64,000 nt of DNA from an uncultured Chitinophaga sp. (GTDB lineage Bacteria > Bacteroidota > Bacteroidia > Chitinophagales > LD1), in contig CAZWAD010000001.1 in assembly GCA_964631835.1 (NCBI GenBank), positions 114,216-178,215 on the forward strand, written 5' to 3'. The stretch's first letter is position 1. Every line of letters starts with the position of its first letter. Below are positions 1 to 64,000 of this stretch, piece by piece. The notes under the pieces are model-generated. The model saw only the letters and a list, made by a program, of their open reading frames with translations. It had not been told where the DNA came from and ran no database searches. A program made the position numbers and the translations under genes.

Positions 1-95
1 CCGGGCAGGTGCTGGTGGTTTCGCAGTAAAATTAACCCCGCCTTTCACTAAATTCCGTAAGGTTTTGTATGCTATACCGACATAACAAATAAATC

Positions 96-764
96 ATGCA
101 CAGTATATTTTCAGTTTCCTTTTTTTCTTTTGTGTTTTTAATTGCTATTCACTCCTGCGCGGAGAAAAGAAATACTACAGAAATTACTCAATCCCAAAAC
201 AAGACGAATACAATGAGCGACAATACTAAGTTGGATACCATCACATTTGGCGGAGGGTGCTTTTGGTGCACCGAAGCAATTTTTCAAAGACTGAACGGAG
301 TAATCTCCGTGGAGTCCGGTTATTCGGGAGGAACTTTAAAGAACCCCACTTATAAAGAGGTTTGCAGCGGGCTTACCGGTCATGCCGAGTGCACACAAAT
401 AGTTTTCGATTCATCGGTTATTTCCCTGCCCGAAATCCTCGAAGTATTTTTCAAGACCCATGACCCCACCACCCTGAACCGGCAGGGAGGGGATGAGGGC
501 ACGCAATATCGTTCAGTTATATTTTACCGCAGCACTGAACAAAAGAAAATAGCTGATGATATTAAACAGGGTCTCGATAAAAGCGGAGCGTTTACGTCCT
601 CTATTGTTACAGAGATAGCTCCGTTCTCTGTTTTCTATAAAGCAGAAGATTACCATCAGAACTACTACAACGAAAACAAAAACAAGAACTCGTATTGCCA
701 GTATGTGATAGTACCCAAAGTAGAGAAGTTTGAGAAATACTTTGCCGACAAGATGAAAAAGTAA
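96..764 (+). CDS. msrA: peptide-methionine (S)-S-oxide reductase MsrA with N-terminal signal/lipoprotein-like leader
   Basis: GGGCFWC active-site motif and HDPTTLNRQG segment. Hydrophobic N-terminus ends in Cys. Confidence 0.9.
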   Translation: MHSIFSVSFFSFVFLIAIHSCAEKRNTTEITQSQNKTNTMSDNTKLDTITFGGGCFWCTEAIFQRLNGVISVESGYSGGTLKNPTYKEVCSGLTGHAECTQIVFDSSVISLPEILEVFFKTHDPTTLNRQGGDEGTQYRSVIFYRSTEQKKIADDIKQGLDKSGAFTSSIVTEIAPFSVFYKAEDYHQNYYNENKNKNSYCQYVIVPKVEKFEKYFADKMKK

Positions 765-838
765 TAACCGGAAGATTATTGTTCCGTTAACCCACTTCCA
801 CTCGGCAATTTTTTACATATTTGGCGAACTTAAAATGA

Positions 839-1393
839 ATGGAAAAGCTCGTAAAGCTCCATGACCGAACTTTCCGGATATACAAAAGCGAAACTGAAAT
901 TCTTTCGGCTGTAAGAGATATCGCCAGCAGGATTAACGAAGACTATATAGGCAGGCGTCCGCTCATCGTTCCCGTACTTAACGGCTCGTTTATTTTTGCT
1001 TCAGATTTAATTAAGGAATTACGTCTTGATTGTGAACTTTCGTTTATTAAAGTGTCTTCTTACAATGGCGTGAATACAACCGGCAGGCCGGTTACCTTAA
1101 TTGGTTTGTCCGAACCGGTTGAGGGCCGGCATGTAATTATTATTGAAGATATCGTTGATACCGGAAATACCCTGGCGAAAGCCCTTCCGGTTTTCAGGAG
1201 TAAAAATCCTGCTTCCATTAAAATCGCATCACTTCTTTTGAAGCCTTTAGCCTTAGGAGAAAATAACCCTGACATTAAAATTGATTACGCGGGTATGGAA
1301 ATTCCCAACGAATTTATTGTGGGCTATGGTTTGGATTACAACGGGCTTGGACGAAACCTGCGTGACATTTACCAGGAAGTTCCCGCGCAGTAA
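839..1393 (+). CDS. hpt: hypoxanthine phosphoribosyltransferase
   Basis: PRPP-binding motif VIIIEDIVDTGNTL. The 184-aa size is typical of Hpt. Confidence 0.9.
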   Translation: MEKLVKLHDRTFRIYKSETEILSAVRDIASRINEDYIGRRPLIVPVLNGSFIFASDLIKELRLDCELSFIKVSSYNGVNTTGRPVTLIGLSEPVEGRHVIIIEDIVDTGNTLAKALPVFRSKNPASIKIASLLLKPLALGENNPDIKIDYAGMEIPNEFIVGYGLDYNGLGRNLRDIYQEVPAQ

Positions 1394-1396
1394 TTA

Positions 1397-2611
1397 ATGA
1401 AAAACGAAATTGTTGTAATTGGCGGAGGAGCCGCAGGTTTTTTTGCGGCAATTACCTGTGCTGAAAAATATCCTGATTATAGCGTCACCATCCTTGAGAA
1501 ATCTTCTTCGCTTCTTCAAAAGGTAAAAATTAGCGGAGGTGGGCGATGCAATATAACCAACGCCTGTTTCGACCCAGAGGAGTTAGTAAAGAATTACCCG
1601 AGGGGTGAAAAGCAATTGCTTGGACCGTTTACGCGCTTCAATACTTCAAATACGATTGAATGGTTTGAAAGCAGGGGTGTTCAACTCAAAACAGAGCCAG
1701 ACAAAAGAATATTTCCGGTTACGGATTCCTCGCAAACCGTTATCGATTGCTTTTTAAACGAAGCAGAAAGACTGAGAGTGCGAGTTAGACTACGGACCGG
1801 TGTAGAGAAATTAGAGTTTGGAAAAGACAAATGGCAAATCGAAACAAACACGGGGGAAAGTATTGCAGCCAATTTTGTAATTATAACTACCGGAAGTTCA
1901 TCGGGAATGTGGAGCATTCTTGAAAAACTCGGTCACAAGATTGTTCCACCCGTTCCTTCTTTGTTTACATTCAATATAAATGATAAAAGAATTAAAGGGC
2001 TTGAAGGGTTATCCGTTTCATCCGCACAAATATCAATTCTGAATTTAACAAGAAGTAGACTATCTGCCACCGGTCCTTTGCTGATTACTCATTGGGGAAT
2101 AAGCGGTCCGGTTGTTCTTCGTTTGTCAGCCTGGGGTGCAAGAGAGCTTGCGGTAGTCAATCACAAATTTGATATTGAGTTAAATTGGTTGAATAAGACA
2201 TCTGCTGAGATAAAAGAATTGCTGAAATATTTCAAACAAAACAACCCAAAGAAAAATATAATTGCAAATCCACTTTTTAATATTCCAAAACGGTTGTGGG
2301 GGCGATTGGCACAAAATGTTTCAATAAAGGCTACAGAAAACTTTGCTGATTTATCAAACAAACAGATGGAAGAGTTTACGCGCTCGCTTTGCGCTTCAAA
2401 ATTTTCCGTAACTGGTAAATCAACCTATAAAGATGAATTTGTAACAGCAGGCGGGCTGGAGTTAAAGGAGGTGGATTTTAAAACCATGCAGAGCAAAAAA
2501 TTTCGGGGATTGTATTTTGCGGGTGAGGTTTTAGATATTGATGCTATAACTGGCGGATTTAATTTTCAGGCTGCATGGACAACCGGTTGGATTGCCGGAA
2601 CCTCCGTATAA
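1397..2611 (+). CDS. NAD(P)/FAD-dependent oxidoreductase, HI0933/BaiN-like flavoprotein
   Basis: N-terminal VIGGGAAG Rossmann motif, ISGGGRCNITN, and C-terminal ITGGFNFQ. Confidence 0.85.
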   Translation: MKNEIVVIGGGAAGFFAAITCAEKYPDYSVTILEKSSSLLQKVKISGGGRCNITNACFDPEELVKNYPRGEKQLLGPFTRFNTSNTIEWFESRGVQLKTEPDKRIFPVTDSSQTVIDCFLNEAERLRVRVRLRTGVEKLEFGKDKWQIETNTGESIAANFVIITTGSSSGMWSILEKLGHKIVPPVPSLFTFNINDKRIKGLEGLSVSSAQISILNLTRSRLSATGPLLITHWGISGPVVLRLSAWGARELAVVNHKFDIELNWLNKTSAEIKELLKYFKQNNPKKNIIANPLFNIPKRLWGRLAQNVSIKATENFADLSNKQMEEFTRSLCASKFSVTGKSTYKDEFVTAGGLELKEVDFKTMQSKKFRGLYFAGEVLDIDAITGGFNFQAAWTTGWIAGTSV

Positions 2612-2661
2612 CAAAAAAGCCACCCCCGACTTGGAATGGCTTGTAATTGGTTATAAAGTTC

Positions 2662-5496
2662 TTAGTTCGCTTCAGCTTTCGTTTTCTTTCCGAAGTTGTT
2701 GAAGTCGAAAGTCCATGCCAAATAATACATCGCTCCGATTTTAGGCGAACCAACCGCTTCGATATGCCAGTTATTATAAATATTTGAACCACCGAGGCGA
2801 ACAGTGGAATAAGCCTTCTCAATTTCATAATAAAGCTGTAGATCAAGGACATGGAAACTCGGAACTGTTCCATCAGCAAACGGGCTTTGCCATTCATAGT
2901 CTGTAACCCACTTAAAGTTAGCGCTAAAACCAAGTCCTTTCCATACCCGGTTACCGTTTACGCCTATATTTATTTTATGGCGGGGAGTATTGAAGCCGGA
3001 AAGAATAGTTGTTCCTGTGTTTTTTAAATTGCTGTCATCCAAATCGGAGTAGGTGTAATTTACATAAGGCGTAATTCCTCTTCCCACATAATATGCAACA
3101 CTAACCGCTACGCCCCAGGAAGGAGTTGTTCCTTCACCATTTACCCAGGTTTGGTAAGGTGTATAATAGCCGGAAAGTATATTGGTAACTCCTGATTCCT
3201 CACCGGCAATGCCAACATCGGTAGTATCGTTATACGGATGTGCTACGCGGGTAAAACCGATAAATCGTTTGTAAATGCTGTAGTATGCAGTCAGGTCAAC
3301 AAATACTTTGTTGTTGAAATCACCCCTATAACCGATTTCAAATGAAGTTACCCGTTCCGGTTGAATCGGCTTCAATGTAGTTGGAACCAAAACCGCTGCT
3401 GCCGCGTCTGCTTTGCTTCCTCCTTGTTCATTCAAAGCTAAAGTGTCTTCGGCATCGCGTATAGACTCAAGCGTATAAAGATTTTCCCATCCATTGAGGT
3501 TGCCTACCAGTTTGATTCTTCCAATGTCAAGATACAGATACTGGTCTTGCAAAGTAGGAGTTCTGAATGCTGCCGTAGCTGATGCGCGGAAAGTATGGTC
3601 GCTTTTTTTCGCTTTGTAAGTATAAACGAGCGAGCCTCTTGGCGAAACCTGCGCTTTAAAGTTCGAGTTTTTATCTACGCGGATTGAACCAATAATTTTA
3701 AAGTTGTCATTAAACAATCTCTTGGTCGCCTGCAAATACGCACCCACTTCATGGACTCGAATCTTTACATTAGCAGTATCTTCAAAGATTGTTCCGCGGG
3801 AGTTAGGCATATAGATACGGTACGATACACCGGTGATTATTTCCAGCCACTTTACAAAGTCCCAGTTATACTGCCCTTCAACATGCCACAACATGGAGCG
3901 GTCGTAGAACTTAGTTCCGTTAAGTGAATTCGCTTCTCCAATAAGATAGCTGAATGTATCTTTAAACTGCTGTGAGCCGCCTTTATACCAAAACTGCTCG
4001 GCATGAGCCCGGCCGGCTTTGCGGGCGGAATCAATCTGCCATTCACGAATGCAATCAGCACAGAAATCGGTAAGCGAGTCAATAGTTGCAAAATACTTGG
4101 AGCTGAACTCAGAAACATAATCAGGCACAGCAGCACGCGAAACATAAGCACCGGTCAACCCGATGTTGTAAGATTTTCCCGCATCTTCAATAGCTCCATA
4201 AGCGCGTATAAAAAAGTTCTTACCCTTCAATTCAATTTTTGGCTGGTGGAAATTAAATTCCTTGATTTGGTAACGGGCAGTAGCCTGGTAAACAGCAGTT
4301 CCGAATCCGTATTTGTAAGCTGCCTGTAATTCCAAATCGGGAGTAAAGCGGTAATGCAGGCCAACCGAAAACTTCAAGCTCTTGGCATTGTAATCAGCCA
4401 ATTCTTTTTCCATATAGCCGGGAGCTTTCACTTTCAAAAAGCCATTGGATGCCGCAGTATCAAAAATACTTGCCTGGGGATTGAAGTCGAGCCAGTTGTT
4501 TAGTTTTTCGTACCGGTCGTGGTCTTCCTGAGTAACCGGGCAAGTGGGGCAGTAAGGCTCCAATCTTTTTTTGCGGATTGAAGCATTGAGGTTTACATCC
4601 GCTTCAATGGCGCCATACAGGTTCAGCGAATCGTCATCCGCTACCCAATCGCTCATTTGCATGTACTCACCGGTAAACTTTATGGCAAACTTTTCTTTCT
4701 TTCCGAATGCCTGTGCGTAACGCAGCTGCGCATTCAGGTAAGGACCGGGAACCGTAGTTCCTCCGCCTTTTAACTGAACAGCAAGCCCCTGAAAATCGTA
4801 CGGGCTTTTGCTTCGCATGGTTATAACTCCCTGCATGGCGTTAGCTCCGTAAAGCGATGATGATGCTCCCGAGATAATCTCCACACTTTCCAAATCGAGG
4901 TCGTTTGCGCCTACCATGTTTCCAATCGGGAAGTTCAACCCCGGTGCTTCGTTATCTACCCCGTCAACAAACTGCTTGGTGCGCAGCGAACGGGTATCGC
5001 TGAAGCCGCGAAGGTTAATTACTTTAAAGCCCGAAGATGTGGTTACAATATCTACACCTTTAAAGTTTCCGATGCTCTGGTAGAAGTCACCGGAGGCGGC
5101 TGATTTGATTTCGCGCGAGGTCATTTTCTCGATTTGCACAGGAGCGGTCTTAATAGATTCGGCAACACGCGATGAAGTTACCACCACCTCGCCACCGGGA
5201 ATTTCGGCAGTTTCAAGAGTTACAGAAAAGTTGGTGTTGTTTCCAATGGTAATGTCGCGGGTTACATAGCCTACATACGAAACCGTAAGCCCCTTGGCAT
5301 CGGCTGGAACATCGAGTTTGAAATTGCCATCCGCATCGGTGGCGGTTCCTATCTTGGTTCCTTTTACAATAACCGTAGCGCCTACCATCGGCTCTTTGGT
5401 TTGTGAGTCAGTTATTTTTCCGGTAATGGTTTTAGTTTGGGCAAAGAGGAGGAATGAAGTACATACAAATGAAACAAACAGTAATAATTTCTTCAT
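2662..5496 (-). CDS. TonB-dependent receptor with carboxypeptidase-regulatory-like N-terminal domain
   Basis: Signal peptide, then ITGKITD..GATV.VKGT..GT.TD.DGNF (CarboxypepD_reg pattern). The 944-aa protein has a plug/barrel-sized body. Confidence 0.9.
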   Translation of the reverse strand: MKKLLLFVSFVCTSFLLFAQTKTITGKITDSQTKEPMVGATVIVKGTKIGTATDADGNFKLDVPADAKGLTVSYVGYVTRDITIGNNTNFSVTLETAEIPGGEVVVTSSRVAESIKTAPVQIEKMTSREIKSAASGDFYQSIGNFKGVDIVTTSSGFKVINLRGFSDTRSLRTKQFVDGVDNEAPGLNFPIGNMVGANDLDLESVEIISGASSSLYGANAMQGVITMRSKSPYDFQGLAVQLKGGGTTVPGPYLNAQLRYAQAFGKKEKFAIKFTGEYMQMSDWVADDDSLNLYGAIEADVNLNASIRKKRLEPYCPTCPVTQEDHDRYEKLNNWLDFNPQASIFDTAASNGFLKVKAPGYMEKELADYNAKSLKFSVGLHYRFTPDLELQAAYKYGFGTAVYQATARYQIKEFNFHQPKIELKGKNFFIRAYGAIEDAGKSYNIGLTGAYVSRAAVPDYVSEFSSKYFATIDSLTDFCADCIREWQIDSARKAGRAHAEQFWYKGGSQQFKDTFSYLIGEANSLNGTKFYDRSMLWHVEGQYNWDFVKWLEIITGVSYRIYMPNSRGTIFEDTANVKIRVHEVGAYLQATKRLFNDNFKIIGSIRVDKNSNFKAQVSPRGSLVYTYKAKKSDHTFRASATAAFRTPTLQDQYLYLDIGRIKLVGNLNGWENLYTLESIRDAEDTLALNEQGGSKADAAAAVLVPTTLKPIQPERVTSFEIGYRGDFNNKVFVDLTAYYSIYKRFIGFTRVAHPYNDTTDVGIAGEESGVTNILSGYYTPYQTWVNGEGTTPSWGVAVSVAYYVGRGITPYVNYTYSDLDDSNLKNTGTTILSGFNTPRHKINIGVNGNRVWKGLGFSANFKWVTDYEWQSPFADGTVPSFHVLDLQLYYEIEKAYSTVRLGGSNIYNNWHIEAVGSPKIGAMYYLAWTFDFNNFGKKTKAEAN

Positions 5497-5620
5497 TGTT
5501 TAATTGGTTTCTGGTTTACATTTTGGGCGGGGTCGAAGATAACAAAATATTGAAACGGCAAAATTTACGCGCCACTAAATTCAGCATACAGTAAATGCCT
5601 TTTTTAGCTTTGCGCGTGCT

Positions 5621-6109
5621 ATGGCTATTAAAATTCTGATAACCGGGGGAACCTTCGATAAAGAGTATGATGAACTGAACGGAAAGTTGTTTTTCAAAAA
5701 CACTCACCTGCCCGAAATTCTTGCTTTGGGGCGCTGCAGCCTGAATGTGGATGTGCGCACGCTGATGATGCTCGACAGCTTAGAAATGAAAGAAACCGAC
5801 CGTGAAATTATACTTAACCACTGCCGCAGTTGTGACGAGCAAAAAATAGTTATTACCCATGGCACCGATACTATGGAAACCACCGCCCGCATTCTGGGCG
5901 AAGCTGCGCTCGATAAAACCATTGTGCTTACCGGTGCAATGATTCCTTACAAGTTCGGAAGTTCCGATGGTTTGTTCAACCTTGGCAGCGCGCTGGCTTT
6001 TGTGCAAACCCTGCCGCAGGGAGTTTATGTGGCTATGAACGGAAAGTTTTTTTCCTGGAATAATGTGCGCAAAAACAAAACTTCGGGCGCTTTTGAAGAA
6101 CTGAATTAA
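5621..6109 (+). CDS. asparaginase-domain protein (short, N-terminal-domain type)
   Basis: ILITGGTFDK and THGTDTMETTA motifs of the L-asparaginase N-terminal domain. Only 162 aa long. Confidence 0.7.
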   Translation: MAIKILITGGTFDKEYDELNGKLFFKNTHLPEILALGRCSLNVDVRTLMMLDSLEMKETDREIILNHCRSCDEQKIVITHGTDTMETTARILGEAALDKTIVLTGAMIPYKFGSSDGLFNLGSALAFVQTLPQGVYVAMNGKFFSWNNVRKNKTSGAFEELN

Positions 6110-6173
6110 ACTGTAAAAAAACTTAGCAAATTAAATTCTCTTTCTATATTCGGCATTCAGAAAATTTTATTCA

Positions 6174-6617
6174 ATGAAAAAAGTAATTTCACTTGTGTTG
6201 ATTATCGCTTTTGTTGCAGGCTGTAACAAAGAAAAAATTTACAAAGAAAACCTGGAAGGGGTTTGGACAGTTTATAAATATCTGTTGCGCAACACCGATA
6301 AAACACAGCAGTTCCAGAACCAGCACCCCAACTACACCATTACATTTACGAAAGACGGCAGGTGGACGGAGTTTATGACCAACCCCGATACAAGCATTGT
6401 AAACGGAACTTATGCCTTTACCGATAATGACGAAAAGATTTTGCTGACCAATACCTACTTCACGTATGTATATTTTACCGATACGCTGGGAAATCCCGAT
6501 ACGCTTGAAGTGCCTCATATTTTGGAGCGCGAGTACACCATTTTTAATTTAACACGCGACCACGTGCAACTTCGCAACGATACTTCGCAACTTTATATGA
6601 ACAAGAAAACCGAATAA
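6174..6617 (+). CDS. lipoprotein, lipocalin-like (hypothetical)
   Basis: Lipobox-like LVLIIAFVAGC. Shares the G.W.v.KYL pattern with the next ORF. Confidence 0.6.
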   Translation: MKKVISLVLIIAFVAGCNKEKIYKENLEGVWTVYKYLLRNTDKTQQFQNQHPNYTITFTKDGRWTEFMTNPDTSIVNGTYAFTDNDEKILLTNTYFTYVYFTDTLGNPDTLEVPHILEREYTIFNLTRDHVQLRNDTSQLYMNKKTE

Positions 6618-6643
6618 ATTTTTAAAAGATAAAAGACCGAATC

Positions 6644-7129
6644 GTGAAAAAGACTTTACTTATTTCCATTGCCCTTATTGCCTTACTGGCTGCCTGCAAC
6701 CGCAAAGCATTTGTAAAAAAACTTACCGGTACCTGGGAGCTGAACAAATACCTCTTCAGCGGGCAAAACAACACTATGTATTATGATACCACTTTCAGGC
6801 AGTGGAAACTTACCCTTACCGAAAACCAGGTATACACCAAAACCTGGCTTAGTTATTCCTATACTCCTCAATCGGCTATTTTGGTTGATACCATTTCGTA
6901 CGATTCGGTGGGCATGGTTTATATTCTTGAATTCGATACTTTCCGCTATACCGATACCACCATTACCCCGCGCATAGAAATTGGCAAGTGGGAGCTGATT
7001 AACAGCGAAGAAGACCTGCAGCTTCGAAACGACTCAACCCGCGCGGTTGATATTTACCGCATTTTGGACCTTACCCAAAAAGAACTTAACCTGCGCAAAG
7101 GCAACGAAGAGCTTTACCTCGAAAAATAA
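6644..7129 (+). CDS. lipoprotein, paralogue of the preceding ORF (hypothetical)
   Basis: GTG start and lipobox LIALLAAC. The GTWELNKYLF segment parallels GVWTVYKYLL in 6174..6617. Confidence 0.6.
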   Translation: MKKTLLISIALIALLAACNRKAFVKKLTGTWELNKYLFSGQNNTMYYDTTFRQWKLTLTENQVYTKTWLSYSYTPQSAILVDTISYDSVGMVYILEFDTFRYTDTTITPRIEIGKWELINSEEDLQLRNDSTRAVDIYRILDLTQKELNLRKGNEELYLEK

Positions 7130-7198
7130 TTCAAGATTTCTGTTCCATAAAAAGAGGGCTATCGGGAAACCGGTGGCCTTTTTGTTTTCGGACTGAAC

Positions 7199-8143
7199 TT
7201 ATTTTTTCGGTTCTTTAGTAATCATCATCCTCACTTCCCGGGCTGATGTATTCTCTACTATTAAAAACTTCTTCACCGGTGTTTCGGCTGATATCGCAAC
7301 GCTTTCTCCGGCATTCAGCAAATTTTTCTGTGCCGGTGTTTCTTTAATATTATTTGCCTGCCAGTAAGGAATAGTTTGCGCACCCTGGTTGGTGAGCGTG
7401 AGCTTATATTTTTTGAGCAGCCTGGTGATTGCCGTTTTGCGCAGTTCATTGGGCGCTACGGTAAACCAGCTTTTGGGCACCTTGGGGTGGTGCTTTTCGG
7501 CCAGGCGGAACAAATGCCGCTTGGCGTAGCTGTTGCGAAACACCAAAGGCGCCACCGCTGCCACTTGCTGCCCGAAACCATAGTATGTGTTCAGTGTTTC
7601 AATACGCTTGCGGGTTTCGGTGGGGCGTTCCTTTTTATTCATTTGCTGCGCTTTGTTGTCATTGCGCAGTTGGGTAGTAAGCGCGGCAATTTCATCAATG
7701 GCTGCCTGCGAAAAGCCGGCTGTAATCAGCTCGTTTTTATATTTAGTAGCCACGCCATGCAGTGTTTCCATAAACTGCACCATCTTCAGCGGGCTGTTGC
7801 GCAGTTTCGAATACTGCCCTTCGCCAAACTCCTTCATGGCTTCTTTGCTGTTTGGAAAAGCTTTGCCCGCATAATATTTCACATCGCGGTATTTTTCGCG
7901 GCATTGGTCGAGGGCGGTAACGGCTTCTTCCATCAGTATCTCGCCCTCTATTACCTCCTGCTCATCGCTATGATATACCCAGGCATTTTCCTGTGCGGTA
8001 TCCCATGCCGCAAGAAAAGCCGCGTCCAGCGATGGGTCGAAGGCTGTAAAAGCTGCAATTTCAGCAGTAAAGTGGGTGTGCATTTTCCTGATGGCAGCTA
8101 ACATTTTCATATCAGAGCCTTTAAATTTGCGCTTTGCTTCCAT
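7199..8143 (-). CDS. hypothetical protein (orphan, 314 aa)
   Basis: Long ORF with protein-like composition. The 241-aa antisense ORF looks like a shadow (rich in C/H/F/R). No family recognised. Confidence 0.6.
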   Translation of the reverse strand: MEAKRKFKGSDMKMLAAIRKMHTHFTAEIAAFTAFDPSLDAAFLAAWDTAQENAWVYHSDEQEVIEGEILMEEAVTALDQCREKYRDVKYYAGKAFPNSKEAMKEFGEGQYSKLRNSPLKMVQFMETLHGVATKYKNELITAGFSQAAIDEIAALTTQLRNDNKAQQMNKKERPTETRKRIETLNTYYGFGQQVAAVAPLVFRNSYAKRHLFRLAEKHHPKVPKSWFTVAPNELRKTAITRLLKKYKLTLTNQGAQTIPYWQANNIKETPAQKNLLNAGESVAISAETPVKKFLIVENTSAREVRMMITKEPKK

Positions 8144-8149
8144 TTATGA

Positions 8150-8620
8150 TAGATTAGTTTAAGTTGCTAAATAAAAATTTTTATTCTATAAATAAATTTT
8201 TTAAGCCGTTTATTATTAATATAAAGTTTAAGTGTAAAAATATGTATTATGTATAAAGAATTTTGATTCGCTATTTTAAATGTATGAAGTATTTAATAAT
8301 TAAATTAAATTCCTGAAATAATATTCGCAAGAATGTATTATAAAATATCAGGTTTATTATTTAAACTAATATTATATTTAATCAACTACTATGTTTTTAT
8401 TTATAATTACTTGATTTTCTTATGTATGCGCATAAGATAATCATTAAGATACACGATGTTTTTAAAATTTCTGCTTACATTTTAATATACAAACCTGTAT
8501 ATTTTATTTACAGAACTAATTTTTATAAACAGATACTTGATAATAAGTAATAGAGAGATGATTGTTTTAAATTGAGAATTGCATTTTTTGACTATTTAAG
8601 ATAGCTTTTTCGCCATCTTA
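8150..8620. other. extremely AT-rich non-coding tract upstream of the 7199..8143 gene
   Basis: Hand count of 8161..8580 gives 75 G/C in 420 nt (about 18 percent). A coding line at 7441..7500 gives about 57 percent. No ORF in the track. Confidence 0.9.
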
Positions 8621-8635
8621 GTGCCGTTCATTTGT

Positions 8636-9538
8636 TTACCGGGCAATGATAAATCCTTTGGAAGAAGCGCTCGCGTGTGCGTCAATAAGTTTCAGCACAT
8701 AGTAACCTGCCGGAAGATGGCTAACAGATATGTTATTCATGTTTGGCGAAATATTTTTATGGGCGCACATCAAATTTCCGGTTACGTCATATATGTAAGC
8801 ATCAAAGGGGGTGTGATTTCCTTCATCGAAAGCAACAGTCAGCTCATCGGTGACGGGGTTGGGGGAAAGGCGGAAGGAGGTGGGTTTAATTTTCGAAACA
8901 GAAGTATAAAACTGACTTCTCCATTCAAACGAAACTGACTTATAATATACCAATTCAACTCCGCAGCTTCCGGCATAACCCATAGGCCAGTTAGGCCAGT
9001 ATTCCTGCGCACCGTATCCTGCATTTTCAATACCTATATTCTCAACAAACGTAGCGCTAAAGCCTGTTTCAAATCCCATATGGGTTATTTCATTTACCAT
9101 CAGCGCGCCAATTTGCAAATACGGAACATCATTCATATAGCAATTTACCCATGAGGTATCGCAGGTGGGCGCGTATTGTAAATATTCGCATCCGCCAAAG
9201 TGGCTATACAAAACCGAATAGCTGAACTTGGTAACAGGAGTATCAAGGCTTGAAAAAACGAGAGTATCATCCACTCCTGTTGTCCACCGGATAAAATATT
9301 GAATGGTATCGGAAAAATTATTTCTTCCGACAACCAAAAAACCCTTAGTTGGATGATGGGAATGAACAGGTCCGGGTCCATTTGGCGGGTAAGGAAAGTT
9401 GACATACTGATACTCACCGTACATCAATGTATCGCCCACTTGCCAGTCAAACGCCTCACCAATCGTTAGCGTATCGGTTGCTGCCCTTACATTAAAAGCA
9501 AAAAACAAAAACAGAAATACAGTGGCAAAGTGTTTCAC
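8636..9538 (-). CDS. secreted protein with T9SS C-terminal sorting domain
   Basis: N-terminal signal peptide. The C-terminus (LSPNPVTDELTVAF...YYVLKLID) follows the Por/T9SS CTD pattern. Confidence 0.8.
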   Translation of the reverse strand: MKHFATVFLFLFFAFNVRAATDTLTIGEAFDWQVGDTLMYGEYQYVNFPYPPNGPGPVHSHHPTKGFLVVGRNNFSDTIQYFIRWTTGVDDTLVFSSLDTPVTKFSYSVLYSHFGGCEYLQYAPTCDTSWVNCYMNDVPYLQIGALMVNEITHMGFETGFSATFVENIGIENAGYGAQEYWPNWPMGYAGSCGVELVYYKSVSFEWRSQFYTSVSKIKPTSFRLSPNPVTDELTVAFDEGNHTPFDAYIYDVTGNLMCAHKNISPNMNNISVSHLPAGYYVLKLIDAHASASSKGFIIAR

Positions 9539-9572
9539 GCACTAAAGGTAACAAAACAAAAAAGTTCAGCCT

Positions 9573-9725
9573 TTATTTTTTCGGCAACAGAATATCTACA
9601 GGCTCCTGCCACCGGTAACCGTCAAAAGTTATCAGAACAATATTTTCGGATTGCGCAGTTTGCTGCGAAAAACAATTCAGACCGGTGAAGAGAAAGAGAA
9701 TAAGAGTGCCAGGTAATTTTCGCAT
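9573..9725 (-). pseudogene. possible 5' remnant of an alkaline-phosphatase-superfamily (NPP-like) gene
   Basis: A 50-codon ORF encodes MRKLPGTLILFLFTGLNCFSQQTAQSENIVLITFDGYRWQEPVDILLPKK. It has a signal peptide and a VLI(T/S)xDG(F/Y)RW metal-site motif, then a stop. Confidence 0.3.
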
Positions 9726-9775
9726 AGTTAAACGATGACTGTCCGGGTAAAAACCGGAACCACAGAAGTGAAGAA

Positions 9776-9799
9776 ACTAAAAACCCCGCTTTCGGAAAA
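9776..9799 (-). terminator. putative intrinsic terminator after tRNA-Phe
   Basis: The minus-strand RNA reads UUCCG-AAAG-CGGGG followed by UUUUUAGUUU. Confidence 0.5.
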
Positions 9800-9817
9800 G
9801 AAAACAGGGTTTTATTG

Positions 9818-9890
9818 TGGTGTGGGAGGGAATCGAACCCCCGACACAAGGATTTTCAGTCCTTTGCTCTACCAACTGAGCTACCGCACC
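9818..9890 (-). tRNA. tRNA-Phe (anticodon GAA)
   Basis: Cloverleaf drawn by hand. Acceptor GGTGCGG/CCACACC has one C-A mismatch. D arm is GCTCAGTTGGTAGAGC. Anticodon stem AAGGA/TCCTT carries loop CTGAAAA. T arm is GGGGG-TTCGATT-CCCTC. CCA is not encoded. Confidence 0.92.
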
Positions 9891-9941
9891 ATAATTTTTG
9901 GGACGGCAAAAGTAGAATTTCTCCCTGCTTATGCAAACAAC

Positions 9942-10913
9942 TTATTTGCCCTGCAGAATTCTTATCCGGTATTTTTTCCGGTCGCGGTTAGTAAGCTGTG
10001 CATCGCGCAGCCAGGGGTTCAGAATCTTGATATGCTTGTATTTCAAATCAAACTGGGCGGCAAAGTCAGCAATGCTGGCAATACTGCTATCCACGTCCAC
10101 CGTCTTAAACTCGTAGGGCTGGTAAAGGTCATTGGGTTTCAACTGAAAACCTGCACGCTGCGGGTTTGAAAAAATAATTTTCATCGCCAGCATGCGGAAC
10201 AGGTAGCGCGATGTTTCCTGGTTAAAGAACATTTCATAATAATTGTTTGTCTTCTGGTCTTTAATCCGCGCAGCCATGCCGGGTATTCCGAGATTGAAAG
10301 ACGCAGCTGCAATAGTCCAGTTGCCGAGCTTGTCGTGTGCTTCTTTCAGGTAATCGGCAGCCGCGGCTGTTGATTTTTCGAGGTTAAACCGCTCATCCAC
10401 CTCACCGGTTACTTCGAGGCCGTATCTTTTGGCTGTTTCTTTAATAAACTGCCAGTAACCAACCGCTCCGGCAGGAGAAATTTCATTTCTGAACCCGCTT
10501 TCAATTAGTGCCAGGTATTTGAAATCAGCGGGTATTCCTTTTTCCGCCAACCCTTTTTCCACCTCATCGAAATGCCTGTTCGCAAGACGCATGGCAGAAA
10601 TGGTGTTGGAGTGCCAGTAGGCGTTCAGCTGCAGTTCCCGGTCTAACCGCTCTTTTACATCAGGGTCTTCAAGGGGCACTCTTTCTCCGGCAAAAAACAA
10701 ATCGCCTTCAACAGTTACCGGTAAAACAATTTGTGTGGAATCAATGGCATAAATCCATTTCAATCCGGGGCATTCGTTTTGGGTTCGCTCGAAAATATTA
10801 ACGGGCGCCTTGCCCGGTGCTGCCAACCGCTGATAAACACGGGCAGAAGCAAACCCCAGCAAAACAAGAAACCCTGCCAGAACCGGAATAAGATATTTCG
10901 GAGATTTTATCAC
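9942..10913 (-). CDS. lytic transglycosylase domain protein (MltD-like)
   Basis: SLT catalytic region LIESGFRNEISPAGAVGYWQF. Confidence 0.85.
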   Translation of the reverse strand: MIKSPKYLIPVLAGFLVLLGFASARVYQRLAAPGKAPVNIFERTQNECPGLKWIYAIDSTQIVLPVTVEGDLFFAGERVPLEDPDVKERLDRELQLNAYWHSNTISAMRLANRHFDEVEKGLAEKGIPADFKYLALIESGFRNEISPAGAVGYWQFIKETAKRYGLEVTGEVDERFNLEKSTAAAADYLKEAHDKLGNWTIAAASFNLGIPGMAARIKDQKTNNYYEMFFNQETSRYLFRMLAMKIIFSNPQRAGFQLKPNDLYQPYEFKTVDVDSSIASIADFAAQFDLKYKHIKILNPWLRDAQLTNRDRKKYRIRILQGK

Positions 10914-11431
10914 CCGGCTGTTTTTTTAAAGACAGGAACAGAAGAACAGGCCTCGCCAAACATCACCGAGTGTGCAACTTTAGAAAGTTCGTTAGTAATT
11001 TGAACATAAGCCGCTTCAGGAACTTGTCTTTCTCCGCATCCCTTCACCACTACGCGCTGATTTTTAAACTCATTCATGTTGAGTTTTGCGAGGTTGCGGT
11101 AAAGAAAAATTTCGGGCGCATGCTCCGGAGTGCTGCAGGCAATATCTTTTGCATAGGGGGATAACCGGGCGCTTAATATCATATAAGCCCACATCGGAAC
11201 TATTGCTTCTGCCGAACAGAACACAACCGCATATTTGCCGGAAAACTTCTTCCAGTCGGTTTGCTTTACGGCTTCACGGAACTCGGCTTCGCGCAGCATG
11301 ATTCCTTTGAAGAGAAAATCTTTCATGTCAACAAGAGCAATTTCTTCAGGAGACGGAAAGTATTTTTCAAGTTCCAGAGTTATCAAACCGCTTTCGGCCA
11401 CCCGGTTTACTATGGGTTTTGTTATTTCCAT
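10910..11431 (-). CDS. conserved hypothetical protein (DUF2480-like)
   Basis: Start moved to MEITKPIVNRV at 11431. The family assignment is from memory of a Bacteroidota-specific family and is not verified. Confidence 0.55.
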   Translation of the reverse strand: MEITKPIVNRVAESGLITLELEKYFPSPEEIALVDMKDFLFKGIMLREAEFREAVKQTDWKKFSGKYAVVFCSAEAIVPMWAYMILSARLSPYAKDIACSTPEHAPEIFLYRNLAKLNMNEFKNQRVVVKGCGERQVPEAAYVQITNELSKVAHSVMFGEACSSVPVFKKTAG

Positions 11432-11471
11432 TCTTCGAAAATAATCAAGATTCACAGGACTTACCCGAAAC

Positions 11472-11508
11472 AACACAGCCCCGGACTAAAAAAGTGCGGG
11501 GCTGTGTT
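11472..11508 (-). terminator. 12-bp perfect hairpin downstream of the ppiD-like gene
   Basis: AACACAGCCCCG (11472..11483) is the reverse complement of CGGGGCTGTGTT (11497..11508). There is no clear U tract. Confidence 0.45.
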
Positions 11509-11527
11509 ATTTAAAAGTATAAAGTAA

Positions 11528-13654
11528 TCAGAAAAACTCAATCCGGTTGTCGTCAATATCCGCCAGTTTTTTATGTACCTCCTGAGCGTAGCGTGCTTTG
11601 TTTTGCAACTGCTGTTGTGTGGAGAACGCATAAAGCCGGTAGTCGGTTTGTTTGGGCGGCTCCTGTACGGAAATAGTTTGAACAACATACGTACCCGAGT
11701 TTGTTTTTACAGGTTTTGAAAGTTTTCCGGTGCTTGTTGCCAGGGCAGTGGCTACAACTTCCGGCTCATACGAGCCGGGGCTGCCGAACGTAACTCTTTC
11801 GGCAGTTGAAACCGTTGCTCCGAGTTTGGCGGCTAAGTCATCAATGGTTGACGCTTTAGCTTCCGTTATTTTTTTCGATAAAACCTCAAACTTTTTCTGC
11901 TGCACCACCAGCGGCTTAATGGTTTCGCGAACTGCATCGAGTTCCGGTAGTCCCTTAGCGCGAATCTGGTCGAGCATTACCACCACCAGTTTGCGGTCAA
12001 TGATAAACACCTGCGAAACCTGACCCTTCTTTGTTGCTTTACCGTAAATCCATTTTACGAGATCGCGCGAGGTGCCGATACCGGGAATGCTGAAATCTTC
12101 CTGGCGCACTGTTTCTACGGTTTTAATGTTATTCTTTTTACCGGCTTCTTTAAATTTAGTTTCGGTGCTGTTGTCGGTTGCGAAAGCAGCCGCTTTGGAG
12201 TAGATAGCGTTTGTAGTTTCGGTACCCGGAATAATTTCTCTTACAAATGATGAAATCAGTACACCGGGTTTTGAGGGTTTCTCTTCTATTACCCGGAAAA
12301 GACGAACACCCTCTCCCTCTACAGCCCGATATGTTTTTCCTTTAACTGCGCGGTAGAAAATAACATCGTTGTAGTCTTTTCCTTTTGTATCTTTCTTAAC
12401 CCAGCCTATGTTGCCCTGAATGGTTTTTCCCAAAGGGTCGTCAGAAAATTGCGAAGCCAGCAAGCCGAAATCCTGATGCAGGGAATCAATAAGGTTTTGA
12501 ACGCTGTCCATCAGGCGGTACTTTTCCTGAACCAGAGGGTCGCCTGACTGAAGGCCGGCAAAGCTGAAAACAATTTCCTGCACCCGCACCGAATCGGAAA
12601 TCATTTTGCGGTCGCTGATTTTTGACAGCTTAAGGTTATTGCCTTCTACATAAGGACCTACGATAGATTTTACAGGTAAAATGAAAAAAGAATCCTTTAC
12701 AGGCGAATACAATTTATCTTTCTCGTAATAAACTCCGTCATATTCTTCCGAGTTGCCGATTAAAAGGAGGGAGTCATCGGAGGGGGTTTCTGATTTTTCA
12801 AACTCGGCACGCTGCTTTTCGAGGTCGCTGATAATTTTAGCCGTATCGGCTGCCGATGCCGCAAGGTCGAATGCCACGTACTGGATTTTGCGGGTTTCTT
12901 CGTCCAGCTTATATTTTGCTTCATGCTCCTCTAAATATTTTTTCAAATCATCATCGCTTACTTTCACTTCTTCTTCCTTAACTCCATCGTAAGACAGTTG
13001 AACATACTTGAAGTCAACCGTTCGGGTTTGGTCGTTGTAAATCATTTCGCCCATCCAGGCGGGTACATAAAGCCCTTTTGTAATCAGGTTGTTGTATTTA
13101 ATCTGAAACTGGTTTTGTTTCAGCAGCGATTCAAACTTCAGCCATTGCCTGCGCACCACCCCGGCATCAACACCCTGGCGGGGAGCGTCTAACTGGTTGA
13201 TGTACGTTTTTACCAGTGTGGGGTCAAACTGACCGGTGTTGGGGTTTCGGAACTGCTGGTCGTTTTGAACATACTGCGAAGCGTTTTCGCCCATCATCAG
13301 CTCGGCTAATTCATCACCGGTAACATTTACACCGAGGCGGGCATAAACCTTATCGAAAAGAATATCGCTCACCATTTCGTTCCAGGTTTGGGTGCGCAGG
13401 TAGTTGCGCTGGTCTTCGCCCATGGACTGTCCGCGCATTTGTTCCTCGGCATTCTTTACATTTTCAGAATACTTTGTTTCAAAATCTTTGATATTGATTT
13501 CTTCACCGTTTACCTCGCCTACGGTTTCGTTTCTTCCGCGAAGCACGCTGCTTTGGGAGTTGGTAAAGTCCATAATGATGAACCCCACAATGGAAAGACC
13601 GATAAGGAATATCAGAAGACCCGAGCGTTCGCGAATTTTGCCTATTACTGCCAT
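11528..13654 (-). CDS. periplasmic chaperone / peptidylprolyl isomerase, PpiD-like
   Basis: N-terminal membrane anchor MAVIGKIRERSGLLIFLIG. The 708-aa protein has a SurA/PpiD-like layout. Confidence 0.85.
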   Translation of the reverse strand: MAVIGKIRERSGLLIFLIGLSIVGFIIMDFTNSQSSVLRGRNETVGEVNGEEINIKDFETKYSENVKNAEEQMRGQSMGEDQRNYLRTQTWNEMVSDILFDKVYARLGVNVTGDELAELMMGENASQYVQNDQQFRNPNTGQFDPTLVKTYINQLDAPRQGVDAGVVRRQWLKFESLLKQNQFQIKYNNLITKGLYVPAWMGEMIYNDQTRTVDFKYVQLSYDGVKEEEVKVSDDDLKKYLEEHEAKYKLDEETRKIQYVAFDLAASAADTAKIISDLEKQRAEFEKSETPSDDSLLLIGNSEEYDGVYYEKDKLYSPVKDSFFILPVKSIVGPYVEGNNLKLSKISDRKMISDSVRVQEIVFSFAGLQSGDPLVQEKYRLMDSVQNLIDSLHQDFGLLASQFSDDPLGKTIQGNIGWVKKDTKGKDYNDVIFYRAVKGKTYRAVEGEGVRLFRVIEEKPSKPGVLISSFVREIIPGTETTNAIYSKAAAFATDNSTETKFKEAGKKNNIKTVETVRQEDFSIPGIGTSRDLVKWIYGKATKKGQVSQVFIIDRKLVVVMLDQIRAKGLPELDAVRETIKPLVVQQKKFEVLSKKITEAKASTIDDLAAKLGATVSTAERVTFGSPGSYEPEVVATALATSTGKLSKPVKTNSGTYVVQTISVQEPPKQTDYRLYAFSTQQQLQNKARYAQEVHKKLADIDDNRIEFF

Positions 13655-13799
13655 TTGAAATTTAGAATTTAGAATTCAGAATCGGGGTAATACACACCGG
13701 CATTTACCGGATCGCATTCGCCCTGGTTTTTTAAGGACGGCAAATAAAACGAAAAAAGCGGAAACAGGAAGTTTAAAGAAAGCGCATAAACACAAAAAA

Positions 13800-15065
13800 T
13801 CAGGGTATGTTTTTTACCTGCAGGTTTACCAGTTCAATGCGTTTTCCGGTGGCTTTAAGAATTTTGATGCGGAACTGGCGGGTGTCAATTATGGTTCCTG
13901 ATTCGGGGATGTCTTCAAAGGCGCTGATGATGTAGCCTGACAGGGTGTTGTATTCGCCTTCGGGAATGCCGAGGTTGTATTCATGGTTCAGGTAGCTGAT
14001 TTCCTGCCGCCCCGACAGGATAAACTCGCGGTCGGATATTTTGCGTTCTGCAGGGTTTTCTTCATCGTGTTCGTCTTTTATTTCGCCAAAAATTTCTTCC
14101 ATTAAATCTTCGAGGGTAATAATGCCGGCCGTGCCTCCGTATTCGTCCACCACCCATGCCACGTTCTTTTTTTCGCGGATAAACTGAAGAATCAAATCGC
14201 GGGCGGTCATGTTTTCGGGCACCGCCTGCATGGTTCGGATAATGGGTTTGAGAGCTGCCGGTGATTTCAGAAGGTCGAAATGGTGCACGTAGCCCAGTAT
14301 TTTGTCAATGGTTTCGTCATAAATGATAATTCGCGACAGCCGGGTTTCAATAAACTTTTTGCGCAGCGCATCGAGCCCTTCGCTTATTTCAAGCGCCTGA
14401 ATTTCGGGGCGCGGAATCATGCAGTTGCGAACCTTTACTTCTTTAAGGTAAAGGGCTTTTTCAAACATTTCGGTATTCAGGTGGTCGGTTTCGTCCACCC
14501 CTTCGCCCTCGGTAATGGCGGTTTCTTTTACCAGGTATTCAAGGTCTTCTTTGGTAAAGGCCGGTTTGCTTTCTACCAGGTCGGTTCCTAAAATCAGTTT
14601 AATGATTCCGCGCGAAAGCCCGTGAAACAGGTTGGCAAACGGTTTTAGAGGTATGTAAAAAAGGTATTTGACCGGGTACGAAAACCACAGCAGTGTTTCA
14701 TCGGAATTAACGCGGAAAAGAATTTTGGGAATCAGGTCACCGAAAATGAGGATGATGAAAGTGGTAATAATGGTTTGGATAACCACCAGCGACACTTCAT
14801 CGGCAGGCATAAAAGCAAAGTGTTCGCGGGTAAGGTATCCGCTCAGCATGCTGCCAAAAATAACCAGCGAAATATTGAGCCCTACCAGCATGGTGCTTAT
14901 AAACTTGGAGGGTTTGTCGTTAAACTCTGAAATAATTTTTGCGCGTCCCGAGCCTTTTTCTTTCAGCAGTTCAACGCGCAGCTTATTAGCAGATAAAAAA
15001 GCAATTTCGATACCCGAAAAAAAGGCAATAAGCAGCAGCGAGATGAATACAACGAGTATTTCCAT
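13800..15065 (-). CDS. hemolysin-family protein (CNNM/DUF21 membrane domain + CBS pair + CorC_HlyC), GldE-like
   Basis: Four N-terminal TM helices, a CBS-like middle region, and a C-terminal CorC/HlyC-like region. Confidence 0.85.
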   Translation of the reverse strand: MEILVVFISLLLIAFFSGIEIAFLSANKLRVELLKEKGSGRAKIISEFNDKPSKFISTMLVGLNISLVIFGSMLSGYLTREHFAFMPADEVSLVVIQTIITTFIILIFGDLIPKILFRVNSDETLLWFSYPVKYLFYIPLKPFANLFHGLSRGIIKLILGTDLVESKPAFTKEDLEYLVKETAITEGEGVDETDHLNTEMFEKALYLKEVKVRNCMIPRPEIQALEISEGLDALRKKFIETRLSRIIIYDETIDKILGYVHHFDLLKSPAALKPIIRTMQAVPENMTARDLILQFIREKKNVAWVVDEYGGTAGIITLEDLMEEIFGEIKDEHDEENPAERKISDREFILSGRQEISYLNHEYNLGIPEGEYNTLSGYIISAFEDIPESGTIIDTRQFRIKILKATGKRIELVNLQVKNIP

Positions 15066-15153
15066 TGATTTCGGAAGATAGCAAAAGGCAAATAAAAGCG
15101 AAAATTAGTTGCGGTTATGACTAAGCGCTGCGAACAAATGCAGGATAATCTGC

Positions 15154-15912
15154 TTACATTTTAAAAAACCACACATAAACCGTAAGCCCCGATACAAGGC
15201 TCACAATTATCTTTTTCATCCACACCTCGTTTACCGATACGCTCCACCGGCTGGTAAGCCAGCCGCCAAGCGAAGTGCCCGCGCTCATCACCAGTGCATA
15301 GTGCCAGTGCACATTTCCTTTCCATAAAAAAACCGCCAGCGCGGCAAAGGTGTAAATGAAGGTGATGAACACTTTGTAGTAATTGGTTTTATGAATATCG
15401 AAATGATGAAGCAGCAGCATGGGCGCCATCAGAAAAAAACCGGAGCCCGCCTGAATAAACCCGCCATAAACACCAATGAATATGTATAACACCACACCGG
15501 CTATCTTATCTTTCAATGTAACCCGTTCTTCACCCGTGTTTTTTGCTTTAAGCGGGTTGATGACGGTGATGACCAGAAAGAACAACATAACGCCCAGCAA
15601 TATTTTGTTGAATACATCGGCAGGAATTTTTACCGCCAGCAGCGCGCCCGCCACCGCACCGGGTATAGCCGCCAGCGCCAGCCACCATTTGTAGCTGTCG
15701 CCTTTTATGCCTTTGCTCTCGAAGCCGCGCACCGAAAAAAAGCTCTGGAAAATAATAGGTATGCGGTTGGTAGCGTTGGCTTCGGCAGGCGATAGCCCCG
15801 CAAACATAAATGCCGACAGCGACACCAGCGAGCCCGCAGCCGATATGGTATTGATAAACGCCACCGCCATGCCCGCCACAAAAAGGATAACCATGTTGAG
15901 CACCTCCATCAA
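15154..15912 (-). CDS. sulfite exporter TauE/SafE family membrane protein
   Basis: Polytopic 252-aa membrane protein with the TauE-type internal duplication pattern. Confidence 0.8.
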   Translation of the reverse strand: MMEVLNMVILFVAGMAVAFINTISAAGSLVSLSAFMFAGLSPAEANATNRIPIIFQSFFSVRGFESKGIKGDSYKWWLALAAIPGAVAGALLAVKIPADVFNKILLGVMLFFLVITVINPLKAKNTGEERVTLKDKIAGVVLYIFIGVYGGFIQAGSGFFLMAPMLLLHHFDIHKTNYYKVFITFIYTFAALAVFLWKGNVHWHYALVMSAGTSLGGWLTSRWSVSVNEVWMKKIIVSLVSGLTVYVWFFKM

Positions 15913-15944
15913 GGTGGTTTTTTATTTTTAGGAGAGAAACAAAT

Positions 15945-16214
15945 TTATCCGGGATAATACTTGTAAATATCTTTTCTGTTCAGAAACCTTTCAAAGATGG
16001 CTACGTGGTTCTCAATTCTTAAGCCCACCCGGTACTCTCCAATCCTTATGCGGTAATGATTTTTAAACCCCTGCAGCTTTTTCAAATTTCTGATTTCGGT
16101 GCTGTTGGCGGCACTTATCACTTGTTCGATGCAGGCAGCTACTTGCCTGATAAGTTTTTTGTTATGGATTTTGTCGGTATCTTTTTCAAAACTCTTATCA
16201 ATCAGCAGCTTCAT
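15945..16214 (-). CDS. type II toxin, RelE/ParE family
   Basis: 89 aa. The C-terminal YRIRIGEYRVGLRIENHVAIFERFLNRKDIY matches the RelE/ParE fold signature. Confidence 0.8.
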   Translation of the reverse strand: MKLLIDKSFEKDTDKIHNKKLIRQVAACIEQVISAANSTEIRNLKKLQGFKNHYRIRIGEYRVGLRIENHVAIFERFLNRKDIYKYYPG

Positions 16215-16411
16215 CCTTTCTTTAATTTGGCGAGGTAAGCTTTGGTGTTAACGTATTCACCGGTGCGGCCGGTTTTCATAGCGTTGGCAAGAGCTATGTC
16301 TTCAATAAATTCATTATTGATAAAGGCGGTTTTCAGGCCCACCTTTTTTGCCAGCTCGGCAAACATGGCCATGTCTTTTTTTGATTTGCTTTGCACCAGT
16401 AGAGTTTCCAT
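16211..16411 (-). CDS. putative cognate antitoxin
   Basis: A 66-aa ORF immediately upstream of the toxin, overlapping it by 4 bp. Confidence 0.6.
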   Translation of the reverse strand: METLLVQSKSKKDMAMFAELAKKVGLKTAFINNEFIEDIALANAMKTGRTGEYVNTKAYLAKLKKG

Positions 16412-16457
16412 GCTATTTCTTTTGTTACAAATATAAGCTAAACCCCAAACCCCCGCA

Positions 16458-16516
16458 CTATTTGCACAGGGTTGTCCCGCTAAAAAAGCGGGATAAAGTC
16501 CGGTTTGTTATTTTTA
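16458..16516 (+). repeat. copy A of a dispersed boundary repeat (CTATTTGCRCAGGGTT...GGTTTGTTATTTTTA) with an internal GTCCCGC-N7-GCGGGAT hairpin
   Basis: Both ends are shared with 17557..17594 and 18121..18158. The middle section carries an extra hairpin. Confidence 0.8.
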
Positions 16517-16553
16517 ATCCAATGTTGGCGAGGACGCCAACATGAAACACAAA

Positions 16554-16928
16554 TTACCCCTTCTTTATCATTTCGCGAAGCACATTGTTTTCGGTGCGAA
16601 GTTTCAAAAGCTCTTCATCTTTTAGTTTCATCTCGGTTTTCAATGCATCGAGCTCGCTGCGGGCAGCTTCCAAATCGGTTACGGGTACCTGCGGCACCGG
16701 TGGAACGGGGTAGAAATATTTCAGCAAATCGGTTTGCAGCACTTTGCCTGTAAGCAGCAGCTCGGCTATGCTCCAGTTGCGTCTTTTCAGCATCATGGTT
16801 ACGGTGGAGGTATGCCACCCGTTGACCCTTCCCAGCCTGCGGTGGGTAATTCGTTTTTCTTTCATCAGCTTACGGACAATTTCGCCAATGTGCGGCAGGT
16901 CTTTTTCCAATTGCGCTCTCTTTTTCAT
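16554..16928 (-). CDS. small DNA-binding protein: N-terminal HTH plus C-terminal coiled coil
   Basis: IGEIVRKLMKEKRITHRRLGRV....STVTMMLKRRNWSIAELLL..KVLQTDLLKYF is an XRE-like HTH pattern common in Bacteroidota. The C-terminus has a heptad-like EL..L..E.KLKDEELLKLR. Confidence 0.6.
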   Translation of the reverse strand: MKKRAQLEKDLPHIGEIVRKLMKEKRITHRRLGRVNGWHTSTVTMMLKRRNWSIAELLLTGKVLQTDLLKYFYPVPPVPQVPVTDLEAARSELDALKTEMKLKDEELLKLRTENNVLREMIKKG

Positions 16929-16960
16929 CTGTATGTATTTGATTTTTATCGGTCAGCTGG

Positions 16961-17009
16961 AATGCCCATGATATTCATTTTCTGCAGGTGATTTTGAATC
17001 ATGGGCATT
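16961..17009. repeat. hairpin repeat, AATGCYCATGAT family (copy 1)
   Basis: AATGCCCATGAT (16961..16972) is the perfect reverse complement of ATCATGGGCATT (16998..17009). Confidence 0.85.
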
Positions 17010-17483
17010 TCATGGTTTAGTTATGGTTATAGTTATTTGAATAAAACCCGATGCCTTTTGAATGATAATGGATGTTTTATGAATGACTTAAGATGTTTGT
17101 TTGTTAACTTCAGATAAGCGTTAAAGCTATTTTACTTACTACTAAATTAAAAAAACATTCGATTGAATCACCAGATACCTTCATTGAATTGATATAACAC
17201 CTCATTGAACTATACCGAAACACCTTTGAATAAAACTACACCCTTAGTTTTGATGATTCAATCACACTAATTGGTGATTCAATCACATATTTTGATGATT
17301 CTATTTAATACTTTGATGATTTAATCTCACTTTTTGGTGATTTTATCACACAATTTGATGACTCTATATCATCAAATTTTTATTCAGTAAATATAAAAAG
17401 TTATTCAATCCCATCTTTTGATTATTCAATCCCATCTATTGGTTATTCAATCCCACATTTTGATGATTCTATCACATCAAAAT
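16995..17483. repeat. array of roughly 20 motifs phased at exactly 21 bp (TTTGA / TGATTCAATCA cores), iteron- or operator-like
   Basis: Core starts are at 17254, 17275, 17296, 17317, 17338, 17359, 17380, 17401, 17422, 17443 and 17464. ATTGAA-type cores are at 17162, 17183, 17204 and 17225. TGAAT-type cores are at 17038, 17059 and 17080. No ORF covers the region. Confidence 0.85.
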
Positions 17484-17556
17484 GCAGTTCAACTAAGGTT
17501 TGGAACAGTTCAAGACGGGTGAGGGGGTTTTCAGTCCTAAAGGCCAAAGCCAGAGT

Positions 17557-17594
17557 GCTATTTGCGCAGGGTTAGGGAGGTTTGTTATTTTTAG
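17557..17594 (+). repeat. copy B of the boundary repeat (38 nt)
   Basis: GCTATTTGCGCAGGGTTAGGGAGGTTTGTTATTTTTAG matches copy C at 37 of 38 positions. Confidence 0.9.
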
Positions 17595-17620
17595 AAAGGG
17601 AAAGGAAAGTAGAAAATAGA

Positions 17621-18100
17621 TGTCATTGCGATTGCGAGCAGAGCGAAGCAACCTTATCTGCGACCGAAGCAAACTTCAACTTTGTTTTTATTTCCTTTCG
17701 ATACTCGATGGCGAATGCTACCAACGTAGGTTTAATAAGCACTGAATACTTTGTTTACATCTTAACAAACAAAGGGAATAATGTTCTTTATACAGGCGTT
17801 ACAAGTGATTTGCAAAACCGGTGCGAAGAGCATATCCATAAAAAACATCCGAATAGTTTTACAGCAAGATACAACGTAAACAAATTAGTTTACTATGAAC
17901 GATTTGGCAGTATTGAAGATGCTATTGCAAGAGAAAAGCAAATTAAAGGCGGAAGCAGGCAAAAGAAAATTGATTTGATTGTAAAAATGAATCCGTTCTG
18001 GAATGATTTATACGAAACAAAAATTATTAACTGGAATACAGAATAACAAAGTGGAAGGTTGCTTCGTCAGCGTGCAAAGCCACGCTTCCTCGCAATGACA
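17621..18100 (+). mobile_element. GIY-YIG cassette bounded by imperfect inverted repeats
   Basis: TGTCATTGCGA (17621..17631) pairs with TCGCAATGACA (18090..18100). CGAAGCAACCTT (17644..17655) pairs with AAGGTTGCTTCG (18055..18066). Confidence 0.7.
17708..18046 (+). CDS. GIY-YIG nuclease family protein
   Basis: Start moved to MANATNV at 17708. Motifs are YFVYILTNKGNNVLYTGVTSDL (GIY..YxG), R..EH and E..IKG.SR.KK. Confidence 0.85.
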   Translation: MANATNVGLISTEYFVYILTNKGNNVLYTGVTSDLQNRCEEHIHKKHPNSFTARYNVNKLVYYERFGSIEDAIAREKQIKGGSRQKKIDLIVKMNPFWNDLYETKIINWNTE

Positions 18101-18120
18101 AATCTAATCGCACAATCGCG

Positions 18121-18158
18121 GCTATTTGCGCAGGGTTGGGGAGGTTTGTTATTTTTAG
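18121..18158 (+). repeat. copy C of the boundary repeat (38 nt)
   Basis: Direct repeat of 17557..17594, lying 564 bp downstream of it. Confidence 0.9.
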
Positions 18159-18191
18159 ACTTCAAATTGGATTCAAAGAACCCAATAATCT

Positions 18192-18989
18192 ATGAGCGAA
18201 AGGAATGAAAGTAGATTTTTCAATCTTACTGTAGTTCTCACTGTTATTCCTGCATACATCTACTTTACATGTTTTATCTATGAACAAGGCGTTTGCAACC
18301 GCTTTGGTATTCCTTCATACTTAATAAACCCCAGTCTTACTACGATACTCATTTTTGGAACAACAATATGGGGTATAATTTTTTCAAGTTTAAAAGTGTT
18401 GGGATTGTCAACACCATTGTTCAAAGCCGTAGGAAATGAAAATATGAAACATCTCCGCGTTGTCCACGGGATTAATGCTCTAAGCTTAATTATAGCAATT
18501 CTGATGTTTTACGCTTATCCATTCAGTTGGACGCTAGTGCTGGTTTTATTGGTTGTAATTGCAATGCTAAATTTTATTACTTGGGGTCTCCCACTTCTGC
18601 TAAGAATTACTGAAAAGAAACCAACTAAAGACAAATTGTTAGAAATGCAAGGGGAGAAAGACAACTTCGATTTATTGATATACTTAACGGAAGGTTTAAC
18701 GAAACAAGAAAGGCTTTTTTTATTGATACTAATTTTTATTCCGATCATCAGTTATTTCTTTGGAGATGGACAAGCTCTAAAACAGAAAGAATTTCAATTG
18801 CTAGCCTTAAACAAAAATATTGTGGTTCTAAAAAAGTATGATGACCTATTGGTCTGTTCAAGCTTTGATAGAAAGACGAAGTTGTTAGGTGATAGCTTAG
18901 TTTTAATAAAGTTGAGCGATAAAGAACCCTTATTTCTGAATTCAGAAGAAGTTGGCCCCCTGAAACGTGCATTGCCAAACAAGAATTGA
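18192..18989 (+). CDS. hypothetical polytopic membrane protein (orphan, lower G+C)
   Basis: Several hydrophobic helices. Hand counts give 30-38 percent G+C in two 60-nt lines, against about 50 percent or more in neighbouring genes. Confidence 0.6.
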   Translation: MSERNESRFFNLTVVLTVIPAYIYFTCFIYEQGVCNRFGIPSYLINPSLTTILIFGTTIWGIIFSSLKVLGLSTPLFKAVGNENMKHLRVVHGINALSLIIAILMFYAYPFSWTLVLVLLVVIAMLNFITWGLPLLLRITEKKPTKDKLLEMQGEKDNFDLLIYLTEGLTKQERLFLLILIFIPIISYFFGDGQALKQKEFQLLALNKNIVVLKKYDDLLVCSSFDRKTKLLGDSLVLIKLSDKEPLFLNSEEVGPLKRALPNKN

Positions 18990-19005
18990 AAATACCGTAA
19001 CCTTC

Positions 19006-20298
19006 CTAATCAATAATCATACACGCGCCCACCGTCACATTATTGGCTTCGTCAATGAGGATGAAGCTGCCGGTGTCGCGGTTTTTGGTGTAGGCATCGA
19101 AGCACAGCGGTGCAGTGGTGCGCAGGGTAAGGCGCCCCACATCGTTCATGCCAATGCCGGGGTTTTCGGTAATGCGGTGCAGGGTGTTTATGTCGAGCTT
19201 GTATTTAATTTCTTTAACCACCGCGCGCACATCTTTGGTGGTGTGCTTCAGGGCATATTTTCCGTTTAGCTGCAGGGGCTTGTCGCTCATCCAGCAAACC
19301 ATTGCCTCAATATCCTGGCTCTGCTTGGGTATGTTGCCTTCGCGCACTATCATATCTCCCCGCGAAATATCAATGTCGTCTTCCAGCTGCACCGTAACTG
19401 AGAGCGGGGCAAAGGCTTCTTCGAGTTCTTTGCCGTCCAGCTCAATTGATTTCACCACCGAGGTAAACCCCGACTGCATCACCGCCACCTTATCGCCTTT
19501 GCGAATTACTCCGCTGGCGATTCTCCCTGCATAGCCGCGGTAGTCGTGAAACTCATCGTTGTACGGACGAATAACATACTGCACCGGAAAGCGCATGTCA
19601 ATGTGGTTGATGTCGCTGGCAATGTGGATGTTTTCGAGCAGGTACATGAGCGTAACACCTTCGTACCATTTTGTTTTGTCGGACCGGTGCACCACGTTGT
19701 CGCCATTCAGTGCCGAGATAGGAATGAAGTGGATGTCTTTTGTTTTGAGGCGGGTGGCAAACTCGCGGTATTCATTCACAATCTTGTTGTAAATCTTTTC
19801 ATCATAATCCACCAAATCCATTTTGTTGATGCAAAGCGCAATGTGCGGAATACCCAGCAGCGATGCGATAATGCTGTGGCGCTTGGTCTGCTCTACAATT
19901 CCCTGCCGCGCATCCACAAGAATGATGGCAAGGTTGGCGGTGCTTGCACCGGTAACCATATTGCGCGTGTATTGAATGTGCCCGGGAGTATCGGCAATAA
20001 TGAATTTGCGCTTGGGAGTAGAGAAATAGCGATACGCTACATCAATGGTAATTCCCTGTTCGCGCTCGGCACGCAAGCCATCGGTAAGCAATGCAAGATT
20101 GACAATCGTTTCGCCCCTGCGTTCCGATGTTGCCTTAATGTTTTCGTATTGGTCTTCGAAAATAGATTTGCTGTCGTAAAGCAGTCTTCCTATCAAGGTG
20201 GATTTGCCGTCATCAACGCTACCGGCTGTGGTGAAACGCAACAATTCCATGTTTAAATAACTCTTCGAATCAAATTTTTCTTCTACTCCGTTGGTCAT
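19006..20298 (-). CDS. cysN: sulfate adenylyltransferase subunit 1 (GTPase)
   Basis: GTPase motifs GSVDDGKST, DTPGH and NKMD. 430 aa. Confidence 0.92.
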   Translation of the reverse strand: MTNGVEEKFDSKSYLNMELLRFTTAGSVDDGKSTLIGRLLYDSKSIFEDQYENIKATSERRGETIVNLALLTDGLRAEREQGITIDVAYRYFSTPKRKFIIADTPGHIQYTRNMVTGASTANLAIILVDARQGIVEQTKRHSIIASLLGIPHIALCINKMDLVDYDEKIYNKIVNEYREFATRLKTKDIHFIPISALNGDNVVHRSDKTKWYEGVTLMYLLENIHIASDINHIDMRFPVQYVIRPYNDEFHDYRGYAGRIASGVIRKGDKVAVMQSGFTSVVKSIELDGKELEEAFAPLSVTVQLEDDIDISRGDMIVREGNIPKQSQDIEAMVCWMSDKPLQLNGKYALKHTTKDVRAVVKEIKYKLDINTLHRITENPGIGMNDVGRLTLRTTAPLCFDAYTKNRDTGSFILIDEANNVTVGACMIID

Positions 20299-20325
20299 AG
20301 TCTTTCGCTCAATTGTATTTGCCTG

Positions 20326-20357
20326 TAAAGTCCCCTTTAGGGGATTTAGGGGTTTTA
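20326..20357. repeat. TCCCCTTTAGGGGATTTAGGGG palindromic repeat in the cysD-cysN spacer
   Basis: TCCCCT/AGGGGA hairpin. Related to CTCCCTTTAGGGAGTTAGTGGGTTGGGG at 53631..53658. Confidence 0.75.
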
Positions 20358-21257
20358 AAAATATCCTTCTTTCTTTCTGTCCTCCATACTTGTTTCACTT
20401 CGCTTATCGTCAGCACGTCCACCACGCTCTGTTGTTCTTGATGAGGCAACCTCCTGAATAATATCATCGAGCGATGCCGCAGTAGAAACCGTAGCACCTG
20501 TTGAAGTAATATCACCAATCGTTCGAAAACGCACTACTTTTTCTTCGGCCTGCTCCGTTGGCTTCATGGGAATGTAAGGCGACTCTGCCAACAAAACTCC
20601 ATCGCGATTAAACACTCTTCGCTTATGCGAAAAATAAAGTGTAGGCATTTCAATTCCTTCCATGGCGAGGTATTGCCAAACATCCAACTCCGTCCAATTC
20701 GAAATAGGAAACACCCGGAAGTTTTCACCTACATGCATTTTACCATTGAATAAATTCCAAAGCTCCGGCCTTTGATTCTTCGGGTCCCACTGACCGAATT
20801 CATCGCGGTGCGAAAAGAAACGTTCTTTGGCGCGCGCTTTTTCTTCATCCCTTCTTGCGCCACCGATACATGCATCAAATTTGTGTTTCTCAATGGTGTC
20901 GAGCAATGTTGTTGTCTGCAAGCGAATACGAGATGCGCTGTAACCTTTTTCTTCGGCTACTCTTCCTTTGTCAATAGACTCCTGCACCAAACCGACAATC
21001 AGTTTTGCGTTGAGTTTCTTTACCAAGCTATCGCGGTAATCTAGTGTCTCCTGGAAGTTGTGACCTGTATCAATATGCACCAGCGGAAAAGGGATAGGAG
21101 AAGGATAGAATGCTTTCTTAGCAAGATAAGTTACAAGAATAGAATCCTTACCGCCACTAAACAGAATGGCGGGATTCTGAAACTGAGCCGCCACTTCGCG
21201 CAATACAAAAATGCTTTCGGCTTCAAGAGTCTTTAAATGATTAAGCGTATACGACAT
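20355..21257 (-). CDS. cysD: sulfate adenylyltransferase subunit 2
   Basis: PAPS-reductase-like fold with SGGKDS, and a C-terminal GERADDKRSE-like region. Confidence 0.92.
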   Translation of the reverse strand: MSYTLNHLKTLEAESIFVLREVAAQFQNPAILFSGGKDSILVTYLAKKAFYPSPIPFPLVHIDTGHNFQETLDYRDSLVKKLNAKLIVGLVQESIDKGRVAEEKGYSASRIRLQTTTLLDTIEKHKFDACIGGARRDEEKARAKERFFSHRDEFGQWDPKNQRPELWNLFNGKMHVGENFRVFPISNWTELDVWQYLAMEGIEMPTLYFSHKRRVFNRDGVLLAESPYIPMKPTEQAEEKVVRFRTIGDITSTGATVSTAASLDDIIQEVASSRTTERGGRADDKRSETSMEDRKKEGYF

Positions 21258-21265
21258 GAAAAGAT

Positions 21266-21877
21266 TTAGGATTTAGGATTTGGGATATGAGGAAGTACAA
21301 AGTCAAATGCTTCTTTGACGCTTTCCTCTACACTTTTATTTTTTGTTTGAATTTCTAAGTCAGCATTCTTCGGTTCTTCAAAAGGGGCATTGACGCCCGT
21401 GAAGTCTTGAATCTCACCTTTGCGCGCTTTGGCATAAAGCCCTTTTACATCGCGCTTCTCACATTCTTCAATCGGGGTATTTACAAATACCTCTATAAAA
21501 TCGCCTTTGCCGATAATGTTTCGCGCAAGGCTTCTTATTTCTTCTGTGGGCGAAACAAAACTGCAAATGGTAATTACCCCATTTGAAGCAAACAACTTTG
21601 CCACTTCTGCAATCCTGCGGATATTCTCTTTGCGGTCTTCATCACTAAATCCGAGATTGCTATTGATACCGGTTCGAACATTATCGCCATCCAAAACTAC
21701 CGTAAAGAAACCTTTTGCATGGAGCCTCTCTTCTAATCCTTTTGCAATGGTGCTTTTACCCGAGCCGCTCAATCCCGTAAACCACAGCACTTTTCCGCGT
21801 TGCCGTAAAAGTTCTTCCTTGCTTTCGCGAGGCAACAGGTGGTTAAACGGGTGTATATTTTCGGGTTTTTGATTCAT
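21266..21877 (-). CDS. cysC: adenylylsulfate kinase
   Basis: P-loop FTGLSGSGKST followed by LDGDNVR. Confidence 0.92.
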   Translation of the reverse strand: MNQKPENIHPFNHLLPRESKEELLRQRGKVLWFTGLSGSGKSTIAKGLEERLHAKGFFTVVLDGDNVRTGINSNLGFSDEDRKENIRRIAEVAKLFASNGVITICSFVSPTEEIRSLARNIIGKGDFIEVFVNTPIEECEKRDVKGLYAKARKGEIQDFTGVNAPFEEPKNADLEIQTKNKSVEESVKEAFDFVLPHIPNPKS

Positions 21878-22057
21878 AAAATGAGGGGCGAATGTAAAAT
21901 ATTATGCTAAATCTATTTAGTCAATAGACTTAAATATAATTTTGAGAAAAGAATAACACAAATTACTATGAAAAATAGCTTGCTAAAGTCAATTCGTGAA
22001 ACTAGCGTCTTTCTCAATCTCAATTAATTTGCAGAGTCTTTTTAATATTGAGTTCTA

Positions 22058-22939
22058 ATGGCGACAATTCTTGATTTAGTTGGTAATACCCCTTTAGTTG
22101 AGTTAAAAAACCTGAATAAACACTCAGGAGTGAAAGTTTATGCCAAAATGGAAGGTGACAACCCGGGCGGCAGCGTGAAAGACCGTGCAGCGTATGGTAT
22201 GATTAAGGGTGCCCTCGACCGTGGAGAAATAAAACCCGGCATGAAACTGATTGAAGCCACCAGCGGAAACACCGGGATTGCGTTGGCAATGATTGCGCGT
22301 TTGTTCGGAATTGAAATTGAGTTGGTGATGCCTGAAAGTTCTACCCGCGAGCGGGTGCTTACCATGGAGGCGTTCGGTGCTAAAGTGATTCTCACTTCCG
22401 ATGAAGGTTCTATGGAAGAGGCAATAGACTATGCTCATGCACAAGTGGCGAAGGGAGGTTACCTCATGCTGAATCAGTTTGCCAATCCCGACAATCCGAA
22501 AATGCATTACAATACAACTGGTCCTGAAATTTGGAAAGATACAGATGGTAAGGTGACTCACTTTGTTTCCTCCATGGGAACTACGGGAACGATTATGGGC
22601 ACTTCCATGTTTCTGAAAGAGAAAAATCCGGATATACAGATTGTTGGAGCGCAGCCAACAGATGGCTCACGAATTCCCGGAATACGCAGATGGCCGAAAG
22701 AATATCTCCCGAAGATTTTCCAACCGGAAAGAGTAGACAGAGTAGTTGATGTATCAGAAGAGGAAGCTGTCGCAATGACACGAAGACTTGCAAAAGAAGA
22801 AGGAGTCTTTTGCGGTATGAGCAGCGGTGGGGCGGTTCACATTGCTTTAAAGATTGCTGCAGAAATAAAAAACGGAGTAATCGTTGCCATCATTTGTGAT
22901 CGGGGTGACAGGTACTTGTCAAGCGATTTGTTTGGGTGA
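22058..22939 (+). CDS. cysteine synthase (CysM/CysK family, B-type length)
   Basis: PLP lysine motif NPGGSVKDR, then SGNTG and GTTGT. Confidence 0.88.
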   Translation: MATILDLVGNTPLVELKNLNKHSGVKVYAKMEGDNPGGSVKDRAAYGMIKGALDRGEIKPGMKLIEATSGNTGIALAMIARLFGIEIELVMPESSTRERVLTMEAFGAKVILTSDEGSMEEAIDYAHAQVAKGGYLMLNQFANPDNPKMHYNTTGPEIWKDTDGKVTHFVSSMGTTGTIMGTSMFLKEKNPDIQIVGAQPTDGSRIPGIRRWPKEYLPKIFQPERVDRVVDVSEEEAVAMTRRLAKEEGVFCGMSSGGAVHIALKIAAEIKNGVIVAIICDRGDRYLSSDLFG

Positions 22940-22989
22940 AAGCCTGAGTTAAAAAGAACTTCTATCTTCGGACAACTAAACTTTACTGT

Positions 22990-24264
22990 ATGAAGAAACT
23001 TCTACTTTCCATTGCAGTTCTTCTTTCACTTTTCACTCAGAAATTGTTTTCCCAATCGCCACCCACACAACCCACATCTGGGCCTGGAGGCAGTAATTAC
23101 CTTCACGGAGGTGTAACCCAATTCAAATATGCCGACAATGGAAATGGAGAAGATTTTTGGTTGTATGAACCCAACAATCCAACTCCCGATTCTGCCAATG
23201 TGGTCGTATTCATTCATGGGCTGGGAATGGTGAACACAAAATATTATGGCGCTTTCATCAAGCATTTAGTGCGTAAAGGAAATATTGTGATTGCACCGCG
23301 TTACCAACGAGACCTTGACTTTTTTGCCGGAATCAACGAATACAACGATAGTTGCGCAAAGGGAATTAAAAAGGCGCTTGATACCATTCAACAGCCCGGA
23401 CATGTGAAGGGGCGGATTCAGAATTATTTTATCCTCGGCCATTCAGTTGGAGGTGTGCTTACTGCAAATATGACCATGCTGTATGCGCAATATGGTTTGC
23501 CTAAGCCATTGGCTGCATTTTCCATGCAGCCCGGGGCTGCTAACTATCTGATGAGCAGTTATTCTTCATTTCCGGCAGATGTGAAGTATTTAATTTTGGT
23601 TAGTGAGGATGATGCCGTTGTTGGTACTGCTCCCGGCAATACGATATTCAATCAAACAATTTTAGTTCCCACATCTCACAAAAATCTAGTTCATTCTTAT
23701 GCCGATAGTCATGGCTCGCCTGCAATTACCGCATCACATGGAGATCCCGGTGCCTTAGACAACGCTTTTGATAACGGTGAATCAAATCTTTTTATCACCA
23801 TAGCGGGAGGCGCTCCCGTGGATGCTTACGACTGGTATTGTACCTGGAAATTGCAGGATGCTTTGATGGATTGCGCCCTTTATAATCAAAATTGTGAATA
23901 CGCTTTTGGAGATACTCCTGAACAACATGGCATGGGGAACTGGAGCGATGGAACACCTGTCAGAATTTTAGAAATAACACCGGCCGCAACAACGTCAGTG
24001 AACGATGTGAAAAAAGAAGCCGAGGTTTCTGTTTATCCGAACCCAGCGACAGAAAGTTTACACTTTACGGTTTCGGGTTTACAATTGAATACAAAATTGC
24101 AGTTGCAGGTGTTTGATGAGTTAGGAAGAATAGTCACAGAACAAACTTTAGACATCGAAAACTATAAACTGAAAATTGAAAACTTTGAACCAGGAATTTA
24201 CTTCTACCAATTGAAGAACTCTTCGAACGAAATCCTGAAAACAGGAAAGGTAGTAGTAGAATAG
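22990..24264 (+). CDS. secreted alpha/beta-hydrolase-like protein with T9SS C-terminal sorting domain
   Basis: Signal peptide, nucleophile-elbow-like GHSVGG, and C-terminal VYPNPATESLHFTV...GIYFYQL. Confidence 0.75.
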   Translation: MKKLLLSIAVLLSLFTQKLFSQSPPTQPTSGPGGSNYLHGGVTQFKYADNGNGEDFWLYEPNNPTPDSANVVVFIHGLGMVNTKYYGAFIKHLVRKGNIVIAPRYQRDLDFFAGINEYNDSCAKGIKKALDTIQQPGHVKGRIQNYFILGHSVGGVLTANMTMLYAQYGLPKPLAAFSMQPGAANYLMSSYSSFPADVKYLILVSEDDAVVGTAPGNTIFNQTILVPTSHKNLVHSYADSHGSPAITASHGDPGALDNAFDNGESNLFITIAGGAPVDAYDWYCTWKLQDALMDCALYNQNCEYAFGDTPEQHGMGNWSDGTPVRILEITPAATTSVNDVKKEAEVSVYPNPATESLHFTVSGLQLNTKLQLQVFDELGRIVTEQTLDIENYKLKIENFEPGIYFYQLKNSSNEILKTGKVVVE

Positions 24265-25431
24265 TTACGAATTAATCGCAATCCAACTCATTAGCCCGAT
24301 ACTTTCTTTCAAAGCATCTTCGTCAATATTAAAAGTTGAAGTGTGAACGCCTGAAGTGATTCCTTTCTTTTTATTGCCAACTCCCAAGCGATAGAAACAA
24401 GCCGGAACATGATGAGTGTAGTACGCAAAATCCTCGCTGCCCATTCGCGTTGGCATGTCAACCACATTCTTTGTACCTATGAAATCCTGTGCAAGAGATT
24501 TTGTTTGCGCTGTAACTTTTTCATCATTGATGAGAACCGGATACCCTTGGAGAATATTTACATCGCAATGCGTTAGATATTTTTCCGAAACCGAATTGCA
24601 AATGGCTTCGATTTGTTTGTGAAGTTGAAACCGAAGATTTTCATCAAAGCAACGTAACGTTCCGGCAATCTCTACAACATCCGGAACAACATTTGTAGCT
24701 CCTTTACCTTCAATTTTTCCGAACGAAAGAACGACCGGGATTTGAGGATTGGTAAGTTGTCTTAATTCCAAAAGAATTTCTGCGGCAATCAGAAGTGGGT
24801 TTTTCAGCTCTTCAATTTTAGCTGCGTGTCCGCCCGTTCCTACAACGGTCAAATAAATTTCATCGCTGCTTGCCATAAACTTGCCGGAACAGAAACCGAA
24901 AGTTCCGGCCTCTAATTCGGGAGAAACATGCAAGCCAAAAATTTTATCGGGTTTCGGATTTTCCAGAGTTCCCTCTTTAATCATTGCCTCTGCCCCACTC
25001 GGAATTTTTTCTTCGCTCGGCTGGAAGATGAACTTAACAGTTCCTTCAAAATCATTTTTAAGTTCGGAAAGAATCATAGCCGTTCCAAGCAAATTGCTCG
25101 TATGCACATCGTGACCGCACGCGTGCATTACCCCTTCGTTCTTTGAACAATAGTCAATCTTATTTTCCTCTTTAATCGGAAGTGCATCCATATCGGCACG
25201 AAGTGCAACGCATCTTTTTTCAGGATTTTTCCCCCTTAAAACTCCAACCACTCCGTTTTTTGCGACAGCTGTCCGAGTCTCGATTCCCAACTTCCGCAAC
25301 TCTGTTGCTACCAATTTTGATGTCTCGGTTTCCTGCCAGCTTAATTCCGGATTGGCGTGAATTTGCCTGCGCAGTTCGACTACCCGCGGAAAATATTTTT
25401 CAGAAAGTTGTTTGACTGTATTTTTCATCAA
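24265..25431 (-). CDS. M20-family amidohydrolase (N-acyl-L-amino acid amidohydrolase type)
   Basis: HANPELS..E, ALRADMDALP and MHACGHD motifs. Confidence 0.88.
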   Translation of the reverse strand: MMKNTVKQLSEKYFPRVVELRRQIHANPELSWQETETSKLVATELRKLGIETRTAVAKNGVVGVLRGKNPEKRCVALRADMDALPIKEENKIDYCSKNEGVMHACGHDVHTSNLLGTAMILSELKNDFEGTVKFIFQPSEEKIPSGAEAMIKEGTLENPKPDKIFGLHVSPELEAGTFGFCSGKFMASSDEIYLTVVGTGGHAAKIEELKNPLLIAAEILLELRQLTNPQIPVVLSFGKIEGKGATNVVPDVVEIAGTLRCFDENLRFQLHKQIEAICNSVSEKYLTHCDVNILQGYPVLINDEKVTAQTKSLAQDFIGTKNVVDMPTRMGSEDFAYYTHHVPACFYRLGVGNKKKGITSGVHTSTFNIDEDALKESIGLMSWIAINS

Positions 25432-25436
25432 GATTG

Positions 25437-25847
25437 TTATTTAATCTTGATTTTGTCCTTTACAATAAATGCACCAGGATAGAGAACAATGACCTGTTGT
25501 AAATAATAAGTGGCTTCAAGCCGCGAATGAAAATCGCCTAAGCGGAGCTTGTAATACGGCTGCTCATATTCTACGTAAGAGGCGAGGTCTGGAAAGTCTT
25601 TATACATCGCCCCTTTGCTTTTATAAACTTCATCGCGTACATCGGTGTACATTATCTGAATGCGATACCCGTTTGCAAATTCTTTTTTCCGGTTGTAGTC
25701 GTTGTACTTGGAAAGCAGTTCATCAACTTTGACTTCCTGTTTTACAGAATAATTATTGTGGATAGAAACTACAGTACTATCTTGTGCAAAACAGGAGACA
25801 GAAAACAGAAAACAGAAAACAGAAAGATACAATTTGAATTTTTTCAT
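25437..25847 (-). CDS. SPOR domain protein
   Basis: Signal peptide, then GYRIQI...F.....A...L.. in a SPOR-like repeat layout. Confidence 0.65.
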   Translation of the reverse strand: MKKFKLYLSVFCFLFSVSCFAQDSTVVSIHNNYSVKQEVKVDELLSKYNDYNRKKEFANGYRIQIMYTDVRDEVYKSKGAMYKDFPDLASYVEYEQPYYKLRLGDFHSRLEATYYLQQVIVLYPGAFIVKDKIKIK

Positions 25848-26488
25848 ACTACTAAGCTTACACCGGCAGATGTGCCTATCCTATCGGCTCCGGCTTCTAC
25901 TAATTGTTTTGCAAATTCCTTATCGCGGATACCGCCACTTGCTTTTATTTTTATTGACTTGGGTAGATTGGATCTTAACAATCTCACGACCTCCACAGTA
26001 GCACCAGGCTGAATAAATCCTGTTGATGTTTTTACAAAATCTACGGTCATTTCTTTACACAATTCGCATGCCGAAATTATTTCAGCTTCTGTCAACAAGC
26101 CAGTTTCAAGAATAACCTTCAGTTTTCCTCCGCGAAGTTGTGTGATCGTAGCCACACTGGTTAACTCATTTTTAAGATAATTGGTATCTCCGGCTTTTAA
26201 AGCTATGAGGTTAATAACCATATCAATCTCATCAGCACCCTCATCTATTGCTCTTCTTGCCTCCTCAACTTTTGCAGGGGTATGAGCATACCCGAGTGGA
26301 AAGCCAACAACTGTTGCTACTTTCACGTTGGTCCCCGTCAACCATAACTTGCATCTGCGGACAAAATAAGGAGGAACGCAAACGGCAGCAAATCCATGCT
26401 CTTTAGCTTCAATACAAAGTTTTTTAACCTCTTTTTCCGAGGCATCAGATTTAAGAAGGGTATGGTCAATTCTTGATGCAAGGTTCAT
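25844..26488 (-). CDS. deoC: deoxyribose-phosphate aldolase
   Basis: Start moved to MNLASRIDHTLLK at 26488. Motifs FVKTSTGF (Schiff-base lysine) and IKASGGIR are present. Confidence 0.88.
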   Translation of the reverse strand: MNLASRIDHTLLKSDASEKEVKKLCIEAKEHGFAAVCVPPYFVRRCKLWLTGTNVKVATVVGFPLGYAHTPAKVEEARRAIDEGADEIDMVINLIALKAGDTNYLKNELTSVATITQLRGGKLKVILETGLLTEAEIISACELCKEMTVDFVKTSTGFIQPGATVEVVRLLRSNLPKSIKIKASGGIRDKEFAKQLVEAGADRIGTSAGVSLVV

Positions 26489-26535
26489 GAAATGAAAATA
26501 AAAAAATAGGACGATTGCCTCAGGCGGCAATGACA

Positions 26536-29500
26536 CTAAACCTCCTTTCCGTGACAGTTCTTATACTTCTTGCCGCTACCACAAGGACATGGGTCGTTTC
26601 GACCGATTTTTTCTCCTACCCGGATGGGTTCAGCTTTCTTCTCTATAGGCTGGTGCTGCTGGGGTTGGCCATTACCGGAGTTGCCGCTCATAATCTCACC
26701 TCTGCCCTCCTGAATTTTCTTAGCAAATGATTTTTGCTTTTCTTGCTCGACATTGCGCATAGCCGCAGGTTCGGACTGTGGCACTTGTCCTTTGAACAGG
26801 AATGAAGCGATTTCGCGGTTAACGGTTCCAATCATGCTAGAGAAAAGGTTAAATGCCTCTTTTTTATAAATCACCAAAGGGTCTTTTTGCTCATAGCTTG
26901 CAAGCTGCACTTCCTGTTTCAAATCATCTACTGCGCGCAGGTGGTGCTTCCATGCCTCATCAATCAGCGAAAGCGTAATTGCCTTTTCAAAATATGAAAT
27001 CAAATCTTTGCCCTGGCTTTTGAGGACTTTTTCTAAGTCCACCACGATATTTGCTGCCTTCTTGCCGTCTGTATAAGGAATGGCGACAAATTTTATTGCA
27101 TCGCCCCGGGTTTCAGAAATATTTTTAAGCACCGGCAGAACGGTTTTTGACATATGTTCCGTCTTACGCCTATAAAGTTCTTTAGCTTCAGTAAAAAGTT
27201 TTTCGGTCAATACCTGAACATTTTCTTTTTGCAGTTCATCCGGGGTAATAGAAGTGTCAAGAGAAAAGTAACGGATTACTTCCAGTTTGAAACTTTCGTA
27301 ATCATTACTTCCCTTGGCGTTGTCCGTCAGTTCTTCACACAAATCGTAAAAACTGTTATTAATGTCGAGCGAAAGACGCTCACCGAATAAAGCGTGTTTG
27401 CGTTTTGAATAAATTACTTCACGCTGGCGGTTCATTACGTCATCATATTCAAGCAAGCGTTTTCGTATTCCGAAGTTATTTTCTTCCACTTTCTTCTGGG
27501 CACGCTCGATGGATTTAGAAATCATCGAATGCTGAATTACCTCCCCTTCTTCATAGCCCATGCGGTCCATCACCTTCACAATTCTTTCCGAACCGAAAAG
27601 ACGCATCAATTCATCTTCCATAGAAACGAAAAACTGGGAAGTTCCCGGGTCACCTTGGCGACCTGCCCGGCCACGCAACTGGCGGTCAACTCTTCGCGAG
27701 TCGTGGCGCTCGGAGCCAATAATAGCAAGACCTCCTGCCTGCTTCACATCGTCCTTTATTTTTATGTCTGTTCCCCGTCCCGCCATGTTGGTGGCTATAG
27801 TTACCGTTCCGGCAATACCGGCTTCGGCAACAATCTCCGCTTCGCGCTGATGCTGCTTTGCGTTCAAAACGTTATGCTTGATTTTCCGCATGGTGAGCAT
27901 GCGCGAAAGCAATTCTGAAATTTCCACGGAAGTAGTGCCTACAAGAACCGGTCGTCCGGCTTGAGTCAGCTTTACGGTCTCTTCAATAATCGCATTGAAT
28001 TTTTCTTTTCGCGTTTTATAAACCAAATCTTCCTTGTCATCGCGCACCATTGGCCTGTTGGTAGGTATGGAAGAAACTTCGAGTTTGTATATGTCCCAAA
28101 ACTCCTGAGCCTCCGTTTCAGCAGTACCGGTCATTCCGCATAGTTTATGAAACATGCGGAAATAATTTTGCAGTGTGATGGTTGCCAGTGTTTGTGAAGC
28201 CGACTCCACCTTTACATTTTCTTTCGCTTCAATTGCCTGGTGTAAACCATCGCTGTATCTTCTTCCTTCGAGGATACGACCAGTGTTTTCATCCACAATT
28301 TTTACCTTACCGTCCATCACCACATAGTCAACATCTTTCTCAAAGAGGGTATAGGCTTTCAGCAACTGCTGAACCGAGTGAATACGCTCGCTCTTTTCGC
28401 TGAATTCCTGCATAAGCGCATCCTTTCGCTGAACTTTTTCTTCGGCAGAAACCTCCATGTGTTCGATTTCTGCAACCACATTTCCCATGTCGGGGATAAC
28501 AAAGAAATGTGGGTCTTCGCCTGCCCCGGTAATCAGTTCAATCCCCTTATCGGTAAGTTCTACGCTGTTATTTTTCTCGTCAATATGGAAGTAAAGTTCC
28601 TTGTCAACAATAGGCATGTGTTTTTGTTGCTCACCGAGATAGAAATTTTCGGTTGCCTGCATAATTTGTTTCACGCCTGGTTCACTCAAAAATTTAATTA
28701 ATGCGCTGTTATTGGGCAAGCCCCGATGAGCGCGAAACAAAGCGAGTCCACCTTCGCCCTCTTTCTCCCCGGTTTTCCCTTCTTTTATTAATCGCCTTGC
28801 ATCAATTAAAAACTGGTTGGTGATTTTTTTCTGTACATCATACAGCTTTTGGATGCGCGGTTTCAAATCATAAAACTGCTTTTCATCGCCCGAATCAACT
28901 TGTCCCGAAATGATGAGCGGAGTTCGTGCGTCATCAATCAGAACAGAATCCACTTCATCCACCATTGCGTAATGATGTTTGCGCTGCACCATTTCATTCG
29001 GACTATTCACCATGTTGTCGCGCAGGTAATCGAAACCGAATTCATTATTCGTTCCGTAAGTGATGTCAGCTAAATAAGCATTGCGCCTTGTTTCGCTGTG
29101 GGGCTGATATTTATCAATGCAATCAACTCGCAAACCAAGGAACTGGAACAGCGGACCATTCCATTCACTATCTCTTCGTGCCAGATAATCGTTAACGGTT
29201 ACAATGTGGACACCTTCCCCGGCAAGCGCGTTGAGATAAGCAGGTAAAGTAGCTACCAGCGTTTTCCCCTCACCGGTTGCCATTTCGGAAATCTTCCCTT
29301 CGTGAAGAACGATACCTCCAATAAGCTGAACATCGTAATGAACCATATTCCATTTTACTTCGCTTCCTGCGGCAAGCCAGCTATTGGCATAATGAACTTT
29401 CTCGCCTTCAATTTTTATGTTTTGGAATTTTGCAGCCAGTTCGCGATCTAAATTGGTTGCAATTGCCTCAAGAGATTCATTGTTTGAAAAACGATAAGCA

Positions 29501-29856
29501 GTTTCTTTTACAACTGCAAAAGCTTCAGGTAAAATCTCTTTTAGGATTTCTTCAATTTTCTTGTCGCGGTCCTTGCGCAATTCGTCAATTTTTTTGTAGT
29601 GATCGTCTTTTAGTTGTAGGTCTTCTTCTGCTTCGGCTTTTTCTTTCAGGTCGGCAATTTCCCTATCGATGTCAGTAAGGTGTTCTGAAATTCTCTGACG
29701 GAACTCAACCGTTTTATGCCGAAGTTCATCATTGCTTAAACTTTTCAGTTTTTCATACTCTTGATTTATTTGAGCAACAACCGGCTGCATCTCTTTATAC
29801 TCGCGGTCGCTCTTACTGCCGAAAACAGATTTTACTATGCTATCAAAAAATCCCAT
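26536..29856 (-). CDS. secA: preprotein translocase ATPase SecA
   Basis: MATGEGKTLV Walker A, a DEVDS box, and the C-terminal zinc finger CPCGSGKKYKNCHG. Confidence 0.97.
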   Translation of the reverse strand: MGFFDSIVKSVFGSKSDREYKEMQPVVAQINQEYEKLKSLSNDELRHKTVEFRQRISEHLTDIDREIADLKEKAEAEEDLQLKDDHYKKIDELRKDRDKKIEEILKEILPEAFAVVKETAYRFSNNESLEAIATNLDRELAAKFQNIKIEGEKVHYANSWLAAGSEVKWNMVHYDVQLIGGIVLHEGKISEMATGEGKTLVATLPAYLNALAGEGVHIVTVNDYLARRDSEWNGPLFQFLGLRVDCIDKYQPHSETRRNAYLADITYGTNNEFGFDYLRDNMVNSPNEMVQRKHHYAMVDEVDSVLIDDARTPLIISGQVDSGDEKQFYDLKPRIQKLYDVQKKITNQFLIDARRLIKEGKTGEKEGEGGLALFRAHRGLPNNSALIKFLSEPGVKQIMQATENFYLGEQQKHMPIVDKELYFHIDEKNNSVELTDKGIELITGAGEDPHFFVIPDMGNVVAEIEHMEVSAEEKVQRKDALMQEFSEKSERIHSVQQLLKAYTLFEKDVDYVVMDGKVKIVDENTGRILEGRRYSDGLHQAIEAKENVKVESASQTLATITLQNYFRMFHKLCGMTGTAETEAQEFWDIYKLEVSSIPTNRPMVRDDKEDLVYKTRKEKFNAIIEETVKLTQAGRPVLVGTTSVEISELLSRMLTMRKIKHNVLNAKQHQREAEIVAEAGIAGTVTIATNMAGRGTDIKIKDDVKQAGGLAIIGSERHDSRRVDRQLRGRAGRQGDPGTSQFFVSMEDELMRLFGSERIVKVMDRMGYEEGEVIQHSMISKSIERAQKKVEENNFGIRKRLLEYDDVMNRQREVIYSKRKHALFGERLSLDINNSFYDLCEELTDNAKGSNDYESFKLEVIRYFSLDTSITPDELQKENVQVLTEKLFTEAKELYRRKTEHMSKTVLPVLKNISETRGDAIKFVAIPYTDGKKAANIVVDLEKVLKSQGKDLISYFEKAITLSLIDEAWKHHLRAVDDLKQEVQLASYEQKDPLVIYKKEAFNLFSSMIGTVNREIASFLFKGQVPQSEPAAMRNVEQEKQKSFAKKIQEGRGEIMSGNSGNGQPQQHQPIEKKAEPIRVGEKIGRNDPCPCGSGKKYKNCHGKEV

Positions 29857-30063
29857 GAAGGAAGGTTAATCGTTTGGTTATTGTTTAATCGTGCCGATTG
29901 GCTCTTTATTGTAAAAGGGGTGCTAAGCTAAAAGATTTTAAGTAGTGGGTTCTGTTCAACAATCGGGCAGAAAATTTTTAAAGATTTTTTGGCTGAATGT
30001 GGAGAATATACTGGCGAATGTGTCCGCTGCGATTTTAGATTCGCGCCATTAATTCAGACTGAG

Positions 30064-31338
30064 ATGAAGATACTTTTGTTGGGTTCGGGCGGACGTGAGC
30101 ATGCCTTTGCCTGGAAGCTTTCTCAAAGCCCTTTGTGCGAAATGCTTTTTATTGCTCCCGGTAATGCCGGGACGAGTCAACTCGGAGAAAATGTTGCCAT
30201 TGGGGTAAACGATTTTGAGGCAATTGAAAAATTCGTTCTTGAGAATGCGATTGAAATGGTGATAGTAGGACCTGAAGACCCGCTGGTAAACGGCATCTAT
30301 GATTATTTCCGGTCAAAAGAGCGGCTAAAAGGTATTCCGGTAATTGGTCCATCAAAGCAGGGTGCGCAGTTAGAAGGAAGCAAAGCCTTTGCCAAACAAT
30401 TTATGGTTCGCCATGGAATCCCTACTGCGGCTTACGGAGAGTTTACGATTGAAAACCTGGAAGACGGATTTGATTTTATTGATGAACAAACTCCTCCCAT
30501 TGTTTTAAAAGCTGACGGGCTTGCTGCCGGTAAAGGCGTTTTGATTTTACCGGAACACGGAGAAGCGAAAGAGCGGCTCCGCGAAATGATTGAGCAAAAC
30601 AAGTTTGGAAAGGCAAGTGAGAAAGTTGTAATTGAGCAATTCCTGAGAGGAATTGAGTTTTCGGTTTTTGTTTTAACCGATGGAGAAAATTACAAAATTC
30701 TTCCGCAAGCGAAAGATTACAAACGGATTGGCGAAGGCGACACCGGTTTGAATACCGGAGGCATGGGTTGTATTTCTCCTGTTCCTTTTGTAACTGAGGA
30801 GCTTATGAAGAAAGTGGAAGAGCGTGTCATTGTTCCAACGATTGAAGGGTTAAAGAAAGACGGAATTGTTTATAAGGGCTTTATCTACATTGGCTTTATG
30901 AATGTTGGCGGAGAACCTTATGTAATTGAATACAACTGCCGGATGGGCGACCCCGAAACAGAAATAGTTTTACCGAGAATAGAAAGCGATTTAGTTGAAT
31001 TGCTTGTTGCTGTTGGAAATGGAACCTTAAAAGAAAAACAAATTGAAATTGATGAGCGGGCTGCTGCCACGGTTATTGTTGCATCAGGTGGTTATCCGGA
31101 AGATTATGAAAAGGGAAGAGAGATAACAGGTCTTGATTCGGTTACCGAATCAATAGTATTTCATGCCGGAACAAAGGAAGAAGAAGAAAAAATTCTTACC
31201 AATGGAGGGCGGGTTCTTGCTGTAACTTCCTTCGGAAAAGATATTCATGAGGCAGTCACAAAATCAAATGCTGCTATTGCGAAAATAAATTTTGAAGGGA
31301 AATATTACCGGACGGATATTGGTTATGAGTTTCGATAA
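30064..31338 (+). CDS. purD: phosphoribosylamine-glycine ligase
   Basis: Start moved to MKILLLGSGGREHA at 30064. ATP-grasp body. Confidence 0.95.
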   Translation: MKILLLGSGGREHAFAWKLSQSPLCEMLFIAPGNAGTSQLGENVAIGVNDFEAIEKFVLENAIEMVIVGPEDPLVNGIYDYFRSKERLKGIPVIGPSKQGAQLEGSKAFAKQFMVRHGIPTAAYGEFTIENLEDGFDFIDEQTPPIVLKADGLAAGKGVLILPEHGEAKERLREMIEQNKFGKASEKVVIEQFLRGIEFSVFVLTDGENYKILPQAKDYKRIGEGDTGLNTGGMGCISPVPFVTEELMKKVEERVIVPTIEGLKKDGIVYKGFIYIGFMNVGGEPYVIEYNCRMGDPETEIVLPRIESDLVELLVAVGNGTLKEKQIEIDERAAATVIVASGGYPEDYEKGREITGLDSVTESIVFHAGTKEEEEKILTNGGRVLAVTSFGKDIHEAVTKSNAAIAKINFEGKYYRTDIGYEFR

Positions 31339-31340
31339 CT

Positions 31341-31375
31341 AAAAAAGGCTCTTGAAAATCAAGAGCCTTTTTTAT
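31341..31375. terminator. bidirectional intrinsic terminator
   Basis: AAAAAAGGCTCTTGA-AAA-TCAAGAGCCTTTTTT is a perfect stem with A and T runs on either side. It lies between convergent genes. Confidence 0.8.
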
Positions 31376-31390
31376 TTGAATAAGCAGCAA

Positions 31391-32191
31391 TTATTCTATA
31401 GAAACATTTTTCGAAGCAAAGCCTTCTGTAGTTCTCAACTGCACGGTGTAAATACCTCTTGAATAACCACTCAGGTCAATCACTGAATTGTATAAACCGA
31501 TTACATCTAAATTCTGAGCAAAAACCTTTCTGCCTGTTGCATCCACTACAACAATTTCACCATTTACACGGCTTCCGGCATTCAGCTTTACGTTAACCAC
31601 TCCGTTTGAAGGATTGGGGTAAACGAAGAAAGCTGAATTCAGAGCAGAACTGAAATCGTTGATACCTGTTGCATGGCAAACCTCGCCCTGATTGATTACA
31701 TCGAGATAGTAATCGCCAAAGGGGGAAAACTGGTTAAGCTGACCATTGTAAACATAAGGAGTGTCAATGGGTCCTATAATAGGAATTGTCGCCTGGGCGC
31801 GTGTCCATGCGGTTCCCCATGCGGTAATATAATAGCGACCTGTTGGGTCATTCGTGGTTCCCTGAAATCTTACGCAACCATTTCCTCCTCCGGGTACCAC
31901 GTCAGGAGTTCTTGAAAACATAATTCCATTTGGCAAACCGGTTACTGAATCAATACGGACAGAGTCAACCTGAAAGTGAGCCTGAAATCCGAAGATGCTG
32001 GTGTCAACAGCCGATTGAATTTGTCCTTGTACCGTTTGGTCGAAGCTTTGGCCAACAATTACGCAGGGCAAATTAGCAGCAGTAGGATTACAACCAGGTG
32101 TTGTTTGTGCTGCCGGGTTAACTACACACTGAGCATTACCAATGCCCGCCACCAGCACCAGCAAAGCTAGAAGAGAGTAAAACTTTTTCAT
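31391..32191 (-). CDS. secreted protein with T9SS C-terminal sorting domain
   Basis: Signal peptide and C-terminal VYPNPSNGVVNVKL...GIYTVQL. Confidence 0.75.
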   Translation of the reverse strand: MKKFYSLLALLVLVAGIGNAQCVVNPAAQTTPGCNPTAANLPCVIVGQSFDQTVQGQIQSAVDTSIFGFQAHFQVDSVRIDSVTGLPNGIMFSRTPDVVPGGGNGCVRFQGTTNDPTGRYYITAWGTAWTRAQATIPIIGPIDTPYVYNGQLNQFSPFGDYYLDVINQGEVCHATGINDFSSALNSAFFVYPNPSNGVVNVKLNAGSRVNGEIVVVDATGRKVFAQNLDVIGLYNSVIDLSGYSRGIYTVQLRTTEGFASKNVSIE

Positions 32192-32269
32192 TTTTGATTT
32201 TTATTGTTTAGTTATAAAATAATTTTGAACCGTAAAAATAGGTTTTTATCATTCAAAACAAAATGATTT

Positions 32270-33076
32270 CTATTCGATGGAAACCAGTTTTGACGTAAAG
32301 CCGTTTGGTGTTTTTAGCTGTATAGTATAAAGCCCTTTCGATACTCTGTCCAGATTTATGAAGGAGGTAGGAGATTCCTGACCCATGAGTTGTGAGTATA
32401 TCGCCCGTCCGGTTAAGTCTGAAATTTCTATTTCTGACGGCATTCTATTTTTTGATTCTATTGTTAACCGAAATGAGCCATTATTCGGGTTGGGGCAAAC
32501 ACTAATTTCATTGCCTGAAATTTGAAAGTCGCTTATGTCTGAAAAAGGGCGGCAAGCTGCGCCCTGTTCAATGACATCTACATACATATCGAACATGCCT
32601 TGGGATAAATTCTGAAGAGTTGCCATATCAAGGGTGGTATCACCATCAAAAAATGGCGGGAACGGCATTCCGTGCGCGGTGAAAGTTCCGTTAAAGGTAA
32701 CGGGGTAGCGGCCTGACGGGTCGCTTGTGGTTCCGTAAACCAGAGCACAACCTCTTTCACCGCCATACAACACTCCGTTTGCCGGGTTAGGAGAGTAGGC
32801 GATGCCATTAGGCAAACCATTCACACCGGTAATTACTACTGAATCAACAGTTAAGATAAAGGGAAAGGGGGCGCCAAAATCCTGAAGGTTTATGGTTTGC
32901 GGTACTGCGATTTGAATGACCTCGCCATAAGCAACATTTCGCTCAATGCAAGGCAGGCTATCCGGAGCCGGATAAAAGAAACGTGTATTTGCTGAGTCAA
33001 TAACACATCCTCCGCCTGCAAAAATCAGATGAATGAAGGCAAGATAAAAAACAAAGAAAGAGCACAATTTTTTCAT
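32270..33076 (-). CDS. secreted protein with T9SS C-terminal sorting domain, paralogue of 31391..32191
   Basis: Shared core VDSV.I..V.GLPNGI......G..GC....GTT.DP.GRY, plus C-terminal CPNPNNGSFRLTI...GLYTIQL. Confidence 0.75.
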   Translation of the reverse strand: MKKLCSFFVFYLAFIHLIFAGGGCVIDSANTRFFYPAPDSLPCIERNVAYGEVIQIAVPQTINLQDFGAPFPFILTVDSVVITGVNGLPNGIAYSPNPANGVLYGGERGCALVYGTTSDPSGRYPVTFNGTFTAHGMPFPPFFDGDTTLDMATLQNLSQGMFDMYVDVIEQGAACRPFSDISDFQISGNEISVCPNPNNGSFRLTIESKNRMPSEIEISDLTGRAIYSQLMGQESPTSFINLDRVSKGLYTIQLKTPNGFTSKLVSIE

Positions 33077-33145
33077 GTATCAATTTTAAAGGCGGTGAAT
33101 ATAAAAAGTGAAAGATAAAAACTAAGTCTGAGAGGATGTAATTAT

Positions 33146-34027
33146 TTATTTTCTTATGTTTTCTACCGTAAATCCTTTTTCGCGAAGCAGCGCAACAATG
33201 CCTTCGTTACCCGGCAAGTGCAGTGCGCCTACGGCAATAAAAGTTGATTGCTCATGCGTAAACTCTGCAATGCGGTTAGCCATTCGTTTGTTACGCTCGG
33301 TAACAATGGCTTTGTAAAACTTTTCGGGCATTTGTGAGGTAATTTCATTGGCCACCAGGCTATCTAAGTTTTGCTCGAGGTAAAAGCGCAAAACATCAAG
33401 CCCTGCGTTTTTATCTTCCTCCAGCGAGCGGATTTCCTGCACCAGCAAATCAGCCTGCTCCTGGTAAGTAAGCACATTCAGCGCATCTATCTGCTCGTCA
33501 GTCTTTTCAATACCTATTATTTTTTTCTTTTTTCCTTTTCCGGGAGGGTTTTTGGCGAGCTTGTAAAAGTAGAGGTCGAGTATTTCTTTGTTGCCTTCAA
33601 TTGATGAGTCGCTCAGATTCATTTCGCCCATTTCCAAAATCATCATAGTAAAAACCGGTGATACATTGTCGAAAAGCTTTACTGAAAAGCCTGTCTGTTT
33701 CTTCACTACCGAGTCGAGAAAATGATATTCTCTTTCCGGAATCATTTTTTTGAGGCTATACTCTTTCCCCATTAGCAGTTTCGGAATCAACCCGAGGTTG
33801 AAAGCTTCTTTGGGGTCAAGCTCCATGGCGTATGCTTTTGCCGAATTGAAAAACGGCATTACACTATCACTAAATGCAAACACCCGCGCGTCTTTGGTAT
33901 GCATGGTGCCATATAGGAATGACGGCTGTTCCAAGCCGTTACCTGAAATTTTCCAAAGGAGTGAGTTATATTGTGCTCCGCTTATCAGGAAACTGAACGA
34001 AGCAAGAAGGCTAAACAAATGTTTCAT
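33146..34027 (-). CDS. TraB/GumN family protein
   Basis: Start moved to MKHLFSLL at 34027. LLWKISGNGL..PSFLYGTMH motif and C-terminal VGALHLPG. Confidence 0.75.
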   Translation of the reverse strand: MKHLFSLLASFSFLISGAQYNSLLWKISGNGLEQPSFLYGTMHTKDARVFAFSDSVMPFFNSAKAYAMELDPKEAFNLGLIPKLLMGKEYSLKKMIPEREYHFLDSVVKKQTGFSVKLFDNVSPVFTMMILEMGEMNLSDSSIEGNKEILDLYFYKLAKNPPGKGKKKKIIGIEKTDEQIDALNVLTYQEQADLLVQEIRSLEEDKNAGLDVLRFYLEQNLDSLVANEITSQMPEKFYKAIVTERNKRMANRIAEFTHEQSTFIAVGALHLPGNEGIVALLREKGFTVENIRK

Positions 34028-34049
34028 CGTGCGAATAAAATCAAAGTAA

Positions 34050-34622
34050 GTGATAGTCATTGACGACAAAACCATAAGCGATGATGTGGTAGAAGAGCAA
34101 TTCGTATGCGACCTCAACGCCTGCAAGGGCGCTTGCTGCACCGAGGGCGATTATGGAGCACCGCTCGATGCCAGCGAGTTACCGGTTCTTGATTCTATTT
34201 TCGAAAAAGTAAAACCATACCTGACCGAAGAAGGAATCCGCACCATTGAAAAGCAAGGTAAGTATGTTTTTGAACCCGAAAATCAAGCCTGGTGTACTCC
34301 TTTAATCCATGGCGATAAAGGCTGCGCCTGGCTCAATTATGACGAAAAGGGAATTGCCATTTGCGGAATAGAAAAAGCATTTAATGATGGAGTGATCGAT
34401 TTCCGCAAGCCCATTTCATGCCATCTCTATCCCATCCGGATAACAAAGTATCAGGGTTTCGATGCGGTGAACTACGAGCGCTGGCATGTTTGCAATGCCG
34501 CATGTAAAAACGGTAAAGCGCTGAAAGTTCCGGTTTTTAAGTTTTTGAAAGAAGCGCTGATAAGAAAATACGGACAGGAGTTTTATAAAGTGCTGGAGCT
34601 ATATACAGAGAAAAAGAAATAA
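34050..34622 (+). CDS. conserved Cys-rich protein (DUF3109-like)
   Basis: CKGACC and other conserved Cys clusters. The family assignment is from memory. Confidence 0.6.
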   Translation: MIVIDDKTISDDVVEEQFVCDLNACKGACCTEGDYGAPLDASELPVLDSIFEKVKPYLTEEGIRTIEKQGKYVFEPENQAWCTPLIHGDKGCAWLNYDEKGIAICGIEKAFNDGVIDFRKPISCHLYPIRITKYQGFDAVNYERWHVCNAACKNGKALKVPVFKFLKEALIRKYGQEFYKVLELYTEKKK

Positions 34623-34714
34623 TTGTCCTTTCGTCTATTCAAAAACTTCCTTTCTGTTATAATGATTTTGCCCACTTAGCGTTTATGTTCTAAACAGCAG
34701 CATAAATTTGTTTC

Positions 34715-36988
34715 GTGGCAAAGTCTAAATCGCGGATTGCGTGGTTTTTCAATTACAATCCGAAAAAATTCTGGGATGTTTTCAAGCGCATTCAAATTCT
34801 TCTTTGGTCGTTTATCGCGTTTGTAATTGTGTTTTTTATAGGCGTAAACTATGGGCTGCTGGGCGAAATGCCCGACCTCGAAGCTATTCAAAACCCGAAC
34901 AGCGCTGTTTCTACAACTATTTATTCTGCCGATTATGAAGTGCTCGGCTCTTACTTTACCGAAAACCGGATTGAGGTTTCGTACAGCGAGCTTTCACCGT
35001 ACTTAGTAAAAGCGCTTATCGCTACCGAGGACAAACGGTTTTACGAGCACTCCGGAATTGATTTAATTGGACTGTTCCGTGCCATTGCTTTTGCCTTTGT
35101 TCCGGGTTTGGAAGGCGGTGGAGGCTCAACGCTTACACAGCAGCTGGCAAAAAATCTTTTTCACCGCGATTTTGAAAATGCCGGGCTGAGGCGAAGGCTT
35201 GGTCAAAAATTAAAAGAGTGGGTGCTTGCCGCCAAACTGGAGCGCACTTTCACTAAGGACGAACTGATAGCCCTGTATCTTAACACGGTCGAGTTCAGCT
35301 CCATGTCGTATGGAATAAAGACGGCTTCGTTTACGTATTTTTACAAAACCCCCGACAAACTTAAGCCGGAAGAAGCAGCACTGCTCGCGGGCATTGTCAA
35401 TGCCCCATCTCGGTTAAATCCCAAGCGGCATCCCGAGCGAGCTATAGAACGCAGAAACCTCGTGCTCGACAGAATGGCTGAAGCCAACGCTTTGACGCGG
35501 GCTCAAGCCGATTCACTTAAAGAAAAACCCATCAAGCTTAATTTTCATAATCCCGATTACCGCGAGGGCAATGCCACTTACATCCGCGAATACATACGCC
35601 AGGAACTGAAAGCCTGGTGCGAAAAAAATCCGAAACCCGGTGGAGGTAAATGGAATATTTATGAAGACGGTTTGAAAGTTTTCACCACCATTGATTCGCG
35701 GATGCAAAAACATGCGGAAGCCGCCATTGCACAGCACCTTACCTTTTTGCAGAATGTTTATTTCAAAGAATGGAAAGGAAAAGATTCGTGGAAGACCGGT
35801 TATCGCGCTAAGCCGGATTTGCTCGATAAAATGATGAAGCAAACCGACCGGTATATCCATATGAAAGCCGCGGGAAAGTCGGAAGCGGAAATCAAAAGAG
35901 TTTTCAATACAAAAGTTGAAATGACAATCTTCAGCTGGAATGCAGATACCACTGGCTATGGCATTGATACTTTTATGACTCCGCTCGACTCGCTCCGGTA
36001 TTATCTGCAAATAATTCAGGTGGGGTTTCTGGCCATGGACGCCAAGACCGGTGAGGTGAAAGCCTGGGTGGGTGGACCTAATATCAGGTACTTTCAGCTT
36101 GACCATGTAAAGAAATCTACCAGGCGCCAGACCGGTTCAACCATGAAACCGTTTTTGTATGCCATGGCTCTGGAGCGAAATTACGAGCCCTGCACGCTCA
36201 TCCCGTACCTGCCTCCCGAATGTGGCGGTATTGATGCGAGCTGGAACCCCGAAGCGACCGGTAAATGGCAGGAAGGCGAGATGGTTCCCATGAAGGACGG
36301 GCTGGCGGCATCCGACAACCGGATTACCGCACGCATCATGTGCGACATTGGCGACCCGAACCTGCTCGTTGATTTCATCAGGCGCTGCCAGGTGGAAAGT
36401 GACTTAGAGGCTGTTCCCTCATTGGCGTTGGGCACCTGCGATGTTTCGCTTTTTGAAATGGCGGGCGCTTATACCTGTTTTGCTAATCTGGGTACTTACA
36501 GCAAGCCGTATTTCATTAAGCGCATTGAAGATAAAGACGGCAATGTGCTTGCTCAGTTCGGAAGCGTGCAAAAAGAAGCCATTGCTGAAAAAACCGCTTA
36601 CGTCACCACCGAAATGCTCAAGGGCGTTATCAATAAAGGAACAGCAGCGGGTATTCGTTCGCGCTATGGGTTGCAAATGCCGCTTGCCGGTAAAACCGGT
36701 ACCACGCAGGGCAATGCCGATGCCTGGTTTATGGGCTATACGCCCGACCTGGTAGTGGGCGCATGGGTGGGTTTTGAGCAGCCGAGCGTTCACTTTGCTT
36801 CGAACAAGACCGGTGCCGGTGCAACAGCCGCCATGCCCATTGTAGGAAATTTTATGCGCAGAAGTTTCACCGACCGTTCGCTGCGGTTAAAAACCGAGGA
36901 GTTTTCTTTGCCCGCGGATTCTTCTTCGGCTGCATCGGTCAATTGGGATTGCGCAGCCGTTTCCGACACGGTAAAAAAAAAGCCGTGA
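34715..36988 (+). CDS. mrcA: penicillin-binding protein 1A (glycosyltransferase + transpeptidase)
   Basis: GT51 motifs EDKRFYEHSGID and GGSTLTQQ. Transpeptidase motifs STMKP and KTGTT. Confidence 0.92.
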   Translation: MAKSKSRIAWFFNYNPKKFWDVFKRIQILLWSFIAFVIVFFIGVNYGLLGEMPDLEAIQNPNSAVSTTIYSADYEVLGSYFTENRIEVSYSELSPYLVKALIATEDKRFYEHSGIDLIGLFRAIAFAFVPGLEGGGGSTLTQQLAKNLFHRDFENAGLRRRLGQKLKEWVLAAKLERTFTKDELIALYLNTVEFSSMSYGIKTASFTYFYKTPDKLKPEEAALLAGIVNAPSRLNPKRHPERAIERRNLVLDRMAEANALTRAQADSLKEKPIKLNFHNPDYREGNATYIREYIRQELKAWCEKNPKPGGGKWNIYEDGLKVFTTIDSRMQKHAEAAIAQHLTFLQNVYFKEWKGKDSWKTGYRAKPDLLDKMMKQTDRYIHMKAAGKSEAEIKRVFNTKVEMTIFSWNADTTGYGIDTFMTPLDSLRYYLQIIQVGFLAMDAKTGEVKAWVGGPNIRYFQLDHVKKSTRRQTGSTMKPFLYAMALERNYEPCTLIPYLPPECGGIDASWNPEATGKWQEGEMVPMKDGLAASDNRITARIMCDIGDPNLLVDFIRRCQVESDLEAVPSLALGTCDVSLFEMAGAYTCFANLGTYSKPYFIKRIEDKDGNVLAQFGSVQKEAIAEKTAYVTTEMLKGVINKGTAAGIRSRYGLQMPLAGKTGTTQGNADAWFMGYTPDLVVGAWVGFEQPSVHFASNKTGAGATAAMPIVGNFMRRSFTDRSLRLKTEEFSLPADSSSAASVNWDCAAVSDTVKKKP

Positions 36989-37128
36989 CGGTAATTAAGG
37001 AAATACTGGAAGATGTGTTTAGGCCTAAATCGCCTGAAGTAAAGTCGCGGAAGGAGAAGAGAAAATGGGAAAAGGAGCAGAGGAAAGCAGCAAAAAGAAA
37101 ACAAAACTAAATTACCATTCTCCGAACA

Positions 37129-37827
37129 ATGCAACCCGGCAAACTTTTCCTTATTCCTTCTTTTTTAGGCGAAGACAATCCGGCTGTTATTCCGCAGCAG
37201 GTGAAAGATGCGGTTCAGGGGCTCCATGAATTTATTGTGGAAGATGCCCGCACCGCCCGCAGGTTTTTACGCGCCATCGGCTACAAGAAAAATTTCGATA
37301 CCGAAGTTACTATTCACGAATTAGATAAACATGCCGCAAAACAGGATTGCGAAAAACTTCTGAAAAATGTTTTGACAGGAAAAAACTGCGGCATTATTTC
37401 CGAAGCCGGTAACCCCTGCATTGCCGACCCCGGAAATGAGCTGGTGGCTTTTGCGCATAAAAAAAATATTGAAGTAATTCCGCTGGTTGGTCCCTCCTCC
37501 ATTCTTCTCGCATTAGTTGCTTCGGGTTTTAACGGACAGCAATTTACGTTTCACGGCTACCTGCCTGTTAAAGAACCGGAGCGCAGCAGTAAAATAAAAA
37601 AGCTGGCAGCAGCAATTGAAAAGGGAACGCAAATATTTATGGAAGTTCCTTACCGGAATCAAAAACTGCTGGAAGATATTTTGAAAGCCTGCGGGGATAA
37701 CCTTTCGCTATGCATAGCCTGCGACCTCACTCTTCCTTCGCAATTCATTAAAACAAAAACAGTAAAGGACTGGAGGAAAGAAAAACCGGAGTTGAACAAG
37801 CGGTATTGTATTTTTCTTTTCGGGTAA
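37129..37827 (+). CDS. SAM-dependent methyltransferase, tetrapyrrole-methylase fold (RsmI/YraL-like)
   Basis: LFLIPSFLG start, SEAG.P.I.DPG motif, PGPSS-like VGPSS. Confidence 0.75.
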   Translation: MQPGKLFLIPSFLGEDNPAVIPQQVKDAVQGLHEFIVEDARTARRFLRAIGYKKNFDTEVTIHELDKHAAKQDCEKLLKNVLTGKNCGIISEAGNPCIADPGNELVAFAHKKNIEVIPLVGPSSILLALVASGFNGQQFTFHGYLPVKEPERSSKIKKLAAAIEKGTQIFMEVPYRNQKLLEDILKACGDNLSLCIACDLTLPSQFIKTKTVKDWRKEKPELNKRYCIFLFG

Positions 37828-38454
37828 CTACTCACTAAAATACAACGCACTCACCGGGTCGCTCCATAACCCGAACTGCTCGTCTTTTTTTATTCCAACG
37901 GCCATAAACCACACGCGCACCACGGTGCCCGGTACATAATTTTCGGGTTTGTAATACAGCGGGCTGTAAAAGCGTATGCCCAGGCTTTTCCATTCGCCCT
38001 GGGTTATGCGCTCGGCAACCTTTACTCGAAACTCCATAGCCTGCACGCCCTTCTTTTTAAACCTTACTTCAATCATTTCGCCACCCATAACAGCTTTAAG
38101 TTTTGGTTTGTATTCGCGCGCATCGGCATGTATGGGGTGCGACATCACCCTGAGGTCGGCTGCAGAACTATCCTGAAATGCAGGCGAAGCCTTCATTTTA
38201 TTGATGATGTGGCGCAGGGGGCGCAGGTGCGTTGTACGCATCTGCTGCTTTTTGTTTACTGCGGCTTTGGAGGCCGCGCGCGCTTGGTAAGCGGCATGAA
38301 TTTGAGCCGTGTATTCATCGCAAAGTTGTTGGGCATTGGTAATGTCGGTTGCAGTAAGCCCCAAACCGGGTCCATGGTCCGAAATTTTTTCACGCAGGTT
38401 CAAAAGCCATTGGTTTAGTTCCTGGTCGGGTATAGGAGCGAAATCTTTAGCCAT
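37828..38454 (-). CDS. hypothetical protein (orphan, 208 aa; helical N-half, beta-rich C-half)
   Basis: Clean ORF with protein-like composition. No family recognised. Confidence 0.55.
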   Translation of the reverse strand: MAKDFAPIPDQELNQWLLNLREKISDHGPGLGLTATDITNAQQLCDEYTAQIHAAYQARAASKAAVNKKQQMRTTHLRPLRHIINKMKASPAFQDSSAADLRVMSHPIHADAREYKPKLKAVMGGEMIEVRFKKKGVQAMEFRVKVAERITQGEWKSLGIRFYSPLYYKPENYVPGTVVRVWFMAVGIKKDEQFGLWSDPVSALYFSE

Positions 38455-38499
38455 TTTATGGTGTTTTTGTGGATTTAGCGCAATGATACGAAGTTTTTC

Positions 38500-38760
38500 A
38501 AAGGCAGTATAACATTTATTGCTTTTATTTATAAAAAAATGGTACTCGTTTTTAAAATTTTTGAAGTCATTTTTAAAATTTATATTGTCATTAAAAAATA
38601 AATTGTTTACAATTTATTTTATATTATAAGCAATGCAAAAAACTTTGAAATTTCAATTATATATGTATAAGGAAATATAAATTATAAAGTAGTATGTTTA
38701 TTTATAAATGTTATCTTTATAATTATTATTTATGGCAATTAAATATTAATTGCTATTGTA
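38500..38760. other. extremely AT-rich non-coding tract upstream of the 37828..38454 gene
   Basis: Hand count of 38521..38760 gives 35 G/C in 240 nt (about 15 percent). Confidence 0.9.
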
Positions 38761-39000
38761 AACTCCTCCCACAACCCGCATTAATCTTTCCGCCATGCTG
38801 CATTCTTCATGTATGGCATGAATAAACCCTGCTCATGCGTTTTACCCAGTGGGTATCTGCCTGTTTCGTGAAAAAATTATCTGCCGCTTACGCCTTAGCT
38901 GCCCGCGGTAACGGCTCGCAGCTTAATAACAGCCTTCCGCAAAAATGCACTTGTCATCTCCGAATGTTGTTTGTTCATTTGCCCGCGTAATTCAACGGCT

Positions 39001-40119
39001 ATGAACAAAAAGCTTCTCTTCATTATTCCCGTGGTGCTGATTACCATTGGGCTGGTCGGCTTTGTTTCGTGCAACCGCACCAAAACCATCAAACCCGAGC
39101 GCAAATCCATTACCGAGGCGGTGTATGCCAGCGGATTCCTGGTGCCGAAAAACGAATACAAGGTGTTTGCCCTGGGCGATGGATACATTACGGCCAAGTA
39201 TAAAGAAGGAGGCGATACGGTAAAAAAAGGCGAAACTATTTTCCGGATTCAGAGCGATGCTGCGGCAGCCCGCCTAAGCGCGGCAGCGGCAGGGCTGGAA
39301 TTTGCCAAACAAAACAGCGAAGACAACTCACCGGTGCTCACCGATTTGAAAAACAAAATAAAAAGCGCGGAAGCGAAATTCAAAAACGACTCGCTCAATT
39401 ACATCCGCTTCAAAAATATGTTCGATGCGCAGGCGGTAACCCGTGCGCAGTTCGACCAGGCAGCGCTGGCTTACGAAGTTTCTGGCAACGATTTAAAATC
39501 GGCTAAAGAAATTTTCAACCGCACCCGCGACCAGCTTCGCGTAGAAGTAAAAAACGCCCAAAGCGCTGCTGCGGCTTCCGGGTTAGATTTTTCCAACTAC
39601 CAAATTAAAAGCCTGCTCGATGGAATAGTTTACGATACCTACAAGGACCTGGGCGAAGCCGTACGCAGAAACGAACTGGTGGCTGTTGTTGGTGAAGCGG
39701 GCGATAAAATACTGGAGCTTTCGGTTGACCAAAGCGATATTGCAAAAGTAAAATTAGGGCAGCAGGTGGTGGTGAAGATGGACGTAACCGGCAGCAAAAT
39801 TTACAAAGCGCAGGTAAGCAAAATTTACCCCGGTATGAACCAGAGCGACCAGAGTTTTAAAGTGGAAGCGGTATTCACCGAAAGCTACGGGCTTAATTTT
39901 GTTCACGCCAGCGTAGAAGCCAACATCATTATTGCTGAAAAAGACAACGCCCTCATACTGCCCAAAAACGTAGTATCGGCAAGCGATGAAGTAGAGGTGA
40001 AAAGCATGGGCATGAATAAAAAAGTAAAAATCAAGCGCGGGCTTGAGAACCTGGAATTTGTGGAAGTAGCCGAAGGGCTGAAAGAAACCGATGAAATAGT
40101 GCTTCCCAAGACAAAATAA
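39001..40119 (+). CDS. efflux transporter periplasmic adaptor subunit (HlyD/MFP family)
   Basis: Start moved to MNKKLLFI at 39001. Membrane anchor, long alanine-rich coiled-coil hairpin, and beta-barrel C-terminus. Confidence 0.85.
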   Translation: MNKKLLFIIPVVLITIGLVGFVSCNRTKTIKPERKSITEAVYASGFLVPKNEYKVFALGDGYITAKYKEGGDTVKKGETIFRIQSDAAAARLSAAAAGLEFAKQNSEDNSPVLTDLKNKIKSAEAKFKNDSLNYIRFKNMFDAQAVTRAQFDQAALAYEVSGNDLKSAKEIFNRTRDQLRVEVKNAQSAAAASGLDFSNYQIKSLLDGIVYDTYKDLGEAVRRNELVAVVGEAGDKILELSVDQSDIAKVKLGQQVVVKMDVTGSKIYKAQVSKIYPGMNQSDQSFKVEAVFTESYGLNFVHASVEANIIIAEKDNALILPKNVVSASDEVEVKSMGMNKKVKIKRGLENLEFVEVAEGLKETDEIVLPKTK

Positions 40120-40122
40120 AAG

Positions 40123-41382
40123 ATGAAGCTGAGTGTAAACTTTGAAATAGCCAAAATCCACCTCCTCGCCAAAAAACGGCAAACGTTCATTGCCATGCTC
40201 GGAGTAACCTTTGGCATTGGCATGTATATTCTTATGATTAGTTTCATGCAGGGCTTCAATGAATTTCTGGAAGATACGCTGCTTTCCTCCACACCCGACA
40301 TTCGCATTTACAACGACATAAAAACCGACTTCAGCCACTCCATACTCGATGAAATTTCCGATACCGCCAAAACGCTCAACGTGGTTCACCACCCCAAGCC
40401 CAAAGATATTACCCCCAACCTGAAAAACGCCCAGGGTATTTTAGACGATTTAAAAAAAGATGAAAGGATTCTTGCCATCAGCCCCCAGCTTTCTACTCAG
40501 GTATTTTATGTAAACGGCCCGGCACAAATCAACGGCACACTCAGCGGAGTCAATGTTCTGGAAGAAGCCCAGCTCACCGGTCTTTACGATAAAATGAAAA
40601 CCGGAAAAATCGAAAACCTCCTCACCATCGACAACGGAATACTGATGGGTCACGGGCTCGCCAACAAACTGAATGTGCACGTGGGCGATATTGTAACCCT
40701 CGCCACTCCCAAAGGAACAGCCATGCGTTTCCGCATTGTAGGAACCTTCCAGTTCGGAATCGGCTCGCTCGATAACATCAAAAGCTACGTCAACCTCTCA
40801 AAAGTTCAGCAACTGGTCGGAAAAGACAACCAGTATGTTACCGATATCGGAATAAAACTGAAGAACTACGACCTCGCCACCGAAATGGCAGCCGAGTTCG
40901 CCCACCGCTACAACTACAAAGCCGATGACTGGAAAACCACCAACGCCAGCGCCATGGTTTCTATCCTGATTCGTAATGTGATGACCTTCGTGGTGTCGTT
41001 CACCCTTTTGGTTGTTGCCGGCTTTGGCATCTACAACATCATGAGCATGACCATCCAGAACAAGCTGAAAGATATTGCCATTCTGAAAGCGCAGGGCTTC
41101 GCCTCGCGCGACATCCGCCAGATATTTTTGACCGAAAGCATTACCATAGGAGTAATGGGCGCTTTCACCGGTCTGGTTCTCGGCTTCATTCTCAGCAGCC
41201 TGGTTTACAATCTGCCGTTTCCTAAAAACGAGTTTATCAGCATTACTCACTTTCCGGTGGTGTTTCATGTAAGGCATTATGCCTTTGGCGTAGGGTTTGG
41301 AATAATTACCACCTTGTTTGCCGGGCTTATGCCTGCTGTCCGCGCAGGAAAAATTGACCCGGTAGAAATTTTAAGAGGATAG
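40123..41382 (+). CDS. ABC transporter permease, FtsX/MacB-LolE type
   Basis: TM1, a large periplasmic domain, then a three-TM FtsX module (LKAQGF...I...F). Confidence 0.88.
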   Translation: MKLSVNFEIAKIHLLAKKRQTFIAMLGVTFGIGMYILMISFMQGFNEFLEDTLLSSTPDIRIYNDIKTDFSHSILDEISDTAKTLNVVHHPKPKDITPNLKNAQGILDDLKKDERILAISPQLSTQVFYVNGPAQINGTLSGVNVLEEAQLTGLYDKMKTGKIENLLTIDNGILMGHGLANKLNVHVGDIVTLATPKGTAMRFRIVGTFQFGIGSLDNIKSYVNLSKVQQLVGKDNQYVTDIGIKLKNYDLATEMAAEFAHRYNYKADDWKTTNASAMVSILIRNVMTFVVSFTLLVVAGFGIYNIMSMTIQNKLKDIAILKAQGFASRDIRQIFLTESITIGVMGAFTGLVLGFILSSLVYNLPFPKNEFISITHFPVVFHVRHYAFGVGFGIITTLFAGLMPAVRAGKIDPVEILRG

Positions 41383-41383
41383 C

Positions 41384-42058
41384 ATGAAAGTTCTCGAAGC
41401 CCGCAAACTGAACAAATACTTCCACGAGCCCGAGGAGTTCCATGTGCTGAAGGATGTTTCCTTTGAAGTAAAGCGCGGTGAGTTTATCTCTGTGGTTGGA
41501 AAGTCCGGCTGCGGAAAGTCCACCTTGCTTTATCTTATTTCCACCCTCGATACCGACTATACCGGTGAGATTTTCATCAATAACCGGAAAGTAACCGGGC
41601 TTACGCAGAACGAGCTGGCGCATTTCCGGAACGAACATATCGGCTTTGTGTTCCAGTTTCATTTCCTGCTCCCCGAATTTTCTGCGTTGAAGAATGTTAT
41701 GCTGCCGGCTGAAAAACTCGGCAAGTACTCTAAAAGCGAAATCGAGGACCGCGCCTATGAAAAACTCAGGTGGCTCGATATGGATAAGTTTGCGCTGAAA
41801 CTGTCGAGTAAATTATCGGGCGGGCAGCAGCAGCGCGTGGCTATTGCCCGTGCGCTTATCAATGACCCCACCATCATCATGGGCGATGAGCCCACCGGTA
41901 ATCTCGACTCGGTAAACTCCGACCTTGTTTTTGAAATTATGAAAGACCTCTCGAAAAGCCGGGGGCAAACGGTTATATCCGTTACGCACGATACCGATTT
42001 TGCCGCAGCCAGCGACCGGGTAATTGAAATGAAAGACGGAGAAATTATCAGCCAATGA
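41384..42058 (+). CDS. ABC transporter ATP-binding protein (MacB/LolD type)
   Basis: Walker A GKSGCGKST, signature LSGGQQQRVAIARAL, Walker B IIMGDEPTGNLD. Confidence 0.93.
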   Translation: MKVLEARKLNKYFHEPEEFHVLKDVSFEVKRGEFISVVGKSGCGKSTLLYLISTLDTDYTGEIFINNRKVTGLTQNELAHFRNEHIGFVFQFHFLLPEFSALKNVMLPAEKLGKYSKSEIEDRAYEKLRWLDMDKFALKLSSKLSGGQQQRVAIARALINDPTIIMGDEPTGNLDSVNSDLVFEIMKDLSKSRGQTVISVTHDTDFAAASDRVIEMKDGEIISQ

Positions 42059-43065
42059 AACTAAAGGAAGAAACAAAAATTGCCATTGGCATTATCGGCA
42101 CCATCTATTTAGTGTTTATGGTGGTTAAAACTTTTTTCTTTCTCGACCAGTCCATCGGCTTCCATGTTATTACCAGTGTAGCGGGCCTGGTTTTTATCGG
42201 GGTGTTCGGCTATATGGTGCGCGCTATTGATTTGTACCTGGATAAAATTTACCCCTTCGAGAAAAATGTTTTTAAAAGAATTCTCATTCAGTTTTTAACT
42301 ACCCTTCTGGTGCTTCTCGCCATACGCCTTATTCCTTACTTTATTTTCAAGGACAGAATTCCCATTCACCCGAGCCGGGAATTGTGGGTAGCCACTTTTG
42401 CCATCAACATTTTTATGGTGCTCAGTGTTATCCTTTCCATTTTCGGCTATCACTTTTTTGTCCGCTGGAAACAGGGGAAAATTTTAGCGGCAGAACTGGA
42501 AAAGGAAAAAGCACAGGTTCAATACGATAATCTGAAAAACCAGCTTAACCCGCACTTTCTTTTCAACTCACTTTCATCCCTTAACTCTTTAATTTTTGAA
42601 AACCCGCAGCTTGCTTCCGACTTTCTGCAGCAGTTGAGCAAAGTTTACCGCTATGTACTGGAGAATAAGGAAAAGAATTTAGTGAGTGTTGAAACCGAAG
42701 TGCGCTTTGTAAATCATTATGTGCAGTTGCTGAAAACACGGTTTGAGGGCTCATTACAGGTAAGGTTCAATTTAAGCGAAGAAGCCAGGGAAAAAAAAAT
42801 TGTTCCGGTTACTTTGCAGGTGCTGTTGGAAAACGCGGTAAAGCATAATGTTGTTTCCTCAGTTTCGCCATTAACGGTTGAAGTACTCAGCGAAAATGAG
42901 TTTTTAGTGGTGAAAAATAATTTACAAAAGAAGGACGTAATAGAAATATCGAACGGACAGGGTTTGGATAACCTGAAAAACCTTTACCGTTATCTGAGCA
43001 AGGTCCCGGTGGAAATAAAAGAACACGGAAAAGAGTTTACTGTAAAAATTCCTTTACTGACATGA
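42055..43065 (+). CDS. sensor histidine kinase, LytS/YehU type (His_kinase PF06580-like)
   Basis: Membrane-only N-terminus, then LKNQLNPHFLFNSLSSL and LLENAVKHN. Confidence 0.88.
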   Translation: MKLKEETKIAIGIIGTIYLVFMVVKTFFFLDQSIGFHVITSVAGLVFIGVFGYMVRAIDLYLDKIYPFEKNVFKRILIQFLTTLLVLLAIRLIPYFIFKDRIPIHPSRELWVATFAINIFMVLSVILSIFGYHFFVRWKQGKILAAELEKEKAQVQYDNLKNQLNPHFLFNSLSSLNSLIFENPQLASDFLQQLSKVYRYVLENKEKNLVSVETEVRFVNHYVQLLKTRFEGSLQVRFNLSEEAREKKIVPVTLQVLLENAVKHNVVSSVSPLTVEVLSENEFLVVKNNLQKKDVIEISNGQGLDNLKNLYRYLSKVPVEIKEHGKEFTVKIPLLT

Positions 43066-43829
43066 AAGCGGTAATTATAGAAGACGAAACTTTGGTAGCG
43101 AAAAACCTTCAGCGTATGCTGAAACAGGTTGACCCGCAAGTGGAGATTTTGGCGGTACTCCCTTCCGTTTTCGCTTCTGTAAATTGGCTGAAAGAAAATC
43201 CAGCGCCCGATTTAATCTTTATGGATATTCAGCTGAGTGATGGGGTGAGTTTCGATATTTTTAATAAAACCAGGATTGAAAGCCCGGTCATCTTCACTAC
43301 TGCTTATAATGAATATGCTATCCGCGCTTTTAAAGTAAACAGCGTAGATTATTTGCTCAAACCGATTGATAAGGAGCAACTGCAAAACGCACTGGAAAAG
43401 TTCAGGAAATATTTTGGCATAAAGAACGAAGCGATGAGTGGTCGGTTTAAGACCATGCTCGAAAACCTTCAGAAAAAGAACGCGCCAAAATTCCGGGAGC
43501 GTTTTCTTGCTCACTATAAGTCAGGAATTGTTCCGGTTCAGGAAAACCGTGTTTCTTATTTTATTAAGGATACGATTATTTATTTGGTGACAAGTGAAAA
43601 TGAAAAACTGGTTACCGACTACAATACCATTGATGAAATTGAAGAAACCGCTGACCCTGAAAAATTCTTCCGCGCCAACCGGCAAACGATTATCTATATT
43701 GACTCGATAGATACTTACAAAAAGCACGATACCGGAAAAATTGAAGTTCATCTGAAGTGCGATAAAAACATGCGCATAGATGTGAGCCGTGAAAAGGCGA
43801 ATGCTTTTGTGGAATGGGTTGATAAATAA
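43062..43829 (+). CDS. LytTR-family response regulator
   Basis: Receiver domain (DLIFMDIQLSDG) plus a C-terminal LytTR DNA-binding domain. Confidence 0.9.
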   Translation: MKAVIIEDETLVAKNLQRMLKQVDPQVEILAVLPSVFASVNWLKENPAPDLIFMDIQLSDGVSFDIFNKTRIESPVIFTTAYNEYAIRAFKVNSVDYLLKPIDKEQLQNALEKFRKYFGIKNEAMSGRFKTMLENLQKKNAPKFRERFLAHYKSGIVPVQENRVSYFIKDTIIYLVTSENEKLVTDYNTIDEIEETADPEKFFRANRQTIIYIDSIDTYKKHDTGKIEVHLKCDKNMRIDVSREKANAFVEWVDK

Positions 43830-43838
43830 ATCGGCAAA

Positions 43839-44390
43839 ATGAAAGTTGAAGAAGCGATTAAAGTGTTTGAAGCGGTTTCTGCTGATGCTGAAAAGCTTTT
43901 CGGAAACCTTTCCCCGCAACAACTGAACTGGAAACCTTCTGTCGAAAAATGGAGCATCGCCCAATGCCTCGACCATCTGATGGTTTCCAACATTACTTTT
44001 TATCCGCAACTGGAGTCGGTGATTTCAGGAAAACACAAAAACAGTTTTTATCAAAACATCCGATTAATTTCACGCTTCTTTGGCAATTACCTGATTCGCG
44101 AAACAGGACCTGTTGTAAACAAACCACAAAGAAATCCTCCCGTCTGGACTCCTGCACAAAGTGATTTGTCGCCCACAATTATTTCTGATTTTTTAAAACA
44201 TCAGCAAGAGTTTTCTTGGCTAATCCGGCAATTGGAACATGTAAATCTGGATTCTACCGTAATCAGTTCTCCTGCATTAGCAATAATTACTTACAACCTG
44301 AATGATGCACTCACTATTCTTGCAGGACATGAGCAGCGGCATCTGCTACAGGCAAAAAACGTGTTGAACCATCCGTCATTTCCTAGGTAA
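43839..44390 (+). CDS. DinB-family protein
   Basis: Four-helix-bundle pattern with W..KPS.EKWSI.QCLDHL and GHEQRHL. Confidence 0.8.
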   Translation: MKVEEAIKVFEAVSADAEKLFGNLSPQQLNWKPSVEKWSIAQCLDHLMVSNITFYPQLESVISGKHKNSFYQNIRLISRFFGNYLIRETGPVVNKPQRNPPVWTPAQSDLSPTIISDFLKHQQEFSWLIRQLEHVNLDSTVISSPALAIITYNLNDALTILAGHEQRHLLQAKNVLNHPSFPR

Positions 44391-44448
44391 CATTTGTTAC
44401 CAATTAGAGTTACATTTTTTGCCAACTTTGCAACTGAAAAGCTGAAGT

Positions 44449-45846
44449 ATGAAAGTTGAACAAATATATACGGGCTGCCTCGCTGAAGCAGCATACTATA
44501 TTGAGTCGGAGGGTGAAGCAGCTATTATAGACCCGCTTCGCGAAACCGCGCCCTACATTAAGCGCGCTGAAAAAGACAATGCTAAAATCAAATACATTTT
44601 CGAAACACACTTCCATGCTGATTTTGTTTCGGGACATGTGGAGCTTTCGCAAAAAACCGGAGCAAAAATTGTTTATGGTCCAAATGCCGAATGTGGCTTT
44701 GATGCCCATATTGCAAAAGACGGGGAGGAGTTTTCAATAGGAAAATTGAAACTTAAGGTTCTGCATACTCCCGGCCATACTCCCGAATCGTCAACCTATC
44801 TTTTGTTTGACGAAAATGGAAAAGAGCATTGTATTTTCACCGGTGACACGCTATTCATTGGTGATGTTGGTCGCCCCGATTTGGCAATTAAGTCTGATGT
44901 TACAGAAAAAGATTTAGCCGGAATGCTTTACGATTCACTGCGCAATAGAATCATGAAATTACCGGATGATGTAATTGTGTACCCCGCTCACGGAGCTGGT
45001 TCACCTTGCGGCAAAAGCATGAGCAGGGAAACTTCCGATACTCTTGGCAATCAGAAGAAATTCAATTACGCGCTTCGCAATGTTTCAAAGGAGGAGTTTA
45101 TCAGGGAAGTAACTACGGGGTTGCTTCCTCCGCCACAATATTTTTCTAAAAATGCCTTGCTCAACAAACACGGTGCGGGAAAATTAGACGAAGTGTATGA
45201 ACAGTCTCTTAAAAAATTTTCTCCGGAAGAATTTGAAGAGGTGGCAGAAAGCGCACATGCTCTTGTGCTGGACACACGCAATGCTGAGGACTTTTCAAAA
45301 GGCTTTATTCCCAATTCCATAAACATCAGTCTCGATGGGCAGTTTGCTATTTGGGTCGGCACTTTAATTCCCGATTTAGGCCAGCCGGTTCTGTTGGTTT
45401 GCGAGGAAGGAAGAGAGCGGGAAACCATTATGCGCTTAGCCCGCGTAGGTTACGACAATACGCTCGGCTATTTGAACAGAGGAATTGCCGCATGGAAAAA
45501 TTCTGGCAGAGAACTCGATTTCATAAAATCCATTTCAGCCAATGAATTCGCCCAAAAATACACCGAAGAGCTAAACATACTTGATGTGCGCAAACCTGGG
45601 GAATATGAGGGCGGGCATGTCGTAAATGCTGAAAACAAACCTCTTGATTTTATCAATGAATGGACAAATGAAGTTTACAGAGGCAAAACATATTTTATTC
45701 ATTGCACCGGTGGTTACCGCTCCATGACAGCCGCCTCCATTTTAAAATCAAGAGGGTTTGAAAATGTAATCAATATATCGGATGGGTTTAATTCTATCTC
45801 ATTAACCGGTATACCAAAAACAAATCTTGTTCACGAAAAACGATAG
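44449..45846 (+). CDS. MBL-fold persulfide-dioxygenase-like domain fused to two rhodanese domains (CstB-like layout)
   Basis: THFHADFVSGH and HTPGHTPES metal sites. Two rhodanese-like segments follow, and the second carries active-site CTGGYRS. Confidence 0.85.
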   Translation: MKVEQIYTGCLAEAAYYIESEGEAAIIDPLRETAPYIKRAEKDNAKIKYIFETHFHADFVSGHVELSQKTGAKIVYGPNAECGFDAHIAKDGEEFSIGKLKLKVLHTPGHTPESSTYLLFDENGKEHCIFTGDTLFIGDVGRPDLAIKSDVTEKDLAGMLYDSLRNRIMKLPDDVIVYPAHGAGSPCGKSMSRETSDTLGNQKKFNYALRNVSKEEFIREVTTGLLPPPQYFSKNALLNKHGAGKLDEVYEQSLKKFSPEEFEEVAESAHALVLDTRNAEDFSKGFIPNSINISLDGQFAIWVGTLIPDLGQPVLLVCEEGRERETIMRLARVGYDNTLGYLNRGIAAWKNSGRELDFIKSISANEFAQKYTEELNILDVRKPGEYEGGHVVNAENKPLDFINEWTNEVYRGKTYFIHCTGGYRSMTAASILKSRGFENVINISDGFNSISLTGIPKTNLVHEKR

Positions 45847-45852
45847 TCAGTT

Positions 45853-46569
45853 ATGAACTTCAGAAATTTTGCAACTCTTCTTTTTCTCAGTCTTTTTATG
45901 TCTTGTAACAGCCAGAACTCATCTGTAAAAAATATTAACCCGGCAGAATTCGAGAAAGGAATCACACAACCAAATGCGCAATTAGTTGATGTGCGAACTC
46001 CAGAAGAATATTCCGAAAAAAGGATTTTAAACTCGCAGAACATTAATATTAATGATGCGCTTTTTGAAAAACACATGAGCCAGCTAGATAAATCAAAACC
46101 GCTTTATGTTTATTGTTTGGTAGGGGGCAGAAGCGGCAGGGCCGCTGATTGGGCGGTGAAAAACGGTTTTAAGGAAGTTTACAATCTGAACGGTGGAATA
46201 TCGGCTTGGATAGGGGAGAAAAAACCAATTGAAACATCGGTTACCGAAGAGAAAACCGCAGGTATGAGTTTCGATGATTATCTCAGCCATATTAAGGCAA
46301 GTAATAAATTAGTAGTGGTTGATTTTAATGCCGTTTGGTGCGGGCCATGCAAAATACTGAAGCCGATTGTGCAGAGGCAGGTGAGAAAAAATTCAGCTTC
46401 GGTTGAGTTGTTTGAAATTGACGTTGACAAAAACCCCAATGTGGCAAACACCATGAACATTCGTTCTATTCCGCTTTTATTGCTATACAAGAACGGAAAA
46501 GAAGTCTGGCGAAGTTTAGGACTGATAGAAGAAGGTGTTCTCGCTGAAAAAATTAAAGAGTTTTCGTAG
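45853..46569 (+). CDS. lipoprotein-signal rhodanese-thioredoxin fusion
   Basis: Lipobox-like LFMSC, rhodanese loop YCLVGGRSGRA, thioredoxin WCGPC. Confidence 0.85.
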   Translation: MNFRNFATLLFLSLFMSCNSQNSSVKNINPAEFEKGITQPNAQLVDVRTPEEYSEKRILNSQNININDALFEKHMSQLDKSKPLYVYCLVGGRSGRAADWAVKNGFKEVYNLNGGISAWIGEKKPIETSVTEEKTAGMSFDDYLSHIKASNKLVVVDFNAVWCGPCKILKPIVQRQVRKNSASVELFEIDVDKNPNVANTMNIRSIPLLLLYKNGKEVWRSLGLIEEGVLAEKIKEFS

Positions 46570-46656
46570 CTGTTTATTTTTACAATAGGGCACAAGCACA
46601 AAGAAATTAAGCCCTGGCTTTTCCCTTGATGTATTTGTGTAACTATTTTCGCACCC

Positions 46657-46926
46657 ATGAAATACTACAAAATTACGGTTCAGGGAAAAGTGCAGGGTGT
46701 TTTCTTTCGCTCCTCAGCCAAGAAAATGGCTGATGCTCTTGCGGTAAAAGGTTTTGTGCGCAACGAACCTAATGGTGATGTATATATTGAAGCAGAAGCC
46801 GATGAGAAAATGCTCGTAAAATTTGTAGAATGGTGCCATCAGGGTCCCGTGAATGCCGAAGTAGCACATGTTTCCATTAAAGAAGGTTTTTTCCAAAACT
46901 TTAAAACGTTTGAAATTATACGGTGA
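46657..46926 (+). CDS. acyP: acylphosphatase
   Basis: VQGKVQGVFFR and GFVRN motifs. 89 aa. Confidence 0.88.
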   Translation: MKYYKITVQGKVQGVFFRSSAKKMADALAVKGFVRNEPNGDVYIEAEADEKMLVKFVEWCHQGPVNAEVAHVSIKEGFFQNFKTFEIIR

Positions 46927-46961
46927 GTAAACATTTTGCTATTTATTTCTACTTTAGCCCT

Positions 46962-47024
46962 ATGTTATTCGTTCAAAACACCTGTTGTTGTCTTTCCCGG
47001 TGGGGTATAGAAGATGTTTTGTAA
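46962..47024 (+). CDS. putative cysteine leader peptide MLFVQNTCCCLSRWGIEDVL
   Basis: A 20-codon ORF with TGT TGT TGT at 46983..46991. It lies 27 nt upstream of an intrinsic terminator and directly upstream of cysE-cysK. Confidence 0.55.
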   Translation: MLFVQNTCCCLSRWGIEDVL

Positions 47025-47050
47025 TAACTGACAAGCGATAAAAACATTTT

Positions 47051-47086
47051 AAAACCCTTCTCTTGACGAAGGGTTTTTTATTTTTT
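47051..47086 (+). terminator. intrinsic terminator (attenuator) upstream of cysE
   Basis: AAAACCCTTC-TCTTGAC-GAAGGGTTTT followed by TTATTTTTT. Confidence 0.8.
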
Positions 47087-47098
47087 AAATTATATAAA

Positions 47099-47905
47099 AT
47101 GCAAAACCCAAAAATAGATTTCAGCACCTTGCCTTCAAGGACGTTTATCTATAAATTTATAGATGAGCTGCTCGACTTCCTTTTTCCCACAGAATCGAAC
47201 CATACTTTCAGGTATGAAGTAGCCGGAGAAAAAGAAGAGCGCCTGAAACATAATCTTCAGGAAATTCTCAAACCGCTGAACGGAAAGCTCAATCCGCCTG
47301 CTCAAGAAATCACCGCAAAGTTTTTTCAATCGCTGTCTTCAGTTTATGACAAGTTGATTTTGGACGCTGAATTCTTTATGAAGTCAGACCCAGCAGCTGA
47401 AAGTGTTGAAGAGGTGATTATTGCTTACCCTGGCTTTTATGCCATTACTGTTTACCGTCTTGCTCATGAACTTTCAAAACTTAATGTGCCGATTATTCCC
47501 CGTGTAATCAGTGAATATGCGCATACTAAAACAGGTATTGACATCCACCCTGGCGCAACCATCGGTACTCCTTTTTTTATTGACCACGGCACCGGTGTCG
47601 TAATCGGGCAAACGACCGTTATCGGCAGCCATGTGAAAATTTATCAGGGCGTAACGCTTGGTGCTCTGGCTGTTAGAAAAGAATCGCAGGGTGCCAAGCG
47701 CCACCCCACGATTGAGGACAGTGTCATTCTCTATGCCGGAAGCTGTATTCTCGGAGGCGAAACGGTTGTGGGACACGACAGCGTAATTGGCGGAAATGTG
47801 TGGCTGACCGAAAGCGTTGCGCCACTGTCTATTGTTTATCACAAAAGTGAAGTCCATATTCGCGACAAATCTGAAATGAATGAAGTCATCGACTTCGTTA
47901 TCTAA
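47099..47905 (+). CDS. cysE: serine O-acetyltransferase
   Basis: Start moved to MQNPKIDF at 47099. Hexapeptide-repeat C-half with GIDIHPGATIG..FFIDHGTGVVIG. Confidence 0.9.
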   Translation: MQNPKIDFSTLPSRTFIYKFIDELLDFLFPTESNHTFRYEVAGEKEERLKHNLQEILKPLNGKLNPPAQEITAKFFQSLSSVYDKLILDAEFFMKSDPAAESVEEVIIAYPGFYAITVYRLAHELSKLNVPIIPRVISEYAHTKTGIDIHPGATIGTPFFIDHGTGVVIGQTTVIGSHVKIYQGVTLGALAVRKESQGAKRHPTIEDSVILYAGSCILGGETVVGHDSVIGGNVWLTESVAPLSIVYHKSEVHIRDKSEMNEVIDFVI

Positions 47906-47932
47906 TAACTATCAACCAACAACAAATTTTTC

Positions 47933-48850
47933 ATGAAAGCAAACAACATCCTTGAAACCATCGGCAACACTCCGCACCTGCGAATCAATAAACTCTTTGA
48001 CAGCAGCCACGAAGTCTGGATTAAACTGGAGCGTGCCAATCCCGGGGGAAGCATTAAGGACCGCATCGCTCTTTCCATGATTGAAGATGCCGAGCAAAAG
48101 GGTTTGCTCAAGCCCGGCAGTGTAATTATTGAACCTACTTCGGGCAACACCGGTATTGGCTTGGCAATGGTGGCGTGTGTAAAAGGCTACAAACTGATTC
48201 TCGTTATGCCAGAATCAATGAGTATAGAAAGAAGAAGACTGATGAAAGCTTATGGCGCCACTTTCGAGCTTACCCCCCGCGAAAAAGGGATGAAGGGCGC
48301 TATAGCCAAAGCCCAGGAACTTGCCGATGCAACCCCCGACTCGTGGATACCTCAGCAGTTTGACAATGCTGCTAACGTGGCAGTGCATATAAAACATACC
48401 GCTCAGGAAATTCTTACCGATTTTCCTGAAGGCATTGATTACCTCATTACGGGAGTTGGAACAGGTGGTCATATTACCGGTGTGGGCAAAGCGCTGAAAG
48501 AAAAGTTTCCTTCTTTAAAAGTATATGCTGTAGAGCCGGCTCTTTCGCCCGTAATAAGCGGTGGTCAGCCTGCTCCGCATCCCATTCAGGGAATTGGTGC
48601 GGGGTTTATTCCCGCCAACCTGGATACGAAGGTGCTTGACGGGGTTATTCAGGTGTCGAAAGAAGAGGCTTTTGATTTCGCCATCCGTGCAGCCAGCCAG
48701 GAAGCCCTCTTTGGCGGAATTTCATCAGGAGCAACCCTCGCTGCAATTGCAAAAAAGATTACCGAAATACCTGCCGGCAAGCGTATACTCGGCTTTAATT
48801 ACGATACCGGTGAACGCTACCTGAGCATAGAGGGGCTTTTCGCCCTTTAA
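47933..48850 (+). CDS. cysK: cysteine synthase A (O-acetylserine sulfhydrylase)
   Basis: [12 protein letters not shown] lysine, [13 protein letters not shown]. Confidence 0.93.
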
Positions 48851-48872
48851 TCCCCGCCTTTTACAGCAAACC

Positions 48873-48902
48873 ACCATATTTATATGTACATATAAATATG
48901 GT
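48873..48902. repeat. 30-bp perfect palindrome after cysK
   Basis: In ACCATATTTATATGTACATATAAATATGGT the left 15 nt are the exact reverse complement of the right 15 nt. Confidence 0.9.
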
Positions 48903-48974
48903 AAACCCCATTTGCAAAAATGTTTCCCCGAATTGCTTGACAAATGACGCGGGGCGTTTATATTAGCGTCATGA

Positions 48975-49019
48975 AATGCTCATGATTCAAAATCATGAAA
49001 AACGAAAATCATGAGCATT
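48975..49019. repeat. hairpin repeat, AATGCYCATGAT family (copy 2)
   Basis: AATGCTCATGATT (48975..48987) is the perfect reverse complement of AATCATGAGCATT (49007..49019). A third AATCATGA sits in the loop. Confidence 0.85.
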
Positions 49020-49050
49020 CCATCTGACAATTAAAATCAAATTATAACAG

Positions 49051-49116
49051 ATGAAAATTATCATTTCAACCGGTTGGTGGCATGCTGAAAAAACAGCGGG
49101 CTGCGCAATGCGTTGA
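49051..49116 (+). CDS. putative trp leader peptide MKIIISTGWWHAEKTAGCAMR
   Basis: A 21-codon ORF with tandem TGG TGG at 49075..49080. It is followed by a terminator and then trpE. Confidence 0.65.
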   Translation: MKIIISTGWWHAEKTAGCAMR

Positions 49117-49138
49117 AATGATTGATTATATTTTTTCG

Positions 49139-49173
49139 AAAGCCCGTTGTAGTAACAATGGGCTTTTTCTTTT
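49139..49173 (+). terminator. intrinsic terminator (attenuator) upstream of trpE
   Basis: Stem AAAGCCCGTTG / CAATGGGCTTT with a 6-nt loop, then TTCTTTT. Confidence 0.8.
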
Positions 49174-49186
49174 ACGCTGAAACGAA

Positions 49187-50575
49187 ATGAGATATACCAC
49201 ACATACTTTTCAAATGCTTGCCGATACACACACGCCCGTGGGTATTTACCTGAAGCTGCGCGATGTGTTTCATCAAACGCTGCTGCTGGAAAGCTCCGAT
49301 TATCATGCGGCAGAAAACAGTTTTTCGTTTATCTGCTGCCATGCCGTGGCATCTGTAAAAGTGCTGGAGGGTGCCGTGGAAATTGACGGATACAAAACCG
49401 GCAAGCAGACTGTTTCGTTTGAGCAGAAGCCGCTGTTTGAATCGTTTCAGCAGTTCAGCGATTCGTTTACCGAAACAAACGGCAAGGCCACTATTGCCAA
49501 CGGGCTGTTTGGTTATGTAAGCAGCGATGCGGTGCAGCACTTCGATAATTTTTCGTTCAGGAATGAAGACCGCGAAATTCCTTCGGTGTGGTTTACGTTT
49601 TACCGTTTTGTCATCGCGTTCAACCATTTTAAAGACGAGCTGGTTATTTACGAAAACGTGCCGGAGGGCGAAACTGGCGAAACGGAAAAAATAATTACGC
49701 TCATCCGCAATAAGAACATGGCGGTGTATCCGTTTGAAACCGCGGGCGAAGAAAAAACCAATGTGACCGACCCGGAATTTATTTCGATGATTGAACGCGC
49801 CATAGGGCATTGTTACCGTGGCGATGTTTTTCAGCTGGTGCTGTCGCGCAGGTTTATGCAAAAATTTACGGGCGATGATATGAATGTGTATCGCACGCTG
49901 CGCTCGATAAATCCTTCGCCCTACCTGTTTTATTTCGATTACGGCAACTTCCGGATTTTTGGTTCTTCGCCCGAAGCGCAGCTGGTGGTGAAGGGCAACA
50001 AAGCGAAAATCAATCCCATTGCAGGAACTTTTAAGCGCACCGGTGATGATGAGCAGGATAAAATGCTGGCGGAAAAACTGGCGAAGGATGAAAAAGAAAA
50101 TGCCGAGCATGTGATGCTGGTGGATTTGGCGCGCAACGATTTATCGAAGCATTGCAGCGCGGTGGAGGTGAAGCATTACAAGCAGATTCATTTTTACTCG
50201 CACGTGATTCATTTGGTGAGCGAAGTGATGGGAACGCTCGATGGCAAACACAATGCTTTGCAGTTACTGGCAGATTCGTTTCCTGCGGGCACACTTTCGG
50301 GTGCGCCCAAGCACGAAGCGATTGAGCTGATTCGCAAATACGAAAATATGCTGCGCGGATTTTATGGCGGGTGTATCGGCTTTATCGGTTTCAATGGCGA
50401 TATCAATACTGCTATTACCATCCGCTCGTTTTTGAGCAAGAACAACACGCTGCATTACCAGGCGGGCGCGGGAGTGGTGGCGGCATCGAATCCGCAAAGC
50501 GAGCTGGAGGAAGTTCACAACAAGCTGCGCGCCTTACGCACAGCCATTGAGCAGGCAAAACAAATGAGTGTATGA
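49187..50575 (+). CDS. trpE: anthranilate synthase component I
   Basis: LLESS, SPE..L, GAPK and a chorismate-binding C-half. Confidence 0.95.
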   Translation: MRYTTHTFQMLADTHTPVGIYLKLRDVFHQTLLLESSDYHAAENSFSFICCHAVASVKVLEGAVEIDGYKTGKQTVSFEQKPLFESFQQFSDSFTETNGKATIANGLFGYVSSDAVQHFDNFSFRNEDREIPSVWFTFYRFVIAFNHFKDELVIYENVPEGETGETEKIITLIRNKNMAVYPFETAGEEKTNVTDPEFISMIERAIGHCYRGDVFQLVLSRRFMQKFTGDDMNVYRTLRSINPSPYLFYFDYGNFRIFGSSPEAQLVVKGNKAKINPIAGTFKRTGDDEQDKMLAEKLAKDEKENAEHVMLVDLARNDLSKHCSAVEVKHYKQIHFYSHVIHLVSEVMGTLDGKHNALQLLADSFPAGTLSGAPKHEAIELIRKYENMLRGFYGGCIGFIGFNGDINTAITIRSFLSKNNTLHYQAGAGVVAASNPQSELEEVHNKLRALRTAIEQAKQMSV

Positions 50576-51144
50576 TGAAGAAGATATTAGTGATAGACAA
50601 TTACGATTCGTTTACTTACAACTTAGTGTATCTGCTGAGGCAGTTTGAAGATGTAACGGTAGATGTGGTGCGGAATGATTTTGTGGAAATGGAAGCGGTG
50701 AAGAATTACGACAAGCTTTTGTTTTCACCGGGACCTGGAATTCCCGAAGAAGCGGGGCTGATGTGCGAGGTGATAAAAGAATATGCTGGAAAGAAATCTA
50801 TGCTCGGTGTTTGTCTTGGTCATCAGGCAATTGGAGAAGTGTTTGGCTCGAAGCTTAAAAATTTGACAAAAGTTTTTCACGGAATAGCAACAGATATTTT
50901 CGTGAAGGATTCAAATGGAGTTTTTAAAGATGTTCCGAAAACTTTTAAAGCGGGCAGGTATCACTCCTGGGTGATTGATGAAAATAATTTGTCGGATGAT
51001 TTGGAAGTAACGGCTACGGATGAGAACAACCTCATTATGGCAGTGGCGCATAAAAAATATGATATACAGGGCGTTCAGTTTCACCCAGAATCAATTTTGA
51101 CCGAGCATTCAGTAACGATGATGAGCAACTGGATAAATAAATAG
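50572..51144 (+). CDS. trpG: anthranilate synthase component II (glutamine amidotransferase)
   Basis: ATGA overlap with trpE. GVCLGHQ and VQFHPES triad motifs. Confidence 0.95.
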   Translation: MMKKILVIDNYDSFTYNLVYLLRQFEDVTVDVVRNDFVEMEAVKNYDKLLFSPGPGIPEEAGLMCEVIKEYAGKKSMLGVCLGHQAIGEVFGSKLKNLTKVFHGIATDIFVKDSNGVFKDVPKTFKAGRYHSWVIDENNLSDDLEVTATDENNLIMAVAHKKYDIQGVQFHPESILTEHSVTMMSNWINK

Positions 51145-51145
51145 G

Positions 51146-52129
51146 ATGAAGGCGATACTCAACAACTTAATAGAACTGCAAACGCTCTCACGCAAAGAGG
51201 CGTACGAGTTGATGAAAAACATCGGCACGGGTGCTTTCAACGAAGCACACATTGCCGCGCTGCTCACCGTGCTGATGATGCGCCCGCTTACGCTTGATGA
51301 GCTACATGGTTTTCGTGAAGCACTTTTGGAATTGTGTGTTCCGTTTAATGCAGATGAAGAAACTATAGACTTATGCGGCACGGGGGGCGATGGAAAAAAC
51401 ACGTTTAATATTTCTACGCTTTCTTCGATTGTAGTTGCTGCCTGCGGATATAAAGTAACCAAGCACGGTAACTACGGAGTATCTAGCGCCAGCGGCTCAT
51501 CGAATGTGATGGAGTATTATAGTTACAAATTCACCAACGATGAAAGTGTTTTGAAGAAGCAGTTGGATGCCTGCAACATTTGTTTCTTGCATGCACCTTT
51601 ATTTCACCTTGCGCTAAAGCATGTTGCCAACGTTCGCAAGCAGATGGGCATCAAAACTTTCTTCAATATGCTGGGGCCTTTGGTAAATCCTGCACAACCT
51701 GCTTACCGCCTAACAGGTGTTTTCAATTTAGAGTTGGCGCGCTTGTATCATTATCTTTTACAACAAGACCCCGGCAGCTATAAAGTGCTGCACGATTTGA
51801 ATGGCTACGATGAAATTTCTCTCACCGGTTTAGTGAAGGTTTATTCTAAAGAAGGCGAACAAGTTTTCAGTCCGGAAGATTTAGGCTTCAAACAAAAACA
51901 AGCCAGCGAACTTTTTGGAGGAGATACAGTAAAAGAAGCCGCAGAGATTTTCATGAGTGTATTGGAAAACAAAAGCACTGCCACGCAGCAGGAAGTGGTA
52001 ATTGCTAATGCAGCAACTGCTATTCAAACAATAGAGCCAGAACTTTCATTTACTGATTGTGCTGCAAAAGCGAAAGAAGCAATCATATCAGGCAACGCAT
52101 TAAAGACATTTAAATCGCTTGTGGCATGA
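51146..52129 (+). CDS. trpD: anthranilate phosphoribosyltransferase
   Basis: DLCGTGGDG..TFNIST and KHGN motifs. Confidence 0.95.
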   Translation: MKAILNNLIELQTLSRKEAYELMKNIGTGAFNEAHIAALLTVLMMRPLTLDELHGFREALLELCVPFNADEETIDLCGTGGDGKNTFNISTLSSIVVAACGYKVTKHGNYGVSSASGSSNVMEYYSYKFTNDESVLKKQLDACNICFLHAPLFHLALKHVANVRKQMGIKTFFNMLGPLVNPAQPAYRLTGVFNLELARLYHYLLQQDPGSYKVLHDLNGYDEISLTGLVKVYSKEGEQVFSPEDLGFKQKQASELFGGDTVKEAAEIFMSVLENKSTATQQEVVIANAATAIQTIEPELSFTDCAAKAKEAIISGNALKTFKSLVA

Positions 52130-52917
52130 ATTACTTAGATGAGATAATCGCTCATAAACGGAAAGAGCTAGAAGTAAGAAAGCTACTTCGTACGGTTAGT
52201 CAGTTGGAGAATGATGTTTTATTTAAACGGGCAACTACTTCGCTGAAAGATATCCTCAGTCAAAAAAATAATAGTGGCATCATCGCAGAATTTAAACGCG
52301 CATCTCCGAGTAAGGGGTTTATAAACAAGTATGCAGAAGTAAAAAAAACAACTACCGGTTATATTAAGGCAGGTGCATCCGCTCTGTCTGTTCTTACGGA
52401 TGAAAAATATTTTGGAGGCACTGCAAAAGATTTAACCGAAGCGCGACAAGTAAATGCCTGCCCTATCCTCCGAAAAGACTTTACCGTTGACGAATACCAA
52501 ATCATTGAAGCAAAATCTATCGGTGCGGATGTTATTCTTTTGATAGCCGCGGTGTTGAGCAAAAAAGAAATCAAATCACTTACTGATGTTGCTGTGTCTT
52601 TGGGCTTAGAAGTGTTATTGGAAATTCACGAAGCAGAGGAATTGGACAAAGCCGATGTATCACAACACCTTATCGGCATCAACAACCGCAACCTGAAAAC
52701 CTTTGAAGTAAATCTGGAGCACAGTATTCAATTGGCGGAGCAACTTCCCAAAGGCGTTGTAAAAATTGCCGAGAGTGGAATAAGTCAGCCCGAAAATATT
52801 TTGCTGCTGAAGCAACATGGTTTCAATGGTTTTTTGATTGGAGGGAATTTTATGAAAGAAGCGCAACCCGAAATTGCTTGCAAAAAATTTATTGATAGTC
52901 TTTCTGTCTTGGTATGA
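52126..52917 (+). CDS. trpC: indole-3-glycerol phosphate synthase
   Basis: IAEFKRASPSKG, LRKDF and GINNRNL motifs. Overlaps trpD by 4 bp. Confidence 0.95.
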   Translation: MNYLDEIIAHKRKELEVRKLLRTVSQLENDVLFKRATTSLKDILSQKNNSGIIAEFKRASPSKGFINKYAEVKKTTTGYIKAGASALSVLTDEKYFGGTAKDLTEARQVNACPILRKDFTVDEYQIIEAKSIGADVILLIAAVLSKKEIKSLTDVAVSLGLEVLLEIHEAEELDKADVSQHLIGINNRNLKTFEVNLEHSIQLAEQLPKGVVKIAESGISQPENILLLKQHGFNGFLIGGNFMKEAQPEIACKKFIDSLSVLV

Positions 52918-53537
52918 AAACAAAAATCTGCGGCTTAAGGGAAAAACAGAATATTGCGGATTTAGCGAAGCTAAATCCGCAGTGGATGGGCTTCATCTTT
53001 GCTCCAGCTTCTCCGCGCTATTTCAATTCGGCAAAAGAACCCGCAGATTTAAGATCAATTCCCTCTTCCATTAACAAAGTCGGAGTGTTCGTGAACGAAA
53101 CATCAGAGAAGGTGAAAGAAACAATTCAGCAACACAACTTAAACGCCATTCAACTCCACGGCAACGAAACTCCCGAATACTGTGCATCGCTTCAATCACC
53201 CGGCATTGAAATCATCAAAGCATTCAGCGTGGATGATGACTTTGATTTCAGCATCACCGAATCCTATTCTCCTTTCGTAGATTATTTCCTATTCGATACC
53301 AAAGGCAAACAAGCAGGCGGCAACGGAATCGCCTTCAACTGGAATATCCTAAACGGCAAACGTTTTGCGAAACCGTTTTTATTGAGCGGAGGCATTTCAC
53401 CCGAACATGCAGAGGCAATAAAGCAATTCACTCATCCCGATTGCATCGGCATCGACATCAATAGCCGCTTCGAAATTTCTCCCGGCCTGAAAGATGTTGC
53501 GGCTATTCGTTTATTCTTACAACAAATTCAGTCATGA
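52914..53537 (+). CDS. trpF: phosphoribosylanthranilate isomerase
   Basis: KICG, QLHG.E and LSGG motifs. Overlaps trpC by 4 bp. Confidence 0.93.
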   Translation: MKTKICGLREKQNIADLAKLNPQWMGFIFAPASPRYFNSAKEPADLRSIPSSINKVGVFVNETSEKVKETIQQHNLNAIQLHGNETPEYCASLQSPGIEIIKAFSVDDDFDFSITESYSPFVDYFLFDTKGKQAGGNGIAFNWNILNGKRFAKPFLLSGGISPEHAEAIKQFTHPDCIGIDINSRFEISPGLKDVAAIRLFLQQIQS

Positions 53538-53548
53538 GTTACACCAAA

Positions 53549-53671
53549 GCATTCATTGCCGCGCAGACCCCTGCCCCTAAAGGGGTAAGGCAACGCAGAA
53601 AAAACATAGCTTGTATTTTGCGTAGCGGTTCTCCCTTTAGGGAGTTAGTGGGTTGGGGGTCTATTCTAAAC
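53549..53671. repeat. palindromic repeat element inserted between trpF and trpB, flanked by 26-bp direct repeats (53523..53548 and 53672..53697)
   Basis: The direct repeats are CAAATTCAGTCATGAGTTACACCAAA and CAAATTCAACCATGAGTTACACCAAA. The insert has AGACCCC...GGGGTCT ends and internal CCCCTAAAGGGG and CTCCCTTTAGGGAG hairpins. Confidence 0.85.
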
Positions 53672-53682
53672 CAAATTCAACC

Positions 53683-54858
53683 ATGAGTTACACCAAAACC
53701 AAAAACGGCTTTTACGGAGAATTTGGCGGAGCCTTCATCCCCGAAATGCTCCACGCCAATGTCGAAGAGCTGCAGCAGAATTACGAGCGCATTATCGAAC
53801 AACCTGATTTCAAAAAAGAAATGGAGCAACTTCTGCGCGATTATGTGGGCCGTCCTACTCCGCTCTTTTTTGCTGAACGCCTTTCGCAGCATTACGGCAC
53901 CAACATTTATTTAAAGCGCGAAGATCTTTGCCACACGGGAGCGCATAAAATCAATAACACCATCGGGCAGATTCTGCTGGCGCAGCGCCTCGGCAAAAAA
54001 CGAATCATTGCCGAAACCGGTGCAGGGCAACACGGAGTGGCTACCGCCACCGTCTGCGCCCTCAAAGGTTTGGAGTGCATTGTTTACATGGGGCAGAAAG
54101 ACACCGAGCGCCAGGCGCCCAATGTGGCGCGTATGAAAATGCTGGGTGCCAAAGTGGTGCCCGTTACCAGCGGTAACATGACCCTCAAAGATGCCACCAA
54201 CGAAGCCATCCGCGACTGGATCAACCATCCCGATGAAACACACTACATCATCGGCTCGGTGGTCGGTCCTCATCCTTATCCCGAAATGGTGGCGCGCTTT
54301 CAATCTGTCATCAGTGCCGAAATGCAAACACAGCTGCACGAAAAAACCAACCGCAATCACCCCGACTATGTGCTGGCATGTGTGGGCGGAGGCAGCAATG
54401 CAGCAGGCGCTTTCTATCATTTTCTCGATGACGAAAAAGTAAAACTCATTGCCGTAGAAGCCGCGGGCAAAGGTCTTGAGAGTGGTCACTCAGCCGCTAC
54501 TACTTACCTCGGCAAAAAAGGAATTATTCACGGCAGCATGACCCTGCTCATGCAAACCGCTGACGGACAAATCGAAGAACCCTATTCGCTTTCTGCGGGG
54601 CTCGATTACCCCGGCATTGGTCCGCTGCATGCGCATTTGTTCCAAAGCGGGCGCGCGCAGTTTAAGTATGTAACCGATGACAAAGCTTTGCAAGCCGCCT
54701 TCTTCCTCGCCAAAAACGAAGGCATTATCTGCGCCCTCGAAACCGCTCATGCACTGGCCGCTTTAGAGCAAGTCAATTTCCGCAAAACCAATGTGGTGGT
54801 CATCTGCCTCTCGGGCCGTGGCGACAAAGATTTAGAAGCGTACATGAAGCATTTGTAG
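53683..54858 (+). CDS. trpB: tryptophan synthase beta chain
   Basis: Start moved to [16 protein letters not shown] at 53683. [12 protein letters not shown] lysine and GGGSNA motifs. Confidence 0.96.
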
Positions 54859-54920
54859 AAAAAGAATTGGTGCCTGTCCCGAACTTGTTTCGGGAGCGCG
54901 TCCCGCACAAAGCAGCGGGT

Positions 54921-55060
54921 CGGGCTTTACGCTACAATCTTTTTTGCTGCTGCATTTTGTCCCCCTCTGCATAGCCTGTGTTTAGCTGAGGGGGTGCCCG
55001 TTTCGGGCGGGGGAGGTTTTTTCATCCGCAGCAAAAAAGGATTTCCGCTTCAATCCCTCG
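54921..55060. repeat. composite palindromic element downstream of trpB
   Basis: The imperfect arms share a perfect core, TTTTTTGCTGC (54940..54950) against GCAGCAAAAAA (55028..55038). Inner hairpins are CCCCCTC...GAGGGGG and GCCCG-TTT-CGGGC. Confidence 0.7.
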
Positions 55061-55107
55061 CGCAAACAGCCGCCTTTCACTCACAAGTTTGCCCTTGCGA
55101 GGTCGGC

Positions 55108-55136
55108 TCTGCGACCGAAGCAAACTTCCACTTTGT
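55108..55136 (+). repeat. solo copy of the left-end sequence of the GIY-YIG cassette
   Basis: TCTGCGACCGAAGCAAACTTCCACTTTGT matches 17657..17685 at 28 of 29 positions. Confidence 0.85.
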
Positions 55137-55195
55137 ATTTTTGTATTCGCTCCATCGGAGCAATCTGTTTGTAGAAAATACATAATTGCCCCTCC

Positions 55196-55764
55196 GCGCA
55201 CCGTAGGTGCCGCCTTATTTCCCTCTTCAAAACGCCTTCGTTATTTTCACGCGTAAATTATTCACCATGCCAAACACATATACTCAACTCTACATTCAAA
55301 TTGTATTTGCTGTGCAAGGCAGACAAAACCTAATTCCCAAACAACACAAAGAAGAACTGCATAGATACATTACCGGTATAGTTCAGAAACGAAATCATAA
55401 AATGATTGCCATAAATTCAATGCCTGACCACGCGCATATTTTTGTCGGATTAAAACCCACGCAATCCATTTCAGATTTAGTGCGCGACATCAAAACCAAT
55501 TCTTCTTCATTTATTACAGAGAAAAAATTTGTACGCGGTAAATTTAATTGGCAGGAAGGTTTCGGAGCATTCTCTTATTCGCATTCGCAAATTGATGCCG
55601 TTGTCAAATACATACTAAATCAGGAAGAACATCATTGCAACAAAACTTTTCGTGAGGAATACATCGGCTTCCTCAAAAAATTTGAGGTTGAATACGATGG
55701 GAAATACTTGTTTGACTGGATTGGGTGATTCTGTCAAATGCAACAGGCGGCACCTACGGTGCGC
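55196..55764 (+). mobile_element. IS200/RAYT-like unit: Y1 transposase gene bracketed by a perfect 20-bp inverted repeat
   Basis: GCGCACCGTAGGTGCCGCCT (55196..55215) is the exact reverse complement of AGGCGGCACCTACGGTGCGC (55745..55764). Confidence 0.85.
55267..55728 (+). CDS. IS200-like / REP-associated tyrosine (Y1, HUH) transposase
   Basis: Start moved to MPNTYTQLYIQIVF at 55267. HUH motif PDHAHIFVG and Tyr motif YILNQEEHH. Confidence 0.85.
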   Translation: MPNTYTQLYIQIVFAVQGRQNLIPKQHKEELHRYITGIVQKRNHKMIAINSMPDHAHIFVGLKPTQSISDLVRDIKTNSSSFITEKKFVRGKFNWQEGFGAFSYSHSQIDAVVKYILNQEEHHCNKTFREEYIGFLKKFEVEYDGKYLFDWIG

Positions 55765-55923
55765 CCCCAAAACGCTTCTTTATCTATACTGCAAACAGAA
55801 AACTCCTAACGGAGTAAGATAAAAACTGGTTGAGCATGGCCAGGCTAATCGCGTAGTGCGCTTTTTTTTGTTTAGCGTAACGAAATAAATTTTAGCCAAT
55901 TTCTTCCCGGCCTTGATCTTTTG

Positions 55924-55949
55924 GTTCTTTTGCATCAAGGCAAAAGAAC
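55924..55949. repeat. hairpin repeat, CTTTTGGTTCYTTT family (copy 1)
   Basis: GTTCTTTTGC-ATCAAG-GCAAAAGAAC, a perfect 10-bp stem. Confidence 0.85.
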
Positions 55950-56039
55950 AAACGCTATTCAACAACCACCCTTCCCAACAAAAGCACTGCCTTTCGAGCA
56001 GAGCCTGTCCGTTTCACGCGGAGCGATTGAAATGCTCAT

Positions 56040-56082
56040 GGTTCCATTATGTTTAAAAATGAGCATGAGCATTCAATGTGTC
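56040..56082. repeat. hairpin repeat, AATGCYCATGAT family (copy 3)
   Basis: AATGCTCATG (56040..56049) is the reverse complement of CATGAGCATT (56073..56082). Confidence 0.8.
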
Positions 56083-56126
56083 CTTTTAAAATCTAACGAG
56101 TTCACATTAAACGTACGATTCTTTTG

Positions 56127-56153
56127 GTTCCTTTTCTTCTAAAGAAAAGGAAC
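56127..56153. repeat. hairpin repeat, CTTTTGGTTCYTTT family (copy 2)
   Basis: GTTCCTTTTCTT-CTA-AAGAAAAGGAAC, a perfect 12-bp stem. It shares the 5' flank GATYCTTTTGGTTC with copy 1. Confidence 0.85.
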
Positions 56154-56240
56154 AAGAAAAACACTTTCAATCAAAAACATCAATTCGGCTAAAGCCAACG
56201 GCAAAACAAAAATCCCTCTCCCGCGAGGTAAAGCCCATTT

Positions 56241-56470
56241 CTGCCGCCCCATATTTAACATCTGCCGCCCCATAATTCCCTTCCGCCTTGCCGTAACCAG
56301 TTTCTGCCTCGTCATAATTAACATCTTCCTCACCATAAAATGTTCCCGCCCTTCCATAATTGCTCTCCGCCCTCTCATATTCAATCTCCGCCTTCCCATA
56401 TCGGGTCTTCGCTTTCCCCTAATCTCCCTGCGCCTGTCCTTATCCTTTCCCCGCCTCTCCCTTTCCAAGT
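56241..56470. repeat. degenerate tandem repeat, about 11 units of 20-21 bp (consensus near CTSCGCCYYCCATAATTNNNT)
   Basis: Units were read by hand, for example CTGCCGCCCCATATTTAACAT, CTGCCGCCCCATAATTCCCTT, CTCCGCCCTCTCATATTCAAT and CTCCGCCTTCCCATATCGGGT. Confidence 0.8.
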
Positions 56471-56526
56471 TCCCACATCTTTAACTTCTCTGCCCTTTTC
56501 TCCACTTTGCCCCTCTCAAAAACGAA

Positions 56527-56739
56527 ATGAGCCGCATAGTCACCCTCTTTAAAACCAAACACGGCAACATCGTTTCGGTATATTCCGCACCCGGCTTTCC
56601 GAACCTGAACGATACACCGCGCTGGCTCAAAAATGCTTCATCGGGTGTATCAAGAGAAGATGAATGCCAACAAAAAATCGCATACACATATCGTAAATGG
56701 CAACACTCATTTCGATTATTCCAATTTAAACCGCGATAA
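56527..56739 (+). pseudogene. trpA: truncated tryptophan synthase alpha chain (only about the first 40 codons are TrpA-like)
   Basis: MSRIVTLFKTKHGNIVSVYSAPGFPNLNDTPRWLKNASSGV fits the TrpA N-terminal pattern (RI..LF..K..N.LS.Y.TAG.PNLNDT......SGV). The downstream sequence lacks the IE.G.PFSDP motif. The ORF stops after 70 codons. Confidence 0.7.
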
Positions 56740-57006
56740 AAAGCAAATGCTTAATTCCAAAATTCTCACCTTCCGCAGAAAGTGCAAACCCACGGGCATA
56801 TTGCTGGGCGACTGTATTAACGAAGCCGAACAACTGACTGCTGCCGCATTAGAAAAAGAAATGAAGGAGATGGAACGGAAGAAGAAAGATTTTCTGCGGA
56901 AATCAGATTAAAGCAGGCGCTTAATTTTCAATACCGCATCACTTTGGAAAAAGAACCACTTTCACCCCGAGCCCCCAAAGGGCAGGTGCATTTTCAGCGG
57001 GCAAAA

Positions 57007-57360
57007 TCAAATCTGGGTTTCGGTCCACTCATTGAAAAGCTCATCCACAAAAATGTTTTCTTCGGGTGTAATGGGCTTAACCGCTTTGGTAAGTTTAATG
57101 GCGTAATCTAGAAGTTCAATGCGCTCTTTCTCAGTGCTGTCTTCATAAAAATCAGCCATGCACTTTTGAAAATGCACCATGTAGTCTTCCGGCTTCAGCG
57201 CGCTGAGAATTTCAATTTCCTTATCGAGGTTAACGTGCAGCGGCATTTCTTTTTCCAGCCATTTTTCAATCACTAAATCTTCTTTGCCGAAAAACTTTCC
57301 GTCAACAGCCGCCAGTATCATCAGTATGTGATACCCGGCAATGGGTTTGTTCATTTTCAT
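57007..57360 (-). CDS. hypothetical protein, TerB-like helical domain
   Basis: ILMILAAVDGKFFGKEDLVIEKWL and a second E...ELLDYAI..T.A....T.EE...V.EL half resemble the TerB/DjlA-N repeat. This is a weak by-eye call. Confidence 0.45.
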   Translation of the reverse strand: MKMNKPIAGYHILMILAAVDGKFFGKEDLVIEKWLEKEMPLHVNLDKEIEILSALKPEDYMVHFQKCMADFYEDSTEKERIELLDYAIKLTKAVKPITPEENIFVDELFNEWTETQI

Positions 57361-57570
57361 CTGTATATATTTTGTTTTTTATTGGTCAAGCAGAAAGTTC
57401 GTGATATGCATTTTGTTCGATGTATAAGCAATCATGAACATTTTATAACGCTTCATTTTTTTCTTCCCTAAATATAAAATTTTCTTTCCACTGCGTGCAT
57501 GGCGAACAAAAAAATTTATTTTTCCCTGCGGGTTTTTATTCGCGGTTTATTCGTTACATTTATTTCCTCT

Positions 57571-58038
57571 ATGCGTGCAAAAAAATATTTCTCTGTTTTC
57601 GTTGCTGCTTTTTTCTCAGCGGCATTTGTTGGCGCACAATCCGGTGGCGGCTATGAGGGCAATGCGTTGTTTTCGTTTCTGGGCAAAAGCGCATCGGGTG
57701 AGGATATCAAAAACCTGGCTGCGAATTACAACTGCGAGCGGATAAACGAGTCGCATTATTTATGTAAGGATGGCATTGAGCTTATTCTGCAGAAAGGGGT
57801 TTTGAGCGAAATTCATTTATACAAAACCAGCGCGGTGTATGGCGGTTTCAAGGGACGGCTTCCGAAAGATTTGCGTTTTGGAATGGGCTCCGGTGATGTA
57901 AAGCGGTTGCTGGGCAAGCCGCTGGTCAGTTATAGTTCCGGTTACTGCGAATTTGAATTGCCGGAGTGTATTGTATCCTGCTGGTTCGATGGCAGCTCGC
58001 TGAGCCAGGTTCACCTCACGCTTAAGCCGGTGAATTAG
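57571..58038 (+). CDS. hypothetical secreted protein
   Basis: Start moved to MRAKKYFSVFVAAFFSAAFVGAQS at 57571 (signal peptide). Two similar halves end in ..LSEIHLY and ..LSQVHLT. Confidence 0.5.
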   Translation: MRAKKYFSVFVAAFFSAAFVGAQSGGGYEGNALFSFLGKSASGEDIKNLAANYNCERINESHYLCKDGIELILQKGVLSEIHLYKTSAVYGGFKGRLPKDLRFGMGSGDVKRLLGKPLVSYSSGYCEFELPECIVSCWFDGSSLSQVHLTLKPVN

Positions 58039-58041
58039 TTT

Positions 58042-59040
58042 TCAGGAATATTGCCGCAGCATTTCCTTCGCGGTGTTTTTTATTTCCTTTTTTAACCCCC
58101 TGGGTTCTGAAATTTTTACCTGCTCCCCGTAGCTCAGCAACTGCATTTTAAGCTCGTGGTTAATAACTACGTTCAGCGATATGCGCAATTCGTTTTTGGT
58201 GTCTTTTAAAATTTTCTGCGATTGATGAATGGGAATGGTCTTGATGTACTTTCCCTGAATGGGTGTAAATGATAAAATAACCTTCTCCGGCTTTCCCCCT
58301 CCGATAGTAACCCCCACCACATTTTTAAAAAAGTTTTTCCGGTCAATTTTTTTCGGGTCAAATGTTTCTTCGGTAAGCTGCAAATCATGAATGCGGTCGA
58401 GCGCAAACGTGAGTATCTTCTTTTCTTTGCTATTCACGCGCCTGCCAATGACATACCAGAAGTTTTTCGCCTCCTTAATTAAATACGGCTCCAGGAAATT
58501 CTGTGAAATATTATCGCTGCCGTGTTTCTGGTAGGTAAATTTCAAAATACGTTTTTCCGAAATAGCGCGCAGCACCGGTTCCACAAATTCGATTCCCTTA
58601 AACACAAAGGGCTTGTCTAAATGAATATAGTCCGCCTCCCCGCGGGCTTCTTTGTTCAGTTTTACAGTAGAAGCAATTTTACGGATGGCGTCTTCAAATT
58701 CTTTAATGGCGGGCAGGTGCTTGAACTGGTCGAGAATGCTGATGGCAAAATCGAGCCCGTGCAACTCATCGGCAGTAACCGGCAGGTTGCTGATGGAATA
58801 GTTTTCCTCGCTGTAGCGGTAGGTTCTTTCTGCCTTGTTATAAATTATCGGAGCGTTGAAGTTCAGGTTCTGGTTGTAACGCATCTCCTGCAGGTCAAGC
58901 TGTATGGTTCGTTTGGAAACCGGGTTATCTAATTTACCACTTACAAAATCAATCAGCTCTTCCAATTGCGGATAGGGCTTTTTGCGCAGGCGGTAATCAA
59001 TGGCTCGGTAACGGCTGTAAGCATCGCGGTTTAACGGCAT
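58042..59040 (-). CDS. WYL-domain transcriptional regulator (wHTH-WYL-WCX layout)
   Basis: Start moved to MPLNRDAYSRYRAIDYRL at 59040. N-terminal wHTH (VSKRTIQLDLQEM) and WYL core NFWYVIGRR.....ILTFALDRI. Confidence 0.85.
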   Translation of the reverse strand: MPLNRDAYSRYRAIDYRLRKKPYPQLEELIDFVSGKLDNPVSKRTIQLDLQEMRYNQNLNFNAPIIYNKAERTYRYSEENYSISNLPVTADELHGLDFAISILDQFKHLPAIKEFEDAIRKIASTVKLNKEARGEADYIHLDKPFVFKGIEFVEPVLRAISEKRILKFTYQKHGSDNISQNFLEPYLIKEAKNFWYVIGRRVNSKEKKILTFALDRIHDLQLTEETFDPKKIDRKNFFKNVVGVTIGGGKPEKVILSFTPIQGKYIKTIPIHQSQKILKDTKNELRISLNVVINHELKMQLLSYGEQVKISEPRGLKKEIKNTAKEMLRQYS

Positions 59041-59121
59041 AGGGCAAAAAAAGAAATAATTTTTTTCTGCGCATATACATTGCGCTGTGCGGGTGCACTT
59101 TTGCTTTATAAAACAACCGTT

Positions 59122-59514
59122 ATGAAGAAACATTTAAACAGCCGCGAAATTTTTATCAACGAAATTCAGTTTCATCGCAAGGATGTTATTTACCTGTTTG
59201 GGTTTTTCTGTTCCGATGGGAAGTTTGTGCGCAGCCGCTTCGTATGCAACCGTAAAATGCTTTACGCCCTGCTGGTGCAAAACGGGAAGACCGGGCGGGA
59301 AATTATTGCCCTCATCCGCACCCTGCTCGAACGCCCTCATGCTTCACCCCTGTGCATTGATCTGATTGACCACTTCGGCACCACGCTTCCGCTGCAGGCG
59401 TATTCCATACAAATGCAAATTCCTTTTCCCGAAACCTCGTTTGAAAAAGCAAACAGCGAACGCGGAAATGAGGTGCTTTTTATTGAACGCATAATTCCTT
59501 TCCCTGCCGCGTAA
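59122..59514 (+). CDS. hypothetical protein (130 aa), divergent from the WYL regulator
   Basis: ATG at 59122 inside the tracked ORF. No family recognised. Confidence 0.4.
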   Translation: MKKHLNSREIFINEIQFHRKDVIYLFGFFCSDGKFVRSRFVCNRKMLYALLVQNGKTGREIIALIRTLLERPHASPLCIDLIDHFGTTLPLQAYSIQMQIPFPETSFEKANSERGNEVLFIERIIPFPAA

Positions 59515-59539
59515 ATCATTTAAAAACTAAACCCATTTT

Positions 59540-59737
59540 ATGAGTATCAAAACTTACAACCGAATCAATCCTCCTAAAAAAACAGTAGGCGATTACCTGC
59601 AATCGCTCAACAGCGATGAACTGGAAAACATTTACAGCTTGACATTTTCATACGAAGTAAAAATACCGGAGCTGATAAAGAAGATGCAGGATGAGTTGCT
59701 AAAGCGGAAAGCCGATTTTCAAGTAACCTTGATATAA
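59540..59737 (+). CDS. hypothetical small protein (65 aa)
   Basis: Tracked ORF starting 25 nt after the preceding ORF, on the same strand. No family recognised. Confidence 0.35.
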   Translation: MSIKTYNRINPPKKTVGDYLQSLNSDELENIYSLTFSYEVKIPELIKKMQDELLKRKADFQVTLI

Positions 59738-59789
59738 CACAACAAAGGTGGTTTGCAGGTAAGCCCTGCGTCTTGGATGCACGGACTTT

Positions 59790-61022
59790 TTACATTTTCA
59801 GCTTCCTCATTTTCGGAGCAAACACAAACGTTGCAACTACCACCATAAGGGTCATACATCCTCCGAAAATGACAGACGGCACCGTGCCCATAATTTTTGC
59901 TGCCAGTCCACTTTCAAAGGCACCAATTTCGTTCGATGAAGAAATAAAGATTTGATTGATGGCGCTTACCCGCCCGCGCATGTTATCGGGCGTCATGGTT
60001 TGCAGAATGGTTTGGCGGATAACCACGCTTATATTATCGAAAGCACCGGTGAGGAAAAGCATGGCGAAAGAAAGAAGAAAGCTTTCTGAAACCGCAAAGG
60101 CAATAGTGGCGATTCCAAAACCCGTAACAGCTATTAATAAATTTCTTCCGGCAAATCGAACCGGTGGATTATATGCCAGGAACAAACCCATGATTACGCT
60201 TCCCAGAAAAGGAGCTGAGCGAAGAAACCCCAACCCCTGGGGGCCAATGTGAAGAATATCTTTAGCATATACCGGCAGAAGCGCTACGGCTCCGCCAAAT
60301 AACACGGCAAACAAATCAAGCGAAATAGCCGAAAGCATGACTTGCGTTTTAAAAACAAAGCGCAGGCCTGCCGTGAGCGATTCGAAAAGCGTTTCGTTCT
60401 TTTCTTTAGGAGGGGTGGGTTTTACCGGCACACGGAGAAATATGAAAAACGAAGCCAGCATAAGCACAACCGCAATTGAAAAGGAAATTCGGATATTGGT
60501 ATAGCCGTATATTATTCCGCCCAAAGCAGGGCCGGCTACGGCTGCTGTTTGCCATGTGTTGCTGCCCCAGGTAGCTCCGTTGGCATACAACTCCCTCGGA
60601 AGCAGTTGTGGGAAAATACTTTGAAATGCGGGAGCCATAAATCCGCGGACAATTCCGCTTAAGCCAATGATGAAGTATATCGGCATCGGGCCATAGGTTT
60701 TTAAAAACTGTGCATCGCCCGCCAGAAAAAAACCTATGGCGGCAAAGCAGAGGGTTATTCCTATGATTGTGCTCCGGGCTATTTTGTACCTATTAAAAGT
60801 ATCTGCTGCGTGTCCGCTGTAAAGCGAGGTAAGGATAAACGGAAGCGCTTCGCTTAATCCAATCAGCCCGAGAGCAAGTTTGTCGTTAGTGATTTCATAA
60901 ATTTTCCAGCCGACAATCGTTTCTGCCATTTGCACAGCAAACGTGAGCGTAAACCTGGAAAGCTGAAAATTTCGGAAAGCGGCAATTCGCAATGCCGCGT
61001 ATGCGTCCGGCTTGTCTTTCAT
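59790..61022 (-). CDS. MFS transporter
   Basis: Start moved to MKDKPDAY at 61022. A 12-TM layout typical of the MFS_3/EntS-like group. Confidence 0.85.
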   Translation of the reverse strand: MKDKPDAYAALRIAAFRNFQLSRFTLTFAVQMAETIVGWKIYEITNDKLALGLIGLSEALPFILTSLYSGHAADTFNRYKIARSTIIGITLCFAAIGFFLAGDAQFLKTYGPMPIYFIIGLSGIVRGFMAPAFQSIFPQLLPRELYANGATWGSNTWQTAAVAGPALGGIIYGYTNIRISFSIAVVLMLASFFIFLRVPVKPTPPKEKNETLFESLTAGLRFVFKTQVMLSAISLDLFAVLFGGAVALLPVYAKDILHIGPQGLGFLRSAPFLGSVIMGLFLAYNPPVRFAGRNLLIAVTGFGIATIAFAVSESFLLSFAMLFLTGAFDNISVVIRQTILQTMTPDNMRGRVSAINQIFISSSNEIGAFESGLAAKIMGTVPSVIFGGCMTLMVVVATFVFAPKMRKLKM

Positions 61023-61023
61023 T

Positions 61024-61815
61024 TCATGTGCTTCTTTGCCGTACTGCTTCAAATAATAGTAGTGCCGCACTCACACTTACATTCAGCGAATCAATTTTTC
61101 CGCGCATGGGGATTTTGATTTTTTCGTTTGCAGTCTCAATCCATTCTTTGCTTAACCCTGTGGCTTCGGTGCCGACAACAATAGCGGTAGCGGTTTTAAA
61201 ATTTTGTTCGTAGTGAAATTTTTTAGCCCCTAATTCTGCCGCAAATGTGGTGATGCTGTTTCTTTTCAAAAATAAGATTGCCTCTTTGGTTTCACAAACA
61301 GCTACTTGATTTGTGAAGACGGTTCCGATGCTTGAGCGGATAACGTTCGGGTTATACAAATCGGTTTTTGAGTCGCAGATAATCACGGCATCAACACCTG
61401 CGGCATCGCAGGTGCGAAACATGGCGCCAAGATTGCCGGGCTTTTCCACCCCCTCAATAACCAGGATAAGCGGATTTTCTTTTATCCGAAGACTTTCCAG
61501 CGGATGTATTTTCGGCTCTGCTGTAGCAATTATACCTTCGGTTGTTTCGCGATAAGCTAGTGAATTATAAATAGATTTTGAAATTGCTTGCTGGTAGTTG
61601 ACAGCTGACAATTCTGAAAGCGGATACTGTGTTGAATCCCGAAAAATTTCGGGACAAATAAAAAGTTCGTTGATTTTATAACCCGCTTTATGAGCAAGGA
61701 TTGTTTCGCGCAAACCCTCAATCAAAATCAGATTTTGTTTTCTTCGTTCGCCTGTTTTTTCAAGCTTCTTCAGGTTTTTGATTTTTGGGTTTTGGGTGCT
61801 GCTTATGCGCTCCAT
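61024..61815 (-). CDS. TrmH/SpoU-family RNA 2'-O-methyltransferase
   Basis: Start moved to MERISSTQNPKIK at 61815. Motifs are LVIEGVEKPGNLGAMFRT, VGTEATGLS and IPMRGKIDSLNVSVSAA. Confidence 0.85.
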   Translation of the reverse strand: MERISSTQNPKIKNLKKLEKTGERRKQNLILIEGLRETILAHKAGYKINELFICPEIFRDSTQYPLSELSAVNYQQAISKSIYNSLAYRETTEGIIATAEPKIHPLESLRIKENPLILVIEGVEKPGNLGAMFRTCDAAGVDAVIICDSKTDLYNPNVIRSSIGTVFTNQVAVCETKEAILFLKRNSITTFAAELGAKKFHYEQNFKTATAIVVGTEATGLSKEWIETANEKIKIPMRGKIDSLNVSVSAALLLFEAVRQRST

Positions 61816-61881
61816 GGTGTGCGAATGTAGGGTTTTTGATTTCGCGATAATTGGTGTTATTCGTAGATACAAATTTTTTTC

Positions 61882-62904
61882 GTGTCAGCACCGGCTCAAA
61901 CAAAGGTTGTTTTTTATCACTATAATGCCGAGGAGTGTATTTGTGAGGAAGACACTTCATTAAGTACGTGCGCGGCCTATGACACATCAAATCATGTAAG
62001 CTGGATAAGTATTATCGGAATCAGCGACTCGGCTGTATTGCACCAGGCGGCAGAAATTTTTAAAATTCACCCGCTGGTGATGGAAGACATCGCCAACCCC
62101 AACCAGCGCGCCAAGGTGGAGGCTTACGGAGATATGCTTTATATCGTTCTTCGCACTTTTACGGTAAAGGACGGGGCGATTTTAGACCAACAGGCAAGTT
62201 TTGTTTTACGCAATAACTTACTCCTTTCTTTTCGGGAATATGATTTGGGGATTTTTAGAAAAATGGTGGGCGATAAATTGATTTCGGGTGCCGGAAATCT
62301 TCGTAAAAAGGGCGAAGATTATTTGTTGTACACCATCCTCGATATCATTATTGATCACTACTATTTTGTTTTGGAACACATTAACGAACAATTAGAAATG
62401 CTTGACAGCGAAATTCTGAGGCGCCCCGATGACCATCATATCATTTTGCTGCAACAACTGAAGAACGAAGTGTTATATCTCCGGAAATTTCTTCTTCCCG
62501 CCCGCGACCTGATAAATAACCTAATACGGAATGAAGTACAATATTTCGAAGAAGAGAATAAATATTATCTCCGCGATTTGCAGGACCATGTAACCCGCGA
62601 CATTGAAGAGCTGGATTTTCAGCGCGATCAGGTAAACTCGCTCATGGATTTATATTACTCGTTCCAGACACACAAAATGAACAATGTAATGAAAACGCTT
62701 ACTACGGTTTCGTTTGTGTTGCTTCCGCTTACATTTATTGCTACCATTTACGGAATGAACTTCCGCTTTATGCCCCGCGTTGATGACCCGTACGGGTTTT
62801 GGGAGGTCCTTGGTGGTATGGGCATCGTATCGTCTATCCTCCTGTTTTTTGCTTTCAGAAGAAAGTGGATTTCGACAAAAACATTTACAAAAGACAAGGA
62901 ATAG
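61882..62904 (+). CDS. corA: magnesium/cobalt transporter CorA
   Basis: YGMNF signature and two C-terminal TM helices. Apparent GTG start. Confidence 0.9.
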   Translation: MSAPAQTKVVFYHYNAEECICEEDTSLSTCAAYDTSNHVSWISIIGISDSAVLHQAAEIFKIHPLVMEDIANPNQRAKVEAYGDMLYIVLRTFTVKDGAILDQQASFVLRNNLLLSFREYDLGIFRKMVGDKLISGAGNLRKKGEDYLLYTILDIIIDHYYFVLEHINEQLEMLDSEILRRPDDHHIILLQQLKNEVLYLRKFLLPARDLINNLIRNEVQYFEEENKYYLRDLQDHVTRDIEELDFQRDQVNSLMDLYYSFQTHKMNNVMKTLTTVSFVLLPLTFIATIYGMNFRFMPRVDDPYGFWEVLGGMGIVSSILLFFAFRRKWISTKTFTKDKE

Positions 62905-62906
62905 TA

Positions 62907-63479
62907 ATGAAAATAGGCCTCTTCTTTGGTTCTTTTAACCCGGTTCATAATGGTCATTTGATTATTGCCAATTACATCTGTGAAACCACAGATTTGAATA
63001 AAGTGTGGCTGGTTGTTTCTCCTCAAAACCCATTGAAACCAAAGGAAACTTTACTCCGGGAGTATGACCGTTTACATCTCATTAACCTCGCCATTGAAGA
63101 CAACAAAAACCTGAAGGCTTCAAATATTGAATTTAACCTGCCTAAACCAAGCTACACTATTGATACACTTATTTACTTAAAAGAAAAGTATCCTCAGCAT
63201 GAGTTTGCTCTAATCATGGGCAGCGATAACATTGCAAGTATTCATAAATGGAAAAACTATGAATTACTGCTTAAATACCCGGTTTATATCTATCCTCGGA
63301 GAGCAACCGATAAAAACCCCTTCCCGAAAAACAAAAACATAAGAATTCTTGACTTCCCTTACCTCGACATCTCTGCCACTTTCATTCGAGAGAATTTGAA
63401 GAAAGGCATCTCCATGCAATATTTCCTGCCCGAATCTGTTTGGAAGTACATTGAAGAAACTAAACTCTATCGGAAATAA
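62907..63479 (+). CDS. nadD: nicotinate-nucleotide adenylyltransferase
   Basis: Start moved to MKIGLFFGSFNPVHNGH at 62907. ISATFIR motif. Confidence 0.92.
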   Translation: MKIGLFFGSFNPVHNGHLIIANYICETTDLNKVWLVVSPQNPLKPKETLLREYDRLHLINLAIEDNKNLKASNIEFNLPKPSYTIDTLIYLKEKYPQHEFALIMGSDNIASIHKWKNYELLLKYPVYIYPRRATDKNPFPKNKNIRILDFPYLDISATFIRENLKKGISMQYFLPESVWKYIEETKLYRK

Positions 63480-63489
63480 TTTTTTAACA

Positions 63490-63620
63490 ATAGCCGTGTG
63501 AATTAGGCCGAAAACTCGTGCATATTTCGCTTAAATCTTTTTTTGGCGATATGAAAATAATTTGCTTCACGTTTTTTCCTTTTCGCCCGCTAAAAAATTG
63601 AAAGAAATTCACACGGCTAT
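63490..63620. repeat. 131-nt extended imperfect hairpin closed by a perfect 15-bp inverted repeat
   Basis: ATAGCCGTGTGAATT (63490..63504) is the reverse complement of AATTCACACGGCTAT (63606..63620). Inner partial pairing is GGCCGAAAA..CGTG against CACG..TTTTCGCCC. Confidence 0.8.
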
Positions 63621-63779
63621 CCACTATCAGTTCAAAACAATTTATCCATAACCATATGTCAACACAAATTTCCACAACTTGTTAATAACCTCGTGGTTTT
63701 GAGTGGTGGCGCGGGTTTTCAATCTACATGGCTTGTTGGTAGTTGTTCACCCTGTTTGGTAAACTTTTATTTCAAAGTT

Positions 63780-64000
63780 TTTACTTTACTTTTTTTACAG
63801 TAACTCACACGTTTAATAATGGTTGTTTTGTTTTAATAATTAACTTATATATTATAATTCAAGGTTGTTGGTTGTTGATTTTTGTTTTCTTGTAAATGAT
63901 GGTTTAAATTGTTTAGGGTAACAATAAATGGAAATAACTTCGCGTTGATTTTTAAATGAAAGATTCAAAGACCATACTGCTTTGCTTGACCTTTTTTTTT
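63780..64000. other. AT-rich non-coding tract at the window edge
   Basis: Hand count of 63781..63900 gives 26 G/C in 120 nt (about 22 percent). No tracked ORF. Confidence 0.8.

What the first reader, a model, noticed from the sequence alone, without database searches (positions are those of the whole stretch)
54859..56740. trp operon is broken after trpB: 1.67 kb of RAYT and repeats, then only a roughly 40-codon trpA stub
trpE-G-D-C-F-B are intact and mostly ATGA-coupled, but trpB (stop at 54858) is not followed by trpA. The intervening stretch holds a composite palindrome, a Y1 transposase unit, three hairpin-repeat families and a 21-bp tandem array.

The ORF at 56527 then begins MSRIVTLFKTKHGNIVSVYSAPGFPNLNDTPRWLKNASSGV. 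This matches the TrpA N-terminal pattern as I recall it (RI..LF..K..N.LS.Y.TAG.PNLNDT ... SGV). From about 56650 the sequence diverges. No IE.G.PFSDP.ADGP motif and no GFGIS loop appears in any frame I translated, and the ORF stops at 56739.

An overlapping 92-codon ORF (56633..56911) is unrecognisable. Either trpA was truncated by insertion of the island that runs to about 59.75 kb, or a second trpA exists elsewhere. Without TrpA, indole-3-glycerol phosphate cannot be cleaved to indole, so the remaining intact and attenuator-controlled operon would be puzzling.
Basis: partly seen in the sequence, partly recalled or inferred. Interest (0 to 1): 0.7.

Follow-up and report, generated by a model that had tools for sequence, protein, structure and literature searches.

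The report
Decayed trpA stub; intact copy elsewhere
The 35-codon trpA fragment after trpB is a real, decaying leftover of the gene at its old position, but an intact trpA almost certainly sits elsewhere on the same contig, so this is an ordinary gene relic and not a broken pathway.

Summary
trpB ends at 54858, 1,668 bp follow, and the ORF at 56527 starts with a genuine TrpA N-terminus. Only TrpA profile positions 1-36 survive, and no other TrpA remnant exists in the 64 kb window.

The reading needs correction in four places.
1. The spacer is only partly foreign. The hairpins and Flavo-1 RNA motif (54859-55068) are native trpB 3' flank. The palindrome, 21-bp array and 5' leader (about 56016-56526) are native trpA upstream sequence, orthologous to a relative with intact trpA-hisH. 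The foreign part is about 55069-56015: a GIY-YIG-element end, a RAYT-like Y1 transposase unit and hairpins.
2. The "unrecognisable" 92-codon ORF is a small conserved gene missing its first ~18 codons. The junction 56631|56632 therefore joins two truncated genes. That indicates deletion or illegitimate recombination, not an island splitting trpA.
3. The stub evolves nearly neutrally (omega about 0.87).
4. A full-length TrpA (P0007) and the window's exact TrpB (P0121) are each recorded once, NCBI only, on a contig of 515,170 bp. A working trpA very probably lies elsewhere on the source contig.

Verdict: an ordinary pseudogene relic in a variable spacer.

The parts
49051..49175 (+). Candidate trp leader peptide (49051-49116, MKIIISTGWWHAEKTAGCAMR, tandem Trp codons) followed by a terminator-like hairpin with a T-run (about 49140-49175), upstream of trpE. 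Context only.
   Evidence: Sequence and ORF list. Not tested further.
49187..53537 (+). trpE (49187-50575), trpG (50572-51144), trpD (51146-52129), trpC (52126-52917) and trpF (52914-53537). All are full length. E/G, D/C and C/F overlap by ATGA.
   Evidence: ORFs. Pfam Chorismate_bind and PRAI. 80-89% DNA identity to L001 and L082 across the operon.
53683..54858 (+). trpB, intact, 391 aa. Identical to database protein P0121.
   Evidence: TIGR00263 587.7 bits. P0121 is 100% identical and sits on one NCBI contig of 515,170 bp. omega = 0.08 against L082.
54859..54913 (+). Native hairpin-rich 3' flank of trpB.
   Evidence: DNA homology with relatives L083 and L084 runs through the trpB stop to 54924. 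Fold result.
54914..55068 (-). Flavo-1 RNA motif with a 78-nt hairpin insertion in its terminal loop. It is native, because a Flavo-1 copy sits at the same place after trpB in L002 and L082.
   Evidence: RF01705 scores 57.2 bits against gathering score 42. L002 1239-1315 scores 64.5 bits and L082 5610-5700 scores 42.2 bits, both on the minus strand just after trpB.
55096..55150 (+). Solo copy of the terminal repeat of the GIY-YIG element that lies at 17.56-18.16 kb in this window.
   Evidence: 94% identity to 17657-17689, and 88% complementary to 18034-18066.
55196..55764 (+). RAYT-like Y1 (HUH) transposase unit. It consists of perfect 20-nt inverted repeats (55196-55215 and 55745-55764), each containing a GCACC-3 nt-GGTGC hairpin, around a 153-aa gene (55267-55728).
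   Evidence: Pfam Y1_Tnp E = 1.7e-25. NCBIfam IS200 69 bits (cutoff 55); REP_Tyr_transpos 35.8 bits (cutoff 80). Inverted repeats. A 55%-identical homologue flanked by REP clusters lies in L069.
55765..56015 (.). Hairpin-rich spacer of unknown origin. No homologue was found in any fetched locus.
   Evidence: Fold z = -3.4. No blastn hits.
56016..56503 (+). Native upstream region of trpA. It holds a palindrome (56119-56161) and a pyrimidine-rich 21-bp repeat array (about 56226-56440), plus a window-specific hairpin insertion of about 78 nt (about 56033-56111).
   Evidence: Orthologous to L085 1-548, which lies upstream of an intact trpA-hisH. The two differ by 42- and 63-bp (21n) indels in the array and a 35-bp indel before it. 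Tandem repeats.
56504..56631 (+). trpA relic: 23 nt of conserved 5' leader plus codons 1-35 (56527-56631).
   Evidence: omega = 0.87 against L085, compared with 0.19-0.32 for intact pairs over the same codons. Near-invariant L16, T21 and A22 are replaced by V, A and P.
56631..56632 (.). Breakpoint. trpA codon 35 is joined, in a different frame but the same orientation, to about codon 19 of another gene.
   Evidence: Homology to trpA ends at 56631. Homology to the P0241 family begins at 56633.
56633..56911 (+). 5'-truncated copy of a small (about 93-121 aa) conserved protein of unknown function, missing about 18 N-terminal codons.
   Evidence: phmmer against 1.84 billion representatives: P0241 (110 aa) 71% identity, query 1-89 aligned to 19-107, E = 1.6e-34; P0243, P0244 and P0245 are weaker. 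tblastn and blastn to L086. No Pfam or PHROG family.

Best explanation
What it is. Window 56504-56631 is a non-functional, neutrally decaying 5' relic of trpA, left at the gene's ancestral position downstream of trpB.

How the locus is built. In this Bacteroidota (Chitinophagales-like) clade, trpB and trpA are separated by a variable spacer. On the left the spacer is bounded by native trpB 3' hairpins and a Flavo-1 motif. On the right it is bounded by a native palindrome, a 21-bp array and the trpA leader. In this genome the spacer picked up a GIY-YIG-element end and a RAYT-like Y1 transposase unit.

What cut the gene. Separately, a deletion or illegitimate recombination event joined trpA codon 35 to about codon 19 of an unrelated small gene. 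That removed the rest of trpA and whatever followed it (hisH-A-F-IE in relatives).

Why it was tolerated. The event was tolerated because an intact trpA (protein P0007) exists elsewhere on the same 515-kb contig. Tryptophan synthesis therefore remains complete, and the intact, leader-peptide-controlled trpEGDCFB operon is not paradoxical.

Shown versus inferred.
- Shown: relic identity, the breakpoint, truncation of both joined genes, native versus foreign parts of the spacer, and near-neutral substitution in the stub.
- Inferred: that P0007 is on the same contig, that the trpA region was duplicated before the deletion, and the order of events.
For: Relic identity.

Only TrpA profile positions 1-36 are present anywhere in the window.

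Orthology of 56016-56631 with the region upstream of, and the first 35 codons of, an intact trpA-hisH locus (L085).

Flavo-1 at the same post-trpB position in L002 and L082.

Relaxed constraint.
- Stub against L085: dS 0.23, dN 0.20, omega 0.87.
- Intact trpA pairs over the same 35 codons: omega 0.19-0.32. Full-length trpA pairs: 0.12-0.14.
- The stub's dS matches trpB dS of 0.29 for window against L082, as expected for orthologous position.
- Three near-invariant residues are lost.

The junction partner is a 5'-truncated member of a conserved small-protein family.

Intact second copy.
- P0121 is the window's TrpB at 100% identity. P0007 is a 258-aa TrpA carrying IEIG, SDPLADG and GFGIS.
- Both are singletons, NCBI only, each on one contig of exactly 515,170 bp.
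- P0007 is 90% identical to P0005. P0005 is the TrpA found in the same sample (ERR3200804) as the TrpB that is 95% identical to the window's.

Precedent in relatives.
- L081 has mfd-trpA-hisH-hisA-hisF-hisIE with no trpB within 9.4 kb.
- L002 has a 2-kb EcoO109I-type restriction-modification insert between trpB and trpA.
- 10 of 78 informative relatives have no trpA within at least 1.1 kb after trpB.
Against: - I could not read its DNA, because the source contig is not retrievable.
- A relic coexisting with an intact copy needs a prior duplication or re-acquisition, for which I have no direct evidence.
- No independent assembly of the junction was found.
- The omega estimate rests on only 35 codons.
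- L082 (trpB) and L085 (trpA) come from one sample but could not be joined, so the 'spacer' model is proven at both ends only in L002 and in the window.
Confidence: 0.8

Rival explanations
1. The only trpA of this organism was destroyed. The bacterium would be a tryptophan auxotroph, or would make Trp from scavenged indole with TrpB alone, and the rest of the operon is on its way to decay.
For: No other TrpA sequence exists in the 64 kb window. The stub lacks all catalytic motifs. I could not read the rest of the genome.
Against: P0007, a complete TrpA, is recorded on a single NCBI contig of exactly the same length (515,170 bp) as the contig carrying the window's TrpB. trpEGDCFB are all full length, and trpB is under strong purifying selection (omega 0.08). 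Relatives with detached trpA keep it intact elsewhere.
Confidence: 0.07
2. Assembly chimera. The join at 56631|56632 is a mis-assembly, and the real genome has a contiguous trpA here.
For: No independent assembly contains the junction. The region is rich in repeats and hairpins.
Against: No repeat is shared across the junction. The 35 codons before the break already carry pseudogene-type changes (omega 0.87; T21A, A22P, L16V), which a functional allele would not have. They also differ from the presumed functional copy P0007 at 13 of 35 residues, so the stub is a separate, diverged sequence.
Confidence: 0.05
3. Simple insertion. A discrete island (56.6 to about 59.75 kb) inserted into trpA and split it.
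For: Genes to the right (TerB-like 117 aa, a 179-aa protein, a WYL/WCX regulator, a 65-aa ORF) have no counterpart near trpB in 80 relatives. GC content dips to 0.34-0.40 at 57.1-57.7 kb.
Against: No 3' part of trpA resumes at 59.75 kb or anywhere up to 64 kb. No integrase or tRNA lies nearby, and no long repeat (24 nt or more) links the two proposed island edges. The first gene after the break is itself truncated at its 5' end.
Confidence: 0.03
4. The 70-codon ORF is functional, for example as a new small protein or a translated leader regulating downstream genes.
For: The ORF is open, keeps its ATG and keeps 22 of 23 nt of the conserved leader.
Against: omega is about 0.87. The ORF shares no words with any of 5.8 billion database proteins, so it is not even recorded as a called gene. 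Its second half is out-of-frame read-through of another gene.
Confidence: 0.03

Closest known systems
Gene remnants (pseudogene stubs) at deletion or rearrangement junctions in bacterial genomes
   Same: A short 5' fragment of a housekeeping gene retains its leader and start codon and evolves neutrally. It is fused out of frame to another truncated gene.
   Different: Nothing unusual. The only particular point is that the relic marks the ancestral trpB-trpA linkage in a clade where that linkage is being lost.
Inactivated trpA in Chlamydia trachomatis ocular strains (trpRBA operon; PMC6302012, PMC8262981)
   Same: trpA is mutationally inactivated next to a retained trpB.
   Different: In Chlamydia the mutated gene is the only copy, the upstream pathway is absent, and the loss has a phenotype (no indole rescue). 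Here the full trpEGDCFB operon is intact and a second, complete trpA very probably exists.
Split or dispersed trp operons
   Same: trpA is detached from trpEGDCFB and linked to other genes. In L081 the order is mfd-trpA-hisHAF-IE.
   Different: This window preserves a molecular fossil of the former linkage. Such fossils are usually erased.
REP-associated tyrosine transposases (RAYTs) and REP/REPIN elements (PMC2817692, PMC3116915, PMC5581495)
   Same: A Y1 HUH transposase gene flanked by two palindrome-containing repeats in inverted orientation. The L069 homologue sits inside REP clusters.
   Different: The protein has YILNQEEHH instead of the RAYT NP(L/V)(R/K)xG motif. It scores below the NCBIfam RAYT cutoff and above the IS200 cutoff. 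No further REP copies occur in the 64 kb window.
Flavo-1 RNA motif (RF01705; Weinberg et al. 2010, PMC2864571; PMC9723704)
   Same: Matches the covariance model above the gathering score. As reported for Flavobacterium, orientation relative to transcripts is not consistent; here it is antisense to trpB.
   Different: This copy carries a 78-nt nested hairpin in its loop and is syntenically conserved after trpB in three species.

Membership tests
Tryptophan synthase alpha chain (TrpA, PF00290) | Sequence homology to the family | tested here: met
   Residues 1-35 only. E = 4e-8 to L002 TrpA. A clade HMM matches positions 1-36 with E = 4e-5. BLASTP to P0007: 22/35 identical, E = 5e-13. Pfam's own model gives no hit.
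Tryptophan synthase alpha chain (TrpA, PF00290) | Catalytic Glu49 and Asp60 (the IE.G and SDPLADGP motifs; established knowledge from the Salmonella and E. coli enzyme) | tested here: not met
   The alignment with 10 TrpA sequences shows the stub diverging before these motifs. No frame in the window contains them.
Tryptophan synthase alpha chain (TrpA, PF00290) | Complete (beta/alpha)8 barrel of about 255-265 aa with the GFGIS phosphate-binding loop | tested here: not met
   Only 35 homologous codons are present. Profile positions 37 to the end are absent from all six frames of the window.
Tryptophan synthase alpha chain (TrpA, PF00290) | Purifying selection typical of the functional gene | tested here: not met
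   omega is 0.87 for the stub, against 0.12-0.32 for intact genes. The sample is small (35 codons).
RAYT (REP-associated tyrosine transposase) | Y1_Tnp (PF01797) fold with HUH motif and catalytic Tyr | tested here: met
   Pfam E = 1.7e-25. HAH (in DHAHIFV) and Y (in KYILNQ) are visible in the translation.
RAYT (REP-associated tyrosine transposase) | [quoted passage not shown] | tested here: met
   Perfect 20-nt inverted repeats at 55196-55215 and 55745-55764, each with a 5-bp-stem hairpin.
RAYT (REP-associated tyrosine transposase) | RAYT-specific NP(L/V)(R/K)xG motif next to the catalytic Tyr (PMC2817692), or the family model score | tested here: not met
   The sequence reads YILNQEEHH. NCBIfam REP_Tyr_transpos scores 35.8 bits against cutoff 80; transpos_IS200 scores 69.1 bits against cutoff 55.
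RAYT (REP-associated tyrosine transposase) | Cognate REPs abundant and dispersed in the genome; transposase single copy | not testable with these tools
   No further copies occur in the 64 kb window. The rest of the genome is not available.
Flavo-1 RNA (RF01705) | Covariance-model score at or above the Rfam gathering threshold | tested here: met
   57.2 bits against 42, with full model coverage 1-76 and a 78-nt loop insertion.

The most novel reading that the evidence does not exclude
The trpB-trpA spacer of this Bacteroidota clade may be a dedicated integration hotspot for selfish and defence-type cargo. A syntenically conserved Flavo-1 element bounds the left edge and a 21-bp repeat array bounds the right edge.

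Every close relative examined carries something different after trpB.
- L002: an EcoO109I-type restriction-modification system.
- L082: a DUF5677 gene.
- A JGI contig: a Fic gene.
- L001: PPR-repeat proteins.
- This window: a RAYT-like unit and a GIY-YIG-element end.

Flavo-1 or the array would act as the recombination or insertion target. That would give the function-less Flavo-1 motif a role, and the trpA truncation would be collateral damage of this traffic.
Probability: 0.15. Interest if true: 0.45.

Novelty: new member of a known kind. Interest (0 to 1): 0.2.

Why it matters
The practical value lies in annotation and metabolic inference. A pipeline that looks only at the operon would score this genome as lacking tryptophan synthase alpha and predict Trp auxotrophy or indole dependence. 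The evidence says the gene has moved and left a fossil behind.

The relic also dates and locates the loss of trpB-trpA linkage in this clade. It shows that the spacer between the two genes turns over quickly among close relatives.

Nothing here changes what is known about tryptophan synthase, Y1 transposases or Flavo-1.

Tried and rejected
- Pfam, NCBIfam and a PDB sequence search with the 70-aa ORF gave no TrpA hit. The stub is too short and too decayed for generic models. Clade-specific comparison was needed.
- Exact-protein look-ups of the window's TrpB, its TrpC and P0007 to fetch the source contig all returned 'not on record'. I therefore could not read the intact trpA locus.
- A word-index protein search with the stub ORF found no candidates at all.
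- An exact 24-mer across the junction has no match in JGI metagenomes.
- Relatives of P0007 in JGI metagenomes reach at most 63% identity and were uninformative.
- I tried to join contigs L082 (trpB) and L085 (trpA), both from sample ERR3200804, by end overlap. They do not overlap.
- I looked for the genes to the right of the break (orf117, orf179, WYL, MFS and others) near trpB in 80 relatives and found none. The ancestral right flank is unknown.
- A small tandem duplication as the origin of the junction is rejected for segments up to about 56 kb, because the window contains no second copy of the right-flank genes.
- PHROGs found nothing informative for the right-flank proteins. A PADLOC call failed on a coordinate error and was not repeated, because it does not bear on the question.
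- A minus-strand ORF through the 21-bp array is considered but not adopted as a gene. The heptad xYGxAEx frame is open in both the window and L085, but the window's frame was not listed as an ORF of at least 40 aa.
Full report
**1. Observation**

trpE, G, D, C, F and B are all full length (49187-54858). The E/G, D/C and C/F pairs overlap by ATGA. trpB (53683-54858) stops at 54858. A 1,668-bp spacer follows, then ORF 56527-56739 (70 codons) and the overlapping ORF 56633-56911 (92 codons).

**2. Is the stub TrpA?**

Generic models say nothing: Pfam, NCBIfam and a PDB search found no match. I fetched 80 loci around TrpB relatives.

- The TrpA of L002, whose TrpB is 89% identical to the window's, matches 56527-56631 at 63% identity over residues 1-35. 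E = 4e-8 against the window.
- The stub hits the TrpA N-terminus in 11 loci.
- In an alignment with ten TrpA sequences, the stub follows the family to about residue 40 and then diverges. The break comes before the IE.G and SDPLADGP motifs.
- An HMM built from 68 TrpA sequences, run with all filters off against every open stretch of at least 12 aa in the six frames of the window, hits only this place. It matches profile positions 1-36 with E = 4e-5; the next hit has E = 1.2.

The stub is therefore real, and nothing else of trpA lies within the window. The window reaches 7.4 kb to the right and 56 kb to the left of the stub.

**3. What the 1.67 kb spacer is made of**

Left, native:
- Homology with L083 and L084 runs through the trpB stop to 54924.
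- 54914-55068 on the minus strand is a Flavo-1 RNA motif (RF01705, 57.2 bits against gathering score 42) with a 78-nt insertion in its loop.
- L002 and L082 carry a Flavo-1 copy at the same position and orientation just after trpB.
- Flavo-1 is a computationally defined Bacteroidota motif with no known function. In Flavobacterium it is found sense, antisense and outside transcripts (PMC2864571, PMC9723704).

Middle, foreign or unknown:
- 55096-55150 resembles both terminal repeats of a GIY-YIG element at 17.56-18.16 kb in the same window.
- 55196-55764 is a Y1 transposase unit. A 153-aa gene (55267-55728; Pfam Y1_Tnp E = 1.7e-25) lies between perfect 20-nt inverted repeats that each contain a hairpin.
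- That unit works like a RAYT, because it is flanked by inverted palindromic repeats as defined in PMC2817692. It fails the RAYT motif and the NCBIfam RAYT cutoff, and it scores as IS200-like.
- A 55%-identical homologue in L069 sits inside REP clusters between trpF and trpB.
- 55765-56015 is hairpin-rich and of unknown origin.

Right, native:
- Window 56016-56631 is orthologous to L085 1-676. L085 is a Logan contig from run ERR3200804 that carries an intact trpA (P0005) followed by hisH.
- Mean column identity is 83%, including the gap columns. The gaps are 42 and 63 bp (multiples of 21) inside the array and a 35-bp indel before it.
- The palindrome 56119-56161 and the 21-bp array are therefore the normal upstream region of trpA in this clade, not debris.
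- The 23 nt before the ATG are 22/23 identical to L081 and L085.

**4. The break**

Homology to trpA ends at 56631 in every comparison. The 92-codon ORF that starts at 56633 is not unrecognisable.

- A phmmer search of 1.84 billion representative proteins finds a small family of 93-121 aa proteins.
- The best hit is P0241 (110 aa), 71% identical, with query residues 1-89 aligned to residues 19-107.
- The window copy lacks the first ~18 codons, and nothing upstream of 56633 resembles them.
- The family has no Pfam or PHROG annotation.

The junction 56631|56632 therefore joins two truncated genes, in the same orientation but different frames. That is the signature of a deletion or other illegitimate recombination. 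It is not the edge of an element inserted into trpA.

Consistent with this:
- No 3' trpA resumes at about 59.75 kb or anywhere else in the window.
- None of the genes to the right is linked to trpB in the 80 relatives. These genes are a 117-aa ORF, a 179-aa ORF, a WYL/WCX regulator and an MFS transporter.

**5. State of the stub** (Nei-Gojobori)

| Comparison | dS | dN | omega |
|---|---|---|---|
| Stub vs L085 trpA, codons 1-35 | 0.23 | 0.20 | 0.87 |
| Intact trpA pairs, same 35 codons | | | 0.19-0.32 |
| Intact trpA pairs, full length | | | 0.12-0.14 |
| trpB, window vs L082 | 0.29 | | 0.08 |

- The stub's synonymous distance equals the species distance. This fits a copy sitting at the orthologous position.
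- Its non-synonymous rate is close to neutral.
- Near-invariant L16, T21 and A22 have become V, A and P.
- With 35 codons this is indicative, not conclusive.

**6. Is the pathway broken?**

Searching the 5.8-billion-protein collection gave two matching records.

- With the window's TrpB, the search returns P0121: 100% identical, NCBI only, one contig, longest contig 515,170 bp.
- With L002's TrpA, the search returns P0007: 258 aa, NCBI only, one contig, longest contig 515,170 bp. An exact look-up confirmed both records.
- P0007 has IEIG, SDPLADG and GFGIS.
- P0007 is 90% identical to P0005. P0005 is the TrpA from the same sample that holds the TrpB (P0125) 95% identical to the window's.
- Other contig lengths in these two lists range from about 700 to about 6.2 million bp.

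Two singleton NCBI proteins of the same narrow clade on contigs of identical length are, for practical purposes, on the same contig. I could not read that contig: three look-ups returned 'not on record'. The link is therefore strong inference, not observation. The stub differs from P0007 at 13 of 35 residues, so it is a separate, diverged copy and not a mis-assembled piece of the working gene.

**7. Context in relatives**

- trpA directly follows trpB in 68 of 80 loci. Ten of the other twelve have 1.1-10 kb of downstream sequence without trpA.
- L081, whose TrpA (P0002) is 88% identical to L002's, has mfd-trpA-hisH-hisA-hisF-hisIE-FKBP and no trpB within 9.4 kb.
- L002 keeps trpB and trpA together but has an EcoO109I-type endonuclease and methylase between them, followed by DAHP synthase and the his genes.

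| Relative | TrpB identity to window | What follows trpB |
|---|---|---|
| L082 | 95% | DUF5677 gene |
| JGI contig | 95% | Fic gene |
| L001 | 91% | PPR-repeat proteins |

The DNA after trpB is different in every close relative. Detachment or interruption of trpA is common in this clade.

**8. Mechanism, and what remains inferred**

The most economical history has three steps.
1. Ancestral order: trpB, Flavo-1, variable spacer, array, trpA, hisH and onward.
2. In the window's lineage, the trpA(-his) region came to exist in two places.
3. The copy at the old site was cut down by a deletion running from trpA codon 36 into the small gene, and the stub has drifted since.

The RAYT-like unit and the GIY-YIG end are separate insertions in the spacer. 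They are about 870 bp or more from the break, and nothing ties them to it. I have no evidence for the duplication step itself.

Alternatives are scored in the report sections. They are loss of the only copy, an assembly chimera, a clean island insertion, and a functional fused ORF.

**9. Verdict**

The truncation is real. The 'broken operon' reading is most likely wrong, because an intact trpA lies elsewhere on the contig. The 'island insertion' mechanism is not supported. This is an ordinary pseudogene relic in a fast-turning-over intergenic spacer.

Interest is low. The one open thread is whether the Flavo-1- and array-bounded trpB-trpA spacer is a true integration hotspot.

Noticed in passing
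window 53549-53671 (with duplicated junction 53518-53548 and 53667-53697): A 123-nt hairpin-bearing insertion sits exactly in the trpF/trpB ATGA overlap. The 26-31-nt junction is duplicated on both sides (87% identical), so trpF keeps its stop and trpB keeps its start. Relatives L001, L082, L083 and L084 have the uninterrupted overlap. The result is a 145-nt trpF-trpB gap and loss of translational coupling.
   Followed up: partly
window 54914-55068 (-); L002 1239-1315 (-); L082 5610-5700 (-): A Flavo-1 RNA motif copy is syntenically conserved just downstream of trpB, antisense to it, in three species. The window copy has a 78-nt nested hairpin in its terminal loop.
   Followed up: partly
window 17557-18159: A compact GIY-YIG nuclease element. 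The gene lies within ORF 17582-18046. It has inverted terminal repeats (about 17620-17690 and 18034-18105) and 39-nt direct repeats at both outer edges (17557-17595 and 18121-18159, 97% identical). A 75%-identical element lies next to the full-length small gene P0241 in L086 (10801-11149).
   Followed up: partly
window 17248-17493: A second array with a 21-bp period, unrelated to the one upstream of trpA. It has about 9-11 AT-rich units of the TTGATGATTCAATCAC type with inverted copies at 17145-17189. It lies just upstream of the GIY-YIG element and looks like iterons or a binding-site array.
   Followed up: no
window about 56226-56440 (-) and L085 113-373 (-): On the minus strand, the 21-bp array upstream of trpA reads as heptad repeats (xYGxAEx) ending in AEMG.T.R.RDFCFAVGFS. 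The frame is open in both the window and L085, and an 86-aa gene was called in L085. The window's frame was not listed as an ORF of at least 40 aa. Whether it codes for anything is unclear.
   Followed up: partly
L002 1438-3046; L082 3096-3732 and 5717-6643; JGI 3300050046 contig; L001 11191-13499; L069 8942-9970: The trp operon of this clade is peppered with different selfish or accessory modules. These are an EcoO109I-type restriction-modification system between trpB and trpA (L002), an MNT/HepT toxin-antitoxin pair between trpC and trpF plus DUF5677 after trpB (L082), Fic after trpB (JGI contig), PPR-repeat proteins after trpB (L001), and a RAYT with REP clusters between trpF and trpB (L069).
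   Followed up: partly
window 49051-49175: Candidate trp leader peptide MKIIISTGWWHAEKTAGCAMR with tandem Trp codons, followed by a terminator-like hairpin and T-run before trpE.
   Followed up: no
window 16989-17014, 48970-48995 and about 56031-56075: A short dispersed hairpin family built on GAAATGCTCATG / CATGAGCAT occurs at three intergenic sites. One is the trp leader region. Another is the window-specific insertion of about 78 nt upstream of the trpA relic.
   Followed up: no
window 20326-20354 and L081 12885-12913: A perfect 29-nt match between an intergenic site in the window and the hisIE/FKBP intergenic site of L081. The surrounding genes are unrelated, so it is possibly another small dispersed repeat or a terminator.
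   Followed up: no
window 56747-56911: Database protein P0242 (54 aa) is 100% identical to the last 54 residues of the truncated small gene. It is presumably a gene call from the source genome. If so, that annotation starts the gene at an internal Met and does not flag the truncation.
   Followed up: no
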